NCBI GenBank assembly: GCA_964436745.1 | Contig: CAYTEC010000002.1 | Span: 6,287-55,738, forward strand | Direction: 5' to 3' | Origin: an uncultured Dehalococcoidia bacterium | GTDB taxonomy: Bacteria > Chloroflexota > Dehalococcoidia > Lucifugimonadales > UBA1127 | DNA: 49,452 nucleotides | Shown here: positions 1-49,452 of the stretch, piece after piece | Layout: each line of letters opens with the position of its first letter | Position numbering within the stretch: the stretch's first letter is position 1 | Program-made: the position numbers and the translations under genes | Notes under the pieces: generated by a model | What the model saw: the letters and a program-made list of their open reading frames with translations, nothing else | Databases searched by the model: none | Told to the model about the DNA's origin: nothing

Positions 1-1
1 C

Positions 2-502
2 GTGGCTTTGCGAGGAGGGCCTTCGTCACAGGTTGAGTCAGTCTGTGATGAGATCGCAGCCCGCATACTCATGCCCGAATCGGCGTTCGTATCACATGCG
101 GGGACGTTCGGCTGGAGCCTTGGAGGAGTCCACAGTTTGGCATCGCGATTCGAGACATCGATCACGGCCACCGCTCTGCGGCTATCCAAGTTGCACCCGG
201 AACCCTGCGCCTTGACTTTCTGGTCCTTGCGCAACATGACTAGTTGGAATCGGCTACTTCCGGCGTGGACGGTGACCAACGATCGTCACACAGGTGGAAG
301 GATAGACATCATCCCGCGACCAGGCATGGACCCTCTGCCCACCGTGCGATCGGCGGCGCATACAGCAGACCTCGCCACGGGAACCGAGCAGGTCCGCGAG
401 GGGCGCCGCGGCCGAGTCATGGAGCGGTACACAGAGGCGAGGCGCTTCGGGAAGGGAGATGGAGCGTTCGTCCTAACCCTGACGCATTTGGACAAGATGT
501 GA
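2..502 (+). CDS. ImmA/IrrE-family metallo-endopeptidase, C-terminal part (5' end outside window)
   Basis: VESVCDEIAARILMPE matches the E-x-x-(A/C)-(D/N)-x-x-AA-x-x-LMP motif of ImmA/IrrE proteins, followed by HTH-like LASRFETSITATALRL. The HExxH motif would lie upstream of the window. Confidence 0.7.
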   Translation: MALRGGPSSQVESVCDEIAARILMPESAFVSHAGTFGWSLGGVHSLASRFETSITATALRLSKLHPEPCALTFWSLRNMTSWNRLLPAWTVTNDRHTGGRIDIIPRPGMDPLPTVRSAAHTADLATGTEQVREGRRGRVMERYTEARRFGKGDGAFVLTLTHLDKM

Positions 503-589
503 GCCTTGACCAGCGGTCCACAGCACGCGCCGCCAGCAGACCCCCCAAGGGGGCCTGACCGGCGGTCCAGAGAAAGGGGTAGTCAAGCC

Positions 590-820
590 ATGGACGCTCC
601 CTTGTATCGATGGGAAGGCGCGGCCGACGTGGAATTATCACGGCTGGAGGACGACGCCCAGCCGCCGGAGCAACCCGAGGGCGGCGCGTCGCCGCCGATG
701 GACCCCGCCCACTACAAGCAGAGCGCCATCAAGCGCGGGGCCACACCGGTCATGGCCAGCGTGATGCGGGGCAAGGCCGTCCACCGTTCGGCGCGGGCCT
801 GGAGGCCGCTGCGCTCGTAA
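590..820 (+). CDS. Hypothetical protein (76 aa)
   Basis: ATG at 590 preceded by purine-rich AAAGGGG, GC3-rich codons, fits between neighbours. Confidence 0.5.
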   Translation: MDAPLYRWEGAADVELSRLEDDAQPPEQPEGGASPPMDPAHYKQSAIKRGATPVMASVMRGKAVHRSARAWRPLRS

Positions 821-863
821 GTGTCAGAACCGCGACGCCGAATCCCAACACCGAGGTGCGAGA

Positions 864-1184
864 GTGAGTGAGAGCAAGCGCCACAAGCAACTGAAGCGGC
901 GCGCCGCGGGTTCCTCCGGCCGAACGGAAGTCCCCTTGCAAGGAGGCGGACGTTTGGACGCGGCAACCAAGCGCCGAGCGACCGAAGTGGAGCTGAGCGG
1001 GAACTTCCCTGCGGCGGCAAGCAGGCTTCGAAGAAGCGGCCTCAATCAGAAGGTTCTTCAAGTCCCTCAGCAGGACATGCCGAAAGCCCGAGCCGCAATG
1101 AGGGCTGCAGGCGTGGGAGGCACGGTCAAGAACCTCTCCGGCACGCGCCGGTCCAGCGTCCTCCGGCGACGGAGAAGGCCGTAG
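864..1184 (+). CDS. Small highly basic hypothetical protein with PD-(D/E)xK-like motifs
   Basis: GTG start after GAGGTG RBS. Motifs ESKRHKQLK and TEVPLQGGGRLDAATKRRATEVELSG. Confidence 0.65.
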   Translation: MSESKRHKQLKRRAAGSSGRTEVPLQGGGRLDAATKRRATEVELSGNFPAAASRLRRSGLNQKVLQVPQQDMPKARAAMRAAGVGGTVKNLSGTRRSSVLRRRRRP

Positions 1185-1237
1185 TTCCTTTGGCCCTCCC
1201 AGTTGTCCAACTACAACCTACCCACCAGGAGTCCGCA

Positions 1238-3823
1238 ATGCTGGAAGCCCACGCAGACCAGACAGTAGAGCGCGCCGCCCTCCTCCGGGAGCTGCGCGAG
1301 ACCATGGCCCGGGAGTCGGACCCGACCGTTCGGGAATCCCTCCAGCGCGCCATCGCCGCCCTGGAGTCGGCGGAGGGGGCGCTGGACGCTCCCGAGGCGC
1401 GTCGGCGTATCGGCAGCGCCCTGCGAGCCGCTGGCCTGACGGCCGAGCCGCCGGAGGGCGCGCCCCAGCTCACCGAGAACGCCAAGGTGGTCCTCTCGCG
1501 GCGTTACCTGCTCAAGGACGAGCGGGGTGAGCCGGCGGAGACGCCGGAGGGAATGCTCTGGCGGGTCGCCCGCGCAATCGCGGACGCGGACCGGCTGTAC
1601 CCCGACGACTTGCCGAACGCATCGAACAGCAACGGCGCCGCCGGATCGTCGCGTATCGGCGATGCGGAGGTCATGGACGCCCGGGTGGAGGCGACGGCGC
1701 AGTCGTTCTACCGGGCGATGAGCCGGCTGTGGTTCCTGCCCAACTCGCCCACGATGATGAACGCCGGCAGCGGCGCCGGCACGCTGAGCGCCTGCTTCGT
1801 CCTCCCCCTGGAGGACAGCATGACGGACATCATGCAGGCGGCCACGGACATCGCCATGGTCCAGAAGTTCGGCGGCGGCACGGGCGTGGCCCTCTCACGG
1901 CTCCGGCCCAAGGGCGCCTCCATATCGACGACCCACGGCCGCGCCTGCGGACCCATCGCGGTCCTCCAGCACCTCTCCTCCGTATCGACGATGATCACCC
2001 AGGGCGGCAAGCGGGACGGCGCGAACATGGCCGTGATGGACGTGCACCACCCCGATATCTCGGAGTTCATCACCTGCAAGCACCAGGAAGGGCTCATCAC
2101 CAACTACAACATCTCCGTGGGGGCGACGGACGACTTCATGCAGGCGGTGCGGGACGGCGGGCCGATCGACGTCAAAGACCCAACGACCGGGGAGACCCTC
2201 CGTCAGCGGGACGCGCGAGACCTGTTCGAGCAGATCGTCGAAGGCGCCTGGCGGAACGGCGAGCCGGGGATGGTCTTCCTGGACACGATCAATCGCTCCC
2301 ATCCCACGCCTCAGTTGGGGCGGATATCCGCCACCAACCCGTGCGGCGAGCAGCCGCTGCTGCCCAACGAGTCGTGCAACCTGGGCTCAATCAACCTGGC
2401 GCGGATGCTGCGCTACACGCCGGACGGCGCGGAGATCGCCTGGGACCGCCTGGCGGAGACCGTTACGATGGCGGTCCACTTCCTCGACAACGTCATCGAC
2501 GCCAACCAATACTCGGTCCCGGCCATCGAGCGGGTCACCAAGCTCACGCGGAAGATCGGCCTGGGGGTGATGGGCTTCGCCGACATGCTGGTGCGGCTCG
2601 GCATCCCCTACGACTCGGACGAGGGTCTCGCGACGGCCCGCGACGTGATGGGGTTCATCTCCCATGAGGCGGACGCCGCGTCCAGCGCACTGGCGGAGAC
2701 GCGCGGCACGTTCCCCGCCTTCAAGGGGAGCCGCCTGGACCACCCCGGCGCCCCGCCCATGCGCAACGCCTGCCGCCTGACCGTGGCCCCCACCGGCACC
2801 ATATCGATGGTCGCCGGCTGCTCCAGCGGCGTCGAGCCTATCTTCGCCCTGGCCTTCCGCAAGCACAACATCCTGGAGGGTCAGACTCTCTTCTACATCG
2901 ACGAAGCATTCGAGGCCGTGTCGCGCAACGAGGGCTTCTACTCGGACGAGCTGACCGATTGGCTCTCCGAGGGTAACTCCCTCCAGGCCACCGCGGACGT
3001 GCCGGGGTGGACGAAGCGCGTGTTCGTCACAGCCCCGGTCATAGCACCGGAGTGGCACGTGCGAATGCAAGCCGCGTTTCAGGAGCACACCGACTCCGCC
3101 ATATCGAAGACCATCAACTTCCCCAATGAGGCGACGGTGGAAGACGTACGCCGCACCTACGATCTGTCATGGGATCTGGGGTGCAAGGGCATCACCGTCT
3201 ACCGGGCGGGCAGCCGGGAAAAGGAAGTGCTGACTGCGGGGACGGTTACAAGGGAAGGGACCGACTCGCCGGAAGCGGCGGGCCACCTGGTGCCACGGCA
3301 GCGTCCCCAGAGCGTCCGAGGAATGACCGAGCGGATTCGGACGGGCCACGGCACCATGTACGTCACCATCAACGTAGACGACGATGGCCGCCCCTTCGAG
3401 GTGTTCACCGCACTCGGCAAGGGCGGCAGCTCCGACTCGGCCCAGCTTGAGGCGGTATCACGCCTGATCTCGATGGCGCTGCGGGCGGGGGTCGATCCCG
3501 AATCGATCATCTCCCAGCTCCGGGGCATCACGGACGACCCGGTGTGGGACAGCGGCGTGCTGGTGCGCTCGGCCCCGGACGCCGTGGCACTGGCGCTGTC
3601 GCGCGCCGTCGGCGGCGAGGGTCCGAGCCCCTATGGGGCGCAGTTCGCGCTCTTCAAGCGGGATGCGGTCGACCGTGGGACGACGGGTACAGTGGCGGTG
3701 GCCGACGGTCCCACGGAGGGCGGCGTGAGCGGCTGGGGCCGCTGCCCCGAGTGCTCCGGCCCCCTGGTCTCCCAGGAGGGGTGCCTCATGTGCCGGGAGT
3801 GCGGCTACAACAAGTGTGGATAA
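1238..3823 (+). CDS. nrdJ: Adenosylcobalamin-dependent (class II) ribonucleoside-diphosphate reductase with C-terminal TSCPD/Zn-ribbon region
   Basis: FLPNSPTMMNAG, LSACFVL, GGGTG, ATNPCGEQPL, ESCNLGSINL, TVAPTGTIS, KGITVYR and C-terminal CPECSG..QEGCLMCRECGYNKC. ATG 1238 follows AGGAG. Confidence 0.95.
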   Translation: MLEAHADQTVERAALLRELRETMARESDPTVRESLQRAIAALESAEGALDAPEARRRIGSALRAAGLTAEPPEGAPQLTENAKVVLSRRYLLKDERGEPAETPEGMLWRVARAIADADRLYPDDLPNASNSNGAAGSSRIGDAEVMDARVEATAQSFYRAMSRLWFLPNSPTMMNAGSGAGTLSACFVLPLEDSMTDIMQAATDIAMVQKFGGGTGVALSRLRPKGASISTTHGRACGPIAVLQHLSSVSTMITQGGKRDGANMAVMDVHHPDISEFITCKHQEGLITNYNISVGATDDFMQAVRDGGPIDVKDPTTGETLRQRDARDLFEQIVEGAWRNGEPGMVFLDTINRSHPTPQLGRISATNPCGEQPLLPNESCNLGSINLARMLRYTPDGAEIAWDRLAETVTMAVHFLDNVIDANQYSVPAIERVTKLTRKIGLGVMGFADMLVRLGIPYDSDEGLATARDVMGFISHEADAASSALAETRGTFPAFKGSRLDHPGAPPMRNACRLTVAPTGTISMVAGCSSGVEPIFALAFRKHNILEGQTLFYIDEAFEAVSRNEGFYSDELTDWLSEGNSLQATADVPGWTKRVFVTAPVIAPEWHVRMQAAFQEHTDSAISKTINFPNEATVEDVRRTYDLSWDLGCKGITVYRAGSREKEVLTAGTVTREGTDSPEAAGHLVPRQRPQSVRGMTERIRTGHGTMYVTINVDDDGRPFEVFTALGKGGSSDSAQLEAVSRLISMALRAGVDPESIISQLRGITDDPVWDSGVLVRSAPDAVALALSRAVGGEGPSPYGAQFALFKRDAVDRGTTGTVAVADGPTEGGVSGWGRCPECSGPLVSQEGCLMCRECGYNKCG

Positions 3824-3968
3824 GGCCCGCCGGGGAGGGGCCGATCCCATCGGCCCACCTACCCCGAGGGTTTTCACTGAGTCGGGGGCGGGTGCGTTTC
3901 CTCCAGCGTGCCCGCCCCCGATCGATTCTTCGCCCCGTGCCGGACCAAGGACTCGTGCCGGCGAGCAC

Positions 3969-4718
3969 GTGACCGCCGACGTGGCGGAGCCGGAAGAGCG
4001 ACCACACGGCATGGTCGCCCATGCCTCCCACTCCACCGCGCCGCGCTTGGCCGCGCTACGGGATAGGATCGTCGAGTGCCGCCGGTGCCCCAGACTGGTG
4101 GAGCACCGGGAACGCATGGCCCGCGAGAAGCGGCCCCGATTCGTCGCGTGGGACTACTGGGGCCTGCCGGTGCCCGGCTTCGGCGATCCGGCCGCGCGCC
4201 TGTGCATCGCCGGGCTCGCGCCGGCGTCCCACGGAGGCAACCGGACCGGCCGTGTCTTCACCGGCGACCCCTCCGCCACCTTCCTCATGGCTGCCCTGCA
4301 TCGAGCCGGGTTCGCGAACCAACCCACCTCGGAGCACCGCGACGACGGGCTGCGCCTCCACGACGCCTACATCCTCGCCGCCCTGCGCTGCGCCCCGCCG
4401 AACGATCGTCCGACGGCACGGGAGATGGCACAGTGCCGATCGTTCATGGAGGAGGAAATGGGCCTCCTGCCAAACGTCCGGGCGGTGCTGGCCTTGGGTC
4501 GGATCGGATTCGATGCATACCTGCGGACCGTCGCAGGATTGGTGGGGAAGCGTCCGCCGTTCCGGCACGGGGCGCGCCACGATCTCGGCGACGGCCTCCC
4601 GACACTGTTCGCGTCCTACCACCCGAGCCCGCGCAACACCAACACAGGCCGGCTCACGGCGGAGGCGTTCGCGGAAGTGCTGGCGGACATCCGAGAGCAC
4701 CTGCAAGCGGGGTCTTGA
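3969..4718 (+). CDS. udgB: Uracil-DNA glycosylase family 5 (4Fe-4S, UdgB-type)
   Basis: CRRCPRL, YWGLPVPGFGD, GLAPASHGGNRTGRVFTGD, RCAPPNDRP, SYHPSPRNTNTG. Start uncertain (GTG 3969 or ATG 4011). Confidence 0.9.
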   Translation: MTADVAEPEERPHGMVAHASHSTAPRLAALRDRIVECRRCPRLVEHRERMAREKRPRFVAWDYWGLPVPGFGDPAARLCIAGLAPASHGGNRTGRVFTGDPSATFLMAALHRAGFANQPTSEHRDDGLRLHDAYILAALRCAPPNDRPTAREMAQCRSFMEEEMGLLPNVRAVLALGRIGFDAYLRTVAGLVGKRPPFRHGARHDLGDGLPTLFASYHPSPRNTNTGRLTAEAFAEVLADIREHLQAGS

Positions 4719-4752
4719 GGCGCGCCCGGGGGAACTAGGCGTGCGCGATTCC

Positions 4753-4782
4753 TTGACACCAGGCCGCTCCCGCAGCTACCAT
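4753..4782 (+). promoter_or_regulatory. Sigma70-type promoter for tRNA-Asp
   Basis: TTGACA-N18-TACCAT ending 10 nt before the tRNA. Confidence 0.7.
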
Positions 4783-4792
4783 CGATGAGCAC

Positions 4793-4869
4793 GGCCCGGT
4801 GGTGTAGTGGCCTAACACACCGCCCTGTCACGGCGGAGATCGTGGGTTCGAATCCCATCCGGGTCGCCA
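4793..4869 (+). tRNA. tRNA-Asp (GTC)
   Basis: Acceptor stem GGCCCGG/CCGGGTC, D-arm GGTGTAGTGGCCTAACAC, anticodon arm CCGCC-CTGTCAC-GGCGG, T-loop GGTTCGAATCC, encoded CCA. Confidence 0.97.
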
Positions 4870-4918
4870 CCAGTCAGTTGTCTCCCCTGCCATGCGGGGA
4901 GCGTCGCGTGGACAGCAA

Positions 4919-4948
4919 AGGCCGCATGAACAGGGCGGCCTTCTTGTT
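4919..4948 (+). terminator. Probable intrinsic terminator downstream of tRNA
   Basis: AAGGCCGC-N9-GCGGCCTT followed by CTTGTT. Another hairpin, CTCCCCTGC-CAT-GCGGGGAG, lies just upstream. Confidence 0.5.
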
Positions 4949-5342
4949 GGTCGGAGCGCCGGAAATAGGTCTCGGAGGCCGCACGCGTTACCCGTCCGCC
5001 ACCCGCCCGTCACGATCGCTTTCTCAGCACAACGTGGGTTGCGCCGCCGACCACGATGTCGGGCAAGGCTGCAAATACCAGCCCGTGGCCAGCACGGCGA
5101 GGCGCGTGGGAACTGCGAACCCTCGTCCGCCCTCTACACTCGAATCATATCCCCCGCTGATGGAGCAGTCATTCACAAGGCTGGCGGTGACGATCTCAAA
5201 GCCTGTGACGACATCAGGACCGTTGGGAAGCAAGAGCGGCTTCACCTACCCCCAAGACTTGCGCCAGACGCCGCGATGGTCCTGCCAGGACTTGAGGCAG
5301 TGCGAGCCTCGAGGCACGGCGCTCAGTCGCGCCCCGGATCCG

Positions 5343-6626
5343 CTACGGCCGCTGCGACCAGCAGCACCGCTTTGCCTTGAGCCCGCTGCCACATGGGCAT
5401 GGGTCGTTGCGGCCGATGCCTCGCCAGCGAACCAGCGACTCGGCGCGCCGCTCGGCCATGATGGCCTGGGGATGCATTCCCCGCCGCCTGCCCTCGACGA
5501 CTCGTCTCAGCGGCTGTTCGACGTGCGCGAAGAACTGCCTCAGGCCGTCGCAGAGGTAGTTGAGCCCGGGCTCGCCGTCATCCGCGCTCGCGAAGCGGTC
5601 CTTTGGGCACCCGCCGTTGCATACCTCGAGCCACTGGCAGGAGCGGCACTGCGCTGGAAGGAGGTCCCGCTTGTCCTCGCCGAAACGAACCTGGCTCGGA
5701 GCATCGACCAGCTCGCCCAGGAGGGAGGTGTCGAGGTCGCCGATGCGGTGCTCGGCCGTGACAAAGTGATCGCAAGCGTACACGCCGGCGTCGTGCTCTA
5801 GGACGAACACCCGCCCACAGGTCGGGGCCATCCAGCACACATTGGCCGTTCCTCCCGCCCACACGAGCGACATCTCGGCGAAGAATTGGACCTCCAGCCT
5901 TCCGATGTCGTGGTGGACCCACTCGTCGAACACCGCGCTGAGGAACCGCCCATACCCCTCGGGTGTCACGGACTCCACCACCACCTGCCCATCCCGGTCG
6001 CGTCGCACGATAGGTATGAACTGGATCCATCCGGTATCGAGGGTTCTGAGCGCACGGTAGACGCCCAGCGGGTCTTCCGCCACCGCCGAGTTCACCGTGC
6101 ACAGCAGGTCTGGCTGGATGCCGTGGGCCTGCAGGCGACGAACACCCGCCACCGCTCGATCATATGAGCCACGGCCACGGCGGTCCTTGCGATGGGCATC
6201 GTGCAGCCACCGCGTGCCATCGACGCTCAGCCCCACATCGAAGTGCTCATCGGCCAGAAACGCGCACCACTTCTCATCGAGGAGCGTGCCGTTGGTCTGA
6301 AGGTTGTTCAGGCAGGTCCACCCGTCGGGGAGGTAGCGTTTCTGCAGCTCCACGGCGCGTCGAAAGAAGTCGAGTCCCGCCAACGTCGGCTCGCCGCCAT
6401 GCCACACGAACGGGACGATCGGTCCTGGGCTGGCCTCCATGACCTGACGGACGTAGGTTTCCAGCAGGGCGTCCGACATCCGGAATCGATGCGGGCGAGT
6501 GTAGAAGCTCGTGGTATCGAGATAGTAGCAGTAGGTGCAATCCAGGTTGCATATGGGACCGATCGGCTTCGCCATGACCACGAAGGGCTCGCGAGCCGAT
6601 TTCTCATCAGTCGGGACTCCGCTCAC
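5343..6626 (-). CDS. Anaerobic sulfatase maturase-type radical SAM/SPASM protein with C-terminal SEC-C motif
   Basis: AKPIGPICNLDCTYCYY, WHGGEPTL, QTNGTLL, YACDHF, CRSCQWLEVCNGGCPKDR and terminal GRNDPCPCGSGLKAKRCC. GGAGG RBS. Confidence 0.9.
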   Translation of the reverse strand: MSGVPTDEKSAREPFVVMAKPIGPICNLDCTYCYYLDTTSFYTRPHRFRMSDALLETYVRQVMEASPGPIVPFVWHGGEPTLAGLDFFRRAVELQKRYLPDGWTCLNNLQTNGTLLDEKWCAFLADEHFDVGLSVDGTRWLHDAHRKDRRGRGSYDRAVAGVRRLQAHGIQPDLLCTVNSAVAEDPLGVYRALRTLDTGWIQFIPIVRRDRDGQVVVESVTPEGYGRFLSAVFDEWVHHDIGRLEVQFFAEMSLVWAGGTANVCWMAPTCGRVFVLEHDAGVYACDHFVTAEHRIGDLDTSLLGELVDAPSQVRFGEDKRDLLPAQCRSCQWLEVCNGGCPKDRFASADDGEPGLNYLCDGLRQFFAHVEQPLRRVVEGRRRGMHPQAIMAERRAESLVRWRGIGRNDPCPCGSGLKAKRCCWSQRP

Positions 6627-6726
6627 CAATTTGCCCCTCCTCTGTCGGGGGCCCGCCTACTCGACGCGGGGGCTGCGTCAGAATAGACGGGCCCTCACCC
6701 ATTGATTGTGGGGCAGATGGGGGGAG

Positions 6727-7491
6727 CTACGCCCCCAGGTGCTTTTCGAAGAACGCCCAGACCTTGTTCCAGCCGTCCACCGCGGCCTCCTGGCGGTACA
6801 TGGGCCGATCGTAGTAGAAGAAGCCGTGGCCCGCGCCGTCGTAGCGGTGGAACTCGTATTCTTTGCCGTGGTTCTTTAGCTCCTGCTCCTGTGTGTCCAC
6901 CTGGTCGGGCGGGGGGTTCTGGTCGTCGTTGCCGAACAGGCCGAGCAGGGGGCACGAGAGGTCCTTGGTGTATTCCAACGGCGACACTGGCTGGTTGGGC
7001 GTGAGCCGGTCCGCAGCTTGCACCACGTTGCCGCCCCAGCAGTCGACCGCGGCGTCGAAGATTCCGTCCGTCCGGCAGGCGGTGAGGAAAGTCTGACGGC
7101 CGCCCGAGCAGGTGCCGATGAGGCCTACCTTCCCGTTGAGCTGGCCCGTGGCCCGGAGGTAGGCGGCAGCCGCAGTCATGTCGCCGACCACCTGGTCGTC
7201 AGGCACGCCCCCCCCCGCGCGGGCCTGAGCAGCCACGTCTTCCGGCGTGCCGTGCCCCACGCGGCAGTAGATGTCCGGGCACAGGGCGACGTAGCCGTGG
7301 TGGGCGAATCGACGGGTGGTCTCCTTGTAGAACTCGTCCCAGCCGGGCATGTGCGCTATGAGCACGACCCCGGGGAACGGACCATCGCCCGTCGGCTTGG
7401 CGAGGTAGCCGTGGATCGTGTCCCCCTGGTGACCCTGCATGGTCACGGTCTCCGCGACCATCCCCTCGTACTGGTCCGTCGTGTATGGCAT
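6727..7491 (-). CDS. Dienelactone hydrolase family protein
   Basis: GPFPGVVLI, nucleophile GTCSGG, LFGNDD, YDGAGHGF. AGGAGGT RBS. Confidence 0.92.
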   Translation of the reverse strand: MPYTTDQYEGMVAETVTMQGHQGDTIHGYLAKPTGDGPFPGVVLIAHMPGWDEFYKETTRRFAHHGYVALCPDIYCRVGHGTPEDVAAQARAGGGVPDDQVVGDMTAAAAYLRATGQLNGKVGLIGTCSGGRQTFLTACRTDGIFDAAVDCWGGNVVQAADRLTPNQPVSPLEYTKDLSCPLLGLFGNDDQNPPPDQVDTQEQELKNHGKEYEFHRYDGAGHGFFYYDRPMYRQEAAVDGWNKVWAFFEKHLGA

Positions 7492-7839
7492 CACACCACC
7501 TCCTTTTTGCTCGGCCCATCTTGGACTCGCCCCGATGGCCTGTCAAGCGCGGGCCTCGCCTCCGCGAAGACGCTCCGCAGCGCCCAGGTTCGGGCGGCCA
7601 CACGCGTGGCCGCGTGCGACCGTCGCCGATGCGCCGTCCCACTGGGTTCACGGGACTGGGGTACGGGTGTGGAATCGCGGGGCCACAGGGCTTCTCGGCA
7701 GACATCTGTCGCGAGCGGGCTGGCGGTGAAACACGGGCCGCTAGGAATCCTCGGGCGGTCGTATTCGATTGTGCCGCCGTCACGGCGCCTTTGCTTCAGA
7801 GGGCCCGACAAGAGTGAATCGGGTGAGGAGTGAAGGGGC

Positions 7840-8230
7840 ATGAGCAAGGCGCGGATACTTCGAGGCTTGGTGCTCTTGGCCAGCCTGGCTCTCGCACTGA
7901 TGGTGAGCGCGCCGCGGCTGAGCCCCGTCGCGCAGGCGGCTTTGCCGGGAGACAGCGGCCAGTTCGCGATCGACTCGAACCGCGACGGAAACGAAGAAAT
8001 CTACGTTACGAACGCCGATGGGAGTGGGAAGACGCTCGGCCGGATTGGCAACCTCTCAATCCCATCCCCGTGGTCATCGACATCAAACCCGGCTCCGACC
8101 CGAGCTCAGCGAACCTGAACGGAAACGGCGTAGTGCCGGTGGCTGTCCTGGGGAGCGCCTACTCCGACGTGACGGCCATCGACGTGGGGACGGTCACTTC
8201 TGGCCTGATTGGTACGGAGGCCACCCCCCG
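7840..8230 (+). pseudogene. Degenerate secreted protein relic: signal peptide, one TolB/PD40-like repeat, then out-of-frame IDIKPG-domain fragment
   Basis: The frame from ATG 7840 gives a signal peptide and DSNRDGNEEIYVTNADGSG. A different frame continues VVIDIKPGSDPSSANLNGNGVVPVAVLGS. Confidence 0.6.
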
Positions 8231-8337
8231 CAGTCGCTCGGATACCTCGACGACCTGCTCGGGCGCCAAAGCCACGCGCTCCCGCACCTCCACGGAGGCC
8301 GACTGGTGGCTGATGCCGACGACGGGTCTGAGCATTC

Positions 8338-9495
8338 CTAGGCGTCCGACCTGGCAGCGCCGGCGTCCCGCGCCGTGTCAGCAAAGTTCGATCCGGTCGT
8401 CGGGGTCGCGCCGAGTCCTTCCACCCACCCAGGCGGCTGTAAGACGCACGATGGCTCCGCGGCCAGGTAGTCGCCGGTCACCCCGTAGGCCCTGGCGCGA
8501 CAGCCCCCGCAGACAGTGTTGTACGGACATACGCCGCACTTCCCCTTCAGCTGAGCCGGGTCCCGCAGCGCCCGGAACAGGGGGGAGTTCCGGTACGTCT
8601 CCACCAGCGAGTCTCGGCGCACGTTGCCCGCGGCGATCGGGAGGAAGCCGCTCGGAAGGATGTCGCCTCGGTGTGAAACAAAACAGATGCCCTTGCCATC
8701 GTTTGTGGTGCCGATCCCGGCGGCCCGCTCACCCTCGCTCCGCTGGATCATCACGCGGCGGTAGGGCTGGCCCAGGGTGGTCTTAACCTGGTAGGTGGCC
8801 TTGAGGGATAGGTCGTAGAGCCAGTTGAAGGTGGCCTCGTGCTCCTCAGGCGATACCAGATCGTCGGTCTGCGCCCGGCCGGTGGGCACCAGGAAGAATA
8901 CGTCCCACAGCACCACGCCTAGTCCCTCCAGCAGCGATGGCATGAGGGAGAGGTCGCCGAAGGTCCGTCGGCTGACTACGGTGTTCAGCTGCACGGCAAT
9001 TCCGGCGTCCTGCGCCGTGCGAACGGCCCTCAGTGTCCTCTCGAATGAGCCGGGGACGCCGCGGAACCCATCATGGGTCTCGGGCGTGGCCCCGTCCAGG
9101 CTGAAAGAGAGGCGGCGTACCCCGGCATAGTAGACGCGCCGGAGGTTGACTGGCGTGGCCAGAGCGGTCGCGCTGGGGGCGAGGGACATGCGCAGGCCAA
9201 GATCGGTCCCGTATTGAAGGAGGTCGAAGAGGTCGCGCCGCATGAGCGCGTCGCCCCCGCTGATCACCACGATCGGCTGCCCGAACCGGCGCATCTCGTC
9301 GAGCAGCCGATACCCCTCCTCGGTCGTCAGTTCGTCGGGGTGGCGCTTTGGCTGGGCCTCGGCCCGGCAGTGGAGGCAGCGCAGCGCGCACGCCCACGTC
9401 ACCTCCCAGAAGATCACCTGGGGCGACATGGCGTAGTCTATCGGAGGCCCGCCGGCTGACCGGGGCGCCTCCGCGACCGCCTCACGGGGCTGCAT
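8338..9495 (-). CDS. Radical SAM/SPASM protein, TIGR04053-like (NirJ/AhbD-related)
   Basis: FWEVTWACALRCLHCRAEA, TNDGKGICFVSHRGDILPSGFL, GKCGVCPYNTVCGGCRARAY. ATG overlaps the upstream stop (TGATG). Confidence 0.88.
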   Translation of the reverse strand: MQPREAVAEAPRSAGGPPIDYAMSPQVIFWEVTWACALRCLHCRAEAQPKRHPDELTTEEGYRLLDEMRRFGQPIVVISGGDALMRRDLFDLLQYGTDLGLRMSLAPSATALATPVNLRRVYYAGVRRLSFSLDGATPETHDGFRGVPGSFERTLRAVRTAQDAGIAVQLNTVVSRRTFGDLSLMPSLLEGLGVVLWDVFFLVPTGRAQTDDLVSPEEHEATFNWLYDLSLKATYQVKTTLGQPYRRVMIQRSEGERAAGIGTTNDGKGICFVSHRGDILPSGFLPIAAGNVRRDSLVETYRNSPLFRALRDPAQLKGKCGVCPYNTVCGGCRARAYGVTGDYLAAEPSCVLQPPGWVEGLGATPTTGSNFADTARDAGAARSDA

Positions 9496-10691
9496 CAAAC
9501 CGTTGCCAGGGAGGAGGCGCTGATCTCCTCTTCGGTCAGGTAGCACGCCGGGTCCTCCGCCCACACGTCCCCGTAGGCCGTCTCTGCCCGGATCCGCAGG
9601 TTGCCGTTGCACAGGTCCACGAACGAGCAGCGGGAGCAGCGTCCCTTCAGCAGCCCCCGTCGGTCCTTCAGGCCCCGCATCAGGGGGTCGGAAGTGTCTT
9701 CCCAGATTTCCCCAAACGGCCTCTCCTTCACGTTCCCGAACGAGTAGTGCCACCAGAACTGGTCCCCGTGCACGTTCCCTAGATTGTCCACGCTGGCGAT
9801 CCCGCGCCCGGAGGAGTTGCCGCCGTTGCGCGCCAGCAGCGCGTGCACCTCACGCGCTCGCTCCGGGTCCTCCTCCGCCAGCTTCTGGTAGAGGTAGACG
9901 CCGTCCGTGTGGTTGTCGACCGTGAGCACCTCGATGTCCAGCCCGCGCTCCGCGAAGTCCCGCGTCCGCGCGAAGATTCGGTCCATGGCCGCTCGCGCCG
10001 CCTGGTGGTCCAGGTCCGCAGACAGCAGCTTCCCGCCGCGCCCCGAGTACGCCAGGTGGTATATGCACACCCGCGGAATCCCCTCAGCCTCCACCAGGTC
10101 GAAGATCTCGTCCAGCTGGTGGGCGTTGTGGCTGGTCAGCGTCAGCCGCAGGCTGGTCCGGAACCCCGCCGCCAGGGAGCGACGAATGCCGTCCAGGGCG
10201 TCATGGAACGCACCCTTTCTCCCCCGGAACCGGTCGTTGACCTCCCCCATCCCGTCCAGGCTGATCCCAATCTGGCTGAGCCCCACAGCCCGCAGATTGC
10301 CGAGCGCCATGTGGTTGAGCAGGGTCCCGTTGGTGGACATGACTGTCCGCAGCCCCTTCATCACCGCGTAGCCGATGACCTGGTAAAGGTCGTGACGCAT
10401 CAGTGGCTCCCCGCCCGAGAACAGGACGACGGGCGTCCCGTAGTCGGCAAGCTGGTCCATGAGGCCCTTCGCCTCGTCGGTGGTGAGCTCCCCCGGATAC
10501 ACCGCGTCATCCGAGGACGAGTAGCAGTGGATGCAATGGAGGTTGCAGCTGCGCGTGGTGTTCCACACGACGATCGGTCGCCGGTGCACCGAAGCCTGCC
10601 GAGGCGGGCCACCCGGCCGCTCCGCCTCGCCGTATCGCAGCGCGTCCCCCGGCGTCGATACCCCGCACAGGAGTCTGGTGACGTTCAGCAT
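9495..10691 (-). CDS. ahbC: AhbC/NirJ1-like radical SAM enzyme (Fe-coproporphyrin III synthase)
   Basis: MLNVTRLLCG..GDALRY, RPIVVWNTTRSCNLHCIHCY, LTVDNHTDG, GNSSGRGI, VHGDQFW, WAEDPACY. GGAGG RBS before ATG 10691. Confidence 0.88.
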   Translation of the reverse strand: MLNVTRLLCGVSTPGDALRYGEAERPGGPPRQASVHRRPIVVWNTTRSCNLHCIHCYSSSDDAVYPGELTTDEAKGLMDQLADYGTPVVLFSGGEPLMRHDLYQVIGYAVMKGLRTVMSTNGTLLNHMALGNLRAVGLSQIGISLDGMGEVNDRFRGRKGAFHDALDGIRRSLAAGFRTSLRLTLTSHNAHQLDEIFDLVEAEGIPRVCIYHLAYSGRGGKLLSADLDHQAARAAMDRIFARTRDFAERGLDIEVLTVDNHTDGVYLYQKLAEEDPERAREVHALLARNGGNSSGRGIASVDNLGNVHGDQFWWHYSFGNVKERPFGEIWEDTSDPLMRGLKDRRGLLKGRCSRCSFVDLCNGNLRIRAETAYGDVWAEDPACYLTEEEISASSLATV

Positions 10692-10832
10692 CGCTTCCCC
10701 TCCGTGGCCGTTCTCCGGCCCCAATTGCGAAGATGGTACCGTTGGACCGTGCAGGCGTCGTGACCGTACGCACGGATAGCGTGAAGAAGCCGTGAACGTC
10801 CGATGAGTCCCCGCACGACAACTCCGTTTATG

Positions 10833-12122
10833 CTACACCCTTTCGGCCGACCCCGACTTCGCCTGTGCCCCCGGCGAGCCCCCGGACCACCCCTTCGGGG
10901 GCGCCCCTCCAAAGGCCCGCTGCCGCAGGATGTCCAAGACCTCCGGAGTGATCACCGCGAGCCCCTGCTGTCGAGCGTACTCCTCCGCGGACCGCTTCAC
11001 CCGGCCTCGCATGAAGGAAGGAACGCGGCTCAGGCGCTGCCTGGCGTCGTCGGCCCACGCCACGGCTGTCACAATTGCGGGGGTGGCGGCATCGTGAGCG
11101 CCCTCGCCATGGCCCGGCTCGTGGAGACACCACGGGTCGGCGGCAAGCTCGTCCCCGGCCAGGGAGTAGGCCCGCGCTCGGCACCCGACGCACAGGGGCG
11201 GATCCCCCCGGCTGTACGAGCACTCGCCGCACTTTCCTCCCAGCCGCGCGGCCTGGCCGCGGAACCGGTTCAACTCCGGGGACTCCGCCCAGATCTCCTG
11301 GAAGCCCCTGCGCTTTACGTTCCCGGCCACCGCTGGGAGGTAGGGGCAGGGGGTCACGTCGCCCGTGGGGGTAATCCGGCAGTACGTGGTCCCCGCCAGG
11401 CACCCAGCGCTCCCCTGCGGTGGCATCCCCCGCTCGACGGCGAGCCGCCCAATGTAGGGGGCGCAGCGTGCCCGCACCATCATGCCGGGGAAGCCGTCCT
11501 GGGCATCGAGAACGTAGTTCAGCAGCTCCTCGTACTCCTGTGGCGAGAGGTCGCTCAACTCCTCGCCGCGTCCAGTGCACACCAGGAAGAAGAGGTGGAA
11601 CGCACGGGCGCCCATCCGGTGGGCGAACGCGGCGATTTCCGGCGCCTCTTCCCTGTTCATCTTGAGGGCCGTTGTGTGGACCAGAAGCTCCAGGCCCTCC
11701 TCCCGACATGCCTCCATCCCCCGCACGGCCGCCCTCCAGGACCCCGGGACGCCCCGAAATGCATCGTGCTTCGCCGGGTCCAGGGAGTCGAGGCTGATGC
11801 CCGCCGCGGTCACGCCGGCCTCCCGCAGCAGCCGGGCTCGCCGGGGCGTGATAGGAGTGCCCGTGGTTCCCAGGACCACGCCGATGCCCTGCGCCGAGGC
11901 GTGGGAAGCAAGCTGGAGCAGGTCTTTGCGCGCCATGGGTTCGCCCCCGGTGAGGATGAGGAGCTCCGTGCCCGCCTCCGCCATCTGGCCGATGAGCCTC
12001 AGCCCCTCGCTCGTGCTCAGCTCCCCTGTTCGGCGGTAGCGGGCATCCAGGTAGCAGTGCGGGCAGCGCAGGTGACACGCGCCCGTGATGTTCCAAGAAA
12101 CGATGCTGGGAGCGTACGCCAC
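10833..12122 (-). CDS. AhbD-like radical SAM/SPASM enzyme with C-terminal PCP_red (BchB/ChlB C-terminal-like) domain
   Basis: SWNITGACHLRCPHCY, LTGGEP, FFLVCTGRG, GCLAGTTYCRITPTGDVTPCPY, GKCGEC..CVGCRARA..DPWC and tail WADDARQRLSRVPSFMRGRVKRSAEEYARQQGLAVITPEVL. GTG 12122 lies 8 nt after the upstream stop. Confidence 0.85.
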   Translation of the reverse strand: MAYAPSIVSWNITGACHLRCPHCYLDARYRRTGELSTSEGLRLIGQMAEAGTELLILTGGEPMARKDLLQLASHASAQGIGVVLGTTGTPITPRRARLLREAGVTAAGISLDSLDPAKHDAFRGVPGSWRAAVRGMEACREEGLELLVHTTALKMNREEAPEIAAFAHRMGARAFHLFFLVCTGRGEELSDLSPQEYEELLNYVLDAQDGFPGMMVRARCAPYIGRLAVERGMPPQGSAGCLAGTTYCRITPTGDVTPCPYLPAVAGNVKRRGFQEIWAESPELNRFRGQAARLGGKCGECSYSRGDPPLCVGCRARAYSLAGDELAADPWCLHEPGHGEGAHDAATPAIVTAVAWADDARQRLSRVPSFMRGRVKRSAEEYARQQGLAVITPEVLDILRQRAFGGAPPKGWSGGSPGAQAKSGSAERV

Positions 12123-12130
12123 CGCTACAT

Positions 12131-12529
12131 CTACCCCCGTGGATGGTGGAAGTCGCCGCTCTCGCCCCAGGACCGCTGGGCCTCGGCCATGGTGGCCGCG
12201 GTGACCTCGGTGTGGCCCTGGCTGCGAGCGTACGCCTCGATGGCTTCTACGACCACCCCGCGCACGAACTCCGGAATCCGCTGGGCCCGCCCGCGGGCCT
12301 CCTCGGTCCAGGCCATGTCGGCGGACGCCCGCTCCGAGCCTCCCGCCCACTGCTCGTACTTCGCGTCGAGAAGGTCCACGGTCACGGTCGACAGGCCGCG
12401 CATGTGCGCGAGCCGCTCGACGCGCTGACGCGTGAGGTGGCGCGACACCCCTTCTGGAACGCGCCCGAGGCGGTCACGCGCCTCTGGGGTCCAATCGAGC
12501 GGGCCGCCACCTTCGCTGCCGTGGACCAT
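12131..12529 (-). CDS. Small protein made of two tandem PCP_red-like domains
   Basis: Two repeats, WTPEARDRLGRVPEGVSRHLTRQRVERLA..GLSTVT and WTEEARGRAQRIPEFVRGVVVEAIEAYARSQGHTEVT. GGAGG RBS before ATG 12529. Confidence 0.85.
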   Translation of the reverse strand: MVHGSEGGGPLDWTPEARDRLGRVPEGVSRHLTRQRVERLAHMRGLSTVTVDLLDAKYEQWAGGSERASADMAWTEEARGRAQRIPEFVRGVVVEAIEAYARSQGHTEVTAATMAEAQRSWGESGDFHHPRG

Positions 12530-12685
12530 TCGCCCCTCCCATGCGCCTCCACATGCCTCCGCGCACAGAGTGCCGCGCGCCCCCAAGGGAGTCATCCGTT
12601 GGGTTGGTTTTCGTCAGCCCCAGACACCATATTCGCCTCATGGGGGCGAGGCGGACGTGGTCCGGGGCTTCGATTCCGCTATTTC

Positions 12686-12714
12686 AGCATACATCGCGCA
12701 CGGAGGGCTGTCAC
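12686..12714 (-). promoter_or_regulatory. Candidate sigma70 promoter for the PCP_red/radical SAM operon
   Basis: On the minus strand GTGACA-N17-TATGCT. Confidence 0.55.
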
Positions 12715-12879
12715 GAGCGCGCCTCGCGCGAGGGGCAACCCGCCTGCCCGTGGCCAGGGATTTTTTGGAGAGCGCGGGCACTACGCATATCCGTGCGCGG
12801 GTGACCTGGGCCGGTAAACCGCGACTCGCGCCCGTTGCCACGCATGGAGCGCCGCGAGCCGAGCGAGCCCCGCGAACGC

Positions 12880-13668
12880 TCAGACGATGCCCGTGGCCAG
12901 CGCCACCGCCAGCACGGCCAGCAGCACTCCCACCAACCTCCGTATGGCATGCATCGTGATGCCGTTCAAGAAGCGACTGGCCAAGAGATTGCCCACGAAC
13001 GCCGCGCCAATCGCCACGGCGACCACTCCCGCGCTTCCTTCGCCGAGCGCTTCCGAGAAGCGTCCGCTGAAGATTGTCGTGCCGTAGACCGTGAGCCGGA
13101 CCGCGTCCACCAGGAGAGCCGCGATTGAGGCCGTCCCCACGAACGCAGTCGCGTTCAGTCCTACCCCGGCGAGAAAGGCGGAGCGCAGTGCCCCCTGGTG
13201 GCCGGAGAGGCCACCGAAGAACCCCGAGAGCGCCCCACCGAGGGCCAGGTACCGCCGCCCGAACTGCAGAGACGCAAAGACCGGCGTCAGCTCCAGCGCC
13301 GCGAATCCACCTATCAACGCCGCCACCACCAGCTTCACCGACGTGATGCTGAACTCCCTCCCCCCCAGCTCGTACGTGGTCAGCGCCTCAAGGGCGGAGG
13401 TCCAGGACAAGATCAGCGCCCCTCCCACGGCGAAGAGGGCGGCGGGCAACCCGAAGATTATCGTCACCCGCCAGTCGGCGTTGCGCCCGACGAACCCGAT
13501 GCGGAAAACGTTGTTAGCCAGGTGGACGACCGCTGTGGACGCCACCGCGACCGGCACCGGGAAGAAGATGGCGAACACGGGCATCAGCAGCGTGCCGAGC
13601 CCAAACCCCGAATAGAGCACCAGGGCCGAGATGGCCATGGCGGCAAGACCGACGACGATGTATTCCAC
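12880..13668 (-). CDS. TauE/SafE (TSUP) family membrane transporter
   Basis: Very hydrophobic. SGFGLGTLLMP and second-repeat SGFFGGLSGHQGALRS motifs. Confidence 0.88.
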   Translation of the reverse strand: MEYIVVGLAAMAISALVLYSGFGLGTLLMPVFAIFFPVPVAVASTAVVHLANNVFRIGFVGRNADWRVTIIFGLPAALFAVGGALILSWTSALEALTTYELGGREFSITSVKLVVAALIGGFAALELTPVFASLQFGRRYLALGGALSGFFGGLSGHQGALRSAFLAGVGLNATAFVGTASIAALLVDAVRLTVYGTTIFSGRFSEALGEGSAGVVAVAIGAAFVGNLLASRFLNGITMHAIRRLVGVLLAVLAVALATGIV

Positions 13669-13926
13669 GCTGCCCTCCCTTCAGTCAGTCGCGCGCGGCC
13701 CCCCACCGTGGACCGGCGCCCCCCGCCGCCCCGTTGGCATGGATTGTAGCAGAGGGGGGCCGCGGAGGGTCGAGGAACGCGGGGTCCACGGACCGCTCCC
13801 ACGGTCACAAACGCGCGGTAGGCTTGCGGTGGACAGAGCCGAGGCCTTATGCTCCGCCCTCTGAGGGCGCGGCACGAGCGAGACGCCGGCCCACCGCCAC
13901 CAGCGCATCCAAGGAGGAGGCTCACC

Positions 13927-14925
13927 ATGAGACTTGGGATTACTGCGGGCTTTTTGGGCGGCAACTGGAGGACCTCCATCGAGAAGGTGAAGATCGCTGA
14001 GGACCTGGGGTTCGATGCGGTATTCGTGCCGGAGGCATGGGGGGTATCCGCAATCCCGTTCCTGACAGCCATCGCCATGGCCACATCGCGGATCACCATC
14101 GGCTCGTCAATACTCAACTGCTTCTCCCGCACGCCCGCGGCGATGGCCCAGGACTTCGCGGCCCTGGAGGTCATGTCCGACGGCCGGATGGTGCTGGGGC
14201 TGGGGGTGTCCGGCGAGTTTGTGATTGAACACTTCCACGGACTGCCCTTCCAGAAGCCGCTGAGGCGCCTGCGGGAGTACGTGGAGGTCTTTAACACACT
14301 CATGTCTGGCGAGCGGCTGCAGTATGAGGGAGAGATCTTCCAGATGAGCCGTGGCTTCCGGCTGGACTACGAGCGACGCCGCGACCGCGTGCCCGTGTAC
14401 ATCGCCGCAATCACGCCCCTATCGATCCGCCAGACCGGGGAGGTCGCCGACGGCATCATCCCGATCCACTGGCCCAAGGGCTTGTTCGGGCAGCTCCGGG
14501 AGGATCTGCTGGAAGGGGCGCGCGCCGCCGGGCGCTCCGATCCGGACATCACCATCGCCGCCCAGACGCGCGTGGCCGTTCTGGACGGGAAAAACGACGA
14601 GGAGCAGTGGCGGGCCGCTCGCCAACCCCTCTTCCACTACGTCAACCGGATGGGGAAGTTCTACTGGCAGATGCTGGAGCGCAACGGCTTCGCCGAGGAG
14701 GTCGGCGCGTCCAGGGCGGCGTGGGAGCAGCGGGACGCGGAGGGAGCGCTGAACGCAGTATCGGACGATATGGTCCGAGCCGTCCAGGTCATAGGGTCGC
14801 TTGAGGAGGTCCGGGCCCAGCTCCAGGAGCGGTCCGATCTTGGCGCCGACCTCCAGATATTGCAAATGCCGCAGGGCGACCCCGCGGATGCGCGCCGGTG
14901 GATGGAGGACATCATCGGCCGGTAG
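13927..14925 (+). CDS. LLM-class flavin/F420-dependent oxidoreductase
   Basis: AEDLGFDAVFVPEAWG, RTPAAMAQ, SDGRMVLGLGVS, VPVYIAA..GEVADG. AAGGAGGAGG RBS. Confidence 0.92.
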   Translation: MRLGITAGFLGGNWRTSIEKVKIAEDLGFDAVFVPEAWGVSAIPFLTAIAMATSRITIGSSILNCFSRTPAAMAQDFAALEVMSDGRMVLGLGVSGEFVIEHFHGLPFQKPLRRLREYVEVFNTLMSGERLQYEGEIFQMSRGFRLDYERRRDRVPVYIAAITPLSIRQTGEVADGIIPIHWPKGLFGQLREDLLEGARAAGRSDPDITIAAQTRVAVLDGKNDEEQWRAARQPLFHYVNRMGKFYWQMLERNGFAEEVGASRAAWEQRDAEGALNAVSDDMVRAVQVIGSLEEVRAQLQERSDLGADLQILQMPQGDPADARRWMEDIIGR

Positions 14926-15108
14926 CGGCCGAGGCGTCGACCCCCTAGTATACTGCGCCCCAGAGGCAGGGGCATGCGGGGTGGAGGCTAGTGCCTAGCG
15001 GCTAGGAGTCTCATGGGGGATTAGGTACAACTGGGGGTGGGGAGATTAATCTCAAGCTAACAACATCGCTCCTTCTCCCCGCCGCATTAGCTTTGCTGCT
15101 GCTGGCTT

Positions 15109-16680
15109 GTGGAGAGGGAGAGCAGGCAACTGACTCCCCTGCCGAAGACGAAACCGTCGCCTTCTAACCACATGCCATCGACGAACCCAGCTATGGATCT
15201 GCGCTTCGAGGATGCAGTGACTCAGTACATCGAAACGAGATGGGACACTTGGGTTAAAGGGGAAAGCATGGGGCGATGCCTCATCGCGAACTCCGGGTCA
15301 ATCACCAAAGAAGCAAAGGAGGCCGTGATTGAGCATGGAATAGATGAGGCTTTCGACAAGCTGTCGGGGGCTCATTCACAGAGCCTCGGTACCGCGTGGG
15401 ACCTGTGCGAATCCGAGGCCGCGACAACCCCCGCCTCATCATCTGAGAATACCGCAGCTGCCATGGTGTCACCAACCTCCGTGCCAATATTGGATTTTGA
15501 GTCAACACAAGGACATGAGAGCTTCTCTGATGTCCTCGAAAAACAATTTGGGGACGCCGTCGACGAGCACTTCGATGCGGCCACAGAAAAGGCTGGGATA
15601 TCCGTGGCCGTCTATCAGGGCGGCTACCTTTGGCGGTACGCCAAGGGCAAGGCGAGCTCTTCGGACGAGATGACTGTGGGTACTCCAACTCTCATAAGGA
15701 GCACCTCAAAGACTTTCCTCGCCGGATTGGTGATGCAACAGATTGATGAAGGGCTATATTCGCTATCCGATACGTTGAGTTCGGTGTTGTCCGGCAATGA
15801 GGACTACGAGACGCTGGACAAGAAGGTGATTAACCCACACGTGACCGTCGAACAGGTCTTGACCATGACATCTGGTATCCAGGGGGTAACGGACTATTAC
15901 GTACCTGAGGTCAGCCTACTCCTGGAGAGCCAGAACTGGAAGCCGGTTGAGGTGATCCGGTTAGTGATCGCCGACTTTGTGCCACCGGGTACTTATGAAT
16001 ACTCGAATACCAACTCGATGCTGCTTGGTCTGATTGCAGAACATGCTGGCCGGCAGCGGTTGAATGAATTGTATGAATCGGTACTCTTTGATCCCCTTGG
16101 CATTGTCGCAGTTCTCCTGCCACAGGACGCCCCGCCGCCAAACACCGCTCGTCCCCACGATGACCGCTCACAGTGGGGCGGTACAGGATTCGGAGACATT
16201 ATGGATAGTTCCCACCATGGAGCTGATTGGTTTTGGGCAACTGGCAAGACTTCGTGGGCGGCCGCCGGGGTGATCACCACCCCTGAGAACATGGCCCGAT
16301 GGGCTTATGCGCTTCTCAGCGACCAAGGTTCAGCTCTTTCGCCGACGGCCCGTGCACGGCTATTGGACTCCTTCTCCGGTCCACTCATAGCAATCGGAGG
16401 ATCACAACCGAAACATCGATACGGCTACCACATCACAAGAACGACCCTTATGTTGTCCAACAGCTCGATTACTGCTTACGGTCATCCTGGTAGCGGGGGG
16501 GGATATGTCTCCGATCTCTTTTATTCGCCCGAGTTAGACATGTCTATTTCTGTCTTGGTCAACTCTCATTCGGACGCCCGAACCCGCGCCGAAGCAGAGG
16601 GCACAATCGGGCATAGCACCCTCGGTGAGATCGCGCACCAGATCTTTCAAGCCTACTCTGATCAAGCCGACTCTGATTAA
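15109..16680 (+). CDS. Serine hydrolase, beta-lactamase class C/PBP family; N-terminal lipoprotein signal appears frameshifted
   Basis: SxxK (RSTSKT), LTMTSG, YEYSNTN, GHPGSGGG. Visibly AT-richer than its flanks. Confidence 0.85.
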   Translation: MERESRQLTPLPKTKPSPSNHMPSTNPAMDLRFEDAVTQYIETRWDTWVKGESMGRCLIANSGSITKEAKEAVIEHGIDEAFDKLSGAHSQSLGTAWDLCESEAATTPASSSENTAAAMVSPTSVPILDFESTQGHESFSDVLEKQFGDAVDEHFDAATEKAGISVAVYQGGYLWRYAKGKASSSDEMTVGTPTLIRSTSKTFLAGLVMQQIDEGLYSLSDTLSSVLSGNEDYETLDKKVINPHVTVEQVLTMTSGIQGVTDYYVPEVSLLLESQNWKPVEVIRLVIADFVPPGTYEYSNTNSMLLGLIAEHAGRQRLNELYESVLFDPLGIVAVLLPQDAPPPNTARPHDDRSQWGGTGFGDIMDSSHHGADWFWATGKTSWAAAGVITTPENMARWAYALLSDQGSALSPTARARLLDSFSGPLIAIGGSQPKHRYGYHITRTTLMLSNSSITAYGHPGSGGGYVSDLFYSPELDMSISVLVNSHSDARTRAEAEGTIGHSTLGEIAHQIFQAYSDQADSD

Positions 16681-17156
16681 CTAGGGTGAGTGGCGTGAAT
16701 GTCCTCGGGTGATCCTTCCAACACACCAAGGTTGCCTTGCAGTGGCTGCTCCTGCTGCTTTCCATCAAGGCCGATCACCCCGTTCTGCTCACGCCTCGCG
16801 ACAGAGGCGTGCTTCTCGAGCTCGTGTCTGCCTCCCAGGCGGCGGAGAATGAGCTCGACGAGGCGCACGATGAGGAGACCATCGCCGAGACCCTAAGACG
16901 GTACCGCGCGCAGCGAGAGCCGGCATTCGAGCACGTGGCGTCCGAAGCGGCGGGATCTGGTTCCTCCAATCCGCCATCCCCTTGAGGCTGCGCCACTTCG
17001 ACGCCGCTTTTGTTACCCCCCGACGCCGATACGCTCGGGGCGACGGTGGGGTAGCCAGCCAGCCCCTGGCTTGACCGCCGACTCGCTCACCGACTACGGT
17101 GCGCCTCACGGACGGCGGAGGCCGTGCCCCCCGGGGCCACGGAAGGAGGCGAGAGC

Positions 17157-17918
17157 ATGGAGTACGAGCACCTCATCTACTCGAAGGCGGGCGGTGTCGC
17201 GACCGTCACCCTCAACAGGCCGGAGGTCCTGAACGCCCTCAACAATCGGCTGCGCTATGAGATCTGCATGGCGCTGCAGGAGTCCGGTGACGACGAGGAG
17301 GTCCGCGTGGTGGTCCTCAGGGGCGAGGGCCGCGCCTTTTCTCCCGGCGACGACCTGCGCGGCACCGCGGCGCCGGTCCCTCTGAGCCAGCAGCGGGGGC
17401 CGGGGGCCGTCGTGGTAGCCCTGCGCAACCTGCTGAAGCCCGTGGTCGCGCAGGTGCACGGCTACGCCTATGGGGCGGGCCTCGAGATGGTCATGGGTTC
17501 CGACTTCGCCATCGCCGCCGAGGGGACCCGGTTCGCATCGCCGTTCGTGAAGCGGGGCATCGGCTGGGGCGGTAATATGCTGCCCCGGTTCATCGGAATG
17601 CGGCGCGCCACCGAGATGCTGCTTACGGGTGAGCCCATCGGCGCCCAGCAGGCTGCGGACTGGGGGTTGATCAACCGCGTGGTCGCGCCGGAGCGGCTGG
17701 AGGAAGAGGTGGCCGAGCTGGCCGGGCGTTTGGCCACGGGGGCAACGGTGGCCATCGGGGCCGTCAAGACTACACTCACAAGGGGTTGGAACCTGAGCGT
17801 CGAAGAAGGCTACAACCTGTCCGAGTTCCAGAACGCACGGGCCGGGCGCGCCGAAGACGCGGCCGAGGGTCGTGCCGCGTTCCGGGAGCGGCGGGAGCCG
17901 GCGTTCACGGGCCGGTAG
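17157..17918 (+). CDS. Enoyl-CoA hydratase/isomerase family protein
   Basis: VATVTLNRPEVLNAL, GRAFSPGDDL, KPVVAQVHGYAYGAG, AAEGRAAFRERREPAFTGR. AGGAGG RBS. Confidence 0.93.
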   Translation: MEYEHLIYSKAGGVATVTLNRPEVLNALNNRLRYEICMALQESGDDEEVRVVVLRGEGRAFSPGDDLRGTAAPVPLSQQRGPGAVVVALRNLLKPVVAQVHGYAYGAGLEMVMGSDFAIAAEGTRFASPFVKRGIGWGGNMLPRFIGMRRATEMLLTGEPIGAQQAADWGLINRVVAPERLEEEVAELAGRLATGATVAIGAVKTTLTRGWNLSVEEGYNLSEFQNARAGRAEDAAEGRAAFRERREPAFTGR

Positions 17919-17948
17919 AGGGGCCGGGCGTGGCGACGACGCGGCGGG

Positions 17949-18775
17949 TCATGCCGGGCCGGTCTTCCGAGCGCGGAGCGAGTACATCAGCGGAAGGCGG
18001 TCGCGACCTTCCGGGAGACGCCACCAGCCATCGTCGCCATGGACCAGGGAGGGAACCATCTGCGGATAGCAGACCCGATGCTCGTTCAGGAGCTCGATGA
18101 CAAGCCCCGCGTCGATCAGTGCGCTCACGATCTCCCCAAGCCCGTGGTTCCACTCGTAGCTCGTGGCGTTGCGCAGCCTCGCATCCGGGTTGGCGTAGTC
18201 CGTGGAGCTGTCCCATCAGGTCGGCTGGGCGGCCTCGAAATAGGGGCGTTTGATCACGAGCTCACCGTCGGCGCGCTCGTCGTCCAGCGACCAGAGGACG
18301 GGATGGTACTCAAGGATGCAGAAGGTCCCCCCAGGACTTAGGGTATCTGACACGACCCGTGCCCACCCTCTGATGTCGGGAATCCAGCAGAGCGCGCCGA
18401 CGCCCGTATAGACGATATCGAACTGCTCGCTGACCGTGGCGGGTGTGTCATACAGTTCGCATACTGTGAACCGTCCTGGGACCCTGGCATCCCGGCTCAG
18501 CTTCCGTGCCGCGGCTACGGCCGGCTCCGAGAAGTCGGTCCCCGTGACGGTCGCCCTCAGACGAGCCCACGGAGGGTGTCCAAGCCGAAGTGGCACTGCA
18601 GGTGCAGCAAGCTCTTGCCGCTGACATCGCCGAGCTCTTGAACCTCTATCGACGTCAGCGTCGACCCGCCAGCAGTGAACCCCGCCAAGTCGTACATCGA
18701 GCCAGCCATCGTGCGATGTGGGACTCGCTCATCCCAGTTTTCCCGGTTGGCTGCTCGGTACACATCGAGTGGCAT
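17949..18775 (-). pseudogene. Class I SAM-dependent methyltransferase, disrupted
   Basis: ANRENWDERV..GKSLLHLQCHFGLDTL, frameshift near 18575, then VTGTDFSEPAV..FDIVYTGVGALCW, in-frame TGA at 18216-18218, then YEWNHGLGEIVSALIDAGL..LPLMYSLRARK. Confidence 0.85.
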
Positions 18776-19002
18776 GCCTGTTTGTCTTCCCCGGGTCTCC
18801 GCCCGCCCCGTGCCGCGTGGGCGCGCGCATGACAGGCCGTGGCTGCATGGGCCGCGACAAATCGTACCTCCATCCTCGTACCTCCATCTCGATGCGTTCC
18901 GCCAGTGAGTCGGCGTCCCCCCCTCCTCCGCCCGCCCTTGACCGCCGCATCCCGCCAGTGTAGGTTGCGCCCGCTACCGCGAATCCCCCACGGAGGCGGC
19001 CC

Positions 19003-19473
19003 GTGGCCACACACGAATTCGAGGCCACGCTGGAGAGACCCGGCGCCGCAGGAACCTGGACGTTCCTTCGGGTGCCCTTCGATGTGCGGGAGGCCTTTGG
19101 CTCGCGGGCCAGGATGGCGGTGAGGGGCAGCGTGAACGGAATCGCGATCAGAAGCTCGCTGATGCCGCAAGGCGACGGCGCTCACATCCTGGTAGTGAAC
19201 AAGTCGGTCCGAGCGCAGGCCGGGGCGGAGGCCGGCGACACGGTCTTGGTGGCGCTAGACCGCGATGTCGCGCCGAGGGCCGTGGACGTGCCGCCGGACC
19301 TGGGCAACGCTCTGCTCGAGGGCGGCGTCACGACGGCCTTCGAGGCCATGTCCTACTCCCACCAGAAGGAGTATGTCGACTGGAGCGAGTCGGCCAAACG
19401 GACCGATACTCGCGTCCGGCGCATCGAGCGCGCGGGGACGATGATTACCGATGGACGCCGCCTGAAGAGCTAA
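19003..19473 (+). CDS. DUF1905 + YdeI/OmpD-associated (OmdA) family protein
   Basis: WTFLRVPFDV..VRGSVNG..SSLMPQGDG and VPPDL..FEAMSYSHQKEYVDW.ESAKRTDTRVRR. GGAGG RBS. Confidence 0.88.
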   Translation: MATHEFEATLERPGAAGTWTFLRVPFDVREAFGSRARMAVRGSVNGIAIRSSLMPQGDGAHILVVNKSVRAQAGAEAGDTVLVALDRDVAPRAVDVPPDLGNALLEGGVTTAFEAMSYSHQKEYVDWSESAKRTDTRVRRIERAGTMITDGRRLKS

Positions 19474-19807
19474 CATGCCCCGCGCGGCCGCCACGCCTGG
19501 GGCGCACCAACCGGCGTCGATGCGCCCGGGGGGACGGCAGTGTCCCCAGTCTGCGCCCAAGTGCCAACCTACCTCGGCTTCCCCCCCTCGCTCTTCTTGA
19601 TGGCCGTGCCTCGGCGCACCCGTCGAAGCGGCATTGCGGGCGTCCCGGCGGGTGACGCATGGCTTCCGACGATGCGGCCCACCGTGTTTACGGATTCCGT
19701 CTCCTTCCGTTTCGTCACATCTTGACACGGCGAGCGGAGCGCCGCAGGATGGGGGCGACCCGAAAGAGGCCGCGCTGCACGGCCCCTGGAAGCGGAAGGG
19801 GACGGCA

Positions 19808-21034
19808 ATGGAGGCGGAGATGTCGGATGGCATACTGAAAGGGGTCCGTGTCATCGAGTGGGGCGACTTCGTGTCAGGGCCGTGGACCGCGCGGGTCTTG
19901 GCCGACATGGGCGCGGACGTGATCAAGGTGGAGCCTCCAAAGTCGGGTGACTCCTCCCGGGGCGTCGGCCCCTTCCCCAGCGACATCCCCCACCCAGAGA
20001 AGAGCGGCATGTACCTCTACCTCAACATGAACAAGCGGGGCGTCACGCTGGACCTGGGTCTGGAGGAGGGCCGGGCGGTCTTCCGGGACCTGGTGGCGGG
20101 AGCGGACGTGCTGGTGGAGAACCACCGCCCCGCGGAAGTGGAGGCCCTGGGACTAACCTACGAGGGCCTGCGAGACCTTCGGCCGGGACTCATCGTGGTG
20201 TCGGTCAGCCCTTTCGGCCAGACCGGCCCCTACCGCGACTACGTGGGAAGCGAGCTTGTGCTGTTCCAGGCGGGCGGCATCGGGTACGAGACGCCCATCG
20301 GCGAGGTGACGGACAAGGAGAGCCAGCCGCCCCTTAAGGGTCCAGGCTACCAGAGCTACTTCATGGCCGGCTGGCTCGCGGCCACCTCCACATTCGTCGG
20401 CCTGTACCACCGAGAGGTCACCGGACTGGGGCAGCACATCGACATCTCGGAGCACGAGGCCATCGCGAGCACTCAGCGGCCCAACGTGACCCGCTACTCG
20501 TACGCGGGCGAGGTGCCGCACCGAGAGCCCGCGGGAGCCCCCCGCTTCAAGCCGTGCAAGGACGGCTACTTCGCGGGGTTCGGCGTCCTAGGCAACGACA
20601 CGATGTGGCGCAAGGTGTGCAACCTCATGGGCGACCCAGAGTGGACAACCTGGGACATCTGCGCCGACCAAGCCTCCCGGCGCGACCATGCCGCCGAGCT
20701 TGAGCCCCGGATCATGGAGTGGATGATGGGGTACACCAAGGCGGAGCTCTTCGAGATGGGGCAGCGGGCCGGGATCTCGACCTTCCCCGTCAATACCGTG
20801 GCCGACGTCTACGTCGCGGAACAATTCCAGTCGCGGGGCTTCTTCGAGAAGATCGAGCACCCGGTGGCGGGCAGCTTCAGCTTCCCAGGCATCCCCTTCC
20901 AATTCTCGGACCACCAGCCGCGCATCCGTCGCCGGGCGCCTCTGCTGGGGGAGCACAACGCGGAGATCCTGGGCGCAGAGCTTGGGCGGGCGCCGAGCGA
21001 GCTGGAGCGGATGCGCCGGGACGGGGTGGTCTAG
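19808..21034 (+). CDS. Family III CoA-transferase (CaiB/BaiF), subunit 1
   Basis: LKGVRVIE, LADMGADVIKVEPP, NMNKRGVTLDL, ADVLVEN, PFGQTGPY, APLLGEHN. Start at 19808 or 19820. Confidence 0.93.
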   Translation: MEAEMSDGILKGVRVIEWGDFVSGPWTARVLADMGADVIKVEPPKSGDSSRGVGPFPSDIPHPEKSGMYLYLNMNKRGVTLDLGLEEGRAVFRDLVAGADVLVENHRPAEVEALGLTYEGLRDLRPGLIVVSVSPFGQTGPYRDYVGSELVLFQAGGIGYETPIGEVTDKESQPPLKGPGYQSYFMAGWLAATSTFVGLYHREVTGLGQHIDISEHEAIASTQRPNVTRYSYAGEVPHREPAGAPRFKPCKDGYFAGFGVLGNDTMWRKVCNLMGDPEWTTWDICADQASRRDHAAELEPRIMEWMMGYTKAELFEMGQRAGISTFPVNTVADVYVAEQFQSRGFFEKIEHPVAGSFSFPGIPFQFSDHQPRIRRRAPLLGEHNAEILGAELGRAPSELERMRRDGVV

Positions 21035-21097
21035 CGCTTGGGGGGAGTCGTGGACACGCATTGGCGCGGGAGCGTGGCGGCGCCGGCCGGAGCGCTC

Positions 21098-21260
21098 GCA
21101 GCGTGCGGGATGAGGGGAGTCCAGAGGGGCGGAGCCCCTTTGGCGGTCCTTCACCGCAACGGTGAAGGATGGGGGTGTCCCCCCAAGATACAATACCCAC
21201 CCCCTTCCTGGCCAAGAAGGGGGCAGGGGGATGGTCGAAACAGGTTCTTCACCACCCTGC
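21098..21260. repeat. Multi-hairpin intergenic repeat (MITE-like), copy 1
   Basis: Shares GTGCGGGA..GGAGCCCCTTT..GTCCTTC..GAAGG..GGGG..CCCA.GATA..TGGCCA.AA..GGGG..TGGTCGAAAC..CTGC with 40248-40389. Confidence 0.75.
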
Positions 21261-21287
21261 CAGTGCCGGGTGTAGAGGAGGAAACGG

Positions 21288-22511
21288 ATGAGCACGCTCC
21301 CGTTTGAAGGGCTGAGGGTGGCCGATTTCGGATGGGTCATCACGGCCCCGCTGGCGACCATGTGGCTCGCGACCCTGGGCGCGGAGGTAATCAAGGTCGA
21401 GAGCAAGACCCACCCCGACGTCATTCGCGCCGGCCTCCACGGAGGGGTCCTGCCGGGACCGGATCCCACCTGGAACCGGTGCGGCGGCTTCAACTCCCTC
21501 AACTACTCCAAGTACAGCTGCTGCCTGGATCTGAACCAGCCGGAGGCCCGTGACCTGGCGCATGAGATCGTCAAGCGAAGCGACATCGTGATCGAGGCGT
21601 TCACAGCACCGGTGGCGGAGCGCTTCGGGCTCACCTTCCCCCAGCTCCAGGCCGTAAAGCCGGACGTCATCCTGGTGTCATGCTCGTCCCTCGGCAAGAC
21701 CGGCCCCCTGAAGCACGTAACGGGCTTCGGGCCGGCCAACCAGGCCTTCGCCAGCCTCCCCTCCATGACGGGCTACGAAGGCGGCGCGCCGATGAGCATG
21801 GGCGGCACCTGGCCGGACTACGTCTGCGGCATCATCATGGCCTACCTGATCATGTCCGGCCTCTACCACCGCAAGCGCACGGGCGAGGGCCTCTTCATCG
21901 ACTTCTCCATGGCCGAGGCGGTCATGGGCATGATCCCGGGCCAGCTCCTGGACTACCAGATGAACGGCCGAGTGGCGACGCCTCAGGGCAACCGCGACCA
22001 CTTGGCCGCCCCCCACGACGTCTACCGGTGCGACGGCGACGACAAGTGGGTCGCCATCGCCGTCCATGACGACGCCCAGTGGGCCGCGTTCTGCGATGCC
22101 GCCGGGCACCCGGAGTGGCGGGCCGACGAGCGGTTCGGGGACCTCCACCGACGCCAGGCACACCACGCCGAGCTGGACGCGCTGGTGACGGCGTGGACCC
22201 GCACGCTCACACCCCGGCAGGTGACTGAACGGCTCCAGGCCGTGGGGGTCCCCGCGGGTCCCTCCCAGGACGGCGAGGAGATCGCCAACGACCCGCAGCT
22301 CCGCCACCGAGGCCAGATCATCGAGCTGGACCACCCCGAGGTCGGTCCGCGGATACACATGGGGATGCAGGGGCTGTTCGGCGCAATCCCGGAGCGACGC
22401 TACTTCCCGACCGCCGTGTACGACGAGCACAACGATCTTGTCTTCCGGGACCTCCTGGGGCTCCCTCGGGAGGAAATCGACCGGCTCGTGGCGGAGGGGG
22501 TCATCAACTAG
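21288..22511 (+). CDS. Family III CoA-transferase (CaiB/BaiF), subunit 2
   Basis: PFEGLRVADF, LGAEVIKVES, WPDYVCG (catalytic Asp position), YRCDGDDKWVAIAV. GAGGAGG RBS. Confidence 0.93.
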   Translation: MSTLPFEGLRVADFGWVITAPLATMWLATLGAEVIKVESKTHPDVIRAGLHGGVLPGPDPTWNRCGGFNSLNYSKYSCCLDLNQPEARDLAHEIVKRSDIVIEAFTAPVAERFGLTFPQLQAVKPDVILVSCSSLGKTGPLKHVTGFGPANQAFASLPSMTGYEGGAPMSMGGTWPDYVCGIIMAYLIMSGLYHRKRTGEGLFIDFSMAEAVMGMIPGQLLDYQMNGRVATPQGNRDHLAAPHDVYRCDGDDKWVAIAVHDDAQWAAFCDAAGHPEWRADERFGDLHRRQAHHAELDALVTAWTRTLTPRQVTERLQAVGVPAGPSQDGEEIANDPQLRHRGQIIELDHPEVGPRIHMGMQGLFGAIPERRYFPTAVYDEHNDLVFRDLLGLPREEIDRLVAEGVIN

Positions 22512-22658
22512 CCCCCTTCGGGGGGTTCTTGAGGGGGGTAGCCCGCCCTCCTCTCGTGGCGCGCGGCGTCGCGCGCAGACGGCCACAAGCGGCGGTGGCG
22601 CCTGTTCTTCATGTCCCACCCGGCCGCCCGGACCAGTACTCCCGGGGGCGCCCCCCGC

Positions 22659-22760
22659 CCGTTCGTGGTGAGCTTGTCGAACCACGAGCACGAGCGCGCC
22701 CTTCGACGGGCTCAGGGCGAACGGTCTCTGTGCCGTTCGTGGTGAGCTTGTCGAACCACG
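22659..22760. repeat. Cluster of three REP-like palindromes (CCGTTCG-tagged) in alternating orientation
   Basis: CCGTTCGTGGTGAGCTTGTCGAACCACG starts at 22659 and at 22733. An inverted variant, GCCCTTCGACGGGCTCAGGGCGAACGG, lies at 22698-22724. Confidence 0.85.
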
Positions 22761-22919
22761 TAACCCGTGGCACAGGCACCCCGCTCCCAGGGTGGGTGCA
22801 GGGCGTGCCCTGCCTCTACCGCTCCACAACCACGTATGGTACGCTACCAAACGCCGTCGCCCGAAGCAGACGGACCCCCGTGGAGCGCCCGGAGCCGCAT
22901 CAGGAGAAGGAGGAACCCC

Positions 22920-24278
22920 GTGGCCGACGAAACCAAGATCATGCTTAGCGAGCGGGAGATGCCAACCCGCTGGTACAACATCGCACCGGACCTGCCGAAC
23001 CCTCCCTCTCCCGTGGTGCACCCCGGCACCAAAGCGCCCATCGGGCCCGACGACCTGGCGCCGCTGTTCCCGATGGCCCTCATCGGCCAGGAGGTCAGTC
23101 AGGACCGGTACATCGACATCCCGGACGAGGTGCTGGACGTCTACAAGCTCTGGCGCCCCACTCCGTTGTTTCGCGCCCACCGGCTGGAGCGCGCGCTGGG
23201 AACCCCAGCCAAGATCTACTACAAGTACGAAGGCGGAAGCCCCGCCGGAAGTCACAAGCCCAACACCGCCGTGCCCCAGGCCTACTACAACAAGCAGGAG
23301 GGAGTGCGGCGAATCGCCACGGAAACGGGCGCGGGCCAGTGGGGCAGCGCCCTGGCGCTCGCCTGCCAATGGTTCGGCATTGAGCTCAAGGTCTACATGG
23401 TGAAGGTGAGCTACCACCAGAAGCCGTACCGACGCTCGCTGATGGAAACCTGGGGCGCCCAAGTGGTCGCAAGCCCCAGCCAGGACACCAACGCCGGTCG
23501 CGGCGTCCTGGCCGCCGACCCAGACAGCCCCGGCTCCCTGGGCATCGCCATCAGCGAGGCCGTGGAGGACGCCGCCACCCACGACGACACCAAGTACTCC
23601 CTGGGCAGCGTGCTAAACCACGTCCTCATGCACCAGACCATCATCGGGGAGGAGGCCCTGCTCCAGATGGAGAAGGCGGGGGACTACCCGGACATCGTCA
23701 TCGGGTGCATCGGCGGTGGAAGCAACTACGCCGGCATCGCCTTTCCCTTCGTTCGGGAGAAGCTGGTGAACGGCAAGAAGACCACCTTCATCGCCGTCGA
23801 GCCGCAAGCGGCCCCCAGCGTCACCCAGGGCAAGTACGCCTACGATTTCGGCGACACCGCGGAGATGACGCCCCTGATGAAGATGTACACCCTGGGCCAC
23901 ACCTTCGTGCCCCCGGCGATACACGCGGGGGGGCTGCGCTACCACGGAATGTCGCAGCTCATAAGCCAGCTGTGCAACGAGGGCGTGATGGAAGCGCGCG
24001 CCGTCCACCAGGTGCCCGTGTTCGAGGCGGCCGTGCAGTTCGCCCGCACGGAGGGGATCGTCCCCGCCCCGGAGTCCGCCCACGCCATCAGGACCGCAAT
24101 TGACGAAGCCCTCAAGTGCAAGGAGAGCGGCGAGGCGAAGACGATCCTGTTCAACCTCTCCGGCCACGGGCACTTTGACATGGGCGCCTACGACTCGTAC
24201 TTCGCCGGCAAGCTGGAGGACTACGCCTACCCGAAGGAGGCCGTCGAGGCCGCGCTCCAGAACCTCCCCACGGTGTAG
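22920..24278 (+). CDS. trpB2: TrpB-like PLP-dependent enzyme (tryptophan synthase beta chain type 2)
   Basis: [72 protein letters not shown]. Confidence 0.95.
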
Positions 24279-24422
24279 CGAGGATCGCCGCACGCCTCGG
24301 CTCCTTGGGCAGCCCCAAGCGGGGACCGCCTGGGCGAGGGTGCGGCGATCGGCTGGGACGCGCGAGGGTCGCCCGCGCCCAACGAGACGGGTCCCCGGGG
24401 GCGGGGACCCGCTGGAGGCCGG

Positions 24423-24575
24423 CTACTGGTCGCGATAGGCGCGAAGGCGCTCGGGCGTCATGGCCAAGTCCCCGGAGCGGTAGTGCATGACAGCCAGCTG
24501 TATGGCTGCCCGGCGCGTTTCCGCCCCCTCTTCGTCGAAGCTGTCGCCGTTATCGAGGACCTTCACGTATCTCAC
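24423..24575 (-). CDS. Small hypothetical protein (50 aa)
   Basis: GTG after GGTGAGG. The peptide RYVKVLDNGDSFDEEGAETRRAAIQLAVMHYRSGDLAMTPERLRAYRDQ has protein-like composition and GC3 bias. Confidence 0.45.
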   Translation of the reverse strand: MRYVKVLDNGDSFDEEGAETRRAAIQLAVMHYRSGDLAMTPERLRAYRDQ

Positions 24576-24676
24576 CGCCTCACCCCCGGGGGAAGATGCT
24601 TCCACCATACCCCGTGGGTGTCGATGTGCCGTGACGACGCGCGCTCCCGTCGTGACAACCGCGTGAGAAACTGTCC

Positions 24677-26257
24677 CTAGCGGATGCCCGCCAGCTCCTG
24701 AAGGGTCCGCCAGTTGTCCAAGCGCTCCTGGCTCGCCTCGTGCATCACCTCCGACGGCGTCCCCTCTCGGTCGAAATGCTTGGCGAACCGGCCTTCGCTG
24801 CGGGCGAAATCGATGAAGGTCAACGATTCGCCCGTCTTGGGGACGGTGTGCCAGTCCTGGTTCCGGCTGGGGTTCCCCACCAGGTCCAGCCGCTCGCGGA
24901 TCGTGTCGCCCTTGCGTGGGTCGTAGATGAAGATCGGGAACGCCCGAGTGTCGCAGGCCAGTTTCGCCTGGCGGGCCGCCATGTCGTCGCCGATGCCGTG
25001 CTCCGGCTGGCAAGCGGCGTATGCGATGACCACGCTCGGGCCGGGGAAGTCGTTGGCGGCCATCACGGCCTTGTAGAAGTGGTTGGGGTTGGACGCGATG
25101 ACCTGCGCTACGAACACATCCTGATGCATGAGGGCGATGAGCCCCAGCTCCTTGCGCTTCTCACGCTTGCCCGAGGCCGCTCTCCCGACCACGGACATCT
25201 TGGCCTCCTGCCCGACGAAGGAGGCCATGGAGGTCTGGCCTCCGGTGTTGGAGTAGACCTGGGTGTCCAGCACCAGGACGTTGATGTTCATGCCGGACAT
25301 GAGCATACGGGAGAGCGACTGGAATCCGATGTCGAACATGGCCCCGTCGCCGCCAATGGTCCAGAGCTTCTTGTCCTCCATCCCCTGCTGGTCCCACCGG
25401 AGCCGGACGCCCATGGCGACGGCTGGGGCGTTCTCGAACAGGGGGTTGGTCCACGGCACCAGGAAGGGATTGTAGGGGTATGTGGAGCCGTAGACCGTGT
25501 TGCAACCGGTGGCGCACACCAACCCCACCCCATCGGCGCCATACACGAACCCCGTGGCCGCCAGGAGCATCCGCAGGGCGGTGGCCTCGCCGCAACCCAT
25601 GCAGGAGCCAGCCCCGCCCACGTACAGGATGGACTGAGACTCCAGCATCATGTCGGAGAGCGCCTTCTGGTTGATGTACGCCTTGGGCGTGGCGGGTAGC
25701 GACGTGTAGAAGTCAAAGTCCAGTTGGGAGTCGGCGAGGATCTGAGGGTTCTTGGGAATCATCTCCAGTGCCGCGTGGGAGCCGCACACCTCAACGCACT
25801 CGGCGCACCCCTTGCACTTGGTCGGGTCCACGAAGAGGCCGAAGAATCCCCCCTCCTCACCCGTCCTCGCCACACGGTCGTAATACTTGGTTGTCTTCAT
25901 GAAGCTGCCCCGCAGGCGCGCCCGGCGCTCCGGGTCCTCCTCCTGTGCAAGCTGCTCCTCAAGGACCGACTCCGGCACCACCTTGGCGACAATGGCGGTG
26001 TCTGGGCACTGGGTCACGCAGTCCATGCAGCCAACGCACATGTCCGGGATCAGCCTGGGGATATCCGGCGCCAGGTAGCTGAAGTCCCGCAGGGCGGCCG
26101 TCCCCGGAGGGATAAGGCTCCGCGCGATCTCCCGGTCGGCCGGAAGCTCCCTGTCGGCGATGCCGCGGTTGTACGCCGCGACGATTCGCTCCCGAAACGC
26201 CTGGGCGTCGACGAGGGGCGCCCGCTCGGCGCCCTGCTTCTTATCGGTGGTGGCCAT
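24677..26257 (-). CDS. 2-oxoacid (pyruvate):ferredoxin oxidoreductase, fused ferredoxin (delta) + TPP-binding (beta) subunit
   Basis: CVGCMDCVTQCP and CKGCAECVEVC clusters, GAGSCMGCGE, ATGC, LFENA, GGDGAMFDIG..YSNTGGQ, ACQPEHG. Confidence 0.92.
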   Translation of the reverse strand: MATTDKKQGAERAPLVDAQAFRERIVAAYNRGIADRELPADREIARSLIPPGTAALRDFSYLAPDIPRLIPDMCVGCMDCVTQCPDTAIVAKVVPESVLEEQLAQEEDPERRARLRGSFMKTTKYYDRVARTGEEGGFFGLFVDPTKCKGCAECVEVCGSHAALEMIPKNPQILADSQLDFDFYTSLPATPKAYINQKALSDMMLESQSILYVGGAGSCMGCGEATALRMLLAATGFVYGADGVGLVCATGCNTVYGSTYPYNPFLVPWTNPLFENAPAVAMGVRLRWDQQGMEDKKLWTIGGDGAMFDIGFQSLSRMLMSGMNINVLVLDTQVYSNTGGQTSMASFVGQEAKMSVVGRAASGKREKRKELGLIALMHQDVFVAQVIASNPNHFYKAVMAANDFPGPSVVIAYAACQPEHGIGDDMAARQAKLACDTRAFPIFIYDPRKGDTIRERLDLVGNPSRNQDWHTVPKTGESLTFIDFARSEGRFAKHFDREGTPSEVMHEASQERLDNWRTLQELAGIR

Positions 26258-26323
26258 GCTCGCTCCTCCTCCAGCCTTGCCCGCGAAGGCCACGCGCCCC
26301 CTGCGGGTTGGTATCGTACTATC

Positions 26324-28336
26324 CTAGCCGCGGTTTCCACTGAGGCCGGGGTCCGCCTCGATGATCTCCTTGGGCACCTCGATTACCTCGTTGAACCCGC
26401 GCTTCACGATGCGCAAGTTGTCCTGCACCACCTGCTCGCCGCGCCTAGGGCCGAAGAAATGCCGGAGGGCCTCCGTGACGCCGTCCCAAAGCTGCTCCTC
26501 GGTGATGCCCCGGCTCTGCTGGTACGGGGTGCTCTTCAGGAAGACCCCCAGCAGGACGATGCCCTGCATCCGCTGGACAAGGTCCGGCGTGGGCGCCTCC
26601 TCACGCGCGATCCTGGTGTTGTCCAGGCCCAGCACGCGGATTCCCTTTTCCTTGACGATCCCCTTGGCATACAGAGGAAGCTCGTCCCAGAGCCCCTCGG
26701 GGGTCTCTCGGTCCGTCTGGACGAAGAGGACGCCGCCTTCGCCCAGGCCGGCGAGGGGGTTGGAGAGGTGGAAGGCACTCGCGTTGGCCAAGGGCACGAA
26801 GTCCACCTGGTGGAGCTCCTGGTGGCTGCGCACCTTGCCAGTGCCGACGGTGAGATAGGTGTTGGTGGGAAGTCCCTTCTTCTCTGAGCCGTACTTGGGG
26901 AATGCCTGCACATCGAAGCCAAAGACATCCCCGACGATGACGGCGATGACCTTGAGAGTCGTGACCGCCCCGTAGCCCCCGACCGAGTGGCCGCGCATGG
27001 CGAAGGCGTTGGGCGGGTTGATGTCCGGGTCCACGTCTGCGTCCAGGGCCAGAGGGTGCTTGACACCGAGAACGAAGAACTCCCGCACGTCCTCCGGGGC
27101 TGCCACCATGTTCTTCGCGACGGCCAGGAGGTCACCCGCCCGGATGTCGCGGCTGCCAAGGCCCGCTGCGCCGGAGAGGATGCGTGGGATCCGGTCCACC
27201 TTCGGGTACCCGGACGCCCCCACCATGGCGTCGGCGAACGCGGCCTTGATCTCGGAAGTCAGGGGGTTGGACTGGCCCAGGGGGATGTCCAAGCGCTCGA
27301 TCACGGAGAAGGCGGCGACGCCTGCCAGGGCCTCGACGATCCGCGCCCCGGGGAAGGGTCGGAACGAGGTAATGTTGAGCACGCCGAGCTTGATGCCCAG
27401 GTGCTCTCTCACGTAGTCCGCCGTGGCCATCGCGGTCTCGGTGAGCGTGCCCATGCCAACGATGGCGTACTCGGCGTCCTCGAGTCGGTACGGCTCTACG
27501 AGATCGTACCAGCGGCCGGTGAGCTGATGGTACTCGTCCATCGCAGCTTCGAGATGCTCGGGCACGCGGTCGTAGTAGTAGCGCTGGGCGATCTTGCCCT
27601 TCATGTAGCTGTCCTGGTTCTGCACCGGACCGCTCATCACGGGGTTGTAGGGGTCCATGAGGGACAAGAGCTTGTCGCTGGGGTGGCCCAGGTACTCCCG
27701 CATCATGTCTTCTTCTGGCTTGAGGACCCGCTCCACCGTGTGGGTCGACAGGAACCCGTCCTGGATATTCATGAACGGCGTATGGGAGTCCTCCGCGGCC
27801 CGCCGGGCGATCAGGCACAGGTCCGCGGCCTCCTGGGCATTCCTGGCGAACAGCATGCCCCAGCCGACGTCGGTGCAGCCCATGACGTCGTCGTGCCCGG
27901 CGTGGACATTGAGGGCTTGGGAGGTAAGCGCTCGAGCGCCGATGTTGAACACGAGTCCGAGCCGCTTCCCGGCGATGGTGTACAGGACCTCCTTCATCAG
28001 GATCAGGCCCTGTCCGGACGTGAAGTTCGTGACGCGTCCGCCCGCCAGCGCGAAGCCCTCGCACACGGAGGCCGAGCTGTGCTCGGACTCGGTCTCAAGG
28101 AACGCTACCGGCTCGCCCCACAGGTTGCGCTGGCCGTTGGCGACGAGCCGCTGGTACTCGACCCCCATATTGGTGGAGGAAGTGATTGGGTAGGAGCCCG
28201 CGGCCTGTGTGACCGCTGATTCCACCCAGACCACCATGTTGGTCCCGTCATCCGTGGCAGGTATGCCAGGATAGGGAGGCTCCGTCACAGGCCCTGGGCG
28301 CGTCGCCCTTCCAGACCGCTTCTCTTCTACCTGCAT
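26324..28336 (-). CDS. 2-oxoacid (pyruvate):ferredoxin oxidoreductase, fused alpha + gamma subunit
   Basis: YPITSST, ESEHS, NFTSGQGLILM, GHDDVM, QDGFLSTH, FRPFP, HSVGGYG, KYGSEKKG. AAGGAGGAG RBS. Confidence 0.92.
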   Translation of the reverse strand: MQVEEKRSGRATRPGPVTEPPYPGIPATDDGTNMVVWVESAVTQAAGSYPITSSTNMGVEYQRLVANGQRNLWGEPVAFLETESEHSSASVCEGFALAGGRVTNFTSGQGLILMKEVLYTIAGKRLGLVFNIGARALTSQALNVHAGHDDVMGCTDVGWGMLFARNAQEAADLCLIARRAAEDSHTPFMNIQDGFLSTHTVERVLKPEEDMMREYLGHPSDKLLSLMDPYNPVMSGPVQNQDSYMKGKIAQRYYYDRVPEHLEAAMDEYHQLTGRWYDLVEPYRLEDAEYAIVGMGTLTETAMATADYVREHLGIKLGVLNITSFRPFPGARIVEALAGVAAFSVIERLDIPLGQSNPLTSEIKAAFADAMVGASGYPKVDRIPRILSGAAGLGSRDIRAGDLLAVAKNMVAAPEDVREFFVLGVKHPLALDADVDPDINPPNAFAMRGHSVGGYGAVTTLKVIAVIVGDVFGFDVQAFPKYGSEKKGLPTNTYLTVGTGKVRSHQELHQVDFVPLANASAFHLSNPLAGLGEGGVLFVQTDRETPEGLWDELPLYAKGIVKEKGIRVLGLDNTRIAREEAPTPDLVQRMQGIVLLGVFLKSTPYQQSRGITEEQLWDGVTEALRHFFGPRRGEQVVQDNLRIVKRGFNEVIEVPKEIIEADPGLSGNRG

Positions 28337-28486
28337 GGCCGCTCCTCCTTCCGGGACCGCCCCCTACGGGTACGCCCCCGAACTCAATCTTGACGGCATT
28401 CGCCGACGCTTGCCCGCGAGGCCCTCCATCAGCGCCGTCCGACCCGCAGCCGTCTCACGGTCGGATATTCCAGCGTCCGGGGCCGC

Positions 28487-29038
28487 TCACTTCATCCTGG
28501 GCCCACCGTGCGTGTCCAGGTAGGCCTCGACAGTGTCAGCAATGAAGGCCGAGCACCGCTCAGCCCCTCCAGTGGCATAGTATAACCGCAAGGGTCCAGC
28601 CCCCACCGCAGGCCATTCCGCGCCGGAGATGTGTGCGCAGTCAAGCCCGCCGTACCGCTCCCTCGCGACGCCTGCCAGACGCTCGCCCAAGGCTGACCGC
28701 CTCGCGGTCATGGCCGCCTCGGCGGAAAGCGGCGTGAAGGCATCCAGCCACGGGTTGAGAGGGCGTGGACTCTCCGTTCCCTCCACACGATAATCGGCGC
28801 CGCCGCCGCCGTCTATAGTGCTGGCAAGCACTGCGGCAACATAGGCGCCGCAGGCGTGGCCGGTGCCTCCGATTCCCCCTTCTAGGGCCGGGGCCACTTC
28901 CGCCACCGAGGGAGGCACCGGAACACCCTCGTCGCGGAGCACCTGGACGAAGCAACTCGCGCACCGGGTCCCGCTTGCGAGCACCCGGTCCACGCTCTCT
29001 CGAACACTCACTGGACGCGTCTCGGGGGTCCTGTCCAT
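28487..29038 (-). CDS. C-GCAxxG-C-C family putative redox-active protein
   Basis: RCASC..LEGGIGGTGHACGAY..GGLDCAHI..RCSAFI spacing. GGAGG RBS. Confidence 0.75.
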   Translation of the reverse strand: MDRTPETRPVSVRESVDRVLASGTRCASCFVQVLRDEGVPVPPSVAEVAPALEGGIGGTGHACGAYVAAVLASTIDGGGGADYRVEGTESPRPLNPWLDAFTPLSAEAAMTARRSALGERLAGVARERYGGLDCAHISGAEWPAVGAGPLRLYYATGGAERCSAFIADTVEAYLDTHGGPRMK

Positions 29039-29132
29039 CGCCCGCCTCCCAGCGGATCGACCCTAAACTCTCTGGAACGCCCGTGAAAGGGCTGGCACTA
29101 ACCACAAAGAAAGCACCGGCTCCAGCCCAAGT

Positions 29133-29152
29133 ACCCGCGCTTCGGCGCGGGT
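29133..29152. terminator. GC hairpin after BldC-like gene
   Basis: ACCCGCGC-TTCG-GCGCGGGT perfect stem. Confidence 0.45.
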
Positions 29153-29169
29153 TCGCGGCCATTGCCGGC

Positions 29170-29418
29170 TCAGCGGCCCACCGGCTGAGGCTTGTCCGTG
29201 TCCCTCACGGTCTCATCGGACGGCTCGCCCCACAGGTTTGCCTCTCGGCGTGTCTCCTTGAGCAGCCTCGCCACGGCTTCCCTCGGGTAGCGACGCTGGC
29301 CGCCCAGCGTGAGGACGCACGGCAGCCGCCCCTCCCGAGCCCAACGTGTCACGCTCTGTGGTGAGACGCCGAACAGCGCCGCCACCCGGCTCCGAGTCAG
29401 GTACTGCTGTTCTTCCAA
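29170..29418 (-). CDS. BldC-like / excisionase-type (MerR-fold HTH) small DNA-binding protein
   Basis: LTRSRVAALFGVSPQSVTRWAREGRLPCVLTLGGQRRY closely follows the BldC pattern. TTG start. Confidence 0.85.
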   Translation of the reverse strand: MEEQQYLTRSRVAALFGVSPQSVTRWAREGRLPCVLTLGGQRRYPREAVARLLKETRREANLWGEPSDETVRDTDKPQPVGR

Positions 29419-29527
29419 CTCCGCCCCCCAAGAGTCCCGACGGCCGCAGCGTCAATGGACCAAAGCGTACATCGGAAGCGCAGCGCGCAAAAGAATCATA
29501 TGAATCATCTTGTCTGATGCACGTGCA

Positions 29528-30211
29528 TCAATCGAGGCGGCGTGCGAGCGAATTCCGGGCCCACGGGGCAAGGATCGCTACAGGAGGCCCCGTCGGGAGG
29601 GCGCCGGGCTTGGCCAGGATCCGCTGCACGTGGTTGCGGACCGTCGTGGAGTTGACCACCAGCAGCTCGGCGATGGCCTCGGTCCCCAACCCCTGCGCCA
29701 GCAGCCCCACAATCTCCCGCTCCCTTAGGCTGAGCCTGCCGCCCTCCCCCTCCGAGTGGAGCGCGGAATCGGCGGCCGGGGCGCCGACCTGCGTGGGGCC
29801 GGAGAGCAAGTCGCGAAATCGGTCGAACAGCCGCATCGCCTCAACCTCATGGGTCGTGTCGTGGAATATGTGCACCAGCGTGCCCAGTTCGGGTCGCGCA
29901 GCGGGCAAGAGCACGTGGGTCACACGGAGCCAGCGAGGCTCGCCGTCGCCGGTGTGGGTGAAGAGGTGGCGAGAGGGAGCAACCTGCCCGTGGCGAGCAA
30001 GCAGGACGGCGGCACAGTCGGCGGAGCACGCGCCGGCGTCGTCCGAGGCCCCTCCAAGGATCTGGTGGCACGGCTTGCCCAGAGCTTCGTTGGCGGTTAG
30101 CCCAAGCAAGCGCTCCGCACCCCGGTTCCAGAAGACGATGCGCTGGCTCATGTCCACCGCGTACACGCCCTCATCGACTTCCGCCAGGAGCTCCAGGAAC
30201 TCCGAGGTCAC
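29528..30211 (-). CDS. PAS-domain + LuxR-HTH transcriptional regulator
   Basis: EGVYAVD..RIVFWNRGAERLLG..EALGKPC (PAS) and LSLREREIVGLLAQGLGTEAIAELLVVNSTTVRNHVQRIL (LuxR HTH). Confidence 0.9.
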   Translation of the reverse strand: MTSEFLELLAEVDEGVYAVDMSQRIVFWNRGAERLLGLTANEALGKPCHQILGGASDDAGACSADCAAVLLARHGQVAPSRHLFTHTGDGEPRWLRVTHVLLPAARPELGTLVHIFHDTTHEVEAMRLFDRFRDLLSGPTQVGAPAADSALHSEGEGGRLSLREREIVGLLAQGLGTEAIAELLVVNSTTVRNHVQRILAKPGALPTGPPVAILAPWARNSLARRLD

Positions 30212-30509
30212 GGCATCACCCCGCGCTTAGCGCTCACACCATACTATATAGCATAAATCGTCCAGAGCGTTCAATCCGCACGTCAACAAAGGAGTGCGAG
30301 CCGGGGTTTCCAGGAGGACGGGGCCGAGCGCCGCGGCCTCATGCCGGGGGCTGGTCAAGGGGAACGGCGAGCGAACGCAGGCAGATCCGAATCGGACCGG
30401 CGAACGCCGCACCGGCGGTTGCGATTGCGGCTGGCGCCGCGGAGGCCGCCGGATCGCACGACCTCCGCGCCAGGGAGGGGGCCAGGGACTGGGCTCGGGA
30501 GGCCCAGGG

Positions 30510-30794
30510 TTAGCACACGGGGTGGCCGAACAGCCGGGCGAGTCGCCCGTTGTGCTGCTCCATGGCCCGGTGGACCACGTCCCGCACGTAGTCATCGCCC
30601 CGAGTCGCGTAGGTCCAGTAGAGATCTCGGTAGAAGGGCTGACGAAAGATGTCGGTTACCTTCCGCTCGTTCCGGCCCATGGAGATGAACTCCTGCGCGC
30701 GGCAGAGGACCATTTCGTCCACGGGGTCTACCGTCCCTGCGAGCGTCACCACGGCGTCAACGGGGCCTGAGACGTTCAGCGCCTTCTGAACCAC
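30510..30794 (-). CDS. Hypothetical protein (94 aa)
   Basis: Strong RBS GGAGGTGA before GTG, GC3-biased codons. Confidence 0.65.
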   Translation of the reverse strand: MVQKALNVSGPVDAVVTLAGTVDPVDEMVLCRAQEFISMGRNERKVTDIFRQPFYRDLYWTYATRGDDYVRDVVHRAMEQHNGRLARLFGHPVC

Positions 30795-30879
30795 GGCTCA
30801 CCTCCCTCGTTCGGTCGCCCTGGCCGATGCCCCCCAACCTTTCGGTCCGGGCCAACGCGGTCGCGGACCGATTCTCAGT

Positions 30880-30897
30880 TGGTGAGCATTTTCACAA
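30880..30897. promoter_or_regulatory. Rex-like (or CRP/FNR-family) operator
   Basis: TGGTGAGCATTTTCACAA matches 12 of 14 fixed positions of TTGTGAAnnnnTTCACAA. It is an AT-rich patch in GC-rich DNA, upstream of the 30794 start. Confidence 0.55.
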
Positions 30898-31029
30898 ACA
30901 TTATCTCGCTGAACCAGGGCTTGGGACAATGGCGCGGATTCATCATCTCGATGATGCAGGCGCATCATCGGGGCCGCTGGGGGGCCGAGTGGGGGTGCTA
31001 GAAGAGTCTCAGCGGGGGCACGGGATTCG

Positions 31030-32274
31030 CTACCCGGCCTGACGAAGCGCCTTCAGCACGCTGGAAAGACCCATGCGTTGGCCGTACATTAGCAGGCCCG
31101 CCCGGAAGACCCGGGCGGAGGCCCACAGCAGCACCAGGCCACCGAGGACGGTCACGGCCAGACTGGCCAAGGCCTCCGCGAGAGAGACATCGGTGACGGC
31201 CATGCGCAGGATCATCGTCACCGGGGCCGTCATGGGAAAGAAAGAGAGCCCCCGCGCCAGCCCGCTGTCTGGGTTCGCTGTGATGAGGAGAAAGATCACC
31301 ATCGGCGCCACGGCCGGCAGGTACACCAACGCGGCGATCTGGGTGCTCTCCCGGTACGAGCTGGTCGCGGCGCCGATGCCGGCCATCAGCACCGACAACA
31401 CCAGATATCCCGCCAGGAAGTATGCGGCCACCCAGGGAAGCAGGACGGGATCGATCATAAACTCGCCCAATTCCGGAAAGCCCGTGAGGACTCGGGGACC
31501 GGCAAAGACCACGGACACTGTCCACACGACGACCTGCAACAGCCCCAGGCTCCCCATCGCCAGCACCTTGCCAGCCATGACGCCCATCGGTGAGACCGAG
31601 GTAAGGAGCACCTCGATCATCCGGTCCTCCTTCTCGTCCGCTACGCCCTCCAGGAGGTACCCGCTGCCGGTCAGGACGCTCGCCATCAGCAGGATCGCGA
31701 AGATGTACGGGACCAGGGGAAATCCCTCGTCTCGATCCTCCTGCGTGGCCCCGTCCTCTTCCACGAGAATCGACTGGAAGCTCGCGGGCGCCAGGAACCG
31801 AGCCTCGATCTCGGGGCTGAGCGCGCCCTCGACCATCGCCTCCCGCAGCAGTGATCGGATCCGGGCTCTGCTGCTCTCGCCCGACAGCGCCGCGCTGATG
31901 CCGGTCCCGGTGTGGAGCCATTCCACGCGCCCTGTCGCCAGATAGTCACTCGAGATGACGAACAGGGCGGAAAGCTCACCCTGCAACAGCGAGGTCAAGC
32001 CCGTCGTTCGGTCAGGCACCGCCACGATCCGCGCCTCGATGACCTCATCGCGCTCCAGGACCTCCATCTGGTCCACAAGCCCTACGTGGCCCGGCTCGCC
32101 CGCGCCGGCCTCCTCGTCGCCCGCAAGGAGGCCGCGGACCAAGGGCACGACAACGAGCAGCACCATCAGCACGACCGGTACCGCCAGGGTCATCACCCGG
32201 TACCACGCGCGCCGAAAGCCGCGTCGCACTTCCTCGGCGAACACCGTCTGAATCTCCGCAGTCAGCCCGGACAC
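31030..32274 (-). CDS. ABC-2 type transporter permease (NatB/YhaP-like)
   Basis: N-terminal TM, extracellular domain, VADEKEDRMIEVLLTSVSP..MAGKVL, RVFRAGLLMYG. Confidence 0.92.
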   Translation of the reverse strand: MSGLTAEIQTVFAEEVRRGFRRAWYRVMTLAVPVVLMVLLVVVPLVRGLLAGDEEAGAGEPGHVGLVDQMEVLERDEVIEARIVAVPDRTTGLTSLLQGELSALFVISSDYLATGRVEWLHTGTGISAALSGESSRARIRSLLREAMVEGALSPEIEARFLAPASFQSILVEEDGATQEDRDEGFPLVPYIFAILLMASVLTGSGYLLEGVADEKEDRMIEVLLTSVSPMGVMAGKVLAMGSLGLLQVVVWTVSVVFAGPRVLTGFPELGEFMIDPVLLPWVAAYFLAGYLVLSVLMAGIGAATSSYRESTQIAALVYLPAVAPMVIFLLITANPDSGLARGLSFFPMTAPVTMILRMAVTDVSLAEALASLAVTVLGGLVLLWASARVFRAGLLMYGQRMGLSSVLKALRQAG

Positions 32275-32326
32275 GCGGCGCCTCCGTCATTGGATGTCTG
32301 TCCCGTCCGACTACGGCCCACGCGCA

Positions 32327-33577
32327 TCACCCCGCCTGCCGGACCGCTGCGACCGCTCTCCGAACGCCCATGCGCTGGCCATACATGAGCAGGCCCGCGC
32401 GGAAGATGCGCGCGGCGACCCACAGGAGGGCAACCGCGGCGAGGACCGTCACCGCCAGGCTCGCCAGGATCTCCAGTACCGGAGGGTCCCCAACCGAGAG
32501 GCGGATCATCATGGTGGTCGGCGCGGTGAAGGGCACGAAGGAGAGCGCCCGAGCCAGCGTCCCATTCGGCTCGGAGAGGAGCACCGAGGCTGCGTAGATT
32601 GGGACGAGCAGCGGAATCAGGATCAACCCGGAGAGCTGTGCCGCCTCCCGCACCCCCGTCGCCGCCGCGCCCAGCCCAGCCATGATCGCCCCGCTAACGA
32701 AGTACCCCGCCAGGAAGAAGACCACCAGCCACAGCATGACGAGCGGGTCCACCCGAAACTCGCCGACATCGGGAATCGCGGCAAAGATCCTGGGCAGGAT
32801 GATGAGGATGGATGCCACCCACACCGCGATCTGGAACAGGCCCGCCGCGCCGACCGCCAGCACCTTTCCGGCCATGATCGTCACGGGCCTGGCCGAGGTC
32901 AGCAGCACCTCGATCATGCGGTTTTCCTTGTCCTCGGCCACCGTCTGGACCAGGCTGCTCGCCCCCATCATGATGGCAAAGAGAAGCAGCAGTGCCGAGC
33001 CGAACGAGACGACGGCCCTGGAGAACTCGGAGGCCTGGTCGACCTCCCGCATGGGGCCCTCGACGCCGACTCGCACCTGCTGAAAGACGGCCGGCGCCAG
33101 CGCACGCGCCAGCAGTTCCGGCGGGAGCTCTTCCCTAGCGAGCGTTGCGCGCAGAATCGCCTGCACGAGCCCGCTGCTCTCGCCGCTCGGGCCCGGGTCG
33201 ATGTTCGCGATGAGCCCGCGGCCACGATGCAGCCACTCCACACGGCCCGACTCCACGTAGTCGTCGGCAATGATGAACAGCTCGCTAATCTTCCGCTCGG
33301 TCAGGGCGGCGGTCGCGCTGTCGGCGTCCCCGTACGTGCGCACCCCCGGCACGTTCACCACGGGTCCCAGCTCCTCCGAGAGGCTCACAATGCCGATGGG
33401 CTTGGGCGGGCCCTCCTCTTGCTGCCCGACGAACGCACGGACCAGTGGGACCACCGCCAGGAGCACAACGAGGGCGGCGGGAATCAATAGGGTGATCACC
33501 ACATAGGCGGTACGGTGGGTGGAGCGCCGGAACTCTTCGGCGAAGATGAGCTGTGCTTCACTCACCAGAGCGCGCAC
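32327..33577 (-). CDS. ABC-2 type transporter permease (paralog)
   Basis: VAEDKENRMIEVLLTSARP..MAGKVL, RIFRAGLLMYG. Clear paralog of 31030-32274. Confidence 0.92.
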   Translation of the reverse strand: MRALVSEAQLIFAEEFRRSTHRTAYVVITLLIPAALVVLLAVVPLVRAFVGQQEEGPPKPIGIVSLSEELGPVVNVPGVRTYGDADSATAALTERKISELFIIADDYVESGRVEWLHRGRGLIANIDPGPSGESSGLVQAILRATLAREELPPELLARALAPAVFQQVRVGVEGPMREVDQASEFSRAVVSFGSALLLLFAIMMGASSLVQTVAEDKENRMIEVLLTSARPVTIMAGKVLAVGAAGLFQIAVWVASILIILPRIFAAIPDVGEFRVDPLVMLWLVVFFLAGYFVSGAIMAGLGAAATGVREAAQLSGLILIPLLVPIYAASVLLSEPNGTLARALSFVPFTAPTTMMIRLSVGDPPVLEILASLAVTVLAAVALLWVAARIFRAGLLMYGQRMGVRRAVAAVRQAG

Positions 33578-34464
33578 GGCTCACCTCCTCGATGAAGATG
33601 TCGTTCAGGGAGGGGAGGACCACCTCGTATCGCTCCATGGCGATGCCGGCGGTCAGGAACGCGCGAAGGAGGTCCTCCGGCTTAGCCTCCGGCTCCATGA
33701 AGTACTCGAACGCGCCGTTCCGGCCCTCGGCCCGGAGCGCCCCAGGCAGGCTGTCTGGCTGTCGGTCGGCGATGATGCGGACGGTCCGAGCGCCCCGGGC
33801 TCGCTTCATCTCGCCGATGGGGCCGCAGAGGAGAATCCGGCCATCGCTGATCAGCAACATCCGCTCGCACATCTCCTCGACGTCCGCCATCCGGTGGGTG
33901 CTCAGCACAATGGTCGCGCCCCGCGCCTGCTGTTCGCGGATGATCTCCTTCATTAGCTGTACGTTCAGGGGGTCCAGGCCGGAGAAGGGCTCGTCTAGGA
34001 TGAGCATCTCCGGCTCATGGAGGAGGGCGCCCGTGAACTGCACGATCTGCGCCATCCCACGGGAGAGCGCCTGGACCTTCTTTGTGCCGTGCTCGGAGAG
34101 CCCCACCCGCTCCAGCCAGCCCCGAGCCCGAGCCACGGCCGTCGACGAATCGAGCCGCTTGAGGCGGCCCAGGTAGGCCAGGATGTCGATGACGCTGGAG
34201 CGACGATAGAGGCCGCGCTCTTCGGGTGAGGTACCCCACGCGGGCGAGCGCGTCCCGCGAGGGCGCGTCCCCCAACAGCCGGACCGTGCCCTCGTCCGGG
34301 CGCACGATGTCCAGGGCCATGCGAATGGTGGTTGTCTTGCCGGAGCCGTTGGGGCCGACGAGGCCGAAGATCTCCCCCGGCTCCACGGCGAACGTGACGT
34401 GGTCCACGACGGTGCGCCCATCGTAGGCCTTGGTAACGTCCGTCATCTCGAGGGCGGAAGGCAA
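33558..34464 (-). pseudogene. ABC transporter ATP-binding subunit with +1 frameshift
   Basis: Walker A GPNGSGKTT is in one frame; PEERGLY, LSRGMAQ and LILDEPFSGLDP are in another. One extra base at about 34227 (minus strand TAC CTC a CCC GAA) breaks GYLPEERG. Confidence 0.88.
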
Positions 34465-34834
34465 ACCAGCGCTCCTTCGGTCAGAAGCTGGAGGCCGAGC
34501 GCCCGCGCGCTCCTCGTACTCTCCACTGTAGCAACCCCAGCCGCCCCGCGTCCAGCGTGGTTGACTTCGAGGAGCGCATTCCATACGCTCGCGCCGTCCA
34601 GATGGGGCCGAAGCGGACGGGCGCTCCGTGAGGCTGGCGCGGGCCCGCTTTGCAGCGATGGCGACCACAGCGACTCCCTCGCCCGACTCGCTATGGATGG
34701 CTGGCGCGCCGGTCGCGGGGCTGTCCGATCCGGACTCCCCCGTCGCCCTCCGGTGGATGAACGAGTCGTTCCCAATGTTCCCCTCGCCCAAGCGCTGACG
34801 AATGGCGGGACCGGGTACAGGCCGGCGCCCAACG

Positions 34835-34863
34835 TTGACAGCGCGCGCGGGCCTCGGTACTCT
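34835..34863 (+). promoter_or_regulatory. Sigma70 promoter for MFS operon
   Basis: TTGACA-N17-TACTCT upstream of GAGGAG RBS and ATG 34908. Confidence 0.65.
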
Positions 34864-34907
34864 CGCACCCATTCCCGCGCGGCGGTAGACGGGGTCTGAG
34901 GAGCGCG

Positions 34908-36227
34908 ATGCTGAGCGTGGAGCGGCTGTCCCAGCGTTTGGTCGGCAAGTGCCTCTTCTACGGCTGGGTGATCGTCGGCATCACCTTCGTCACCAGCATG
35001 CTGACGGCCGGGATCACCGGCTATGGGCTGGCGTTCTTCATCGTCCCCATGAGCGCGGCGCTGGGTGTCTCGCGCGGGGCCTTTTCCAGCATCACCCTCT
35101 TCCGCCTCATCGTCTTCCCCGTCGTGCCCTTCATTGGCAGGCTTGTGGACAAGAGGCAGGGCCCGCGGGTGCTGATCGCCCTCGGTGGCGCCCTTGGGGG
35201 CGTGACGCTGATGGGGACCGCCGGGGTCCAATCGCTCTGGCAGTTCCTGATACTCTTCGGCGTCGTCTTCGGCCTGGCGAACACGGTGATGGGCGGCATG
35301 GTCGTCGAGCCCGCGCTCATCACCAAGTGGTTCGTGCGGAAGCGCGGGCGGGCCATGGCCATCGGCACCATGGGCATCTCCACCGGGGGGTTCGTGATCG
35401 CGCCCCTGGTTGGCTGGCTGATTGGCGCGTTCGGCTGGCAGACGGCATGGCTCGTGCTGGGGGCCGGGCTCGGCGTCATCATCGTTCCCCTGGCCGTCCT
35501 GTTCGTGGTCCGCAGCCCGGAGGACTTGGGGCTGCTCCCAGACGGAGACCCGCCGTTGGCGCAACGGGGCGATGGGTCCCAGCCGTTGCCGCCGCCGGAG
35601 CGATCGTGGACGCTGGGTGAGGCGATGGGGACGCGGGCCTTCTGGCTGCTGATGGGCGTTCAGGCGCTCGGCTTCGGGGGGCTGATGCCCGTCATCATCC
35701 ATCAGGTGGCGTACCTACAAGACAAGGGCCTGGAACCCGCGATGGCTGCCTGGATCGCAACGCTCGTTGCGTTCTTCGCCATGGCGGGCAAGCTCCCGTG
35801 GGGGTACCTGGCCGAGCGGGTGCACGTGCGGTGGGTGTCGGCGGCGTGCGCGGTGTCGGCGGGGTCTTTCGTCTTCCTCCTGGTGGGTGGCCGAGAGCTG
35901 CCGGCGTTCTACGCCTACGCCGTCCTCTTGGGCGTGACCATGGGGGGCTTCCCCACGCTGGTGAACCTGGCGATGGCGGTGTACTTCGGGCGGGAGCACA
36001 TGGGCGCCATCCGGGGCTTTGTGACCCCGGCCACCCAGGTTGTCGGCGCGGCGAGCCCAGTCTTCGCGGGCTTGATGTGGGACCGGGTGGGGAGCTACGA
36101 TCTGCCGTTCACCGTCTTCGCCCTCGCTTGGATAGCCGCCGGGCTGCTGATGCTGCTGGCGCGCCCGCCGCGGATCCCGGTGACGCTGGGGGGCGGTGGG
36201 GCCGAGCGCACCGCTGCCTTGGAATGA
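34908..36227 (+). CDS. Major facilitator superfamily transporter
   Basis: FYGWVIV, GRLVDKRQGPR motif A, KWFVRKRGRAMAI, about 12 hydrophobic segments. Confidence 0.93.
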   Translation: MLSVERLSQRLVGKCLFYGWVIVGITFVTSMLTAGITGYGLAFFIVPMSAALGVSRGAFSSITLFRLIVFPVVPFIGRLVDKRQGPRVLIALGGALGGVTLMGTAGVQSLWQFLILFGVVFGLANTVMGGMVVEPALITKWFVRKRGRAMAIGTMGISTGGFVIAPLVGWLIGAFGWQTAWLVLGAGLGVIIVPLAVLFVVRSPEDLGLLPDGDPPLAQRGDGSQPLPPPERSWTLGEAMGTRAFWLLMGVQALGFGGLMPVIIHQVAYLQDKGLEPAMAAWIATLVAFFAMAGKLPWGYLAERVHVRWVSAACAVSAGSFVFLLVGGRELPAFYAYAVLLGVTMGGFPTLVNLAMAVYFGREHMGAIRGFVTPATQVVGAASPVFAGLMWDRVGSYDLPFTVFALAWIAAGLLMLLARPPRIPVTLGGGGAERTAALE

Positions 36228-36240
36228 GGAGGAAGAAGCC

Positions 36241-38406
36241 ATGAGCCACACACCGTTCGCCAACTGGGACCAACCCGCATACAACCCAGCCCTCCACGAC
36301 CCTCGGACCGGGGTGCTCATAAAGGAGTATCAGGCCAGCAACGACGGCTCGACTCAGGAGTACTCGGTCTACGTCCCCGCCGCCTACACCCCGGACCGCC
36401 GTTGGCCGCTGATCGTGGCGATGCACGGGCTGGGCGGGCAGCACAGAGACGTCATCAACAACCCCACCCTCCAGACCCTGGCGGAGCAGCGGGGCTTCAT
36501 CATACTCTCGCCCTCGGGTCGAGGGCGACGCAACTTCTTCCGCGGCCCAGGCGAGGGGGCGGTGCTCCGGGCCATCGACGAGGTGCGCGAGGCCTACAAC
36601 ATCGACTCCGACCGCGTGTCCCTCACCGGCGTCTCAATGGGCGGCAGCAGCAGCATGCACCTGGCCCTCCACTACCCGGACCGCTGGGCCGCCAGCCACC
36701 CGGTCTGCGGCCTCTACACCTTTGGGCAGATGGGCGTCCTGGCCGACACCGCCCCAGACCCCTACGAGCTAAGCAACAACGGCGACATCTCGTTCATCGC
36801 CGAGAACGCCTTTGGGTTCCCCCTGCGTTTCAACCACGGCGACGCCGATGCCACGGTGCCCGTGGAGCACGGCCGTCGCATGGACGAGCGGTTCCGCGAG
36901 CTCGGCTACCCGACGACCTACATCGAGATCCCCGGCTTCCCTCACGGCGACTCGGACCCCGTGGGCCGCCACGATTGGCTGGAAGGCCACCGGCTCCGCC
37001 GACACCCCGCCCGCATCGTGTACAAGACGTACTCCCTCTACTATGACCGCGCCTACTGGGTGCGAGTGGAGGACTTCATCCGCTTCAATCAGGCCGGAGC
37101 GGTCGAGGCGGAGGCGTTCCTGGACAACCGGTTGCAGGTCCGCACCGATAACGTGGCCCAGATCAGCATCCACTTCGACGACCACCTCCTGAATGTTGAA
37201 GCGCCGGTGTCGGTGGAGCTCGACGGCCAGGCCGTATTCAACGACCTGCCGCCCGCCACCCGCGAAGTCACCTTCTCGCGACCCGACGACGGACCCTGGC
37301 GCGTCGGCCCGACCGCGCCCGCGCAGGGGCTCCGCAAGGCCTGGGGGCTGGCCGGTCCGATGAACGACATCTTCCGCGAGCCTTTCATGGTGGTCTACGG
37401 CGCCAGCGGCGGGGCAGACGCCGCGGAGGTCAACCGGCGCGAGGGCGTCAAGCTCCTCTCATGGTTCCAGGGTCGATACAACGCCGAGTACCCCCTCAAG
37501 GCCGACACGGAGGTGACGGAGGAGGACATAGCGAGCCACCACCTGGTGCTCTACGGCACCCCAGCCAACAACAGCCTCCTGGCCCGGATGATGGACCGGC
37601 TCCCCGTGCGCATCGAGGAGCGGCGACTGACGCTGGGGAACCAGACGTTCGAGGGGGATGACCTGGGCGTCCTCTTCATCTACCCCAACCCGCTGAACCC
37701 CGCCAAATACGTGGAGATCGGCGCCGGGTGGCGCGACGACATCGTCGCCAACATTGACCAGGTGCCGGGTCGGGGCGTCAACGATTACGTGGTCTTCAAC
37801 GGCGCGAGCAAGACCCCGGGCGGCGGATTCGTGCAGGTGGGCCTGCCCTTGGCCAAGGGTTTCTTCGACACGCGCTGGCAACCGGAGACCCCCGACGCGA
37901 GGCAGGCCCGGTGGGAGGCGGACGTAGCGCTGTCGGCCCGCCTATCGGCGCACCCCAACCAGCGACCCGAGCTTGGGCCGGGAGACGCGGCGCCGGATTG
38001 GACATGCACAACCTTCGATGGCACAGAGGTCCGGTCCGCGGACATTCACGGCCAGCGGGCGCTGGCGGTGGTCTTCACGGGCGCGCCTCTGGGCCCGGAC
38101 ATGACGGCGGCGCTCACGGAGGCGCACGTCCGCCACAAGGGCGCGTTGGAGATCGTGCTGGTGGTGAGCGTGCCGAACAACTGGGACAAGGGGGCGGTGG
38201 TGAGCTTTTTGGCCGCGCGCGGGATCGCCTTCCCCGTCACCAACGACGAGCCGAAGGAGCTGGCGCGGATCTTCGGCAGGCGCGGAGCGCCCGAGGCGGT
38301 CCTGGTCCGACGCGACGGCACGGTCGAGTGCGTGGCCCGCGCCGACGACCCGCTATGGAGCGACCCCCGCGCCCTGGCGCAGGCGCTCGACGCGCTGGTG
38401 GGATAG
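36241..38406 (+). CDS. Alpha/beta hydrolase (S9 peptidase/esterase-like) with extra middle domains and C-terminal redoxin-like domain
   Basis: YVPAAY..WPLIVAMHGLGG, IDSDRVSLTGVSMGG, NHGDADATVP, GFPHG. Tail GDAAPDWTCTTFDG..PEAVLVRRDGTV. GAGGAGG RBS. Confidence 0.8.
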   Translation: MSHTPFANWDQPAYNPALHDPRTGVLIKEYQASNDGSTQEYSVYVPAAYTPDRRWPLIVAMHGLGGQHRDVINNPTLQTLAEQRGFIILSPSGRGRRNFFRGPGEGAVLRAIDEVREAYNIDSDRVSLTGVSMGGSSSMHLALHYPDRWAASHPVCGLYTFGQMGVLADTAPDPYELSNNGDISFIAENAFGFPLRFNHGDADATVPVEHGRRMDERFRELGYPTTYIEIPGFPHGDSDPVGRHDWLEGHRLRRHPARIVYKTYSLYYDRAYWVRVEDFIRFNQAGAVEAEAFLDNRLQVRTDNVAQISIHFDDHLLNVEAPVSVELDGQAVFNDLPPATREVTFSRPDDGPWRVGPTAPAQGLRKAWGLAGPMNDIFREPFMVVYGASGGADAAEVNRREGVKLLSWFQGRYNAEYPLKADTEVTEEDIASHHLVLYGTPANNSLLARMMDRLPVRIEERRLTLGNQTFEGDDLGVLFIYPNPLNPAKYVEIGAGWRDDIVANIDQVPGRGVNDYVVFNGASKTPGGGFVQVGLPLAKGFFDTRWQPETPDARQARWEADVALSARLSAHPNQRPELGPGDAAPDWTCTTFDGTEVRSADIHGQRALAVVFTGAPLGPDMTAALTEAHVRHKGALEIVLVVSVPNNWDKGAVVSFLAARGIAFPVTNDEPKELARIFGRRGAPEAVLVRRDGTVECVARADDPLWSDPRALAQALDALVG

Positions 38407-38410
38407 CGGC

Positions 38411-40246
38411 ATGGGCATCGAAGCGCTGACACGCGACGACGCCGGCAACGACGTCACCCCTCGGTCATCGGACGATTGGCGGGGCTGGGTGTCCGCGACC
38501 GCCACGCGCAACTACATGATGAAGAACACCCTGGCCGATTGGCTGGACCTGTACGGGGAGAAGGCCGGGTTCACCCGCGACACCGCCATGCCCGGCCACG
38601 ACCGCCGCACCGACTTCACGCTGTTCATCTTTCGGCAGGGCAACGCCTTCGAGACCGCCGTCGTCCGGCACGTGGAGACCCTGGTCCCCATGGTGTCCAT
38701 CGCCCGCGGCCCCTCCGCCGCCCGCAACCTCCGACGGGCGGAGGAAACCTTCGAGGCCATGCGGGCGGGCGAGCAGCTCATCTACCAGGGGGTCCTGTGG
38801 GACGCCGAGAACCGCACCTACGGCGCTCCCGACTTCCTGATCCGCTCCGATGTGCTGCTGAGCCTGTTCCCATCGACCATCACCGACGAGGAGGCGCGGC
38901 GCCCCGCCCCTGACATCGGCGCGGACTCCTGGCACTACATCGTCGTCGACGTCAAGTTCACCACGCTGGACCTGAGGTCGGGCGGCGCAATGGGGGACGG
39001 CGGCTCCAGCCCAGCCTACAAAGCCCAGGCATTTGTGTACAACCGAGCGCTCGGGCGGCTGCAGGGGTTCGCGCCCTCGGAATCGTACCTGTTGGGGCGA
39101 AACTGGCGGCAGCAGCAGGGGAAGGAAACGCTCCGGGGCACGGGATCCATGGAGCGGCTGGGCGCGGTGCGATTGGAATCGACCCTGGGCGGGCGGCCGC
39201 TCGCGGACCGCGTGGTCGAAGCGGCGGGCTGGGTGCGGCGTGTCCGATCGGAGGGCGGTGACTGGCGAGTCCTGCCGCGGCCTTCGGCGCCGGAGCTCTG
39301 GCCCAGCAACGGGGGCAGCAGCGGCTTCCCGTGGGGCACGACCCACGCCCGCATCACTGCCGAGCTGTCCGACCTGACGATGCTCTGGCAGGTCGGCGAC
39401 GACAAGCGAAACCGCGCCCACGCCCAGGGCATATACAGCTGGCGCGATCCCCGGTGCACCGCGGAGGCCCTGGAGGTCACCGGCGACCACAACCGCGCCA
39501 CCCTCCAGGCCATCCTGGACGTCAACCAATCCGAGGACGGCCCCGCCGTCACGCCGCCCCGCGTGTCCGCCGCCGAGGACCAGTGGCGCGCACCCCCTCC
39601 GTTGGAGTTCTACGTCGACTTCGAGACGGTGAGCGATCTGGCCGACGACTTCTCGACGATCCCTGCCAAAGGAGGCCGGCCTCTCATCTTCATGATCGGC
39701 TGCGGGCACATGGAGGGGGGTGAGTGGACGTTCCGCTGCTTCATCGCGGAGGACCTCAGCGAGGCCGCCGAGGAACGGGTCATCGACGGCTGGCTGGAGC
39801 ACATGGAGGATGTGAAGCGACGCATGGGGGTGACGGACGACGTCCGGGTGCTCCACTGGTCCCAGGCTGAGGTTTCCGAGATGGAGACCAGCTACCGATC
39901 GGCGGCGGCGCGCCACCCGACCAGGACGTGGCCCCCGGTCCAGTGGTTCGACTTTCTGGGCCAGGTAGTCCGGGCCGAGCCGGTTGTCGTGCGCGGCGCG
40001 TTCGGCTTTGGGTTGAAGGCCGTCGCCAAGGCCCTGCACGGGCAGGGGCTCATCGAGACGCGCTGGGACGACGGCCCCATGGACGGGCTCGGCGCGATGG
40101 TGGGGGCGTGGTGGTGTGCCGAGGAGGCGCAGACGGCGGGGATCGCGCTGGCGGACGTCCCGCTGATGGGTGAGATCGCGCGGTACAATGAAGTGGACTG
40201 TCGGGTTGTGATGGAGATTGTGCGATACCTGAGGGAGCACCATTGA
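38411..40246 (+). CDS. TM0106-like RecB-family nuclease with C-terminal RNase H-like domain
   Basis: GAPDFLIRSD..YIVVDVKF..YKAQAFVY (PD-(D/E)xK, RecB-type QxxxY) and FYVDFET..HWSQAE..FGLKAVA..YNEVDC. Confidence 0.8.
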   Translation: MGIEALTRDDAGNDVTPRSSDDWRGWVSATATRNYMMKNTLADWLDLYGEKAGFTRDTAMPGHDRRTDFTLFIFRQGNAFETAVVRHVETLVPMVSIARGPSAARNLRRAEETFEAMRAGEQLIYQGVLWDAENRTYGAPDFLIRSDVLLSLFPSTITDEEARRPAPDIGADSWHYIVVDVKFTTLDLRSGGAMGDGGSSPAYKAQAFVYNRALGRLQGFAPSESYLLGRNWRQQQGKETLRGTGSMERLGAVRLESTLGGRPLADRVVEAAGWVRRVRSEGGDWRVLPRPSAPELWPSNGGSSGFPWGTTHARITAELSDLTMLWQVGDDKRNRAHAQGIYSWRDPRCTAEALEVTGDHNRATLQAILDVNQSEDGPAVTPPRVSAAEDQWRAPPPLEFYVDFETVSDLADDFSTIPAKGGRPLIFMIGCGHMEGGEWTFRCFIAEDLSEAAEERVIDGWLEHMEDVKRRMGVTDDVRVLHWSQAEVSEMETSYRSAAARHPTRTWPPVQWFDFLGQVVRAEPVVVRGAFGFGLKAVAKALHGQGLIETRWDDGPMDGLGAMVGAWWCAEEAQTAGIALADVPLMGEIARYNEVDCRVVMEIVRYLREHH

Positions 40247-40247
40247 T

Positions 40248-40389
40248 AGGGTGCGGGAAGAGTGGAGCCCGGGGGGTGGAGCCCCTTTCGCAGTCCTTCC
40301 ACCGAAGGCTGGGGCGTCTCCCAGATATAATCTCCACCCATTTCTTGGCCAGAAACGGGGTGGTCGAAACGTGTCTGTCATCGGTCTGC
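40248..40389. repeat. Multi-hairpin intergenic repeat (MITE-like), copy 2, diverged
   Basis: Colinear similarity to 21098-21260. Confidence 0.7.
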
Positions 40390-40454
40390 CACACCCCGTC
40401 GCCCGCTTTTCGTCCCTTCACCGGCTTGGTGGTGAAGAATTGACTGCCAGAAAA

Positions 40455-40487
40455 TGGGTTGCATCTCGGCGCAACCCAAGCTAGGAT
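40455..40487 (+). promoter_or_regulatory. Promoter with overlapping perfect inverted repeat
   Basis: TTGCAT-N17-TAGGAT. TGGGTTGC-N8-GCAACCCA spans the -35 box. Confidence 0.55.
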
Positions 40488-40516
40488 AGCGGCATGTGAG
40501 CATGGAGGAGGTATCG

Positions 40517-40657
40517 ATGGAAGCCTACTGTCTGAAGTGCAGGACGAAGCGAGAGATCCAGGGAGCCACCCAGGTGACGCTCAAGAACGGCAGGCCGGCC
40601 ACTCAGGGAACCTGTCCGGTCTGCAGCACCAAGGTATTCCGCATCGGCAAGGGCTAG
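40517..40657 (+). CDS. DUF5679-like 46-aa zinc-ribbon microprotein (not in ORF track)
   Basis: GGAGGAGGT RBS, then MEAYCLKCRTKREIQGATQVTLKNGRPATQGTCPVCSTKVFRIGKG-stop. Confidence 0.9.
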   Translation: MEAYCLKCRTKREIQGATQVTLKNGRPATQGTCPVCSTKVFRIGKG

Positions 40658-40693
40658 CCCGAACCCGGGGCCGGCGCGCCGTCGGCCCCGGGA

Positions 40694-41452
40694 ATGCCGC
40701 TCATGAACAGACGAGACGCGGTCCTAGAGAGGGCGATCCGGGGCTACCAGGGCCAGACGGTGCCCTACGAGGTTCCCATCTCCGTCTACCCCGCGGACGC
40801 CGGCGTCATCATCGTACAGGCGCCGGGAGCCGGGGAGCTCAAGGACGGGCGGAAGGACCGCTACGACACGCTGGCGCGCCATCTCCAGGGGCGTAGCGTG
40901 GCGAGCTTCGTTACGCACAATCCCCCCCGTGCCGACGCCCAGTTCAAGTACCCGGAAGAGCCGTACTCGTACCGCGACGCTAGCTGGAACACCATCGCGG
41001 TCGAGAGCATGGCGCACGTCCTGGACTACGTGCTGGAGCACTCGGAGGAGATTTGCGGGGCGGCTTCGCCGGTCATCTACCTCTCGGGGTTCTCCGCCGG
41101 CGGCTCCACGTGCGGCGCGGTGGCCCACCGCTACTCCGAGGTGCGGCGGGTGCTGCTGGCCTCGACGTACGACAGCGTGGGCGACCCATTCTACGATGGG
41201 ATCGGCCGGTTCACCGGGGACCTGCATGTAGCGTACGGCGCGTTGGACCTGGTGGCGAAGATGCTGGCGCACATGATGCAGTACCTGGCCGCGTCCGTGA
41301 GCAGCCTGCAAGTCCGCGAGGCGCCGGATTGCGACCACGGGTTTCGCGGGGCCGACAACGGCCGGGCGCTCGCCAACGCCTACGAGTGGGCGTTCGTGGG
41401 CGACGACGCCTTCCCGTCACCCGAGGGCGGATTGCTGCTCTACGAGGACTGA
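40694..41452 (+). CDS. Alpha/beta hydrolase fold protein
   Basis: IYLSGFSAGG nucleophile elbow, YGALD, DCDHGF. Confidence 0.8.
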   Translation: MPLMNRRDAVLERAIRGYQGQTVPYEVPISVYPADAGVIIVQAPGAGELKDGRKDRYDTLARHLQGRSVASFVTHNPPRADAQFKYPEEPYSYRDASWNTIAVESMAHVLDYVLEHSEEICGAASPVIYLSGFSAGGSTCGAVAHRYSEVRRVLLASTYDSVGDPFYDGIGRFTGDLHVAYGALDLVAKMLAHMMQYLAASVSSLQVREAPDCDHGFRGADNGRALANAYEWAFVGDDAFPSPEGGLLLYED

Positions 41453-41493
41453 CGCCCCTCCCACGTGCCCCCTACCATGCGCCGTGCCGAGGA

Positions 41494-41523
41494 TTGACAC
41501 CCCCACGGGGCCGCGCGTATCGT
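41494..41523 (+). promoter_or_regulatory. Candidate sigma70 promoter
   Basis: TTGACA-N18-TATCGT upstream of the 41571-45392 gene run. Confidence 0.5.
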
Positions 41524-41570
41524 GACGGTCGAGGCCGCTCGGTCTCCCGCACGGTCCCTGGAGGCGCCCG

Positions 41571-41780
41571 ATGCCAACGTACCTGGTGACCCCACCCCCG
41601 TTCCAGCGGCGCATGGCGTTCATGGATGCTCTGGAGGCCGCGGGCATCGACTACCATCGCGACCGCCAGGAGTACATCGTCTACCTGAAGGACCGGCAGC
41701 TGGAGGCGTTCAACCTGATCCACCGTGAGTTCGAGCTCGCGGTTTCCGAAGACGACCCGATGATGACCATGGGCATGTAG
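41571..41780 (+). CDS. Small hypothetical protein (69 aa)
   Basis: GGAGG RBS, ATG, strong GC3 bias. Confidence 0.7.
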   Translation: MPTYLVTPPPFQRRMAFMDALEAAGIDYHRDRQEYIVYLKDRQLEAFNLIHREFELAVSEDDPMMTMGM

Positions 41781-41811
41781 CAGGGGCCCTCGGGCCAGCG
41801 GGAGGCGGGCG

Positions 41812-42468
41812 GTGACGACGGCCAGGATCCAGGTGACCGGCCACGAGAGCGAGGGCGACGGAGAGGTGGGAGAGCGCATCGCGCTTCACACCGACCAGGG
41901 GGACATCGGCTGCCTGCTGCTGCCCGCGCCGGGCGCCACGGCCGCCGTAATCTGGTCCGGATCGTGGGCGACGTACGGGGGCCAGGAACGGGTCAGCCCC
42001 ATAACTCGCAGCGTATCCGCGGACCTGCAGGCTGATGGCATATCGTCGCTGATCGTGCGCTACCGCAAGTCCCGGGAGCTGCCAGCCGCGGCACGAGATA
42101 CGGAGGCGGGCGTCCTCTTCCTCCAGGAGCAGGGCTACCAGCGGATAGCAGTGGTGGGCCACTCTTTCGCGGCGGCCGTCGCGATCACGGCTGGGGAGGC
42201 GTGCTCGGGGGTGAACGCGGTCGTCGCCCTGGCCAGCCAGACATACGGCGCGCGCCCCGCAGCGTACCTCTCCCCCAAGCCCCTTCTCCTGGTCCACGGC
42301 ACGGAAGACACGCGGTTGAACGTCTACTGCTCGGAGCAGATCTACTCGTGGGCCAAGCAGCCGAAGGAGCTGGTCATCCTGGAAGGCGCGTCCCACGGCC
42401 TATCGGAGTGCAGCGACACCCTCTTCCCGCTCCTGCGCCGCTGGCTGACTGAGAAGTTGGCGGAATGA
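41812..42468 (+). CDS. Alpha/beta hydrolase
   Basis: IAVVGHSFAAAVAI, LASQTYGA, LLLVHGTEDTRL, EGASHGL. Confidence 0.85.
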   Translation: MTTARIQVTGHESEGDGEVGERIALHTDQGDIGCLLLPAPGATAAVIWSGSWATYGGQERVSPITRSVSADLQADGISSLIVRYRKSRELPAAARDTEAGVLFLQEQGYQRIAVVGHSFAAAVAITAGEACSGVNAVVALASQTYGARPAAYLSPKPLLLVHGTEDTRLNVYCSEQIYSWAKQPKELVILEGASHGLSECSDTLFPLLRRWLTEKLAE

Positions 42469-43883
42469 CGGAGACCGCCCCGGCCCGCCTCACCCGTCGC
42501 ATCTACCCCCTCGACCCGCGGGAGCTCACCGAGGAGGAGCTGGCCGTCGTCTTCGCCATGACCTCCAGGCGGCCAGAGCCGTTCGACGAGACCCAGCGGC
42601 TGGTGACTACCGAGAAGGCCGCTAACTTCCACGAACGATGGGTTCTCGGCTACGGCCACGCGTCAGTCGCCGAGCACGCCGTCCTCCATCTGGCCGTCGA
42701 GAACATCTCTCGCCTGGCGTGTGACGCTCTGGAGGACAACCGGCTGGCGTCGTTCACCGAGAAGTCGTCGCGCTACCAGGTGCTCGACCAGGGCGCATAC
42801 CACGTTCCGGGGGAGCTGGACCGCTACCCCGAGGCAGGTCAGGCATACCGGGAGGCCTCCGACCGGCTGTTCGCCATCTACGAGCGGCTGGTGAAGGTAA
42901 TGCAAGCGTACCTCGCGGCGGTTGAGCCCCGCCTGAGCGACGAGCGCGGCGCGTCACACCGCATCCGGCTGCGTAGGATCGCCACCGACACCTGCCGCTT
43001 CGTACTCCCCGCGTCGACGCTCACGAACGTCGGCGTGACCATGAACGCCCGGTCGGTGGAGCACGCCGTCCGCAAGCTGCTGTCGTCGGAGCTCCAGGAG
43101 GAGCGGGAGATCGGCAAGGGGTTGAAAGAGCAGGCGCGCGTCGTCACGCCCACCCTCATCCGCTATGCGGAGCGCAACGACTACCTGGAGCTAAGCCGCG
43201 ACCGGCTCCGCGACGCGGCCCCGGAGCCCACGGCGGACCCGGTGGCCGCGGGCCCTTCGACGGGCGTCTCGGCGCGTCTGGTGGACTGGGATCCACTCGC
43301 CCAAGCGAGGCTGGTGGCCGCGCTGCTGTACCGGAACGCCGGCCTCCCCTACGAGGAGGTGTGGCGGCGCGCCCAGGGGTTTTCCGAGGCCGAGCAGGAG
43401 GCCGTGCTCGCGGCCGCGCTGGACGGCCTCGGCGACCACGACGCGCCGGTGCGGGAGCTGGAGCAGGTGGCCTACACCTTCGAGCTCCTCATGGACTACG
43501 GCGCGTACCGGGAGTTCAAACGCCACCGGATGCAATCGTACCTCCCGCAGCCCCTTACCGTGGCGGAGGGGTACGTCACGCCGCCGCTGATCGCGCAGGC
43601 GGGGCTGGCGTCAGAGTTCGCCGAGGCGATGGATGTCTCAGCTTCGGCCCACCGTCGCCTGGCCGCGACGGCCCCACCCCGGCTGGCGGAGTACGCCGTC
43701 ACCCACGCCCACCTGCGCCGGGTGATGACCAGGGTGAACCTGCGCGAGTGCTATACCCTCTTCCAACTCCGCATCCAGCCCGAGGCCCACTTTACGATCA
43801 GGGATGCGATGGGCCAAGCCCTCGACTGCCTACGGGAGGTCCACCCGCTGCTGGTCCAATACGTCCGGCTCCGGGGCCAATAG
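42465..43883 (+). CDS. thyX: FAD-dependent thymidylate synthase, long two-domain form
   Basis: GYGHASVAEHA, SFTEKSSRY, RFVLPASTLTN and second-domain YREFKRHRM. ATGA overlap with the upstream gene. Confidence 0.9.
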   Translation: MTETAPARLTRRIYPLDPRELTEEELAVVFAMTSRRPEPFDETQRLVTTEKAANFHERWVLGYGHASVAEHAVLHLAVENISRLACDALEDNRLASFTEKSSRYQVLDQGAYHVPGELDRYPEAGQAYREASDRLFAIYERLVKVMQAYLAAVEPRLSDERGASHRIRLRRIATDTCRFVLPASTLTNVGVTMNARSVEHAVRKLLSSELQEEREIGKGLKEQARVVTPTLIRYAERNDYLELSRDRLRDAAPEPTADPVAAGPSTGVSARLVDWDPLAQARLVAALLYRNAGLPYEEVWRRAQGFSEAEQEAVLAAALDGLGDHDAPVRELEQVAYTFELLMDYGAYREFKRHRMQSYLPQPLTVAEGYVTPPLIAQAGLASEFAEAMDVSASAHRRLAATAPPRLAEYAVTHAHLRRVMTRVNLRECYTLFQLRIQPEAHFTIRDAMGQALDCLREVHPLLVQYVRLRGQ

Positions 43884-43892
43884 GCGGCGCCG

Positions 43893-44657
43893 ATGGATCT
43901 CCCCCCGCTCCAGACGGGCCGTCTGGTCCGCCGGGTCAACCGGTTCGTGGCCCTGGTGTCGCTCGGCGGGGTTGAGACCGAGGTCCATATAGCGAACACC
44001 GGGCGGCTGCGCGAGCTTCTGGTCCCGGGCGCCGAATGCTACCTGACCCCCCAGAGCGCGCCACACCGTAGGACCGGCTACGATCTCACGCTCGTTGCGG
44101 TTCCCGTGAGTTCGGACCAGGCCCTCCAGAAGCCACGAGCACCGTACGCTTCCCCCGAGCGTAAAACACTTGTGGTAGCGGACACGCGACTACCGAACGC
44201 GGTCGTGTGGGAGGCGTGGGAGCGGGGCTGGCTGCCGGGCTTCGAGGGGTACGACGCGGGCCGTCGCGAAGTGACTTTCGAGGACAGTCGCATGGACCTG
44301 CTGCTGGAAGGGACACCGGGGCGGTGCCTGATCGAGGTGAAGTCGGTGACGCTGGTCCTTCGCGGCGAAGGACTGGTGGAGGGTAACGTAGGCCTCTTCC
44401 CGGATTCCCCGACAGAGCGGGGGCGTCGCCACGTGGCGACGCTGGCGCGGGCGGTGGGGCAGGGGTACCGAGCGGCCGTGCTCTTCGTCGTCCAGCGCGA
44501 TGACGCAGTGGCTTGCGCGCCCAACGACGCCACCGACCCCGCGTTCGGCGCGGCGCTCCGCGCGGCGGTATCGGCGGGGGTTGAGGCACACGCGTTCACG
44601 TGCAGGGTGACGCCTCGGGAGGTCCGGCTGCTCGACCCGATTCCGGTGCGGCTCTAA
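43893..44657 (+). CDS. sfsA: DNA/RNA nuclease SfsA
   Basis: RRVNRF, HIANTGRLREL, SRMDLLL..IEVKSVTL, FPDSPTERGRRH, FVVQR. Confidence 0.93.
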   Translation: MDLPPLQTGRLVRRVNRFVALVSLGGVETEVHIANTGRLRELLVPGAECYLTPQSAPHRRTGYDLTLVAVPVSSDQALQKPRAPYASPERKTLVVADTRLPNAVVWEAWERGWLPGFEGYDAGRREVTFEDSRMDLLLEGTPGRCLIEVKSVTLVLRGEGLVEGNVGLFPDSPTERGRRHVATLARAVGQGYRAAVLFVVQRDDAVACAPNDATDPAFGAALRAAVSAGVEAHAFTCRVTPREVRLLDPIPVRL

Positions 44658-44684
44658 GCATTCCACGAGCGGGGAGGCCGACGC

Positions 44685-45392
44685 ATGGTCCCGAATCCCC
44701 TCCAGGGAAATGGCTCCGAAGGCAAGGCCGCCCGCCTGCTGGATGTGCACCAAAGGCTGCTGGCGGCCTACGGTCCCCAGGGATGGTGGCCGGGCGGGGC
44801 CGGTCCGTTCGAGGTGTGCGTCGGCGCCATCCTGACCCAATCCGCGGCGTGGACGAACGTCGAGATGGCGCTGGCGCGGATGCGCGCGGCCGAGGTCCTT
44901 TCGCTCGATGGCCTGCACCGGACCCCCGTGGAAGCTCTGGCGCAGATCATCCGGCCGTCGGGGTACTTCAACGCCAAGGCGCGCAAGCTCAAGGCCTTCG
45001 CCACCCACGTCCACCACGGCCATGGAGGCGATCTGGCGGCGATGCTGACGCGGCCCATGGAAGGCCTGCGGCCGGAGCTCCTTGCCGTTCACGGCATCGG
45101 CGAGGAGACCGCCGACGACATCGTGCTGTACGCAGCCCACCAGCCCAGCTTCGTGGTGGACGCGTTCACCCGGCGCATCCTAACGCGCCTTGGCCTGGCG
45201 CCGCCGGTGGACCGGTACGAGTCCTATCGCGCCCTCTTCATGGACGCCCTGCCAGAAGACACGGCGCTCTACCAGGAGTACCACGCGCTGCTGGTGCGGC
45301 TCGCGAAGGAGGCGTGCGCGAAGCGGGCGCCCCGGTGCGGCGGATGCCCGCTGCGGGACATCTGCCCAACGGGGCGAGAGTGGGCGGCCTGA
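44685..45392 (+). CDS. Endonuclease III-related HhH-GPD DNA glycosylase
   Basis: YGPQGWWP, FEVCVGAILTQ, IRPSGYFNAKA, GIGEETADDIVLYA, YHALLV..C..RAPRCGGCPLRDIC. Confidence 0.92.
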   Translation: MVPNPLQGNGSEGKAARLLDVHQRLLAAYGPQGWWPGGAGPFEVCVGAILTQSAAWTNVEMALARMRAAEVLSLDGLHRTPVEALAQIIRPSGYFNAKARKLKAFATHVHHGHGGDLAAMLTRPMEGLRPELLAVHGIGEETADDIVLYAAHQPSFVVDAFTRRILTRLGLAPPVDRYESYRALFMDALPEDTALYQEYHALLVRLAKEACAKRAPRCGGCPLRDICPTGREWAA

Positions 45393-45435
45393 CGGCGGCC
45401 GCGTACGCGAATGCGCTGGGACCGCGCCCATCGCC

Positions 45436-46350
45436 CTACAGCAGCTCGCCGAGTGTCAGCCAGTAGAAGACGATGTACCCGCCCGCTACGAGCATCAGCG
45501 CGGCGCTCGCCCGCTGCATGAATGGGAGGGCTCGTCGCAGAGCGCCCGACATCGCGCCCTTGAAGAGCGATATGCCGGCGGTCAGAAGCATGACCACGAA
45601 GCCCATGCCGAGCCCGTAGAGGAAGAACTGGGCCGCGGCGGCGACCGCGCCCGACGTGGCCAGCGTGGCGCCCACGACGGTGAGGAAGATGGGCAGCGTG
45701 CAGCTCAGGGACGCGGTGCCATAGCTCACGCCGAAGAGGAAGTAGCCTCGAACCGTGACCTCGCCCGGATTCCCGATTCGAGAGCTCGCCCGCGCGGCCA
45801 ACCCACTGTACAGCTTGCCTCCCCCGAGCAGCCACGATCCAGCCGCCACCAGGACCACGCCGACGGCCAGCCCGACCCAGGGCATGATGCTGACGATGGA
45901 GCGAGCGCCGGCGCCAATGAGCAACCCGACTATCCCGAACATGGCCACAAGCCCGGCCGTCACCACCCCGCCAACGACCATCGCCCTGCCAAGACGGCGA
46001 AACACATGCCTCGCGCCCGCGGCGGCGTCATGGGAGCCCAGATAGAGACCGAGATATGCCGGCAACATGGCGAAACCGCATGGATTCACGGTCGACACCA
46101 TGCCCGCGGCGAAGGCGAACCCCAGCGGCGCCACGGCCCCCACGTTCCCCAACAGCGCGCTGGAGCGTCCCGACAGGGATTCGACGAGGCCGTTGGCCCC
46201 CCCCCCGACGGCCTCCGAGCCCTCGCCGGTGAGGACGGCGCCGCCGTAGGCCACGGCCAGCACCAGGAAGCCGCCAATTGACGGAACGGCCAGCGCGCGC
46301 GCCGAGCCGGCTCCCTGCCGGTTCAGATTCTCCGTCCCCTCCTGGCTCAT
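45436..46350 (-). CDS. ccdA: Cytochrome c biogenesis CcdA/DsbD-TM family protein
   Basis: AFAAGMVSTVNPCGFAMLPAY and ASLSCTLPIF (conserved Cys pair), hydrophobic. GGAGG RBS before ATG 46350. Confidence 0.88.
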   Translation of the reverse strand: MSQEGTENLNRQGAGSARALAVPSIGGFLVLAVAYGGAVLTGEGSEAVGGGANGLVESLSGRSSALLGNVGAVAPLGFAFAAGMVSTVNPCGFAMLPAYLGLYLGSHDAAAGARHVFRRLGRAMVVGGVVTAGLVAMFGIVGLLIGAGARSIVSIMPWVGLAVGVVLVAAGSWLLGGGKLYSGLAARASSRIGNPGEVTVRGYFLFGVSYGTASLSCTLPIFLTVVGATLATSGAVAAAAQFFLYGLGMGFVVMLLTAGISLFKGAMSGALRRALPFMQRASAALMLVAGGYIVFYWLTLGELL

Positions 46351-46454
46351 GCTCCCCCTCCAGCTCCGAACGTTGCCGCGTTGGGACGATACGAGAACAC
46401 GTGGGTCATGTGTCACGTTGCGTGGTCACGGCCCGCCGCGCTCCCAGCCGGTCG

Positions 46455-46709
46455 TCACGCAACGGCGCAGGCGGCATTCCCGCTCACGACGCGGTGCAGG
46501 CGCTCGTCGTCAAGATTCCCAAGACCGGACCACAGAATGCCCCCGGGTGTCCGCAAATACGGGACACCCTCTTCCGTGATGCCCGACCGGATGACGGCCG
46601 AGATCAGGCCATGCAGACCTGATAGGTCCAGCCGTGCGCGTGACCGGGACCGATCCGGGTCTTGGCCCGACGTAGCCCTTGCAGTGCCTTCGGCCTTGAA
46701 GTCATTCAT
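46455..46709 (-). CDS. Hypothetical protein (84 aa)
   Basis: AAGGAGG RBS 4 nt before ATG 46709. No recognisable motif. Confidence 0.5.
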   Translation of the reverse strand: MNDFKAEGTARATSGQDPDRSRSRARLDLSGLHGLISAVIRSGITEEGVPYLRTPGGILWSGLGNLDDERLHRVVSGNAACAVA

Positions 46710-47014
46710 GACGCCTCCTTGCATCGCTGCCGGCGGGGAAGGTTCCCAACACTATCGTTGAGATGCGGAGTCGTCCCACAGCGATGCCGCATTCCGGCCG
46801 AGAGCCTCCCGGCGTGGGCGCTCGGACCCGAAATCCGTGATCGGCCTCGCGGCCCATGTCCGCGCACCCTTGCGTTGGCCCACGCATCACATGAATAGTG
46901 ACCCCACTTGAACTCGGGGTAGGCGGCGCGCCGGAAGAGTACGGACGGCTACCCGGCGCCGTCGTGACGGGATAGACTACGCTGTACGTCCAGCAACGAG
47001 GAGGACCCGCGGGC

Positions 47015-48399
47015 ATGGTTGAGACCTACGATGTCATAGTGATTGGCGGAGGCCCGTCAGGAGAGAACGTGGCAGGCCGAACCGCCGGCGGGGGGCTGAA
47101 GACGGTCCTCATCGAGGGGGAGCTGCTCGGCGGTGAGTGCGACTACTGGGCGTGCATGCCGAGCAAGGTGCTGCTGAGGCCTGGAGAAGCGTTGGCCGCC
47201 GCGAGGCGGGTTCCAGGCGCGCGGGAGGCATCGACCGGGACGATTGACCTGGAAGCCGTCCTAGCATGGCGTCGGTACATGACCCGAGACCACAGCGACG
47301 AAAGCCAGGTCGGCTGGGTGGCCTCAACGGGGTCCGACCTCATCAGGGGGCAGGCCCGACTCGACGGGCCGCGGAAGGTCGTCGTGGTCCAAGCGGACGG
47401 GTCGGAAAGGCAGCTGGAAGCAACGAAGGCAGTGGTTGTCGCTACCGGGTCTCGAAGCGTGATGCCGCCGATCCCCGGCCTGTCGGACGCTCGCCCGTGG
47501 GACAACAGGATTGCGACGTCCGTGGACACACCGCCGCGACGCCTCCTGGTGCTCGGCGGCGGCGTGGTGGGCTGCGAGCTCGCTCAGGCGTGGAGCTCCT
47601 TGGGCTCGACGGAGGTCACCATCATCGAGGCCCAACCCAACCTCCTGGCCACCTACGAGTCCTTTGCCGGGGAGATCCTGGGCAAGGTGTTCGAGGACCG
47701 GTTTGGCATCCGGGTACTCACAAGCAAGCGCGCCACCGAAGTACGCCGCCAGGGAGACGAGGTGACGGTGACGCTGGACGACGGGTCGACAGTCTCGGGC
47801 GACGAGATTCTGGTGGCCGTGGGGCGGCGAGCCCGGACGGACGATCTGGGCGCGTAGACCGTGGGCCTGGAGCCGGGGAGGCCCATAGAGGTGAACGACT
47901 GCAGGCCGTGGCCGTGCATGACGGCTGGCTCTACGCCGTGGGCGACGTGAACGGCCGCAACATGCAGACCTACATGGGCAAGTATCACGGTCGCATCGCG
48001 GGCGATCACATCAAGGGGAAGCCCGTGGCGGCGGTGGGTGACGCCTACGCTCCAAAGGTCGTCTTCACCGACCCACAGGCGGCCTCCGTGGGCCTATCCG
48101 AGGCGGAGGCCAGAAACGCCGGCCTCAGCGTGCGCACCGTGGAGTACGGCTACGGCTGGAGCGGCGGCGGGTCCATTCTGGGGTATGACACGGAGGGCAT
48201 GTGCAAGTGGGTCGTGGATGAGAGCGCGAAGGTGCTCGTTGGCGCGACGTTCGTCGGCCCCGGAGCGGGCGAGCAGATCCACGCCGCCACCATCGCGATC
48301 GCGGGGAAGGTGCCGCTGGACGTCCTCTGGCACGCGGTCCCGCCCTTCCCGACGATCAGCGAGTTCTGGCTGAGTTTCCTTCTGGAGTACGGCTACTAG
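47015..48399 (+). pseudogene. Dihydrolipoamide dehydrogenase/MerA-like flavoprotein disulfide reductase, disrupted
   Basis: YDVIVIGGGPSG, GGECDYWACMPSK, LGGGVVGCE. In-frame TAG at 47855-47857 and frameshift near 47899 before WLYAVGDVNG..VVFTDPQ..HAVPPFPT. Confidence 0.88.
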
Positions 48400-48536
48400 C
48401 CGGCAGGGACGGTCCAACACGGTAGCTACCGGCGGTCGCCGCGACCGAGGCCGGACCAGCCGCAGGACTCGCGACCGAGCTCGTGCTCGGCGTCCGCCCG
48501 CCGTCGTCGTGCGCAACGGCCACACCGGGTCTGCCC

Positions 48537-48565
48537 TTGTCGCGGGCCGGGATGGGGGATATACT
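48537..48565 (+). promoter_or_regulatory. Sigma70 promoter of the DUF4395 leader
   Basis: TTGTCG-N17-TATACT. Confidence 0.7.
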
Positions 48566-48574
48566 GGATTCGTT

Positions 48575-48631
48575 ATGTTGCTGACACCACTGTGCGCCTG
48601 TACGTGTGACCAAGGGAAGGCTATCGCGTAG
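48575..48631 (+). CDS. Putative near-leaderless Cys-containing leader peptide MLLTPLCACTCDQGKAIA
   Basis: ATG 9 nt after the -10 box. Cys codons at 48593, 48599 and 48605. TAG at 48629-48631. Confidence 0.5.
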   Translation: MLLTPLCACTCDQGKAIA

Positions 48632-48662
48632 CCCGGTTCGCAACGTGCCGCAACCGCGAATC

Positions 48663-48696
48663 GACCCTCCGTCAGCACATATCGGGGGGTCTTTTT
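48663..48696 (+). terminator. Intrinsic terminator inside the 5' leader of the DUF4395 gene (attenuator)
   Basis: GACCCTCCG-N11-CGGGGGGTC followed by TTTTT, about 25 nt before the DUF4395 start. Confidence 0.75.
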
Positions 48697-48721
48697 CATG
48701 CACGGTGCGCCAGGAGGAACG

Positions 48722-49282
48722 ATGAGCATTGACTCCAGCCCTGCAACGGTCGGTGCCCCGGCGGGCGGCGGCTTTCTGCGAGAGGTGTTCAGCTTCCCTC
48801 ACCCCGTGAACGAGTACGCGGCTCGCATGGTCGCGGGGATGGTGATGGCGCTGGCGCTGACCATCATCGTGTTCGACGTGCGGTGGCTCACGGCGGTCCT
48901 GGCATACGGGTTCCTGGCGCGCGTCCTCACCGGGCCCACCCTGAGCCCGATGGGCCTGCTGGCCACTCGCGTACTGGTGCCCCTGATCGGCAACCGGGAG
49001 AAGCCCGCGGCGGGGCCGCCCAAGCGGTTCGCGCAGACCATCGGCCTGCTCTTCTCGGGGAGCGCGCTGGCTCTCACGTACGGGTTCGGACTGCCGCAGG
49101 TTTCGGAGATCGTCTTGGGCGTACTGGTGCTCTTCGCTGGACTGGAGTCGATCCTGGCGTTCTGCGCCGGCTGCTTCGTGTTCGGCTACCTGATGCGGTG
49201 GGGCCTGGTGCCGGAGGACGTCTGCGAGCGCTGCGCCAACTGGTCCCCGGGGCAGACCCCCTCCGCCAGCGGCGCTCACTGA
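48722..49282 (+). CDS. DUF4395 family membrane protein
   Basis: FSFPHPVNEYAARMVAG, GPTLSPMG, GPPKRFAQTIG, LESILAFCAGC, PEDVCERC. AGGAGG RBS. Confidence 0.88.
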   Translation: MSIDSSPATVGAPAGGGFLREVFSFPHPVNEYAARMVAGMVMALALTIIVFDVRWLTAVLAYGFLARVLTGPTLSPMGLLATRVLVPLIGNREKPAAGPPKRFAQTIGLLFSGSALALTYGFGLPQVSEIVLGVLVLFAGLESILAFCAGCFVFGYLMRWGLVPEDVCERCANWSPGQTPSASGAH

Positions 49283-49300
49283 GGTGGCGGCGGGCCCCTG

Positions 49301-49363
49301 CCGTTCGTGGTGAGCCGTTCGTCTTTCCTCTCGGCAAGGATCAGGACAGGCTTGTCAAACCAC
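49301..49363. repeat. CCGTTCG-tagged REP-like palindrome with internal insertion
   Basis: CCGTTCGTGGTGAGC..CTTGTCAAACCAC matches the 22659/22733 unit but is interrupted by CGTTCGTCTTTCC..TCAGGACAG. Confidence 0.65.
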
Positions 49364-49452
49364 TGAGGCTCGACGCGGACGGCCCGACGAGAGCGCTGGC
49401 GTTCTTCGGGCGCTGAAGGGACCCTGGGCTGCGCAGAGCGATGTTCGGTCTG

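Follow-up and report, generated by a model that had tools for sequence, protein, structure and literature searches.

The gene for a DUF4395 protein in an uncultured Dehalococcoidia bacterium is preceded by a short open reading frame with cysteine codons and by an intrinsic terminator, and this arrangement raises the question of how the gene is controlled and by which signal. The window analyzed here is the whole 49,452-nt stretch of contig CAYTEC010000002.1, and its DUF4395 leader is called the window copy. We consider it probable that this leader is a ribosome-mediated (leader-peptide) transcription attenuator sensing charged tRNA-Cys. As judged from its sequence it would most likely switch on the gene of a sulfur-related membrane protein in this marine bacterium when cysteine is short. 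The features of the locus are collected in Table 1.

Table 1. Features of the DUF4395 leader and gene in the window
Feature	Position	Strand	Remark
-35-like hexamer TTGTCG	48537..48542	+	putative promoter element
-10-like hexamer TATACT	48560..48565	+	9 nt 5' of the leader ATG
Leader peptide ORF MLLTPLCACTCDQGKAIA, 18 codons + TAG	48575..48631	+	
Candidate regulatory Cys codons TGC-GCC-TGT-ACG-TGT, codons 7, 9 and 11	48593..48607	+	
Purine-rich region 2 AAGGGAAGG	48612..48620	+	would pair with the terminator 5' arm as antiterminator
Hairpin 1 GGCTA-TCGCG-TAGCC	48619..48633	+	contains the leader stop codon; in the centroid fold
Hairpin 2 GGTTCGC...GCGAATC	48635..48662	+	in the centroid fold
Intrinsic terminator, 9-bp stem, 11-nt loop, T5 run	48663..48696	+	-15.5 kcal/mol
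Shine-Dalgarno sequence AGGAGG of the DUF4395 gene	48712..48717	+	
DUF4395 gene, 186 aa	48722..49282	+	PF14340, E = 1e-32

The elements which the first-pass annotation had listed are all present in the sequence, namely the promoter, the ATG 9 nt past the -10 box, the 18-codon ORF with its CxCxC motif, the two hairpins, the terminator, the ribosome binding site and the DUF4395 gene. The putative promoter hexamers TTGTCG and TATACT are 17 nt apart and form, by an E. coli-type consensus, the only sigma70-like site in the region 47900-49452, where 0.2 sites are expected from shuffled sequences. From the position of this promoter the leader would have a 5' untranslated region of about 0-3 nt, and the leader ATG at 48575 has no Shine-Dalgarno sequence. 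Three of the 18 leader codons code for cysteine (starting at 48593, 48599 and 48605); TGT accounts for 23.6% of the Cys codons in the host genome, which has a GC content of 67.6%. Further downstream the terminator consists of the arms GACCCTCCG and CGGGGGGTC, which enclose the 11-nt loop and are followed by TTTTT. Over its full length the leader shows no unusual folding stability (z = -1.18). Hairpin 1 contains the string GGCTATCGC-TAG, which is also found in another leader of the family (L018), and hairpin 2 is not conserved across the family. When four DNA runs were compared, the leader was identical in three of them where covered and carried a single change in one, 48656 G>T, which disrupts an inner pair of hairpin 2. 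The natural variation of the window leader in these four runs is too sparse for covariation.

The gene behind the leader is monocistronic, as its downstream neighbour runs convergently. It codes for a helical membrane protein with four invariant cysteines (FCxGC and CxxC), and NCBIfam holds no family for DUF4395. An AlphaFold model of the protein (pLDDT 81.2, pTM 0.71) gave no match to the PDB with Foldseek at E <= 0.001, the best match having an E value of 0.49. The closest relative found in the metagenome scan has 75% protein identity, and the assignment to the Chloroflexota, guessed in the first-pass annotation, is supported in that the nearest relatives are Dehalococcoidia, Chloroflexota or SAR202.

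We looked for the leader upstream of other DUF4395 genes with a composite pattern of a -10 box, a short ORF with C.?C and a terminator. This pattern is found upstream of 27 of 158 unique DUF4395 genes and in none of the 158 reverse complements, and it occurs once on both strands of the 1.97-Mb host genome, namely at the window locus. A relaxed scan of the host genome for more Cys leaders returned only the DUF4395 locus as convincing. When the ORF is not required and only TGYNNNTGTA and a terminator are searched for, 27 of the 158 DUF4395 upstream regions match as well; 26 of these 27 regions have an ORF from start to stop in the frame of the Cys codons, as against 3 and 9 in the other two frames. 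In an alignment of 22 leaders no variation is seen in the TG of the first Cys codon and the TGT of the second. Most family members have a TANNNT box 6-10 nt upstream of the leader start, and the T run of the terminator begins 55-76 nt past the leader stop codon. In the leader peptides themselves, only the Cys codons and a Thr codon or A-starting codon after them are conserved; the rest of the sequence varies, as does the length, from 9 to about 30 residues. The Cys codons and their reading frame are conserved across the family; the pairing of the 5' end with the terminator loop, which the first-pass annotation had proposed, is not (see below).

The DUF4395 gene could also simply lie downstream of an independent gene for a small Cys-rich peptide, for instance a metal- or redox-active micropeptide, which has its own terminator. 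Such a gene would account for a complete ORF with CxCxC that is equipped with promoter and terminator, but it would not account for the lack of peptide conservation just described, nor for the conservation which reaches into untranslated nucleotides and into the pairing with the terminator arm. The element moreover always lies upstream of a sulfur or cysteine gene on the same strand, and we regard an independent peptide gene as very unlikely. Less probable still is a metabolite-binding riboswitch with the terminator as its expression platform, although a conserved 5' leader that ends in a terminator ahead of metabolic genes would suit such an element. An RNAalifold analysis of the 22 leaders found the terminator as the sole conserved structure and no further conserved helix. 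The conservation follows the reading frame, and leaders with more or fewer Cys codons differ by whole codons. A scan of the region 48300-48900 against Rfam gave no match to the leader, the sole match at E <= 10 being a 16.6-bit match to P5 sRNA outside the leader. The riboswitch considered in the first-pass annotation was therefore abandoned as extremely unlikely.

The leader of the window is one member of a set which precedes sulfur and cysteine genes in its Chloroflexota order. A covariance model of the leader (R1) matches 50 of the 151 genomes of the host's order at E <= 0.01, and a short ORF containing cysteine is present in 28 of the 29 best loci. The genes 3' of these 29 loci code for DUF4395 (18 loci), rhodanese (3) and PAPS reductase (2), and TauE, AhpC/TSA-like and ATP-grasp genes are found behind one locus each. 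Six loci have a cysteine synthase gene (TIGR01136) adjoining the DUF4395 gene. One genome carries four copies of the leader, which precede Sulf_transp and rhodanese genes, the gene of a 468-aa protein, a DUF4395 gene, and Cys_Met_Meta_PP and HTS genes, respectively. The genes behind this leader type hence belong to sulfur and cysteine metabolism, including an operon of DUF4395 and cysteine synthase and a YeeE-type sulfur transporter.

An attenuator of this kind calls for an antiterminator pairing that uses the 5' arm of the terminator. This arm finds its best partner towards the 3' end of the leader ORF in 12 of 15 leaders; the purine-rich region 2 of the window copy corresponds in position to a GGAGGG-like motif of the family. 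Across 24 leaders the segments following the Cys codons pair with their own 5' arms with a summed energy of -276.0 as compared to -233.8 +/- 10.2 for permuted arms, and the observed sum was matched in 1 of 5000 permutations; since the leaders are kin, these figures, like the shuffle figures given below, overstate independence. Covariation is seen directly in two paralogous copies from one genome, where GUGAGG in region 2 is changed to GCGAGG, the 5' arm is changed from CCUCAC to CCUCGC, and the 3' arm of the terminator likewise from GUGAGG to GCGAGG, so that all three segments covary. Further matched variants of region 2 and 5' arm are AUGGGG:CCCCAU, GGGGU:ACCCC and GGGGC:GCCCC. Taken singly, no more than 4 of 15 leaders clearly surpass their dinucleotide shuffles in antiterminator energy (fraction under 0.02), and we therefore rely on position, permutation and covariation. 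For the window copy the pairing between region 2 and the 5' arm is weak (-6.4 kcal/mol) and is surpassed by that with 12 of 23 foreign arms, and its antiterminator at -9.1 kcal/mol equals the shuffle mean.

The consequences of the ribosome position were modelled on the nascent transcript. For 20 of 27 leaders the 5' arm was more often sequestered when the ribosome stood at the first Cys codon than when it had reached the stop codon, and for 2 the reverse held; the mean difference was 0.193 as opposed to -0.005 in shuffled controls, and none of 30 control sets reached it. The window copy gave sequestration values of 0.66 at the first Cys codon, 0.53 at the second and 0.22 at the stop codon. When the ribosome was omitted from the model the 5' arm was likewise sequestered (mean 0.59). 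Under equilibrium conditions the terminator prevails in nearly every ribosome state, and the argument for switching is therefore a kinetic one.

The proposed course of events is as follows. Transcription would begin a few bases 5' of the ATG at 48575, and ribosomes would therefore read the 18-codon ORF from a message with no 5' leader or almost none. With plentiful cysteine the ribosome would reach the TAG at 48629 and mask the purine-rich segment 48612-48620, so that the terminator at 48663-48696 could form and most transcripts would stop ahead of the DUF4395 gene. With scarce Cys-tRNA the ribosome would stall at the first Cys codons (48593, 48599) and leave the purine-rich segment free for the emerging 5' arm of the terminator (CCCUCC). 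Their pairing would delay the terminator, and RNA polymerase would continue into the DUF4395 gene. Judging by the permutation test, the ribosome model and the sulfur-assimilation genes behind the same leader type, the switch is most likely ON at low cysteine. The suggestion of a transcription-level Cys attenuator with a near-leaderless Cys peptide, made in the first-pass annotation, thus gains support from the sequence comparisons.

The first-pass annotation had in addition proposed another switch, in which the 5' end of the transcript (48571-48585) pairs with the terminator loop (48671-48683) in competition with the terminator. As the 5' end would be free only when no ribosome is near the start, the response could then be reversed, the gene being switched on by fast translation. 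The complementarity does exist: the duplex has an energy of -15.5 kcal/mol, which was reached by none of 300 shuffles of the 5' segment alone, and a fully paired 11-nt loop would presumably be incompatible with a closed terminator stem. Its meaning as a switch did not hold up, however. With dinucleotide shuffling of the whole leader and a free choice of partner, the energy was equalled in 14.9% of 1000 cases, and none of 14 other leaders has the pairing (shuffle fractions 0.29-0.99). The sulfur-assimilation genes behind the same leader type also favour ON at low cysteine and speak against such a switch. Being neither conserved nor beyond chance, the pairing was rejected as a switch, and we regard this mechanism as highly improbable.

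Regulation could instead take place at the level of translation, as in the mycobacterial element Ms5788A. According to Canestrari et al. 2020 this element is a leaderless short ORF with a poly-Cys tract that pairs with the Shine-Dalgarno sequence; it acts on translation, and the authors report no transcription termination (bioRxiv 10.1101/834739). Transferred to our locus, the Cys-codon tract would pair with the Shine-Dalgarno region of the DUF4395 gene and a stalled ribosome would unmask it, the hairpin with its T run being incidental or a secondary layer. This reading has in its favour that the closest experimentally proven system regulates the same gene family translationally (bioRxiv 10.1101/834739), and that the minimum free energy fold of 48574-48730 joins the Cys-codon region to the stretch directly 5' of the Shine-Dalgarno sequence. 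However, in none of 27 leaders did the ORF form a better duplex with the 60 nt past the terminator than dinucleotide shuffles did; the window copy has an energy of -25.5 as compared to a shuffle mean of -30.7 (fraction 0.91), and the lowest fraction in the family is 0.065. The GC-rich hairpin and T run at a constant distance of 55-76 nt past the stop codon, the one conserved structure, also argue against it. Sequestration of the Shine-Dalgarno sequence by the Cys tract was rejected, AGGAGG not being specifically complementary to the leader ORF. Altogether we consider translational control of this type unlikely, and transcription attenuation at the terminator remains our preferred reading.

Attenuation by leader peptides is classically represented in Proteobacteria by trpL, hisL, pheL, leuL, thrL and ilvL. 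Our family shares with these leaders an intrinsic terminator, a position ahead of pathway genes and a short ORF in which codons for the amino acid to be sensed are enriched, and we propose that it also shares an antiterminator which uses the 5' arm of the terminator and depends on the position of the ribosome. It differs in the amino acid apparently sensed, cysteine, and in the phylum, Chloroflexota; in the ORF of the window, which seems to start no more than about 3 nt from the 5' end and lacks a Shine-Dalgarno sequence; and in that RNAalifold found no conserved 1:2 helix (anti-antiterminator) in the family. Furthermore, the untranslated trp leader terminates, whereas the modelled ribosome-free leader of our family sequesters the 5' arm.

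The mycobacterial leaders Ms5788A and Rv0815A ('Cys ribulon') have in common with our family the leaderless or near-leaderless Cys ORF and the proposed sensing of cysteine through stalling. Our family differs from Ms5788A in having an intrinsic terminator and no complementarity between Cys tract and Shine-Dalgarno sequence, and the Cys codons of the window are spaced (CxCxC, codons 7-11 of 18) whereas Ms5788A has a C-terminal Cys run. The first-pass annotation had stated that poly-Cys leaders and DUF4395 genes are linked in mycobacteria. Indeed, 25 of 30 loci in a Mycobacteriaceae-like family have a leader of the Ms5788A family (NCBIfam NF042933 type) ahead of DUF4395-rhodanese-DUF1416, and the loci with such a leader and DUF4395 match the published Ms5788 operon. 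On NF042933, which has a cut-off of 45 bits, the scores of two mycobacterial-type leaders were 54.0 and 54.9 bits. Six Chloroflexota leader peptides of 20-24 aa had no match to NF042933 or NF042934 at E <= 10; the profile scan had a minimum of 20 residues and the 18-aa peptide of the window lies outside it. This link between Ms5788A and DUF4395 was established starting from DUF4395 genes; a search of 401 Actinomycetes genomes for eight Cys codons and a stop codon matched 15 genomes, with no match within 1.5 kb of DUF4395. Mycobacteria and the Chloroflexota family are alike in that several sulfur loci of one genome can carry Cys leaders.

Among predicted systems, uORFC-8-2 upstream of cysS in Rhodobacterales is described by Brewer et al. 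2021 as a ribosome-mediated attenuator whose uORF has conserved Cys codons and which ends in a U run or a terminator stem; scarce Cys-tRNA is predicted to turn it ON (PMC8632094). Its tandem Cys codons are at positions 14-15 inside the first stem, whereas our family has CxC(xC), and it lies ahead of a cysteinyl-tRNA synthetase gene in alpha-proteobacteria, whereas our leaders precede DUF4395 and sulfur-assimilation genes in Chloroflexota; both are known as predictions. Candidate Cys leader peptides of Actinobacteria are short ORFs with runs of Cys codons upstream of cys or cbs operons; they were reported without terminators, and a dependence on Rho was proposed (PMC1262725). Our family, unlike these candidates of Seliverstov et al. 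2005, has clear intrinsic terminators. We conclude that the leader family is undescribed; the type of switch is already known, and the bacterial group is new.

To our knowledge cysteine has long been without a textbook attenuator. The proven mycobacterial case is translational, and the terminator-type case of cysS in Rhodobacterales is a prediction. The family presented here would provide a clear-cut Cys attenuator of the terminator type that shows natural covariation, and it comes from a phylum whose regulation at the RNA level is little studied. It would annotate an unrecognized regulon in the abundant SAR202-type bacteria of the deep ocean and provide a sequence signature for locating sulfur genes in metagenome-assembled genomes. 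DUF4395 and the 468-aa secreted protein would be tied to the response to cysteine starvation, and their function therefore becomes testable.

We see about an even chance that marine SAR202-type Chloroflexota run their whole sulfur-assimilation regulon on this one device of a leaderless Cys leader and a terminator. The regulon may then comprise the YeeE-type transporter, rhodanese, PAPS reductase, TauE and MetY/MetA-type enzymes, and may further include cysteine synthase, DUF4395 and the 468-aa secreted protein. If this is true, the mycobacterial 'Cys ribulon' would have a transcriptional counterpart whose peptides show no detectable similarity to its own, and two phyla would control DUF4395 by Cys leaders through different mechanisms. 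DUF4395, being under Cys leaders in two phyla, would therefore be a core, still uncharacterized component of sulfur acquisition, with its four invariant cysteines and no match to a solved fold.

All the elements that the first-pass annotation had listed for this leader, i.e., promoter, short ORF, two hairpins, terminator and DUF4395 gene, are present in the window sequence (see table). In a consensus scan of 47900-49452 the promoter (TTGTCG-17 nt-TATACT) was the sole sigma70-like site, with 0.2 sites expected from shuffled sequences. The terminator is passed over by the terminator scan used, which allows loops of up to 8 nt, because the loop of this terminator measures 11 nt. Since the next gene is convergent, the DUF4395 gene is monocistronic in the window. 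The leader as a whole shows no unusual stability (z = -1.18; 27 of 200 shuffles fold equally well or better) and matches no Rfam family. In near-identical strains from four other metagenome runs it is unchanged where covered, except for one substitution at 48656 in one run, which disrupts the inner pair of hairpin 2.

Features of the DUF4395 leader and its surroundings (window positions)
Feature	Position	Strand	Remarks
Pyr_redox_2 domain	47015-47857	+	
Oxidoreductase dimerisation domain	47863-48396	+	
-35-like TTGTCG	48537-48542	+	17 nt before TATACT
-10-like TATACT	48560-48565	+	9 bases before leader ATG
Leader ORF	48575 (ATG) to TAG 48629-48631	+	18 codons, MLLTPLCACTCDQGKAIA; without Shine-Dalgarno sequence
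Leader Cys codons	TGC 48593, TGT 48599, TGT 48605	+	
Hairpin 1	48619-48633	+	in centroid fold
Hairpin 2	48635-48662	+	in centroid fold
Intrinsic terminator	48663-48696	+	9-bp GC-rich stem, 11-nt loop, TTTTT; -15.5 kcal/mol
Shine-Dalgarno AGGAGG of DUF4395 gene	48712-48717	+	
DUF4395 gene	48722 (ATG) to 49282	+	186 aa; PF14340, E = 1e-32

Some observations concern the flanks of the locus. The upstream pyridine nucleotide-disulfide oxidoreductase (47015-48399, plus strand) is split over two reading frames, and its domains therefore indicate a frameshift near 47855, either a pseudogene or an assembly error. In two of the four metagenome runs five substitutions (48498, 48501, 48504, 48507 and 48510), one at every third base, fall in a (CGN)5 repeat that lies shortly before the -35 box; all would be synonymous in a frame which runs past the oxidoreductase stop and has no start codon, and the leader is unchanged in these runs. 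In the window's own locus of our collection (L001) a short N run at about 2150-2165 (X in translations), just beyond the window end, makes the sequence between DUF4395 and the convergent Lhr-like helicase gene unreadable there.

We searched for a composite pattern of a TANNNT box 4-11 nt upstream of ATG, GTG or TTG, an ORF of 6-35 codons with C.?C, and a hairpin at least as stable as -8 kcal/mol with a T4 run 35-100 nt past the stop. On both strands of the 1.97-Mb assembly it occurs a single time, at the window locus. DUF4395 loci were taken from 61 genomes of the same order (gene found in 27), a species-representative genome collection (80 loci) and metagenome contigs (80 loci); for 158 of 185 loci, 300 nt or more of upstream sequence was available and unique. 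The pattern precedes DUF4395 on the coding strand in 27 of the 158 (7/24, 8/75 and 12/59 by source, respectively) versus none of the 158 reverse complements. All positive loci bearing a title are titled Dehalococcoidia, Chloroflexota or SAR202; in the species-representative set, no locus with a title such as Actinomycetota, Acidimicrobiales or Solirubrobacterales has the pattern. When no ORF was demanded, TGYNNNTGTA followed by a terminator was likewise found in 27/158 upstream regions versus 0/158 reverse complements, and 26 of these 27 carry a start-to-stop ORF in the Cys frame (3 and 9 in the other two frames). From the strand and frame counts we therefore conclude that the element is real and is read as codons. 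In Actinomycetota-titled loci (L050, L088, L089, L090, L094, L097, L099, L104, L109, L110 and others) the place of the Cys leader is taken by a palindrome-like motif, for example CCCGACTAAACTGGTCTGAGTT and CCGGTAAACTAnGTGGGT, which lies a few tens of bases ahead of the DUF4395 start and looks like a transcription factor operator.

For an alignment (A2) we used 22 of 27 curated leaders, omitting L032, L033, L035, L118 and L127, whose spacer is visibly different. Within the alignment, TG in Cys codon 1 and TGT in Cys codon 2 are invariant. About 12-15 nt past these codons comes a purine motif resembling GGAGGG, and most terminator arms read CCCUCG and CGAGGG. Across the family the -10 box lies 6-10 nt ahead of the leader start and the T run sets in 55-76 nt past the leader stop. 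The number of Cys codons varies by whole codons (CxC, CxCxC, CSCC, CCCFCC, CCCCCC), and the family comparison revealed no peptide conservation outside them. The second Cys codon is UGU in 22/22 leaders (48599 in the window), followed by A in 20/22, mostly as UGUAC; TGT makes up only 23.6% of Cys codons in the window's 67.6% GC genome, yet is used there too. The fixed UGU could be due to slower wobble decoding or to an RNA contact not seen here. In five loci (L007, L008, L014, L017, L031) a second leader type lies between cysteine synthase and DUF4395 genes: its Cys ORF (e.g., ...LTCACI) begins within the stop region of the upstream gene (ATGGTGGTAA overlap) and stops 1-3 codons past the Cys codons, and a GGGGG-loop-CCCCC hairpin without T run follows. 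This may be an intercistronic, translation-coupled variant.

The consensus structure of the 22 leaders obtained with RNAalifold contained the terminator only and no conserved 1:2 helix. As the switch, the first-pass annotation had proposed pairing of the transcript 5′ end with the terminator loop. This complementarity does exist in the window (-15.5 kcal/mol), and 0/300 shuffles of the 5′ end attain it. If the shuffling extends to the full leader and the partner is left free, however, an equally good duplex arises in 14.9% of 1000 shuffles, and the pairing is absent from all 14 other leaders tested. We therefore regard the pairing as fortuitous or, at most, as an extra specific to this lineage.

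In 12 of 15 leaders searched over their whole length, the terminator 5′ arm has its best partner in the purine motif, within the 3′ portion of the leader ORF. This duplex clearly beats dinucleotide shuffles (fraction under 0.02) in only four of the 15, because the leaders are G-rich. We permuted the 5′ arms against the 39 nt following the Cys codons in 24 leaders (near-duplicates L064, L166 and L118 removed): pairing is much better with the own arm, summing to -276.0 kcal/mol versus a permutation mean of -233.8 +/- 10.2, and 1/5000 permutations reaches the observed sum. These and the shuffle statistics overstate independence since the leaders are kin. Matched variants of motif and arm include AUGGGG with CCCCAU, GGGGU with ACCCC and GGGGC with GCCCC and, read by eye, AAGGG with CCCUU (locus L134) and GUGAGGU with ACCUCAC (locus L009). 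Two paralogous leaders 3.4 kb apart in one genome differ in all three elements: the purine motif reads GUGAGG in one copy and GCGAGG in the other, the 5′ arm CCUCAC and CCUCGC, and the 3′ arm GUGAGG and GCGAGG, respectively. This triple change is the cleanest single piece of evidence for the putative antiterminator. In the window the purine segment, AAGGGAAGG at 48612-48620, pairs imperfectly with GACCCUCCG (-6.4 to -9.1 kcal/mol); of 23 foreign arms, 12 would out-pair the window's own. Perhaps the switch is weaker in the window copy or has partly degenerated, or it relies on unseen contacts.

At equilibrium the terminator dominates at every ribosome position modelled, nearly without exception, and the decision must therefore be kinetic. 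We modelled the nascent transcript ending just past the 5′ arm, with the ribosome masking -15 to +13 nt relative to the start of the A-site codon. In 20 of 27 leaders a ribosome at Cys codon 1 leaves the 5′ arm more often sequestered by upstream sequence than one at the stop does; two leaders show the opposite. The mean difference is 0.193 versus -0.005 in controls with a dinucleotide-shuffled upstream part (n = 24; sd of set means 0.044), and 0/30 control sets attain it. For the window the modelled sequestration is 0.66, 0.53 and 0.22 at Cys codons 1, 2 and 3 and 0.22 at the stop. In this model the leader follows classical attenuation logic: a ribosome stalled at the Cys codons would lead to read-through and one at the leader stop codon to termination. 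Unlike in the trp paradigm, the 5′ arm of the Chloroflexota leaders is in the model also sequestered without a ribosome (mean 0.59).

Covariance model R1 (147 positions, 9 base pairs), built on the 22 aligned leaders, matches in 50/151 genomes of the order (E ≤ 0.01). Full-length matches at E ≤ 1e-4 come from 29 genomes, seven of which supplied training sequences. Among these 29 best loci 28 have a Cys-containing short ORF, the 29th, L261, being a partial match to the terminator only. DUF4395 follows in 18 (13 by Pfam, five by a local HMM from our protein alignment A1), rhodanese in three, PAPS reductase in two and TauE/SafE in one; an AhpC/TSA-like fragment, a RimK-like ATP-grasp protein and a 469-aa protein without Pfam family follow once each, and one locus ends at a contig edge. 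One genome has four leader copies: one before a Sulf_transp (YeeE/YedE-type) gene that is followed, about 550 bp on, by rhodanese; one before a 468-aa protein 71% identical to the 469-aa protein; one before DUF4395; and one before a Cys/Met-metabolism PLP enzyme with homoserine O-acyltransferase. Cysteine synthase adjoins DUF4395 downstream in locus L018 and upstream in five further loci (TIGR01136 at 361 and 345 bits, cut-off 344; one at 342 bits, just under).

The 468-469 aa protein lies directly behind the Cys leader in L269 (1718-3124) and L270 (4629-6032) and directly upstream of DUF4395 in L269/L030; in L003 and L046 a coding sequence very similar to its C-terminus ends just before DUF4395. 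A protein atlas returned only hypothetical-protein clusters and weak YncE/lactonase-like leads. Probably the 468-469 aa protein is secreted and works together with DUF4395. In DUF4395 itself four cysteines are invariant, two in an FCxGC motif on a predicted helix and two in a CxxC motif close to the C-terminus; its structure model is confident (pLDDT 81.2), and we found no fold match in the PDB at E ≤ 0.001 and no family in NCBIfam.

Ms5788A, a leaderless poly-Cys ORF of M. smegmatis, controls Ms5788-cysA2-Ms5790 translationally, a stalled ribosome exposing the Shine-Dalgarno sequence, as shown by Canestrari et al. (bioRxiv 10.1101/834739). In a Mycobacteriaceae-like family 54/61 genomes have DUF4395, and an upstream ORF ending ...RRRAVDLCRLGGCCCxCC is found at 25 of 30 DUF4395 loci. 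Two of these 25 carry, in order, a GTG ORF of 29-30 codons, DUF4395 (in L220, one of the two, about 90 nt past the leader ORF stop), rhodanese and DUF1416, closely matching the figures of Canestrari et al. (bioRxiv 10.1101/834739). Both leaders match NF042933, "Ms5788A family Cys-rich leader peptide" (54.0 and 54.9 bits, cut-off 45), so the link of DUF4395 to mycobacterial poly-Cys leaders that the first-pass annotation had drawn is right. Six Chloroflexota leader peptides of 20-24 aa, all longer than the window's 18-aa peptide, gave no NF042933 match at E ≤ 10, and by this comparison these six are not members of the Ms5788A family. In Ms5788A, according to the same preprint, the Cys tract masks the Shine-Dalgarno sequence, whereas we found no complementarity between the two in the Chloroflexota leaders.

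Terminator-less Cys-run leader peptides were predicted in Actinobacteria (Seliverstov et al. 2005, PMC1262725). For Rhodobacterales, Brewer et al. (2021, PMC8632094) predicted that cysS is preceded by an attenuator of the terminator type whose leader holds a tandem pair of Cys codons. Searching full texts for DUF4395 returned nothing on regulation, and a search for Cys-codon leader peptides and attenuation, judged by titles and abstract openings and with preprint supplements outside its reach, returned no such Chloroflexota element. The attenuation mechanism is of a known kind; new, as far as our searches reach, are the leader family, its phylum, the predicted leaderless start and the gene set. 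To sum up, we consider it likely that the window element acts as a cysteine-sensing leader-peptide transcription attenuator. Judged by their sequences, the Chloroflexota Cys leaders apparently form an undescribed family in SAR202-type Chloroflexota that would control a sulfur-assimilation regulon; its genes, for sulfur uptake, activation and incorporation, are of the sort that a lack of cysteine would be expected to induce.
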